From Acidobacteriota bacterium (lineage in GTDB: Bacteria; Acidobacteriota; UBA6911; JACQSX01), in the NCBI GenBank assembly GCA_036507075.1, contig DASXQR010000145.1, positions 1-27,029 of the forward strand: a DNA stretch of 27,029 nt, in the 5' to 3' direction. Both the position numbers and the translations under genes were made by a program. This document shows positions 1-27,029 of this stretch, piece by piece. The notes beneath the pieces were generated by a model, which saw nothing but the letters and a program-made list of their open reading frames with translations, was not told where the DNA came from and ran no database searches. Positions within the stretch are counted from its first letter, which is position 1. Every line of letters begins with the position of its first letter.

Positions 1-3
1 TCA

Positions 4-434
4 TTCACTACAGAGGCACAGAGGACACAGGGTAATTGCTTCTGTGTCCTCTGTACTACTAACTGCGAGAATTCTCTCGCGAAGAAAAACTTTTTCCTTA
101 TAGAGCCGCGCAGCGGCGTGAGAATTGTAGCCCCGGCCGGAGCGAAGCGGAGGCCGGGGTTGGCCCATTATTAAAAACACCAGCCCCGAAGGGGCGGCAG
201 AAGGTGTGACCACGGTCTGTCGCCCCGTCGGGGCTAGTCTAAAATGGGGCCGGGCTGGCCGCCCGGGTTACCCCGGGTTCCGCTTCGCTCCACCCGGGGC
301 TACAATTCTGGCCGCCGCTGCGCGGCTCTATAAGGAATTTGTTTTCTTTGCAAGATTCTCTAACTAATGACCAATGACTGATGACCGATGACGCGTTTGG
401 TTGCGGCTCTGCCGCGCTGCGCCTCTGTAGTGAA
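4..434. repeat. Composite nested palindromic element (outer TTCACTACAGAGGC...GCCTCTGTAGTGAA inverted ends)
   Basis: 4-17 TTCACTACAGAGGC is the exact reverse complement of 421-434. It encloses a large REP-like palindrome, a heptamer run (361-391) and GGTTGCGGCTCTGCCGCGCT. Confidence 0.75.
94..337. repeat. Long REP/REPIN-like inverted repeat
   Basis: Left arm TTCCTTATAGAGCCGCGCAGCGGCG..AGAATTGTAGCCCCGG..GGAGCGAAGCGGA pairs with right arm TCCGCTTCGCTCC..CCGGGGCTACAATTCT..CGCCGCTGCGCGGCTCTATAAGGAA. Inner arms AGCCCCGAAGGGGCGGCAGA / TCTGTCGCCCCGTCGGGGCT. Confidence 0.85.
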
Positions 435-458
435 TTCATAGTGGTACAATTGACACCC

Positions 459-1448
459 ATGAATTCCCGCTTCTCGATTGGAATTTGCCTGATCGCAGCT
501 TTATTTCAAAGCGTCTCCACATTCCCCCAAACCGGCGGTGGGCATACCCTCTTTGGAGACCTTCGTGTCGATGAAAGCAAAGTCCCAGGTCTCAAGCCCC
601 AGGTGTACTACATCACTTTGAGCAGCACCGGAAGCAGTATCGGCCCTCGCCAGGCGATCAGCAGCAACGGGCGCTATCGTTTCCTGGACGTGCGCAACGG
701 TGAATACGATCTCATCATTGAGGTCGATGCCCGGCAAATCGAAAGAATCCATCTGATCATCAATGAGATGGTCCGCACGGACATTCGCCGGGATCTTTAC
801 CTTGAATGGAAACCCGAGTTCGAAGCCAAGGCGGCACAAAAGGCCGGGACCATCTCGGCGGGCGAGCTTTACATCAGGCCGGGATCCAACAAAGCCCGAT
901 TTACAAGAGCGCTGGAGCAGATGCAGAAGCGCGATTACGGCCAGGCCGTTCGACTGTTGAGTGAAATAGTGGAATCGGACCCGCATGATTTCGAAGCATT
1001 GACCGAACTGGGGACGGCTCATTTTAATCAGAACCAGCCTTCCGAAGCCGCCAGCCGTTACCTGAAAGCGCTGGCCGAGCATGCTGCTTATCTTCCAGCT
1101 TTGTTGAACCTTGCAAAACTCCGTCTCTCAGAAAAAAATTACGATGGCGCCATCGAAACTCTAACGTTGGCAGTGCAGTCCCATCCCACTTCCGCCGACT
1201 CTAATTTTCTTCTGGGAGAGTCGTATCTGCAGGCGAAGAAGGGTTCCAAGGCCGTCATCTACTTGAATGAAGCGCTGCGGCTTGATCCGATAGGGAAGGC
1301 TGATGCGCATTTGAGGCTGGCCGCGCTGTACAAGGCCGCCAGGATGAAGGATAAGGCTGTCGAGGAATACGAAAGATTCCTCGTGAAAAGACCGGATTAC
1401 CCGGAGAAGGAGAAGCTTCAGGCCTATATAGCGGAGAACAAGAAATGA
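459..1448 (+). CDS. Exported tetratricopeptide-repeat protein with N-terminal carboxypeptidase-regulatory-like beta-sandwich
   Basis: Signal-peptide-like N-terminus from MNSRF, NGRYRFLDVRNGEYDLII motif and several TPR-like helical repeats. The track's upstream extension (381-458) lies in repeat DNA. Confidence 0.85.
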   Translation: MNSRFSIGICLIAALFQSVSTFPQTGGGHTLFGDLRVDESKVPGLKPQVYYITLSSTGSSIGPRQAISSNGRYRFLDVRNGEYDLIIEVDARQIERIHLIINEMVRTDIRRDLYLEWKPEFEAKAAQKAGTISAGELYIRPGSNKARFTRALEQMQKRDYGQAVRLLSEIVESDPHDFEALTELGTAHFNQNQPSEAASRYLKALAEHAAYLPALLNLAKLRLSEKNYDGAIETLTLAVQSHPTSADSNFLLGESYLQAKKGSKAVIYLNEALRLDPIGKADAHLRLAALYKAARMKDKAVEEYERFLVKRPDYPEKEKLQAYIAENKK

Positions 1449-1451
1449 GTC

Positions 1452-1504
1452 TTCACCACAAAGGCACGAAGGACACAAAGAATTCTTTGTGCCTTTGCGG
1501 TGAA
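1452..1504. repeat. TTCACC...GGTGAA hairpin element (nonamer family), possible bidirectional terminator
   Basis: TTCACCACAAAGGCAC...GTGCCTTTGCGGTGAA followed by a T run, between convergent genes. Confidence 0.8.
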
Positions 1505-1517
1505 TTTTTTTTGTCCC

Positions 1518-4500
1518 CTAAAAATCGTACCTCAACGCAAACTGCATTACGCGTGGCGATCCTTGAATGCTCTGGTATCGCCCGAATGTCGGGTCGGGAG
1601 GCACGAGCTGCGGATCTACCGCCAAACCATAACCGGCGCGCCCGCCTATCAACCCGCCCAGACGCTGCGTATTGGTCGCATTAAAAACCTCCCATCGGAA
1701 CTGCAGCTTGTGTTCTTCGTATATTTTGAACGACTTGTTCAATCCGAAGTCGAGCGCTACGTAACCTTGGCGGCGAAAGATGTTGCGCTGTCCAGTTTCC
1801 CCGGGCTTGGCATTGCGGAAGCTCTGGTACGCGTACAACGGATCGGCAAAGACGTTGGGTGCCGCGCCGCCTTTGTTGGGTTCGGCTTTCAGCGGTCGAA
1901 TGAGCGTTCCCCAGCTCTGAACGTTCCAATTAGTCGCCCACACCTCAGCGTCAATCGGCGCGCTCAGTGGCAGGCCGGAGTTCCAGCGGAAGACCGACGT
2001 CAATTCCCACCCGCCCACGACTCCGTCCACAAAGGGATTGACCGAATTGAGGAACGTGCGCCCACGGCCTATCGGAATATTCCACAGGCTGGTCGCGTTG
2101 ACGATGTGCTTGACATCAAAGTCGGACAGTCCCTTGTTGTCGTCCGGTCGCAGCGCGTTGAGAATGAAAGCCGCTCCAAATCCTCCGTTGCGCTCCAGGC
2201 CTGAACCGTTATCCAACGATTTGCTGAATGTGTAGTTGAAGTCCAGCGTCAACTGTTCCTTGAAGCGCTCGCGAACAGTCAATGTCCCGGCATGATAATC
2301 CGAATAGCCGATGGAGCCGAAGGCTGCAAGAGCGCCGTACTGAGGCTGGTAAAACAGGCTGGGCACAATTCCAGCGAAATCGAGTGCGTCCTGCAGCGTC
2401 GTGTAATCGGCCGCGGCGCCTGCGGCCGCTAATTCACGCGCTACTGCAAGGTAAGCCATCTGTGTCGAGGTAAGATTTCCTGCCGGGAATTTGAACCCGT
2501 AATAACCTTCCAACTCGCTCCGCACCTTGGCAGGATCCGGAAAGAGGTTCTGAAAGTAAGGAATATTCTGAACCTGAGCATAAGGCGTACCCTTGGCGCG
2601 CAGGTCATAGAGCAGGCCGGCTGCGGTGTACCAGTCCATCTTCGACGCCGGATCGACCAGATTATTCGTCGCCATCACGTCGCGTGTAGCCAGCAGGTCT
2701 CGCCCCATTCGCCCGATGTAAGAAGCCTCCACGGTAAAACCGTGGGCAAATTCGCGCCCGATTGAGAAGTCCCAAGAATTCTGATAAGGCGTCTTGATCG
2801 TGTCGTCCAAACTTGACTCAATCCGCCGTGCCCCGTTGGCAGACTTCGAGAGCGGGAATTTGAGAGCAGTAGGAACGGTAATTCCGGGCAGCGTCCGGAT
2901 CGGCTGGGTAAAACCGGTAAACCGCGGTGCCGGCCTCGTTGTAACGTTGTAGGTGTTGGCGGAAATCACAGTTGAGGAAGAGAAACCCAATGTGTTTGCG
3001 CCATCGAACGAGACGGCCAACTGATTGCCCAAGTGATCATACAATGTGGCAAAACCGCCGCGGATTACTGATTTGCCACCGGTCCCGAACACGCTGCGCA
3101 GGAAAGCGTTGTCAAATGAAGGCGACCAGGCGAACGCCGCGCGGGGCGCAAAGTTGTTCTTGTCCATTTTGTAGAAGCCGGGCTTGCCATTCTTCGGACC
3201 TGCCAGATCGACGGTGATGAGTTGGTTGTACGGGACCCCTTTCGCTGCCCCTTCTTGCCGAAGCTGGAAAAACTTCCCCAATCCAATATTGGGTGTTACC
3301 TGCAGCCCGTGTGTTTCATACACCGGGGTGTTCACGCCGTAGCGTAACCCCAGAGTTAGGGTCAGTCCTGAAGTGACTCGCCAGCTGTCCTGGCCATAAA
3401 AATCATACTCTTCGGTGGCAAAGGTGCGACCCACTCCCGTCCCGGGTGACAGTACGCTTCCGTCAGCGCCGAAATTGAAATTTCCCTGGTACTGCGAATA
3501 GCGGCCGATGAGGGCCGTGACGGTGTTTCTGACGGTAGAGGTGTTGCCCTGAATGTTAGTCTGGATTGGTACCAGGACGACACCGCCGGATGATGCATAA
3601 AACGAGGGATTCGTAACCGCGCTGTCGTAAGAGTTCGCAAACGAGGTCCGGCTGTTTCTGATGAGCCGGATATTCGTGCCGAACTGCCAGATATGCTTTC
3701 CCCTCGTCCAGGAAACATCGTCCACAAAGTTGTGGACCGGTGTGATGCGGTCCAGAGTGCGTGAAAAGGACCGGGGTGAATAAATGAATCGGAATGAAAT
3801 GTTATTGTCAGCCGAGTCCCCCTGCTGCGAGAAAGCTTGCCGCGTTATTCCATATCTGAACGTGTTCACCAGTTGTGGATTCACGCTCCAGGTATGGATC
3901 GCTGCCAGGCCGGTGGGGTGATTCCACAGGCTCGGAGTGGGTGTGTCGGGAAACTGCTGCTCCGTCAACGCGGACTGATCGTGCGTATAGTTGCCCCGAA
4001 GGAGCAGGTTATGCTTTCCGTCCTCGGTTAAATTGAAAGAGAGAGTCGCGGTGTGGGCGTTCTGCTTCACCGGCAGCGGCGCGTTGAAACGGAAGCCGCT
4101 ATAGTTGAGTCCATCGCCTTGGCTGGTGTCGTTTGCCGGATAGCGCTTGGCTGCATCGGCAAAAATGGCAATCGCAACTGGATTCATCCCCACATCCGGA
4201 TACAATGCATTGAGCTCCTGCGTGGAAAGAGTAGTGATACCGCCCTGTTTATTCTGGTACTTAACCTGCCCCAGGCCCATGCTGGGGAGCGGAACGGTGC
4301 GGAGCACGCTGTTTCCTTTGGCGTCGCGCCGCCCTTCATAATTGTAGAAGAAGAAAACGCGGTCCTTCATGATGGGACCGCCCACGGATCCGCCGAACAG
4401 GTTTCGGATCAATTTGGGCCGATCAACTTTAGGGATCGCGCGGTTGTTGAAAAAATCATTAGCGGTCGTTATGGTGTTGCGGTGGTATTCATACAGCGAG

Positions 4501-5228
4501 CCATGCCATTGATTCGTTCCCGTTCTGGTAACCAGCGAAACCTGACCGCCAGATGACCTCCCCTGCGTGGCTGTGGGAGTAGCAGTGGTAACGCGGAATT
4601 CTTGAACTGAATCCGGATTGATCCGCACAACCGTGGTAAACGCCTCGCCTGTCTGCTGCTCATTTACATCCACTCCATCCAGCGTGATGTTGGACTGATC
4701 GCTGCGCGCGCCGGTTACGTAACCGGTAGATGTAACGCCTGGCTGAGCGCTTAGCAAATTCGCAACGTTTCGGGACTCAAGCGGAAGTTCGCGAATTTGT
4801 GTTCCATTAATGGCATTGCCCAGAGTGGCGTCAGTGGTATTCAGCTTGGAGACACCTGCTTCCACGGTGACTGTTTGGATGAGTTCCCCCACCTGCAACT
4901 GCAGATCCACTGTTGTGGGCGTGTCCACCAGCAATTCCACTTTCTCCTTGATAACGGTCTTGAAGCCCTGCAGTTCCGCTTTGATCTGATACGTTCCCGG
5001 TAAGAGCTGCACTATTCGGTAAACGCCTTCGTCGCTGGTGATGGTCATGCGCGAGGCGCCCGTGGAGCTGGTGGCGGTGACGGTAGTACCGGGAACAAGC
5101 GCTCCGTTAGGATCGGTCACCTTTCCAGTGACGGATGTAACCTGGGCAAAGGCCGGAGTCACAAAGAACACAACGGCTATGGCAAACAAAAAACAAAACA
5201 GCTTTGATTTGCAAATAACCCGATTCAC
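1518..5228 (-). CDS. TonB-dependent receptor (carboxypeptidase-like N-domain, Oar-like barrel)
   Basis: GTG start after AAAAGGAGGA, signal peptide ending [13 protein letters not shown] plug motif, [10 protein letters not shown]-terminal [12 protein letters not shown] with terminal Phe. Confidence 0.93.
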
Positions 5229-5751
5229 AAATCCTCCTTTTAGGAATGACAAATTGGCGAGGGACTGACTGCCTGCGCGTGGCTCTCGATTCTGGATAGT
5301 AGTTTTACGGGCCGGGGTGGGCCATGTCACGGGGATCCGGACACAGATCTTCCCCGAAAAGAAGAGAACATCGCGAGACCCCATTCGCCCTCCAAGCGAA
5401 ACTGGAACTCAAACCTGCTGCAAGCCGCGCCCTGCTGTTATCCAAAAACTTGGATGGAAAAACGCGCAGCGCAATGAACGCGACTTTTGCGATGATGTGA
5501 CTAAGTTAAAAGATTTCTTTGCGGGCGTCAATCATTGAAAAGCTGCAGCGCAGCGCGAGCAAATGGGATCGCCCTGTGTTGTGGAGTTTGAACATTTCCG
5601 ATCGTGTGCCTCGCACCGGCCCAGATATTGCCAAATGTCAGAGCGCGAACGAACGGCGAGGCTATGCCTCGCGGGTGCTCAGCAGGGAAGTGAACTCGCC
5701 ATGTTGTTCTCATCAATTCTGGTGGGCGGTGTTTCACGTGGCCGGTGCTAA

Positions 5752-5803
5752 AATCGGCGCATGAAGAATCTCGCCATAATCGGCGCATGACGAATCTCGC
5801 CAT
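5752..5803 (+). repeat. 26-bp tandem duplication over the MNT start codon
   Basis: AATCGGCGCATGAAGAATCTCGCCAT (5752-5777) and AATCGGCGCATGACGAATCTCGCCAT (5778-5803), 1 mismatch. Confidence 0.9.
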
Positions 5804-6125
5804 CAGCTCGCACGAAAGGGATGCGCTTGCCGAGTTGAAGGAGAAACTTGAGCTTAGATTAGGGCCCGAGCTTCAGAAGCTGGTTTTGTTCGGGTCAAAG
5901 GCACGCGGGGACGCCGACCCGGATTCGGATCTGGACATCGCGGTGGTAGTGGCGACGTTGTCGCCTCAACTTAAAAAGGAATTATTGAATTTGGTGGCAG
6001 ACCTGGAATTGAAGTACCTGGTCGTGTTGGCGACGTTGATACTGTCGGCCGAGGACTTTCACCAACTGAAAGCACGCGAGAGAAGGATAGCACTCGACAT
6101 CGAGCGGGAAGGCATCGTCCTGTGA
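5787..6125 (+). CDS. Minimal nucleotidyltransferase (MNT), antitoxin-like
   Basis: LVLFGSKARGDADPDSDLDI (GS-x10-DxD) motif, C-terminal IEREGIVL, GTGA overlap with the HEPN gene. Confidence 0.9.
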   Translation: MTNLAISSHERDALAELKEKLELRLGPELQKLVLFGSKARGDADPDSDLDIAVVVATLSPQLKKELLNLVADLELKYLVVLATLILSAEDFHQLKARERRIALDIEREGIVL

Positions 6126-6526
6126 CGGAAGAAAATAAGAGGGTGAATATACGGGCGGAGCTCGACAGGGCCGAGCAGGTCAAAAAATCGGCAGAGTTGC
6201 TCTTCACTCACGGCCAGCTCACCGATGCTGTCTCGCGGCTTTATTACTTTGTCTTCCACACACTGAAAGCATTGCTGCTGACGGAAGGCCTGGAGCCGAA
6301 AAGCCATGAAGGCGCGCTTACGTTGTTTGGTCTTCATTTCATAAGAACGGCAAAGTTCGCTCCCGAAGAAGCCCACATAGTCTCCCGATTGATGAAATAC
6401 CGCCAGGAGGCGGATTACAACCCGGTTTATGTTTTCAGCCAGAACGATTACGTCGAAATGAAGAGAGATGCCGAGACCCTGGCACGCAAAATTTCCGATT
6501 TCCTGAAAGCTGCCGGATACCTGTAA
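6122..6526 (+). CDS. HEPN domain protein (UPF0332-like), partner of MNT
   Basis: AVSRLYY, PKSHEG and RQEADY motifs typical of the MNT-associated HEPN family. Confidence 0.88.
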   Translation: MTEENKRVNIRAELDRAEQVKKSAELLFTHGQLTDAVSRLYYFVFHTLKALLLTEGLEPKSHEGALTLFGLHFIRTAKFAPEEAHIVSRLMKYRQEADYNPVYVFSQNDYVEMKRDAETLARKISDFLKAAGYL

Positions 6527-6640
6527 GGTTTCGGATTAACGAAGGACAGAATTGCAAATTGTGCGCTAAAGCCCGTTGGTACAACGCGCGTAAACCGGGA
6601 TTATTTCTGAATACAGGTCTGTAAAGACGGCCACGTTGCA

Positions 6641-6732
6641 TTCACCGCCGAGTCGCAGAGCACGCTGAGATTTCGCAGAGGCTGGATTGCAGACTCTGCG
6701 AGGCTCGGCGATCTCGGCGTCTCTGCGGTGAA
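6641..6732. repeat. TTCACCGC...GCGGTGAA palindromic element (nonamer family)
   Basis: Arms of CGCAGAG-like units inverted against CTCTGCG-like units, between convergent genes. Confidence 0.8.
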
Positions 6733-6784
6733 AGCAATGTGGCGAATCGGCAACCGCTAGATTTGAGCACCACGCATCTTGCTA

Positions 6785-8698
6785 TCAATCATTTTCAATC
6801 TGCGCCTTCAAATTCAGATTTTTGATCAGCCGGTGCAGGTAGTTCGGATGCACTCCCAGGGCTTTGGCCGCTTCCGTGTAGTTTCCTCCGGACTTTTCAA
6901 CCGCATTCAGAATAAGACGCTTTTTGGCTTCTCGGATTGCACCGTGATAACCGGCCGGTGAACCGCCGCTTTCCGGCTGCGCTTCCAGAATGGTTTCGGG
7001 AAGATCTTCAGGCAGAATTAATTCTCCCGAACCAAGAACTACGGCCCGCTCAATGGCATTTTCAAGCTCGCGAACATTTCCCGGCCATTCGTAGCGCTTC
7101 AACAATTCCCCTGCCTTTGGAGTGATGCCCTTCACCCTGCGCTTTGTCCGGCTTGAGTATTTCTCCACGAAGTAACCGGCGAGCAGCGGTATGTCTTCCC
7201 TGCGGTCTCGCAGCGGCGGCACGGTCAGGCTCACCACGTTCAGGCGAAAGTAAAGATCCTGGCGGAACAATCCGTCGCGCACCATTTCCTCCATCTCTCT
7301 GTTGGAAGCCGCAATCACTCGCATGTCAACGCGAATAGGACGCGTGCCGCCTACCCGTTCAAACTCGCGCTCCTGCAGTGCGCGCAATAACTTGGCCTGC
7401 AGGGGTGTGGCAATTTCGGAAATCTCATCCAGGAAAAGGGTGCCTCCTTCCGCGATCTCCAGCCTGCCTTTCTTCTGCGCGATCGCTCCGGTGAAAGATC
7501 CTTTCTCATGTCCGAACAGTTCGCTCTCCAACAGCGTTTCGGTGAGGGCGGCGCAGTTGATTGCCACGAATGGCTTGTCGCAGCGGGGACTGTTTTGATG
7601 GATAGCGCGCGCCACCAGCTCCTTGCCAGTTCCGCTTTCACCCCGTACCAGGACGGTCGAATCAGTGGGAGCAACCTTGGCGATGAATTGATAAACCTGG
7701 CGCATTTTGGCGCTTTCGCCCACCATGTTGTGCTCAATTACGAGCTCGGACTGCAACCGGCGGTTTTCATATTCGAGCCACTGCATTTGCCGCGCATTTT
7801 CGAGCGCCACGGCGGCAATGCTTCCAATGCCGGCGCACAGTTGCAGATGGCTGTCGTCGAAGCGGCTCGAGGGATCGTGAGTATCAAGATAAATCACACC
7901 CAGCATGCGGTCGAGCATGGCCAGAGGAACGCACAGAACCGAGCTGATGCGGGCGTCCATCAGGCTATCTGCCTTTTTGAGCTCCTGGCTGGAAGCGATG
8001 TCGTTGCTCAGGATTGACACGCCTTCGCGAATCACCTGCTCCACCACGGTACGGCTGACTTGGATGTCCTGATGCAGCGCCGGGGGCCGGTCATAGCGAC
8101 ACACCGACTCCCACTGATTCGCTTCGCCGGCGACTATCAGGATCGCTCCGCGCTGCGCCGGTATCACCTCGAAGATCATTTCCAGCAGCCGGGATTTCAA
8201 TTCCTCCGGATTGGCGATGGTGTTTATCGAGTTGCTGATCTTAAGCAGCGTATTCAGATCGCGCGCAATCCGATTGGATTCCGGAAGCTTTCGCAGCAGC
8301 TTCTCCTGGCTGAGATACAAAGCATCTTTTCGGTGCAGCGGCTGCGTGTGCCAGGTCACGTCCGTCGAGTCGTTCAATGTCACGTGGCTCGGCTCGTCGG
8401 GCTCTTCCTCCTCGGTCAGGAACAGGAACACAATGTCACCGATTCGGATCTGGTCGCCGTGCTTCAAGTCGCGTTCTTTGACCGGAACTCCGTTGACCAG
8501 CGTGTGGTTCAGGCTTTGCATATCTCGAATCTTGAACCCGCCTTCGTGATTTTCGATCAGGGAATGCTGGCGCGAGACTGAAGCCTCATCCAGCGAAAGT
8601 CGATTGGTCCCGCTGCGCCCGATGGAGAAAGGCAAATTTTCGATCGGGAAGTAGGCTCCCTTCAGTTTCTCTGAAATCGCGACCAGTCTTGGATTCAT
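6785..8698 (-). CDS. Sigma54-dependent enhancer-binding protein with FHA and GAF domains and Fis-type HTH
   Basis: FHA ([18 protein letters not shown]), GAF (SVLCVPL..GVIYLD), Walker [38 protein letters not shown]-terminal HTH. ATG start at MNPRL. Confidence 0.95.
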
Positions 8699-8732
8699 GA
8701 CGGCGCCTGCTGTGGATGAAACATAGTTTAAC

Positions 8733-8786
8733 TTGGCTTTCTGCCTTGTTGGTTTATTCTTGTCAACCACCAAGGCACAAAGCCAA
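8733..8786. repeat. 22-bp inverted repeat (nonamer family, ends facing inward)
   Basis: TTGGCTTTCTGCCTTGTTGGTT / AACCACCAAGGCACAAAGCCAA, 2 mismatches. Confidence 0.7.
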
Positions 8787-8952
8787 CCTCAAAATTTTGT
8801 TTCGCCCACACAAACGGTTGCCGGCACTATCTGTTCGGATAGATGCCGCGCTGAAGTAGTGTTCTCTGTGCCGCAGCCTTCCCAAACGAAAAAACCTTTT
8901 CTATCAATACCTTCCCGTTCAATACCAGAACCGCCGCTGCGCGTTGGCAGCA

Positions 8953-8969
8953 TTGGCATTGCGCGTGCT
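8953..8969 (+). promoter_or_regulatory. Putative sigma54 (-24/-12) promoter
   Basis: TTGGCATTGCGCGTGCT has exact GG-N10-GC spacing, lies divergent from the sigma54 activator, and has a near-IHF-consensus TATCAATACCTTC at 8902-8914. Confidence 0.7.
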
Positions 8970-9128
8970 CTAACAGCGGCGACCTTAGAAAGAAGCCGAC
9001 GAACTCAAGGCGCTTCCTTCGAAAGAAAAGCCAAACGGTGGTTGAAGCAGTCGGACATCAGTCCGGTTCCACCCGAAAACCTAACGCGCTTCCGCTTCAG
9101 AAGCGCACAAGCCCTAAAGGAGGGTGCT

Positions 9129-9539
9129 ATGCGAAGCAGAATGATTGCAAAACTGTTCTACCTGGGAGTCTTGGCTACGTTCGCAGTATCGCTCGGATTG
9201 TCGCAGCGAAGGGAAATGGAAATAAAGATTCCATTCGACTTCACCGCAGCCAATCGGGACTACTCGGCGGGCACTTACAACGTGGGTACGACCGCGACCG
9301 GCCTGGCGCTGTTGCAGAACGAAAATGGTCATGCCGGATTCGTCAGCACGATTCCGCTTGGATCGGAAAAGGTTCCTGCGAAGCCTTGCCTGAAGTTCAA
9401 CCGGTACGGCAGCCAGTACTTCCTGTCTGAGATCTGGACGAGCCGCGGAATGGCGCTGCACAAGTCAAAGGCGGAGAAGCGCCTGGTGCGCAACAGCTCA
9501 CCGCTTCAGGTTGCATCCATCGACGGCACGGTCCGCTAG
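9129..9539 (+). CDS. Small secreted hypothetical protein (IPFDF..AGTY..LKFNRYG..YFL family)
   Basis: RBS AAGGAGGG then ATG, signal-peptide-like N-terminus, motif pattern seen in small acidobacterial hypothetical proteins. Confidence 0.8.
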   Translation: MRSRMIAKLFYLGVLATFAVSLGLSQRREMEIKIPFDFTAANRDYSAGTYNVGTTATGLALLQNENGHAGFVSTIPLGSEKVPAKPCLKFNRYGSQYFLSEIWTSRGMALHKSKAEKRLVRNSSPLQVASIDGTVR

Positions 9540-9607
9540 CGCGGTACTTGCTTCGAGACGCCCCGCCCCGGGCGTCTCTTGACTCGGCCCTGCCCCTGCC
9601 GAGTGAG

Positions 9608-9640
9608 TGTCGCGCCGCAAACCGGCGCGACATTTCTTTT
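9608..9640 (+). terminator. Rho-independent terminator
   Basis: 10-bp stem TGTCGCGCCG/CGGCGCGACA followed by TTTCTTTT. Confidence 0.75.
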
Positions 9641-9748
9641 GTGATCGGATTTGGGGTCGGGTTCCTCTTCAAAAAGAGGCTGTCACACACAAGCTCACGA
9701 TCCCGAAGCTGAAGAGCGCGGGCAAATTTAAACCCTAAGGAGGGTGCT

Positions 9749-10144
9749 ATGAAAGGCAAAGTGATCGCAGGACTGATGCGCTGGGCCGTTTACGCCGCCT
9801 TAGCCATTGTGCTCGTTTTGACACAGCGGAGCAGAGAGATGGACGGGAAGACTCCATTGAACTTCAGGATCGGCGACACGAGCTACCTGGCGGGAACCTA
9901 CCTGGTCCAATCGATGGACGAGAACAAGCTGATCCTGCCACCGGTCGTTAATGTTCCGTCCTCTGTCTTTACCGATGCGGCAAGCATCGACGACATGGAA
10001 CGTCCTGAGAAGGCGTCCACAAGATTTCGTCTTTATGGCACGCACCGCTTGGCCCGGATCTGGGCTGGTAAAAGGTCCCAGGCGCAAGAAGGTGTGAATG
10101 AATCACAAAAGCCGGAACCGCGAAAGCGCGAAAGCGCGAAGTGA
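9749..10144 (+). CDS. Diverged paralog of the 9129-9539 secreted protein
   Basis: Same CCCTAA(A)GGAGGGTGCTATG start context. Shared QR.REM..K.P..F......Y.AGTY.V and F..YG...L..IW patterns. Confidence 0.7.
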   Translation: MKGKVIAGLMRWAVYAALAIVLVLTQRSREMDGKTPLNFRIGDTSYLAGTYLVQSMDENKLILPPVVNVPSSVFTDAASIDDMERPEKASTRFRLYGTHRLARIWAGKRSQAQEGVNESQKPEPRKRESAK

Positions 10145-10152
10145 GTAGTCTG

Positions 10153-10525
10153 GAGTTACGAGGTTCTCGGGTTCCGGGTTTCGAGTTTCGGGTTAATTTG
10201 GCTTTCAGTTTGTTTTTAACAGTGAGACTGGGTCGGGTTCGGCCTGTGCGACTTCAATCGCATTCACCGCAGAGCCGCAAAGTGCGCCGAGGTTTCGCCG
10301 AGCTTCGTTTCTCTGCGCAAACTTTGCGTTTTCTGCGGCTCCGCGGTGAAATAGTTGAACGTCTGGCAGACACTTTCGAAAATCGCCATCAGGCGATGCG
10401 AATTTTTCAATTTTTGAATTCGTCAAGTGAACCCTTAACCCGCAACCCTCAACCCGCAAACCCGAAACCCGCAAACCCGCAAACTCGTAACCCGTAAACC
10501 CGGAACCCGTCAACCCGCAAACCGC
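10153..10525. repeat. Heptamer-armed palindromic element (CGGGTTN / AACCCGN) with nested nonamer element
   Basis: Left arm 10153-10194, right arm 10430-10525, with TTCACCGCAGAG...CGCGGTGAA at 10263-10350 inside. Confidence 0.85.
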
Positions 10526-12211
10526 TTACAGTCTTCCCCGCTTGTATTCTTCTACCAGATAATCGCAGGCGCGCGATGCCAGGGCCATAATGGTGATGGT
10601 TGGATTCTGGCAGGCGGATGCCGGATACACCGCGCCGTCCATAACAAACAGATTGCTCACATCATGTGCCTGCTGCCACTTGTTCAGCACAGACGTTTTC
10701 GGATCGTTGCCCATGCGAGCCGTTCCTACTTCGTGAATTGCCAGGCCGGGAGGAGAAATTTCCGCATGGGATCGGACGTATTCAGCGCCCGCGGCTTGCA
10801 GCATCTCTGCCGCGGTGGCGGCCATGTCGTCGACCATCTTCTTTTCGTTATCTCCAAAGGCCGCCGAGATGTGAAGCACCGGAATTCCCCACGCGTCGAC
10901 TTTCTCTTTGTCCAACTCACAATAGTTTTCGAAGCGCGGCAGACACTCGCCGAATCCACCCAGGTTGATATACCAGGGGTGATTCTCGCGCACGGCCTTC
11001 TTGAATGAAGCGCCGAATCCGGGCATGCCGAACGCGTGCCCCCAGGTGCTTTCATCGGCAGAGCCCTGGAAGCCGTAACCGCGCAGGAAATCCGGGTGTC
11101 TGGTCTCGATATTCCGAAAACGCGCGACGTACACGCCGTTGGGCCGGTTGCCCCGGCTGTCCCGGACGTTCTTCAACATCGGCAAAACTCCCGAAGCACC
11201 GCCGCCCATCACGTGATCCATCAGGTAATGACCGAGCATGCCGCTCGAGTTTGCAATTCCCCCCGGATGCCGGTCTGACCTGGAATTAAGCATGATGCGG
11301 GTTGATTCCAGGCAGGAGGCGCACAGTACCACCACTTTGCCGAAAACCTCGCGGTGATTGCGCGTCAGCCTGTCGACGTAATGAATGCCCTTGGCCCTTC
11401 CCTTGTCGTCAACCACAACATGGCTTACCACGGCGTTGGGAATTACGGTCAGTTTTCCTGTGGCCTCGGCGGCAGGCAGAGTGCTGGCGGGGCTGCTGTA
11501 ATAAGATCCCGTGGTGCATCCGCGAGAACAAGGTCCGCAGTAATGGCATTTGGGCCGTCCATTCAGGTCCTGCGTGAGGATGGCAACCCTTCCGATTGTC
11601 ACGGTGCGGCCGAACTTGGCCTTCACTTTGTCACGCAGCAAAACCTCACCACAGGACAGGTGCATCGGCGGCAGGAACTGTCCGTCGGGCAACTGCGGCA
11701 GGTTCTCGTTTTGACCGCTGACGCCGACAAACTTTTCCACGCGGTCGTAGTAAGGCGCGAGCTCGGCGTAACTGATCGGCCAATCCACCCCAAATCCATC
11801 CCGCGAGGCCGCCTTCAAATCGTAATCGCTCAACCGATAAGTCTGGCGCGCCCACATGATGGACTTTCCGCCAACGTGACGGCCGCGAATCCAGAGAAAG
11901 GGGCGATCCCTGGGAGTAGTGTAGGGATGTTCCAGATCGTTAATGAAAAGATGATTGGTGTATTCGTCGCACTGGTAACACTCTTTCTGGATGGGCTGCT
12001 GCTCTTGGGAGGCGTGGGTGCCAAAGCGACGCCCGCGCAGCGGCATATCGTAGGGAAGCTTATGCTCGGTGTAGTCCACATCCGGATCCAGCTTGCGCCC
12101 CGCCTCCAGGACAGCGACGCGCAGCCCGGATTCGGTCAGTTGTTTTGCGACCCACCCGCCGGATGCGCCCGAGCCGACAATGATTGCGTCATAAACCTGG
12201 TTCTGTGCCAT
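10526..12211 (-). CDS. GMC family FAD oxidoreductase, large subunit (glycoside 3-dehydrogenase-like)
   Basis: DAIIVGSGASGG FAD motif, CHYCGPCSRGC Fe-S cysteine cluster, HEVGTARMG and QNPT active-site motifs. Start at MAQNQ. Confidence 0.93.
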   Translation of the reverse strand: MAQNQVYDAIIVGSGASGGWVAKQLTESGLRVAVLEAGRKLDPDVDYTEHKLPYDMPLRGRRFGTHASQEQQPIQKECYQCDEYTNHLFINDLEHPYTTPRDRPFLWIRGRHVGGKSIMWARQTYRLSDYDLKAASRDGFGVDWPISYAELAPYYDRVEKFVGVSGQNENLPQLPDGQFLPPMHLSCGEVLLRDKVKAKFGRTVTIGRVAILTQDLNGRPKCHYCGPCSRGCTTGSYYSSPASTLPAAEATGKLTVIPNAVVSHVVVDDKGRAKGIHYVDRLTRNHREVFGKVVVLCASCLESTRIMLNSRSDRHPGGIANSSGMLGHYLMDHVMGGGASGVLPMLKNVRDSRGNRPNGVYVARFRNIETRHPDFLRGYGFQGSADESTWGHAFGMPGFGASFKKAVRENHPWYINLGGFGECLPRFENYCELDKEKVDAWGIPVLHISAAFGDNEKKMVDDMAATAAEMLQAAGAEYVRSHAEISPPGLAIHEVGTARMGNDPKTSVLNKWQQAHDVSNLFVMDGAVYPASACQNPTITIMALASRACDYLVEEYKRGRL

Positions 12212-12257
12212 TGTGCCTTTGTGGTGAAAATCCGTAAATCTGCGGCTGGTTCTCCAA

Positions 12258-12860
12258 TCAGGCTTTGTGTTCAGGATGTGTGCAGCCCGGATAATCATCA
12301 AAGAAGAGGTTGCCATCATCCCCCAGCTCTTCCTTCATTCCCACTTCTGAAGTGTAATAGCCGGTAATGGTCAGGGACTTGATCGCGTTGAAGAACTCCA
12401 CTCCAATCTGATCTTCCAGCGCCTTGTTGCTGCGTGAACTGATAATCGTCAGCAGGGCCGTTTGCTGCTCGGGAGTTGCTTTGACGAAGTCGGCTCCAAA
12501 GAGCTCGTCGCTGCGGCTGTCGATCCAGCGAAGCCCCCGCGCGAATTCTTTCCTCTCATTGCTGTCCGCGTCATCCAGGACCGCATCGACAAACTCGTTG
12601 ACGCGGGCAGCCTTGGCTCCCGCAGTATCGGTTTGCGGAATAATCAGTTCGGAAAGGCTAATCACAAGTTCATTCTGCTTGGCATTGAGGAATTTCGGGC
12701 TCCATGGGGCGGCCGTTTCGGCGGCCGCGGCTTTCTGGTGCGAGTGGGCGAGGGCGACATCACTGAGCTTTTGAACCCAGACAGGAGCTGCTGCGACGCC
12801 CATCCCTCCCATGGCGAGCTTTCTCAGCGCTTCGCGACGGTTCAGATGAGATGTATTCAT
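12258..12860 (-). CDS. Gluconate 2-dehydrogenase subunit 3 family protein (Tat-exported small subunit)
   Basis: NRREAL twin-arginine motif, IIPQTDTAGA, TITGYYTSEVG, directly upstream of the GMC gene. Confidence 0.9.
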   Translation of the reverse strand: MNTSHLNRREALRKLAMGGMGVAAAPVWVQKLSDVALAHSHQKAAAAETAAPWSPKFLNAKQNELVISLSELIIPQTDTAGAKAARVNEFVDAVLDDADSNERKEFARGLRWIDSRSDELFGADFVKATPEQQTALLTIISSRSNKALEDQIGVEFFNAIKSLTITGYYTSEVGMKEELGDDGNLFFDDYPGCTHPEHKA

Positions 12861-12945
12861 TTTCCTTTCTCTTCCAGTCGTTACAGACCAACCACAATTT
12901 TAGCGTGTAGGCGGGCTGAGCTGGAAATTAATTCGGCGCTAGATG

Positions 12946-13270
12946 CGGGTTCCCGGGTTTCGGGTTGACGAGTTACGGGTTGACGAGTTACGGGTTCTCG
13001 GGTTCCGGGTGACGAGGTGTCGAGTTGGCGAATTGTAAAACTCAAAATTGCGCCATCGGCAACTCAATGCAGCCATTTGGAAATACCAATACGAGGTCTC
13101 ACTTAAAAATTTCACTCAAATTACTCAAACTCGCAACTTGTCAACCCGTAACCTGGAACCCGGAACCCGGAACCCGGAACTCGTCAACCCGAAACCCGAG
13201 AACCCGAAACCCGAGAACCCGAAACCCGGAACTCGTCAACCCGGAACTCGTCAACCCGGAACCCGAGAAC
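12946..13270. repeat. Heptamer-armed palindromic element
   Basis: Left CGGGTT/CGAGTT units at 12946-13026, AT-rich core, right AACCCG(G/A)/AACTCGTC units at 13128-13270. Confidence 0.88.
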
Positions 13271-14232
13271 TATGCCCAGTACGCCACGCCTGCGGGTTCG
13301 GCGATTACGACGCTTTTCAGAAAGGCGATCGCCTTTTTCAATCCTTCCGTGCCCGACATGAGGCTGTCTTCATGTTCGATACTGATGACATGGTCATAGC
13401 CGATCAGTCTCAAGTTGCTGATGATCTCCTTCCAGACCTTGTCGTCGTGACCGTAGCCGACCGTCCTGAAAATCCACGACCGCTCGATTTCCCGGGTGTA
13501 CTTTTTGGCGTCCAGCACGCCGTTGACGGATTTGTTGTGCGCATCAATGCCGCAGTCCTTGGCGTGGAAATGATAGACGCAGTCTCCCAGAGACCGGAGC
13601 GCGGGACCGATCTCTACGCCCTGCCAGAACATATGGCTCGGATCGAAATTGCAACCGATTACTCCCGGCGCAATGTCGCGCAGTCTCAGCATCGTTTCCG
13701 GGTTGTAAACGACAAAATTAGGATGCATTTCTATGGCGACTTTCATTCCGTTCGACTTGCAGAACTTTGCCGTCTCCTTCCAGTAGGGAATCACGCGTTC
13801 TTCCCACTGCCACTCCAGCATTTCCATGAATTCAGGAGGCCAGGGCGCGATGATCCAATTGGGCTGTGTCGCCTTGGGATCGCCGCCCGGGCAGCCGCTG
13901 AACGTGATGACGCGATCGACGTCGAGTTTCCGCGCCAGTTTGACCGTCTGCTCGAAAACGCTGTGATGGTCCCTGGCGATCTTCTTCTGGGGGTGAAGAG
14001 GGTTGCCGTGACAGCTCAAGGCGCTGATGGTGAGATGGCGGCTTTCAATAGCTTTTTTGAAGCGTTTCAGCCGCGATTCGTTACTGAGCAGGGCGGCCGG
14101 ATCGCAGTGAGCATTGCCCGGGTAAGCGCCGGTTCCGATTTCAACCGCCTGCAGGCCCAGCTCCAGCAGGTAGTCGAGCGTTTCTTCGAACGGCTTGTCT
14201 CCAAAGAGAACTGAAAATACTCCGATCTTCAT
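13270..14232 (-). CDS. Sugar phosphate isomerase/epimerase family TIM-barrel protein
   Basis: LSCHGNPLHP, IEMHP, NFDPSH, HFHAKD, SIEHED metal-binding motifs. RBS AAAGGAGG. Confidence 0.92.
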   Translation of the reverse strand: MKIGVFSVLFGDKPFEETLDYLLELGLQAVEIGTGAYPGNAHCDPAALLSNESRLKRFKKAIESRHLTISALSCHGNPLHPQKKIARDHHSVFEQTVKLARKLDVDRVITFSGCPGGDPKATQPNWIIAPWPPEFMEMLEWQWEERVIPYWKETAKFCKSNGMKVAIEMHPNFVVYNPETMLRLRDIAPGVIGCNFDPSHMFWQGVEIGPALRSLGDCVYHFHAKDCGIDAHNKSVNGVLDAKKYTREIERSWIFRTVGYGHDDKVWKEIISNLRLIGYDHVISIEHEDSLMSGTEGLKKAIAFLKSVVIAEPAGVAYWA

Positions 14233-14267
14233 GGGATGCCGCCTCCTTTAAGTATGAGCGTCCTTTT

Positions 14268-14500
14268 GTTTCGGGTTGACTGGTTCCGGGTTAACCGGGT
14301 TCCGGGTTCCGGGTTGACTAGTTGCGAGTTGACGAATTAAAAAATTCAAAAATATCAAGGCAATCTTTTGCTCCTTCAAATTTTCAATCTTCAATTCTCT
14401 CATTCGTTAACCCGCAACCAGTCAACCGTAACCTTCAACCCGTAACCCGCCAACCCGGAACCCGTCAACCCGGAACCCGTCAACCCGCCACTCGTCAACC
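14268..14500. repeat. Heptamer-armed palindromic element
   Basis: Left CCGGGTT units at 14268-14335, AT-rich core, right AACCCG units at 14403-14500. Confidence 0.85.
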
Positions 14501-15622
14501 GCCGACTTTGATCCACTTTCTGTCATGCGCCGACCTTTCCATGGCGTCGAGAACACGCTGGTTGATCACGCCGTCTTCAAAATTCGGCGCCGGCACGCGT
14601 TCGTCTGCAATTCCCTCGAGTAAGTCGTATACGGTATGCGTGAAAGTGTGCTCGTATCCGATGATATGGCCGGGGGGCCACCATGCCTTCATGTATGGAT
14701 GGCTGCTTTCCGTGACCATCACATTGCGAAAACCCTGAACCGCAGGCGCGTCGGAAGTCAAAAACACCTCCAGCTCATTCAATCGTTCAAGATTGAACGC
14801 GACGCTTCCCTTGCTGCCGTTGATTTCAAATCTGTTGTAGTTTTTCCGGCCCGTGGCAAAGCGGGACGCTTCAATGGTGCCGAGCGCGCCGTTGTTGAAA
14901 CGCACCACGGCCGCCGACGCGTCGTCGACTGTCACTTTTCCCTTCTTGCGCGGGTTATCGGGAAGGGGTCTCTCCTTGATGAACGTCTCCAGCGCGCAGC
15001 TGACTTCTTCGATCTCACCCACAAGAAAGCGGGCCAGGTCGATGGAATGCGAAGCAATGTCTCCCAGCGCTCCTGATCCCGCCTTGTCTTTCTGCAGTCG
15101 CCACACCAGTGGAAAGCTCGGATCCACAATCCAATCCTGAAGGTAGGTTCCGCGGTAATGATAAATGTCGCCCAGCTTTCCCTGTTCGACCAACTGTCGC
15201 GCCAGCATCACGGCCGGGGCGCGGCGGTAGTTGTGGCATACCATGTGGATAACGCCCGCCTTTTTGACGGCGGCCAGCATCTTTTCCGCCTCTTTCACCG
15301 TATTGGCCAGCGGCTTTTCGCAGAAGACGACTTTACCGGCCTGGGCCGCTGCGATTGCAATTTCAGCGTGGCTGTCTCCGGGAGTACTAACGTCAACGAC
15401 GTGAATGTCTTTACGGCGCACGACCTTGCGCCAGTCCGTTTCGGCTTCTTCCCAGCCGTATTTTTCCGCGGCAGCTTGAACATTTTTTACGTTGCGGCCG
15501 CACAGCACTTTCATCCGAGGCTGCAACCGCGGATTGAAGAAAGCTGAAACCTGACGATAGGCATTGCTGTGCGCCTTGCCCATGAAGGCATATCCGATTA
15601 ATGCGACATTTACCTGCGGCAT
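14495..15622 (-). CDS. Gfo/Idh/MocA family NAD(P)-dependent oxidoreductase
   Basis: [45 protein letters not shown]. Start at MPQVN. Confidence 0.93.
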
Positions 15623-15703
15623 GAGGCCCCCGGAAGCTGAAGAGAAAGGGAAATCTACAACAGACCGCCACAGGACACAAGGGCCTCGGGAAGCGCGGAA
15701 CGA

Positions 15704-15788
15704 GGGAGTGGGGGAGTGGGGGACTGGGAGAGTGGGAGAGTGGGAGAGTGGGAGAGTGGGAGAGTGGGAGAGTGGGGGAGTGGGAGAG
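15704..15788 (+). repeat. G-rich octamer tandem repeat (GGGAGAGT)n
   Basis: Six perfect units at 15726-15773 plus about five variant units. Confidence 0.95.
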
Positions 15789-15839
15789 CTGCGCACCAGC
15801 AGAGCCGCAACTGGAAAGGGAGCGGCGCACCGATGTGAG

Positions 15840-16022
15840 TTGATCCGCGCTTTCAGCGCAGATCGGCGGCCGAAAATCTTGATCCGCGCTTTCAGCACGA
15901 TCAGCGGCCAAAAGTCTTGATCCGCGCTTTCAGCACGATCAGCGGCCAAAAATCTTGATCCGCGCTTTCAGCGCAGATCAGCGGCCAAAAATCCGTTCTG
16001 GTCAGCGTTCACCCGCGGCAGA
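15840..16022 (+). repeat. Tandem array of four 38-39-bp units plus terminal variant, related to the GxxExxY flank
   Basis: TTGATCCGCGCTTTCAGC(GCA/AC)GATC(A/G)GCGGCC(A/G)AAA(A/G)TC starting at 15840, 15879, 15917 and 15955. Confidence 0.92.
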
Positions 16023-16026
16023 GCCT

Positions 16027-16440
16027 TCATTTCTTTGCGTCCGAGGCGGCCGCCGGTTTTTCGAAGGTTTTTACGTAGTCCGCCAGCGCGTCAATCTCAG
16101 GCGGCTTCAACTTCTCTTTGAACGGCCGCATGGCAGTTCCCTTGACGCCGTCGCGGATGACTTCCGCAATTTCTTTGTGGCCGTTGCCATGCTTCCACTC
16201 GCTGTCCTGCAGGTTGAGCGGTTTGGCCCGGGCGTTGCCGTTGGCCATGTGGCAGGACTGGCAGTGGGTTTTGTAAAGTTTGAGTGTTGCCGGATCTGCC
16301 TGGGCCTGTTGGGCGATGGAAACGCCGAACAGAGTCAAGGCAGTGATTGCCACGATCAGGGCTGCCTGCAACAGCCCGCTGGTCCGGATTATTGAATTAT
16401 CAGGCACAAGAATGCTCCACAAGCTTGTTGTTCGCCCCAT
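16027..16440 (-). CDS. Monoheme class I cytochrome c (start uncertain)
   Basis: CQSCH heme motif, GVKGTAMRPF axial Met, hydrophobic signal ending AQA. Confidence 0.85.
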   Translation of the reverse strand: MGRTTSLWSILVPDNSIIRTSGLLQAALIVAITALTLFGVSIAQQAQADPATLKLYKTHCQSCHMANGNARAKPLNLQDSEWKHGNGHKEIAEVIRDGVKGTAMRPFKEKLKPPEIDALADYVKTFEKPAAASDAKK

Positions 16441-16465
16441 ACTTAGGAGGCGACAGAAATAGTAA

Positions 16466-16527
16466 AGTTTCAATTTTTGAATTTCAATTCGACAACCCGC
16501 AACGCGTAACTCGACAAACCGCAACCC
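16466..16527. repeat. Solo right arm of the heptamer element
   Basis: TTTCAATTTTTGAATT..CGACAACCCGCAACGCGTAACTCG matches the 10404-10450 core/arm junction. Confidence 0.65.
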
Positions 16528-16563
16528 ACACCTGCAGGCCGCTCATTCGCCGGGACAGCTGCC

Positions 16564-17436
16564 TCACACGTCGCAAATCCGGAATGCCTGAGCCAGAGAA
16601 GTCAGCGGGTCTCTGGTGGGAATGAACTCCTGTCCGATGAACCCGGTATAGCCCGTATCCAGGATCGCCTTGGAGATGGCCGCGTAGTTGAGTTCCTGAG
16701 TCTCGTCAATTTCATTTCGACCCGGATTTCCGCCGGTGTGGTAATGGACAAAGTAGTCCTTGTTTTCCCGAATGGTGCGGATCACATCGCCTTCCATGAT
16801 CTGCATATGGTAAATGTCGTAAAGCAGCTTGAACCGCGGCGATCCCACTTTCTTCACCAGCCTGACACCCCAATCGGTCTTGTCGCACATGTAGTCCTTG
16901 TGGTTCACCTTGCTGTTGAGGAGCTCAATGGCGACATTGATGTTTTTCTGTTCCGCATGGCCGATGAAGCGCTTTACACCGACGGCGCAGTTCTCCAGTC
17001 CTTCCTCATCGGACATTCCTTTGCGGTTGCCCGAAAAAACAATCACGCTGGGAATTCCCGCTTCAGCGGCGAAATCGATATTCTTTTTGGCGGTGGCTTC
17101 ACAGCGATCGTGATTCTCGAGGCGGTTGAGATTGTCCGGGATTCCGGGAATGCCCCAGGTCATGGCGCAGGTAAGTCCGTACTTTCGCACCACGGCGAAT
17201 TCCTCGGGCCCGATCAGCTCCACCGATTTCAGTCCGATTTTGGCCGCCCCGGCTGCCAGCTCATCAAGGCTCAGCTTCCTGTCATAACACCACTTGCAGA
17301 CGGAATGATTGATATTGCCGCGGCCTTTTGCTGTTTGAACTTCAGCCGCGGAAAGATAGGGCAAGGCCATCGAAGCCGCAGCACCTCCGGCCACAGTTTT
17401 CAAAACCGACCGCCGATCCCAGTCCTGTTCCTTCAT
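16564..17436 (-). CDS. Tat-exported hydroxypyruvate isomerase-like TIM-barrel protein
   Basis: DRRSVL twin-arginine motif, HSVCKWC, ELLNSKVNHKDY, LLYDIYHMQIMEGD, HTGGNPGRNE. Confidence 0.9.
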   Translation of the reverse strand: MKEQDWDRRSVLKTVAGGAAASMALPYLSAAEVQTAKGRGNINHSVCKWCYDRKLSLDELAAGAAKIGLKSVELIGPEEFAVVRKYGLTCAMTWGIPGIPDNLNRLENHDRCEATAKKNIDFAAEAGIPSVIVFSGNRKGMSDEEGLENCAVGVKRFIGHAEQKNINVAIELLNSKVNHKDYMCDKTDWGVRLVKKVGSPRFKLLYDIYHMQIMEGDVIRTIRENKDYFVHYHTGGNPGRNEIDETQELNYAAISKAILDTGYTGFIGQEFIPTRDPLTSLAQAFRICDV

Positions 17437-17526
17437 AACTCCCCCCCTTTGGCATAAAAGGCGATTCTCTAGCTTACAAAATTTATGAAAAAGTTTCGTA
17501 AAAATTTAAGGGAGGGAGTTATGTAA

Positions 17527-17632
17527 TCAGCCGCCGGTTAACGCAGACGGGCACGGATCATAAAAGGCCGCCGGTTTCCGCAAACGGGCACGGATCATAA
17601 AGGGCCGCCAATTAACGCGGAGAACACGGATC
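17527..17632. repeat. Left flank of GxxExxY gene: three 37-bp-period units
   Basis: GCCGCC..TT..CGC..A...(G/A)CACGGATC starting at 17530, 17567 and 17604, ending 4 nt before the ATG. Confidence 0.9.
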
Positions 17633-17636
17633 TGAT

Positions 17637-18044
17637 ATGACTGAAGAATTGAAACATAAGGAACTAACGGGGACGATCATTGGTGCGTTCTTTGATGTTT
17701 ACAACGAGCTCGGTCACGGCTTTCTGGAATCGGTGTACGAAGCGTCCATGGGACTGGTGCTGTCTTCAAAGGGATTGGAGATCATGAGGCAGGCGCCTTT
17801 ACCAGTCTGGTTTCGCGAACAACTGGTGGGTGATTTCCGAGCGGACCTCCTTGTTGAGAGAAAAATAATTGTAGAGATCAAAGCAGCCAGAGCTCTTGAT
17901 CCGGCCAATGAAGCCCAGATTCTAAATTATTTGCGGGCATCTGAGATCGAAATTGGCATGCTGATAAACTTTGGACCCAAGCCCGAGTTCAAGCGTATGA
18001 TTTTCGAAAACAGCAGGAAGAAGATCCGTACTGTTGCGCGTTAA
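17637..18044 (+). CDS. GxxExxY protein (PD-(D/E)XK nuclease superfamily)
   Basis: GFLESVY signature, ADLLVE..IIVEIKA (D...ExK), QILNYL, GMLINFG. Confidence 0.93.
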   Translation: MTEELKHKELTGTIIGAFFDVYNELGHGFLESVYEASMGLVLSSKGLEIMRQAPLPVWFREQLVGDFRADLLVERKIIVEIKAARALDPANEAQILNYLRASEIEIGMLINFGPKPEFKRMIFENSRKKIRTVAR

Positions 18045-18120
18045 CTTACGGGGGAGATTCCCGCCTGACGAAAAAGCCGTGCTTGGTGATTCGAGCTTAA
18101 AAAAAGCTCTGTGAAGAAAA

Positions 18121-18190
18121 ATGATCCGTGCTTTTCAGCGTAAACCGGCGGCTGAAAAATCCGTGCTGGTCGGCGTTCATCAGCGGCAGA
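18121..18190. repeat. Right flank of GxxExxY gene: two units inverted relative to the left flank
   Basis: Reverse complement of 18121-18155 matches 17527-17561 at 30/35 positions. Confidence 0.88.
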
Positions 18191-18227
18191 AATGAGGTAA
18201 GCTATTTTCAAACCCGGGAGTCGAATC

Positions 18228-19034
18228 ATGAAGAGAACGGTCATAATCGTGTACTTCCTTGCATGGGCAGCGCTGTTGGGTTCTCTGCCGAAAGCATCGG
18301 CGGCGATGAAGGCCCCGAAGGGCAAAAAGCATATCCTGTTCATGACCAAGTCGGCGGGATTTACGCATGAAGTAGTGAAATGGCAGACGCCCGGCGGCGA
18401 AAGGAAGATGCCGTTTGCCGGCGAGACCATGCAAAAGCTCGCCGAGCAGGAGAAGGACTTTGAAGTTAATGTCACCGACGACGTCGCACTGCTGAGCGCC
18501 GACGGGTTAAAGAACTACGACGCCGTGGTCTTTTACACTACCGGAGAGCTTCCCATCAGCGACGAACAGAAGACCGCTTTGATGGACTTTGTCAAATCAG
18601 GCAAGGGATTCGCAGGAGTCCACAGCGCAACCGATACTTTCTACAAATGGCCCGACTACGGCGAGATGATCGGCGGTTATTTTGACGGCCATCCGTGGCA
18701 TCAGGAAGTCAATGTCATCGTGGAAGACACCAAGCACCCCGCGACGCGCCACCTGGGGAAATCCTTCCGCATCGCCGACGAGATCTATCAGTACAAAAAC
18801 TTCTCGCGCGACCGCGTTCACGTCCTGATGAAGCTGGACACTTCCTCGGTCGACATGACCAAGCCAAATATCAAGCGCACCGATGGCGATTTCGCTTTAG
18901 CCTGGATTCGCGACTGGGGCAAGGGCCGCGTGTTTTACACAGCACTCGGGCACAAGCCGGAAGTCTGGTCGGATCCGCGGTTTCAAACACATCTTCTCAA
19001 CGGCATTCGCTGGACAATGAGAACAATAAAATAG
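18228..19034 (+). CDS. ThuA-like (trehalose utilisation, GATase-like fold) exported protein
   Basis: Signal peptide, [37 protein letters not shown]. Confidence 0.9.
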
Positions 19035-19157
19035 TCCGTTGTCCGTTGTCCGTGGTCAGTTGTCAAGGTCGATTTCCATGGACCACTGACCACGGAACCG
19101 ACCGACAACGGACAACCAACCACGGACAACGGACAACGGACCACTGACCACCGACAA
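19033..19157. repeat. Second heptamer-armed palindrome (GTCCGTT / GACAACG)
   Basis: GTCCGTTGTCCGTTGTCCGTGGTCAGTTGTC inverted against GACCACTGACCAC..GACAACGGACAACGGAC. Confidence 0.85.
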
Positions 19158-19161
19158 AAAG

Positions 19162-20718
19162 ATGATTTTCCTGGGCATTGATTGCGGGACGCAGAGCTTA
19201 AAGACAATCGCCTGGGACGATGAATCCGGCATCGTCGTGGATTCGGCTCAGGTTTCCTATCCCCTGATTGAAGGACTTCCTCCGGGGCATAAAGAGCAGC
19301 ATCCTCAAACCTGGACCGATGCCCTGGATGCCACTCTGGCGCAATTAAAGGAACGTGGGAAAGCGCGCTTCGAGCAAGTTGCCGGCATCGGCATTTCCGG
19401 ACAGCAGCATGGATTTGTGCCGCTCGATTCTTCGCATCAGGTGATCCGTCCGGCAAAACTGTGGTGTGATACGGCCACCGAAGCGGAATGCGAAATTCTG
19501 TTGCGCGAAGCCGGAGGCCTCACATCCGCGATCGCGGAAACGGGGAACGGCATACCGGCCGGTTTTACCATTTCCAAAGTTAGATGGCTGCGAGACCATG
19601 AGCCTGCAAACTACAGGCGCCTGGCCCACATCCTGCTGCCGCACGATTACCTCAATTTTTATCTCACCGGAGAACGCGTCGCCGAGTGTGGCGACGCTTC
19701 CGGCACCGGGTTCTTTCAGGTCCGGCAGCGGCAGTGGTCCCGCAAGGCGCTGGGTTGGATCGATCCGGACAGGGATTTGAGCGGCAAATTACCGCGGTTG
19801 ATTTCATCCGATCAGCCTGCCGGCACGCTGCGGCCCGTCTTGGCGGGGCGATGGGGAATTTCCCCTCAGGCGCTCGTGAGTTCGGGCGGCGGGGACAATA
19901 TGATGGGTGCCATCGGCACCGGCAATGTTTCGGACGGCATCGTTACGGCCAGCCTGGGGACCTCCGGCACGCTTTATGCTTCCGTCTCAAGTCCGGTGAT
20001 CGATGCGCAGGGCGAGATTGCCGCCTTCTGTGATTCCACCGGGCGATGGCTGCCGCTTGCCTGCACCATGAATGTCACGGTGGCCACCGAGATGGTGCGT
20101 TCCGGCTTTTTTGCCGGCGCGGATTTTCAACACTTTGATGCGGAAGTTTCCCGCGTCCGTGCCGGCTCTGACGGACTGATCCTGCTTCCCTACCTGGAAG
20201 GCGAGCGCATGCCCAACGTGCCGCAGGGTACCGGAGTGTTGCTGGGATTGCGGCCCCGCAGCGCTTCGCGCGGGCATCTGGCGCGGGCGGCCATGGAAGG
20301 AGTAACCCTGGGGCTGCGGTACGGCCTGGATCGAATGAAGTCGCTGGGGATCCGCCCGCGCGAAATCCGCCTTACGGGCGGCGGCGCCAGGAGCCGCGTC
20401 TGGCGGCAGATTGTCGCCGACATTTTCCAGACGCCGGTTTCGTGCCTGGCCGCCGACGAGGGCGCCGCTTTTGGAGCGGCGTTGCAGGCTTTCTGGATGT
20501 GGACCTGCCAGCAGGGAGATTCGACCGCGATGGGACAGATCACTGAAAAATACGTGGCGCTCAGCCGGGACGCCTGTGCGGCGCCGGATCCGGGCGTGAA
20601 GGACTGCTACTCGGAGCTGTATCAGCTTTATGTTAAGTTAAGCGGGCTTTTCTGTTCCGATGGCGGAGCTGATTCAGTCTTTGCTCGCCATCGGCGCTTC
20701 GTGAAAAAGTATTCCTAG
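19162..20718 (+). CDS. xylB: Xylulokinase (FGGY family)
   Basis: [45 protein letters not shown], adjacent to xylA. Confidence 0.92.
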
Positions 20719-20719
20719 C

Positions 20720-20783
20720 CTTTGTGTCCTTTGTGTCTTTGTGGTGAAAGGGGTACGACCACAAAGACACAAAGGACACAAAG
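20720..20783. repeat. Perfect 26-bp inverted repeat of nonamer units
   Basis: CTTTGTGTCCTTTGTGTCTTTGTGGT-12 nt-ACCACAAAGACACAAAGGACACAAAG. Confidence 0.92.
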
Positions 20784-20806
20784 TTAAATTTACACTGGAG
20801 AATCCC

Positions 20807-21973
20807 GTGTCTGACTACAAACCCCGCCCGGAACACAGATTCACATTCGGCCTGTGGACAGTCGGCAATCGCGGTCGCGATCCGTTCGGCGACTCCACTC
20901 GCCAAACCCTCGCGCCTGTGAATATCGTCAAGATGATGTCGGAGATCGGCGCTTACGGCGTCAATCTGCATGACAATGACCTGGTACCCATCGACGCCAC
21001 TCCGGCTCAGCAGAAGAGAATCGTCGCCGACTTCAAGAAGGCGCTGAGCGATTACGACATCAAGGTGCCGATGGCGACCACAAACCTGTTCTTTGATCCG
21101 GTCTTCAAAGACGGAGCTTTCACGTCCAACAGCGCCAAGGTGCGCGCTTACGCGCTGCAAAAGACCATGCGCGCCATCGACCTGGGTGTGGAACTGGGAG
21201 CGGGATTGTACGTTTTCTGGGGCGGCCGCGAGGGCGCCGAAGTAGACGCGTCCAGGAATCCTGCCGAAGCGATCAAGAGAATGCGCGAGTGCATTAATTT
21301 TCTGATCCGCTACGTCAAGGACAACAAGTACAAACTCAAATTTGCGCTGGAACCCAAGCCCAACGAACCGCGCGGTGACTTATACCTGCCCACTGTGGGA
21401 GCGATGCTGGCTTTCATTGAATCGCTGGATGACCCGGATATGGTGGGCGTCAATCCCGAGCTGGCACACGATCATATGTGCGGGCTGAATTTTTATCATT
21501 CCGTCGCGCAGGCATGGGAGGCCGGCAAGTTGTTTCACATTGATCTTAACGACCAGAAGCTCAATCGCTTCGATCAGGATCTTCGCTTCGGCTCTGAAAA
21601 CCTGAAGGCCTGTTTTTTCCTGGTGAAGTTTCTCGAAGATGTCCGCTACCAGGGCTCGCGGCATTTCGACGCGCATTCCTACCGCAGCGAGGATCCGGAG
21701 GGTGTCAGGGAGTTTGCCCGGGGCTGCATGCGAACTTACCTGATCCTGAAGGACAAAGCCGAGCAGTTTAACAAAGATCGAGAGATCCGGGACCTGCTCA
21801 AAGACATCGAAGAACGCGACAAAGAGCTTGAAAAAGCAATGCGAAGCTATTCGGGCAAGAGCGCCCGCAGGATTCTGGACGCCAATCTTGACCGCGTGCA
21901 GCTAGCCGCCCGCCCGCTCCGGTACGAGCGGCTCGATCAGTTGACGATGGAAATTCTGATGGGGGTACGGTGA
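20807..21973 (+). CDS. xylA: Xylose isomerase, class I (short type)
   Basis: GTG start after [47 protein letters not shown]; 388 aa. Confidence 0.95.
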
Positions 21974-21976
21974 CCT

Positions 21977-22092
21977 TGTCCGTTGTCCGTAGTCCGTTGT
22001 CAGTGGTCCATTGTCACTGCCTGATTTTAGTTCGGTACACTCAACAACAAAAGACCACGAACAACTGACAACGGACTACGGACAACGGACTA
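21977..22092. repeat. Second heptamer-armed palindrome between convergent genes
   Basis: TGTCCGTTGTCCGTAGTCCGTTGTCAGT inverted against ACTGACAACGGACTACGGACAACGGAC. Confidence 0.88.
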
Positions 22093-23406
22093 ACTCAGCA
22101 CATGGTGCGTCACGTACGAGATCTCTACCGGCACGCCGCCATTTACCCGGACACGGATGAGCACCTGAAAGTACTTCGGAAGCTGCACCGTATCTTTGGA
22201 AGTTGATGTGTTCAGCCGTTCAATCAGCTCGCGGATGTATTCGGTTTTGCTTACGTACTCGGCGGCCGCCTGGGTTCCGAACGTGCTGATTCCCGCCAGA
22301 ATCAACAGACGGTGCTTATCGTCCAGGCCTCGCAGGAGACTGATAACGGCGTAATCCTCAGTGGTTCGGCTGGTATAGGCGCCCTCGGGTTTGGTGCAGA
22401 ACTGGGACTGCTCTCCTGTCTTCGGGCGCAGATTGAAGATTGTAAATCTGCCACTCCCGTCTCCGGACTTGACCAGCCGGAATACGAAATCCTGATTTTG
22501 AGGCATTTCCCGCAGGATCAGGTTCTCAGCGGTGGAACCGAGCATCACCACGTTCTCAGTCTTGAAGTCGTCCCAGGTCATCAGCAGGCTTCGTTTCACC
22601 CTGAACGACCGCCCGATTGTCGCGAAAAGATTCGACAGTGAAGAAACGCCTGCGACTTCACCCACTCCCGTATAAGAGTCGACGATCTGGGGGTCAAAGC
22701 CAGGGTCAAGTTTGATCTTCGGAGCAGTCACGGCATCGAGCGTTCCGGGCGAGTCGAGCGGCTTCAGGAGTTTCATGCCGCCTTCCGGCGTGCCTTGATA
22801 CAGGGTATTGCTGTAGGCCAGCAAAATCGGTTCCGGCGAATGAAGAAAGGAATCCCAGAACGGCGAGAACACCTTCAGAGCAGAAGGCGCCAACGCCTGG
22901 GCATTTCGCAGACTTTGGGCCTCCGATCGATAATGCCAGGCAGCGCCTGCCAGCAGGAGCGATAATGCCAGGGTGCAAATAATGACGCCGTAAAACCAGT
23001 TGTGACGGCATCCGGGAACGGCTTTCGTTTTCGCGGAAGCCACGCCGCGCGCAGCATCGGCCTCGATTCCATTATGCTGATATGAGAATACGGGCACATA
23101 GTGACCTTTCGGCAGTTCGATCAAAAGCCTGTCATTGCTGCCTTCATCGGCATAGAATTCCTTCAGCTTGGAGCGCAGCCTGCCCGCCTGCACGCGAACG
23201 ACCGATTCTATGCGCGGATCGTAGTCATCGCCGCGGCTGAAGACCTGTGTGGCGATGGTGTATTCCTTGAGCTGGATGTTGGGGTTCTCGAGCGTCTCTG
23301 TTACGACGAAACGCAGGAATGCTCTCAGGCTCTCAGCTCCCTGAAGGGTGCGGCTGTGGAGAATTCGATCCAGTTGAGCCAGCTTTTCTTCCCGACTGGG
23401 ATCCAT
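22090..23406 (-). CDS. Putative membrane-anchored regulator: N-terminal wHTH-like domain, TM helix, periplasmic domain
   Basis: LKEYTIATQVF..DYDP..ESVVRVQAGRLRSKL..LPKGHYVP N-domain, a single hydrophobic segment, start at MDPSR. Function is inferred. Confidence 0.7.
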   Translation of the reverse strand: MDPSREEKLAQLDRILHSRTLQGAESLRAFLRFVVTETLENPNIQLKEYTIATQVFSRGDDYDPRIESVVRVQAGRLRSKLKEFYADEGSNDRLLIELPKGHYVPVFSYQHNGIEADAARGVASAKTKAVPGCRHNWFYGVIICTLALSLLLAGAAWHYRSEAQSLRNAQALAPSALKVFSPFWDSFLHSPEPILLAYSNTLYQGTPEGGMKLLKPLDSPGTLDAVTAPKIKLDPGFDPQIVDSYTGVGEVAGVSSLSNLFATIGRSFRVKRSLLMTWDDFKTENVVMLGSTAENLILREMPQNQDFVFRLVKSGDGSGRFTIFNLRPKTGEQSQFCTKPEGAYTSRTTEDYAVISLLRGLDDKHRLLILAGISTFGTQAAAEYVSKTEYIRELIERLNTSTSKDTVQLPKYFQVLIRVRVNGGVPVEISYVTHHVLS

Positions 23407-24009
23407 AGAGTCCTGTAACAAGTTAGTAACGGTCGGTAACGATCAGATCGCGGGTTTGGTCAACCAGCATTATACGCCCTTCATTTTTTGGCAACATTTT
23501 TTCATTGGAAAGCAAGCTGCAGGATGACGTGTTTGAATGTGATGACACTACTTTGGGTCCTGTTGGGCGTGCGCCATACCCCGAAAGATTTTTCGAATGA
23601 CGGTCTCTACCGCCAAAGAGAAGCCTTCCGATTTGTCGTGTGTGACTGTAATATACGCCTGTTAACTTTCTTTCCTGCCTTAGAAAGGTATTCATAGATA
23701 TTTGGGTTATTAGGCTTTAAGCCGGCGCGCTTCAACGATTTGGATCAAACTCGAAGAGTCTTCTATTTTTTGGATTCTCGCGTTGTTTTTTGATCGCAGA
23801 ACCTGGCCAATTCGCTGATGTGTTTAGACTTGCAAAATGCGCCGGGATGGAATAAGAATTGCTTAGCTTCTACCGTTCCAGCTTTCTTCTGAATCTTTGA
23901 TTTGAAACGGATGATTGGTTCCTCTATTTGGCAGTATGGGGCTTGGCTGCGTATCCGACTGCCCGCGGCTCTTTTCGTATTCGTCAATTCTCGACAGAAG
24001 GAGAAGTCC

Positions 24010-27000
24010 ATGAGTCTCAAAGAAATCTCGACTCGTTTTCCGAAACTTGGCAGAGCGACGATTCTTCTCTTGGTCCTGGCGCTGTTGGCTGTTCCGGCGT
24101 TTGGTCAGCGGACTACCGGAACGATCAGCGGCACCATCAGAGACACCAGCGGCGCCGTCATACCCGGCGCTGACGTCACGGTGACCAACCAGGACACGCA
24201 TATCTCACGCAGCGCCGTCACCAGCGACGAAGGTTTTTATTCCATCCCCAACCTGCTGGTGGGAGTCTACACCGTCTCGGGTTCGCTGACCGGATTCAAG
24301 AAGGCAGAAAAAAAGGACGTCAAGCTGGACGTTGCCCAGGATCGGCTCGTGGATCTGCGACTTGAAGTGGGACAGATCTCAGACGTGGTGGAGGTTTCAG
24401 GCAATCCCCCGCTGGTAGAACTGAGAAGCGGTGAGGTTTCCAACCTGGTTCAGGAAAAACAAATGACCGAGCTTCCTCTGAACGGACGAAGCTTCGTGCA
24501 ACTGACGCTGCTGGTGCCGGGCGCGTCCATGAAGAATGACGCCAACACGCGGTTGACCGGATTGCTGGCAGGCGTGGACATTTCGGTCAACGGGAATGCG
24601 TCCACTGCGAACCTGTGGCTGGTCGACGGCGCCGATAACGTGGACCGCGGCTCGAACCGAACCATCCTGGTTTACCCTTCTGTGGATTCGATCGCGGAAT
24701 TTCGCGTATCGCGCAACAGCTTCGGTCCGGAGGCGGGAGCGGGCGCAGGCGCCAATATCAACATTGTCACCAAGTCGGGAACCAACACCTTCCACGGCAC
24801 CGTTTATGAATTCCTGCGCAATGATGTACTGGACGGGACCAACTTCTTCGTCAACTCGGTTCCGAGAAATAAGGACGGCTCTCTGGCTGCCGCCAAGCCG
24901 GTGCTTCGCAGCAACGACTTTGGCTACACGGTGGGCGGCCCGATCAAGCGCGATAAAGCATTTTTCTTCTGGTCAGAGGAATGGCGCAAAGAACGCCGCG
25001 GTGTGACGCGCACACGACTGGTGCCGACCGCGCTCGAAAGACAGGGGGATTTCAGCGAGCGGTTCCATACCAATAATCAGCCCGTCCCGACCGACCCTCT
25101 GACAGGGCAGCCTTTTCCCGGAAATAAGATCCCAGCCAACAGGATGAGCCCGGCCGGAGTGCAATTGATGCGTCTCTTTCCGTTGCCCAACATCCCGCTG
25201 ACGTCAAACACGCAGGCTTTCAATCTCACCTTCTCCCCGACAACGCCGATCGAAACTCGCCAGGAGCAGATCCGGGTCGACTATCAGCTCACCGAGAAGA
25301 TGTCGGTGATGGGCCGCTACACACAGGATAAATGGGACAACCCCGCTCCCAACTATGGCGGCGAAGGCGGCCTGTGGGGTGATGACGGTCTGGCACTGGT
25401 TGACTCCAGTTGGTCGCAGCCGAGCAAGAGCCTGGCGCTGCAGGTGACTAATAATTTCGGCAACTCGATGATCAACCAGTTCCAGTACTCGTACTCGAAT
25501 AACCGTATCTTCATCGATCACGGGATTGGCGCTGACATCGACGCCGATATTGCCAAAGCGATTCCGCAGGTTTTCCCGGCAGTCCGCTCCGATGAGTCGC
25601 ATGCGACTTTCTGGGGCGCTCCCGGCGTCGGCGGGAATCTCTGGAACGCCGCTCCCTGGACAAACGGCGAGAACCTGAACGTCTGGAAGGACGACCTCTC
25701 CAAGGTTATGGGCAGCCACAGCATGAAAATGGGCTACCAGATGAGCCGTAACTGGAAGGACGAAGACTGCTGCGGCGCCTTCGACGCCAACCCGAAGTTC
25801 TGGGGCAACAACGCCGTCAACTGGGGTGATGTTCCGTCAACGGGCAATGGCCTTTCCGATGCACTCTATCGGGGCACCTACTGGGGCGCAACGGAGCGCA
25901 AGAACCAGCCGCGCGCCAAGACGCGCTGGAGAGACTATGAGTGGTATTACGGCGATACTTGGCGCATGCACCCGCAGTTTACCTTCAACTACGGCTTCCG
26001 CTGGTCCGTCCTGAAGCAGCCGTTTGATGCCGATAATGCCGTAGGGAATTTTGTCCCTGAGCTGTTCGATCCCAAAAAGGGCAAGACCTTCGATAACGGC
26101 ATGATCTATCCCGACAATCTGAAGGGAAAAACTGATATTGGGACCCGCTCCCTCTCCAAGGAGCATTATTTCGATATCGGACCGCGCTTTGGTTTTGCCT
26201 GGGATCCGATCGGAACCGGCAAGAACTCGATCCGCGGCGGAGCGGGGATTTATTACAACCGCGATTCCATCGCTGGTGGTTGGCAGGACCTGAACACGAA
26301 CCCTCCGTTCAGCAGCCTGGTCTTTTTCGGCGACGGGCGGCCGCTGGATTCTCTGCCCCCAACCATTCCGGAGATCTCGGTGGGTTTGCCGGCATGGGGC
26401 AAAGATCTGAATTCGCCCACACCGCGAACCTATCAATGGAATCTGACGTACGAACGCGAAATCCTCAAGGATACGAAAATAGAGTTCGCGTACGTCGGAA
26501 ACAAGGGGTCGCACCTGCCCCAGCGGATGGAACTTACCCAGGTGCCTGTGAACTTGCGCTTGCGCTTTATGGTTGACAGGTTCAATGGTGTCTCAGCCGA
26601 TGATCTCGCATCCCGCTATCGTCCGTACGGAGCTGTGTTCGGAAATAACCCAATCGCATTCTGGGCGCGGGGCGCGGACAGCATTTACAATGCGTTCCAG
26701 CTATATGTTGTCAAGCGCTTCACAGACAACCTGACGTATAACATCGCGTACACCTTCTCGAAGATCCTCGGCACTTCGCAACTCGGTTATCTCGGTGACT
26801 CCAAGATATCGGATAACTCGAATATCCGCTATGACCGTGGCATGCCTCAGTTCGACCGAACACATATCTTTGTGGTGAACGCAATTTACAATTTGCCGAA
26901 GCTGAATAACCGGGCACCGCTGGTTCGCGCAGTTCTCGGCGGCTGGGAAACTACAGGGATTTATTCCTTCAACACTGGAATTCCCCTGACGATTACAAGT

Positions 27001-27029
27001 GGATTCGACACCGGCGGGATTGGCAGTGG
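24010..27029 (+). CDS. TonB-dependent receptor (carboxypeptidase-like N-domain), truncated by window end
   Basis: RBS AAGGAG. Manual translation gives MSLKEISTR..LAVPAFGQRTTGTISGTIRDTSGAVIPGA, ELPLNGRSF, TKSGTN.FHG..YEFLRN. Absent from the ORF track, consistent with no stop in the window. Confidence 0.92.
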   Translation, partial: MSLKEISTRFPKLGRATILLLVLALLAVPAFGQRTTGTISGTIRDTSGAVIPGADVTVTNQDTHISRSAVTSDEGFYSIPNLLVGVYTVSGSLTGFKKAEKKDVKLDVAQDRLVDLRLEVGQISDVVEVSGNPPLVELRSGEVSNLVQEKQMTELPLNGRSFVQLTLLVPGASMKNDANTRLTGLLAGVDISVNGNASTANLWLVDGADNVDRGSNRTILVYPSVDSIAEFRVSRNSFGPEAGAGAGANINIVTKSGTNTFHGTVYEFLRNDVLDGTNFFVNSVPRNKDGSLAAAKPVLRSNDFGYTVGGPIKRDKAFFFWSEEWRKERRGVTRTRLVPTALERQGDFSERFHTNNQPVPTDPLTGQPFPGNKIPANRMSPAGVQLMRLFPLPNIPLTSNTQAFNLTFSPTTPIETRQEQIRVDYQLTEKMSVMGRYTQDKWDNPAPNYGGEGGLWGDDGLALVDSSWSQPSKSLALQVTNNFGNSMINQFQYSYSNNRIFIDHGIGADIDADIAKAIPQVFPAVRSDESHATFWGAPGVGGNLWNAAPWTNGENLNVWKDDLSKVMGSHSMKMGYQMSRNWKDEDCCGAFDANPKFWGNNAVNWGDVPSTGNGLSDALYRGTYWGATERKNQPRAKTRWRDYEWYYGDTWRMHPQFTFNYGFRWSVLKQPFDADNAVGNFVPELFDPKKGKTFDNGMIYPDNLKGKTDIGTRSLSKEHYFDIGPRFGFAWDPIGTGKNSIRGGAGIYYNRDSIAGGWQDLNTNPPFSSLVFFGDGRPLDSLPPTIPEISVGLPAWGKDLNSPTPRTYQWNLTYEREILKDTKIEFAYVGNKGSHLPQRMELTQVPVNLRLRFMVDRFNGVSADDLASRYRPYGAVFGNNPIAFWARGADSIYNAFQLYVVKRFTDNLTYNIAYTFSKILGTSQLGYLGDSKISDNSNIRYDRGMPQFDRTHIFVVNAIYNLPKLNNRAPLVRAVLGGWETTGIYSFNTGIPLTITSGFDTGGIGS

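Follow-up and report, generated by a model that had tools for sequence, protein, structure and literature searches.

The GxxExxY gene in the window (the whole 27,029-nucleotide stretch of Acidobacteriota DNA that was analysed) appears to belong to a widespread palindromic cassette of which no other copy in this genome holds a gene, and its nuclease is predicted to cut fold-back or junction DNA formed by the cassette's own arms, in a way that would aid persistence or spread. Among the readings considered, this is the one we favour, at a little under an even chance. No paper linking GxxExxY genes to repeat arms, or describing such a cassette, was found in the literature. The features concerned are collected in Table 1.

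Table 1. Features of the GxxExxY cassette and its surroundings, in window coordinates.
Feature	Position	Strand	Basis
Weak partial unit beside an arm of another repeat family	12228-12247	+	by eye; outside the profile matches at E<=10
Gene-less array, five units in one orientation	15840-16022	+	repeat calls, profile matches
Xylose-isomerase-like TIM-barrel gene	16564-17436	-	
Promoter-like motif: A-tract, TTTCGT box (17494-17499), GTTATGT box (17518-17524)	17484-17529	+	weight matrix
Left arm, three tandem 37-bp units	17527-17562, 17566-17599, 17603-17634	-	repeat family D17, profile matches
GxxExxY / PDDEXK_3 gene, intact, 135 aa	17637-18044	+	family HMM matches
Degenerate innermost right-arm unit	18020-18055	+	67% identical to reference unit (family D7)
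Possible further decayed unit in spacer	18071-18095	+	by eye only, reported by no tool
Right arm, two inverted units	18120-18156, 18156-18191	+	repeat families D6 and D7, profile matches
ThuA gene	18228-19034	+	

The product of the gene matches both PF13366 (PDDEXK_3; E 1.5e-38, 132.2 bits against a cut-off of 22) and TIGR04256 (GxxExxY; E 2.1e-37, 128.1 bits against a cut-off of 35). A first-pass annotation of this DNA had described a lone GxxExxY gene between two divergent genes and had placed its product in the PD-(D/E)XK superfamily, and both statements hold. The flanking TIM-barrel and ThuA genes are mutually divergent, and the family models are joined by a confident AlphaFold2 model (pLDDT 93.8) whose top structural matches are all PD-(D/E)XK nucleases, giving the protein a restriction-endonuclease-like fold. 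The G-x-x-E-x-x-Y and D...E-x-K nuclease motifs are both present, and the protein carries E31, Y34, D70, E80, K82 and Q94. Across 21 aligned GxxExxY sequences, E31, Y34, E80 and K82 are invariant and D70 occurs in at least 90%; the window protein has all of these. The nearest solved folds are Cas4 (SSO0001) and the Hjc resolvases, which share a small PD-(D/E)XK core of similar size, but the match is weak (E 2e-4 to 3e-3, TM-score 0.40-0.54, 14-18% identity), and a sequence search of the PDB with the window protein returned no significant solved structure. A homodimer prediction, run with two copies and alignment A1, gave a score of 0.00 and returned no verdict. The PF13366 family is large, with members in bacteria, archaea and viruses, and its function is listed as 'Unknown' (PMC3424549); a constant association with repeat arms provides a concrete, testable candidate substrate.

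Terminal inverted repeats surround the gene, as they do in MITEs and TIR transposons. The cassette encodes no transposase of the DDE, HUH, serine or tyrosine class, PF13366 being its sole gene. By eye, no direct repeat that would represent a target-site duplication was noticed outside the outer units. Searches against the PADLOC and PHROGs models, for anti-phage defence and phage gene families, matched zero families at E<=0.01. An insertion of the rRNA intervening-sequence (IVS) type was likewise rejected, as the setting is intergenic, between the TIM-barrel and ThuA genes, and an Rfam search of the window found no family at the gathering score, rRNA included. The nearest homologues, L072 and L073 among them, lie in other gene contexts and have arms; conserved synteny of a repeat-free gene in relatives was what the first-pass annotation had said would count against its proposal. 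We take the neighbours of L072, as judged from their translations, to be ispD and ispF. When relatives were searched for ThuA orthologues, G005 alone yielded one (70% identity); the gene upstream of it is a different one, and the gene-less hairpin there belongs to another family. This site says nothing about gain or loss of the cassette at the window locus.

The arms had been described as three units upstream and two inverted units downstream, and all five were located. Aligned without gaps and in inverted orientation, the flanks match best over 35 nt, with 30/35 complementary (score 20, counting +1/-2), and 0/234 control pairs reach 16. In the left arm, units 1 and 2 are 89% identical, each unit appears by eye to consist of three sub-sites about 10 bp apart, and the last unit stops 2 nt short of the ATG. 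Single units are not hairpins, as four of them folded as DNA gave z-scores of +0.64 to -0.77 against shuffles. In its layout, the 37-bp unit instead resembles one whole three-site arm of the cassettes of the nearest relatives (L072 and L073), tandemly multiplied here. The degenerate unit that had been reported over the stop codon was also recovered; it encodes the last 8 codons of the gene together with the stop codon, and the predicted RNA fold pairs it with the third left unit. In L072, the C-terminus is likewise encoded by the right arm. Because the arms overlap the ends of the ORF both at the window locus and in L072, gene and arms look like one unit.

The promoter-like motif sits just outside the first repeat unit. 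Its weight matrix derives from 10 host genes (ssb, recA, comEA-like, pseudopilin, comM, dprA, comF-like, recQ, recG and ERCC4), the 10 sites having been chosen among the matches of an earlier matrix that included cassette sites. The window motif scores 18.2, a value reached at only 63 of the 12.2 million positions in the genome. With this host-only matrix, the motif was found upstream of 5/6 GxxExxY, 6/7 four-helix-bundle and 6/6 RAYT-like loci tested, each of these sites ranking in the top 71 of 12.2 million positions, and the sister genomes G001 and G003 also have it at 4/4 GxxExxY loci. Pfam confirmed the motif-bearing host genes as SSB, RecA, DprA, ComM-type, ComEA-like, pseudopilin, RecQ, RecG and ERCC4. 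We infer that the motif may act as a promoter, and its being common to DNA-uptake genes suggests that such elements may act during natural transformation. Transformation as a cure for genomic parasites is under current debate (PMC4795794, PMC12378983), and elements acting in natural transformation would bear on that discussion of genome curing.

In the RNA fold predicted for positions 17520-18200, left-arm units pair with right-arm units on either side of the ORF (MFE -243.9 kcal/mol, z -5.7; 0/20 shuffles fold as well), which would fit an IVS-like insulator, in which the arms pair in the transcript, RNase III cuts the stem, the insert does little harm and the nuclease has its target elsewhere. 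The motif, lying outside the left arm here, would place both arms in the transcript; a second cargo family in this genome, PF05635, is the ORF family of rRNA intervening sequences; and rRNA intervening sequences are described as having complementary borders and being excised by RNase III (PMC4990558). However, in the C83, C37 and C152 copies of the gene the motif is located between the left arm and the gene, which leaves that arm absent from the gene's own transcript, and phased tandem sites would be superfluous for an RNA stem. Such an insulator would also leave unexplained the hundreds of gene-less copies and the fixed polarity of their doublets (vide infra). Moreover, sense-strand mismatches in 58 arm pairs include 46 G-U and 40 A-C (p 0.59), a result that a 2:1 bias would be unlikely to yield on a rough normal approximation. 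Given that G-U shows no excess over A-C, a role for the arms as DNA rather than RNA seems the more probable, although the fold does pair them, and the insulator is considered unlikely.

All GxxExxY copies in the genome (6/6) lie between inverted arms, each with a different arm family, and each copy represents a separate protein lineage. The first-pass annotation had proposed testing for flanking inverted repeats across genomes and for co-variation of protein clade with repeat type, and had said that repeats no commoner beside GxxExxY genes than in other intergenic regions would refute its idea; the flanking repeats, the co-variation and an enrichment of brackets were all found. Within the genome, a flank score of at least 16 occurs at 4/6 GxxExxY loci against 75/3442 (2.2%) other genes, the latter being crude genes of up to 1400 nt. 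Across many phyla, the loci were retrieved with the single window protein (80 loci, all of its own clade), and flank complementarity reaches at least 12 in 42/78 loci versus 8/234 controls and at least 16 in 19/78 versus 0/234, where each control pairs an upstream flank with the downstream flank of another locus. On the protein tree, arm class, with three of the labels assigned by eye, changes 2 times against a shuffled mean of 10.9, with 0/500 shuffles as low; inside the window's own arm class there is 1 change against 2.87 (5/500 as low). Site spacing did not separate with protein clade, since the periods overlap (9-11 versus 8-9).

PD-(D/E)XK homing endonucleases exist, I-Ssp6803I being one example, and the window protein could be a free-standing enzyme of the homing type, cutting an empty allele or some other site so that repair copies the cassette, with the arms either folding the insert back or remaining passive. 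The nearest homologues do lie at junctions of unrelated housekeeping genes, and the promoter-like motif is common to recombination genes. Occurrence is also patchy, GxxExxY matches being present in 17/41 related genomes at 0-17 per genome, many of them decayed to fragments or interrupted by stops. On the other hand, homing predicts neither an arm type that follows the protein clade, beyond simple co-inheritance, nor gene-less doublets with matching arms, and with every copy here belonging to a lineage of its own, nothing points to recent homing from one site to another. We regard homing as distinctly unlikely.

A profile of the 37-bp unit detects 65 loci in the genome, with a gene at the window locus only; as it was built from the window's own units, the E-values of those units are circular. 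In orientation, these loci comprise 29 '-+' doublets, 0 '+-', 1 '+-+' and 35 of one orientation, and the 29 inverted doublets are gene-less and all have the polarity of the window cassette. Two gene-less relatives had been pointed out within the window, of which one is well supported. This is the five-unit array, which lies between genes for a GFO/IDH/MocA dehydrogenase and a cytochrome c, and whose final unit is 89% identical to the outer right-arm unit. The other, at 12228-12247, is weak, because it is absent from the profile matches at E<=10. Gene-less hairpins also match the arms of other GxxExxY copies, numbering 90 for C83, 100 for C152, 31 for C59 and 8 for C140, and none shares at least 6 exact 7-mers with the window's own arm. 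To judge from these comparisons, the window arm family is probably old or diverged.

Internal deletion of cassettes was rejected as the origin of the gene-less hairpins, as 836 gene-less loops hold no GxxExxY coding remnants: there were 0 matches at E<=0.01, and 2 at E<=10 versus 3 in a reversed control. At L073, deleted copies adjoin the full gene (by eye).

In total, roughly 1,600 hairpin arrays, belonging to many motif families, lie between genes in this genome; they are present in 37% of convergent intergenic regions, 29% of tandem ones and 27% of divergent ones. A function as terminators was rejected, in that gene 3' ends are not preferred. Arrays in such numbers have practical consequences for gene calling, assembly breaks and operon prediction. 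Their abundance would be expected if they were architectural or regulatory repeats of the host, either sites for host proteins or structures at transcript ends, with the GxxExxY gene merely among them. High density is moreover a trait of the lineage of G000, G001 and G003 (26-35 per 100 kb), and site pairs in Geobacter metallireducens have been read as targets of IHF/HU-type regulators (PMC2700814). Several observations are difficult to reconcile with this proposal: brackets are enriched at GxxExxY genes (4/6 versus 2.2%), the association recurs in many phyla, arm type tracks protein clade and the arms overlap the ORF ends. In addition, an ordinary gene, EF-P, has a complete hairpin on each side (one case, by eye), whereas the GxxExxY gene splits a single hairpin, and one gene-less composite is present in 16 copies conserved at >=80% of core columns, which points to recent copying. 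Of the explanations weighed, a purely host role is the least probable.

Hairpin density was sampled over 17-100 kb per genome in 16 relatives, the G001 and G006 contigs having been chosen because they hold the gene. G011, G013 and G021 have 3-4 GxxExxY matches each yet only 0-2 hairpins per 100 kb (70-100 kb sampled in each), and G007 and G023 have no GxxExxY genes and a few arrays. Density therefore tracks lineage more than gene presence, and its co-occurrence with GxxExxY is equivocal.

In the favoured reading, the promoter-like motif would drive co-expression of the cassette gene with the DNA-uptake and recombination regulon, and the arms, acting as DNA and not as RNA, would form fold-back or junction structures while single-stranded DNA recombines. 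The GxxExxY protein would bind or cut its own arms. One possible outcome is that the cassette would be kept against deletion by incoming cassette-free DNA; alternatively, the cassette might be gained, or gene-less pairs might be copied in trans, as has been proposed of RAYTs for REPINs. Strand joining is beyond a hydrolytic nuclease of 135 aa, and any spread would therefore need host recombination and repair.

The nuclease is not the only cargo found in such surroundings. Four-helix-bundle genes (PF05635, the type of the 23S rRNA intervening-sequence ORF) are found next to short-repeat arrays of other motifs or between them, and several hairpin-array families are tied to these genes, which are unrelated to GxxExxY. 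Because these non-nuclease genes sit in similar brackets, the nuclease is unnecessary for the bracket as such. A broader proposal is that GxxExxY nucleases drive a new kind of selfish palindromic element, each lineage recognising, in fold-back form, the phased repeats of its own arms and drawing on the co-regulated transformation and recombination machinery of the host to resist deletion and to copy itself along with hundreds of gene-less arm pairs; four-helix-bundle genes would be a second cargo. At present, this generalization is doubtful.

REPIN/RAYT systems combine REP doublets with a single-copy REP-associated tyrosine transposase, as outlined in PMC3116915 and PMC3337134, and the parallel to them drawn in the first-pass annotation stands in part. 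The layout agrees, each repeat family having a single enzyme gene between inverted copies of the repeat, as do the many gene-less copies, often inverted doublets, and the pairing of enzyme lineage with repeat type. The GxxExxY gene also has the same promoter-like motif as the genome's true RAYT-like genes, which are found elsewhere (12 PF01797 matches). The enzyme, however, is a hydrolytic PD-(D/E)XK protein and not an HUH Y1 transposase (only PF13366 matches), and the unit is a run of phased short sites that forms no hairpin by itself. Nor are repeats special to the gene, given the roughly 1,600 arrays and the families tied to four-helix-bundle genes; in two of the largest matching arm families the gene survives only as a truncated (C152) or stop-bearing (C59) copy, and G011, G013 and G021 are hairpin-poor. 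Finally, the cassette is patchy with decayed copies, whereas RAYTs are presented as mostly vertically inherited (PMC3116915, PMC3337134). Should the reading be true, a second enzyme class would join the very few systems that pair a single-copy gene with a population of short palindromic repeats, and the cassette would be a hydrolytic-nuclease counterpart to the RAYT/REPIN partnership.

Two further systems offer partial parallels. The 23S rRNA intervening sequences of Coxiella and Leptospira, which carry an S23p four-helix-bundle ORF, are portrayed in PMC4990558 as selfish inserts of about 0.4-0.5 kb with complementary borders (the corresponding stem is a prediction here) and one small ORF of no known function, often decaying and horizontally acquired; the same PF05635 family occurs near short-repeat arrays in this genome too. 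The cassette differs in lying between protein genes, in its nuclease-fold ORF and in arms made of tandem phased units with no sign of selection for RNA pairing. In Geobacter metallireducens, paired tandem hepta- and octanucleotide sites occur as sets of 24, 21 and 8 pairs (Aklujkar 2009, PMC2700814). As described there, each pair consists of two runs of 3-5 tandem short repeats, one on each strand and variably spaced, with no gene in between, in intergenic regions such as proB/proA; in this they resemble the gene-less hairpin arrays of the present genome. They differ in being interpreted as binding sites of global regulators, and the description of the pairs in that paper does not mention a link to GxxExxY or four-helix-bundle genes. 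If the cassette reading is correct, rRNA intervening sequences and the Geobacter intergenic 'regulator sites' would join one kind of element.

The 16-copy composite also has flanks that, in several copies, are inverted rather than direct repeats, and its Rfam matches are sub-threshold and microRNA-like only.

The GxxExxY locus of the window (see the table below) is a copy of a widespread palindromic cassette, the arm of which is tandemly amplified here. The first-pass annotation had described a GxxExxY gene between inverted repeat arrays, with three units upstream, two inverted units downstream and a decayed unit at the stop codon, and this description holds; without gaps, the two flanks match each other in inverted orientation at 30/35 positions over their best stretch. 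A short relative of the repeat near position 12228, listed in the same annotation, is visible in the sequence but is missed at E ≤10 by a profile of the unit. The surroundings form a sugar-oxidation cluster, including a GMC oxidoreductase, gluconate 2-dehydrogenase subunit 3, additional TIM-barrel genes, a GFO/IDH/MocA dehydrogenase, cytochrome c and XylB.

Features of the GxxExxY locus and the related array in the window
Feature	Position	Strand	Detail
One-orientation array	15840-16022		five 37-bp units
Xylose-isomerase-like TIM-barrel gene	16564-17436	-	neighbor of the GxxExxY gene
Left arm	17527-17634		three tandem 37-bp units, upstream of the GxxExxY gene
GxxExxY gene	17637-18044	+	135 aa; PF13366 PDDEXK_3, E 1.5e-38; TIGR04256, E 2.1e-37
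Decayed unit	18020-18055		over the final 8 codons and stop codon of the GxxExxY gene
Right arm	18120-18191		two inverted units, downstream of the GxxExxY gene
ThuA gene	18228-19034	+	other neighbor of the GxxExxY gene

Twenty-one family members, taken from this genome and related ones, were aligned. All share E31, Y34, E80, K82, Q94 and N111, and nearly all share D70; the window protein has every one of these residues. Its AlphaFold2 model is confident (pLDDT 93.8, pTM 0.86), and among solved folds it comes closest to the Cas4 nuclease SSO0001, Hjc Holliday-junction resolvases and lambda-type exonucleases, although these matches are modest (E 2e-4 to 3e-3, TM-score 0.40-0.54). No solved structure is matched significantly at the sequence level, and neither PADLOC nor PHROGs returned a match for the protein. 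A superfamily survey enters PDDEXK_3 with function unknown (PMC3424549); neither its passage on the family nor one naming GxxExxY in a second paper deals with repeats.

The closest homologues of the window protein, at loci L073 (66% identity) and L072 (62%), have arms in which three short sites follow one another at intervals of about 10 bp, and in both the C-terminal tail of the protein is encoded by the right arm. By eye, the window unit has this same layout, with one G+C-rich site on the outside, one site in the middle and one on the gene side, at offsets of about 4, 14 and 24; one 37-bp unit may therefore be read as one complete arm, present three times on the left and, on the right, as two well-preserved units with one or two decayed ones. 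Single units do not self-fold (z +0.64 to -0.77). Left units 1 and 2 are 89% identical and each is less close to any right-hand unit (by eye), which points to tandem duplication as the probable route of this multiplication rather than nested insertion. L073 itself sits in a tandem series of cassettes, in which adjoining units retain the arms together with both ends of the gene, its middle being absent (by eye); these neighbors are internally deleted, gene-poor derivatives beside a full copy.

A profile built from ten window units has 125 matches at E ≤1, at 65 loci, in the source assembly (6.1 Mb in 233 contigs, the window being contig C145). Minus-orientation units precede plus-orientation units, the polarity seen around the gene, at 29 of these loci, and the reverse order (plus then minus) occurs at none; one locus reads '+-+' and 35 have one orientation only. 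Among the 65, only the arms of the window locus enclose a gene. A composite element of about 210 bp accounts for 16 of the doublets; it combines one 37-bp-type arm per side with an extra palindrome on the outside and, at its center, a 22-bp stem that carries a 38-nt loop. Since at least 80% of the 16 copies agree at most core columns, the composite has probably been copied recently. Rfam contains no above-threshold match for this gene-less element, several copies of which are, by eye, centered in yet another palindrome. One example is at 15000-15420 of contig C156 (L152), with 15 more copies elsewhere; two of the 16 are at contig ends, and a similarly built element was seen by eye at locus L059 of the sister genome G001.

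Inverted repeats of this general kind are abundant in the source genome. A census (seed 10, score ≥16 with +1/-2 scoring, arms within 1700 nt) yielded 1837 inverted-repeat clusters, 1598 of them with loops shorter than 250 nt. The arms are for the most part tandem 7- to 9-mers, drawn from many motif families. These arrays are not just terminators, as they occupy 37% of convergent, 29% of tandem and 27% of divergent intergenic regions, judged from crude gene calls. The genome has six PF13366 loci, four of them intact, one with two stops and one truncated. All six have inverted short-repeat arms, of a different family at each, and a score of 16 is reached by four of them, compared with 75 of 3442 crudely called genes no longer than 1400 nt. 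By eye, the GxxExxY genes split a single hairpin, while ordinary bracketed genes, such as that for EF-P, have a full hairpin on each side.

The RAYT/REP-like reading in the first-pass annotation would make the GxxExxY locus the autonomous copy of a repeat-propagating system. When gene-less hairpins sharing at least 6 of a copy's 7-mers were counted, the arms of the truncated copy on C152 matched 100, those of the intact copy on C83 matched 90, those of the copy with two stops on C59 matched 31 and those of the intact copy on C140 matched 8, with none for the window copy (C145) or the intact copy on C37. Two of the largest matching arm families thus have only broken GxxExxY copies, and 836 gene-less loops contained no GxxExxY remnants; both results count against propagation by the nuclease.

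Hairpin density across genomes, taken from samples of 17-100 kb per genome, also counts against it. Per 100 kb, there are 26-35 arrays in the source genome (G000; 26 with settings identical to those for its relatives), G001 and G003, which have 4-7 GxxExxY matches, but 11 in G006, which has 17, and 0-2 in G011, G013 and G021, which have 3-4; the samples from G001 and G006 are contigs picked for holding the gene. Among genomes with no GxxExxY match, G002, from the same family as G000, has 2.3 arrays per 100 kb, and G007 and G023 have a few of tandem type. Density goes with lineage more than with presence of the gene.

Among 41 related genomes, PF13366 was detected in 17, with 0-17 matches per genome, many of them fragments or stop-bearing. 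Flank complementarity reaches a score of at least 12 in 10 of 18 intact loci from these relatives, and several of the remaining loci have, by eye, a full hairpin on one side. A search with the window protein gave 80 loci, spread over many bacterial phyla and including some archaea. Flanks were long enough for scoring at 78, of which 42 score ≥12 and 19 score ≥16, compared with 8 and 0 of 234 controls pairing upstream and downstream flanks from different loci; these complementarity counts are lower bounds, as the ungapped score overlooks indel-bearing arms such as those of L072. Upstream of the sole ThuA orthologue found, in G005, a gene-less hairpin from a different arm family (L031:1225-1425; loop of 110 nt) is nested in a longer outer palindrome.

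Co-variation of protein clade with repeat sequence, a check proposed in the first-pass annotation, is borne out. On a tree of 100 family proteins, 49 loci were labelled by arm units ending in A-G (12) or A-T/A-A (37), three of them by eye. Arm type tracks clade, with 2 label changes against a shuffled mean of 10.9 (0 of 500 shuffles as low), and a single well-supported clade takes in 11 of the 12 A-G loci. Restricted to the window's own class, in which both clades occur in the same genomes, the count is 1 change against 2.87 (5 of 500 shuffles as low). Close protein pairs have arm variants in common, and the clades are not distinguished by site spacing. The agreement of arm type with clade would already result if gene and arms are inherited together as a unit, and it does not prove recognition of the arms by the protein.

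GxxExxY genes are not the only genes found between such arms. Loops of 250-1700 nt, screened for ORFs filling them, contain three recurrent kinds of small gene: Y1-transposase (RAYT-like), GxxExxY and PF05635 four-helix-bundle genes. The five RAYT-like genes, which have their own G+C-rich palindromes, serve as a positive control for the method. PF05635 is the ORF family of 23S rRNA intervening sequences, and its genes are accompanied by short-repeat arrays at seven loci, the motif families being different from those at the GxxExxY genes. Three of the seven loci have a gene enclosed by clearly inverted arms, with direct repeats or a full one-sided hairpin at others, and gene-less hairpins matching the arms of PF05635 loci number 55, 23, 18, 16, 6 and 4. 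That proteins which are not nucleases occupy similar brackets is a further point against repeat propagation by the nuclease.

Whether the arms act as RNA or DNA was also considered. When 17520-18200 is folded as RNA, left and right units pair with each other, enclosing the ORF (z -5.7). If an RNA stem were under selection, G-U mismatches should be favored. In 58 arm pairs, however, sense-strand mismatches comprise 46 G-U, 40 A-C and 86 of transversion type. Given the lack of a clear G-U preference, and a promoter-like motif that lies inside the left arm in three other GxxExxY copies, these sequence comparisons lead us to take the arms as probably mattering mainly as DNA.

This motif lies ahead of the cassette genes and combines an A-tract with a TTTCGC-like box, followed 18 nt later by a GTTATGT-like box. 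A first weight matrix placed it ahead of Pfam-confirmed genes for SSB, RecA, DprA and a ComM-type Mg-chelatase-like ATPase; it also precedes genes assigned by Pfam to ComEA-like helix-hairpin-helix, pseudopilin, ComF-like phosphoribosyltransferase-domain, RecQ, RecG and ERCC4 nuclease proteins. The 46-nt host sites are on contigs C208, C111, C45, C23, C110, C187, C124, C17 and C28 (L197-L205, L208). With a second matrix made from ten host sites alone, five of six GxxExxY, six of seven PF05635 and six of six RAYT-like loci are among the best 71 of 12.2 million positions; the window site has a score of 18.2, a value reached by 63 positions. All four GxxExxY loci of G001 and G003 score 25-32 with this matrix, and of the other 14 loci from relatives, 13 score ≤7.1 and one 17.5; these relatives may use another motif. 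The host genes with this motif resemble a DNA-uptake and recombination regulon, and the genome's RAYT-like, four-helix-bundle and GxxExxY genes share the motif; from gene content, we infer that the motif is a promoter and the regulon that of competence. In the window the motif ends at 17529, directly before the first unit, so any transcript from it would carry all arms.

The parallel with RAYT/REP systems stands for layout, for co-variation of enzyme and repeat and, in this genome, for the shared promoter-like motif, but fails for enzyme class and for repeat-unit structure, as the units do not fold on themselves. Action of the nuclease on the repeats, and their propagation by it, is a tentative proposal that we consider somewhat doubtful. 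The papers found on GxxExxY/PDDEXK_3 and on intergenic tandem heptanucleotide and inverted repeats include none that connects GxxExxY genes with repeat arms. Two known arrangements are comparable: gene-less pairs of tandem hepta- or octanucleotides on opposite strands in Geobacter metallireducens, proposed as sites for IHF/HU-type regulators (PMC2700814), and rRNA intervening sequences with an S23p ORF, which have complementary borders and are excised by RNase III (PMC4990558).

The window contains several other arrays. Inverted arrays of 7/8-nt tandem repeats at 10436-10541, 12942-13034 with 13120-13274, and 14253-14353 with 14386-14503 occupy three gene junctions of the sugar-oxidation cluster and bracket the TIM-barrel gene at 13270-14232; this arm family is also found beside a fragmentary four-helix-bundle gene on C73, and 55 gene-less hairpins match it. 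Adjoining the five-unit 37-bp array, a G-rich 8-nt unit is repeated 12 times in tandem (15682-15809) inside the stretch by which the called ORF of the GFO/IDH/MocA gene extends upstream, so this gene probably starts further downstream than called. On C231, a four-helix-bundle fragment has a related arm beside it. Two other short-repeat families form hairpin arrays at 19034-19158 (the ThuA/XylB junction) and 21971-22097 (after the gene at 20741-21973), as well as at 1455-1505, 12208-12229 and 20728-20783, and the truncated GxxExxY copy on C152 has arms that match one of the two families. Finally, a 40-nt G+C-rich inverted repeat (121-160 with 270-309, 90% complementary, 109-nt spacer) differs in kind from the tandem-repeat arms and may be REP-like.
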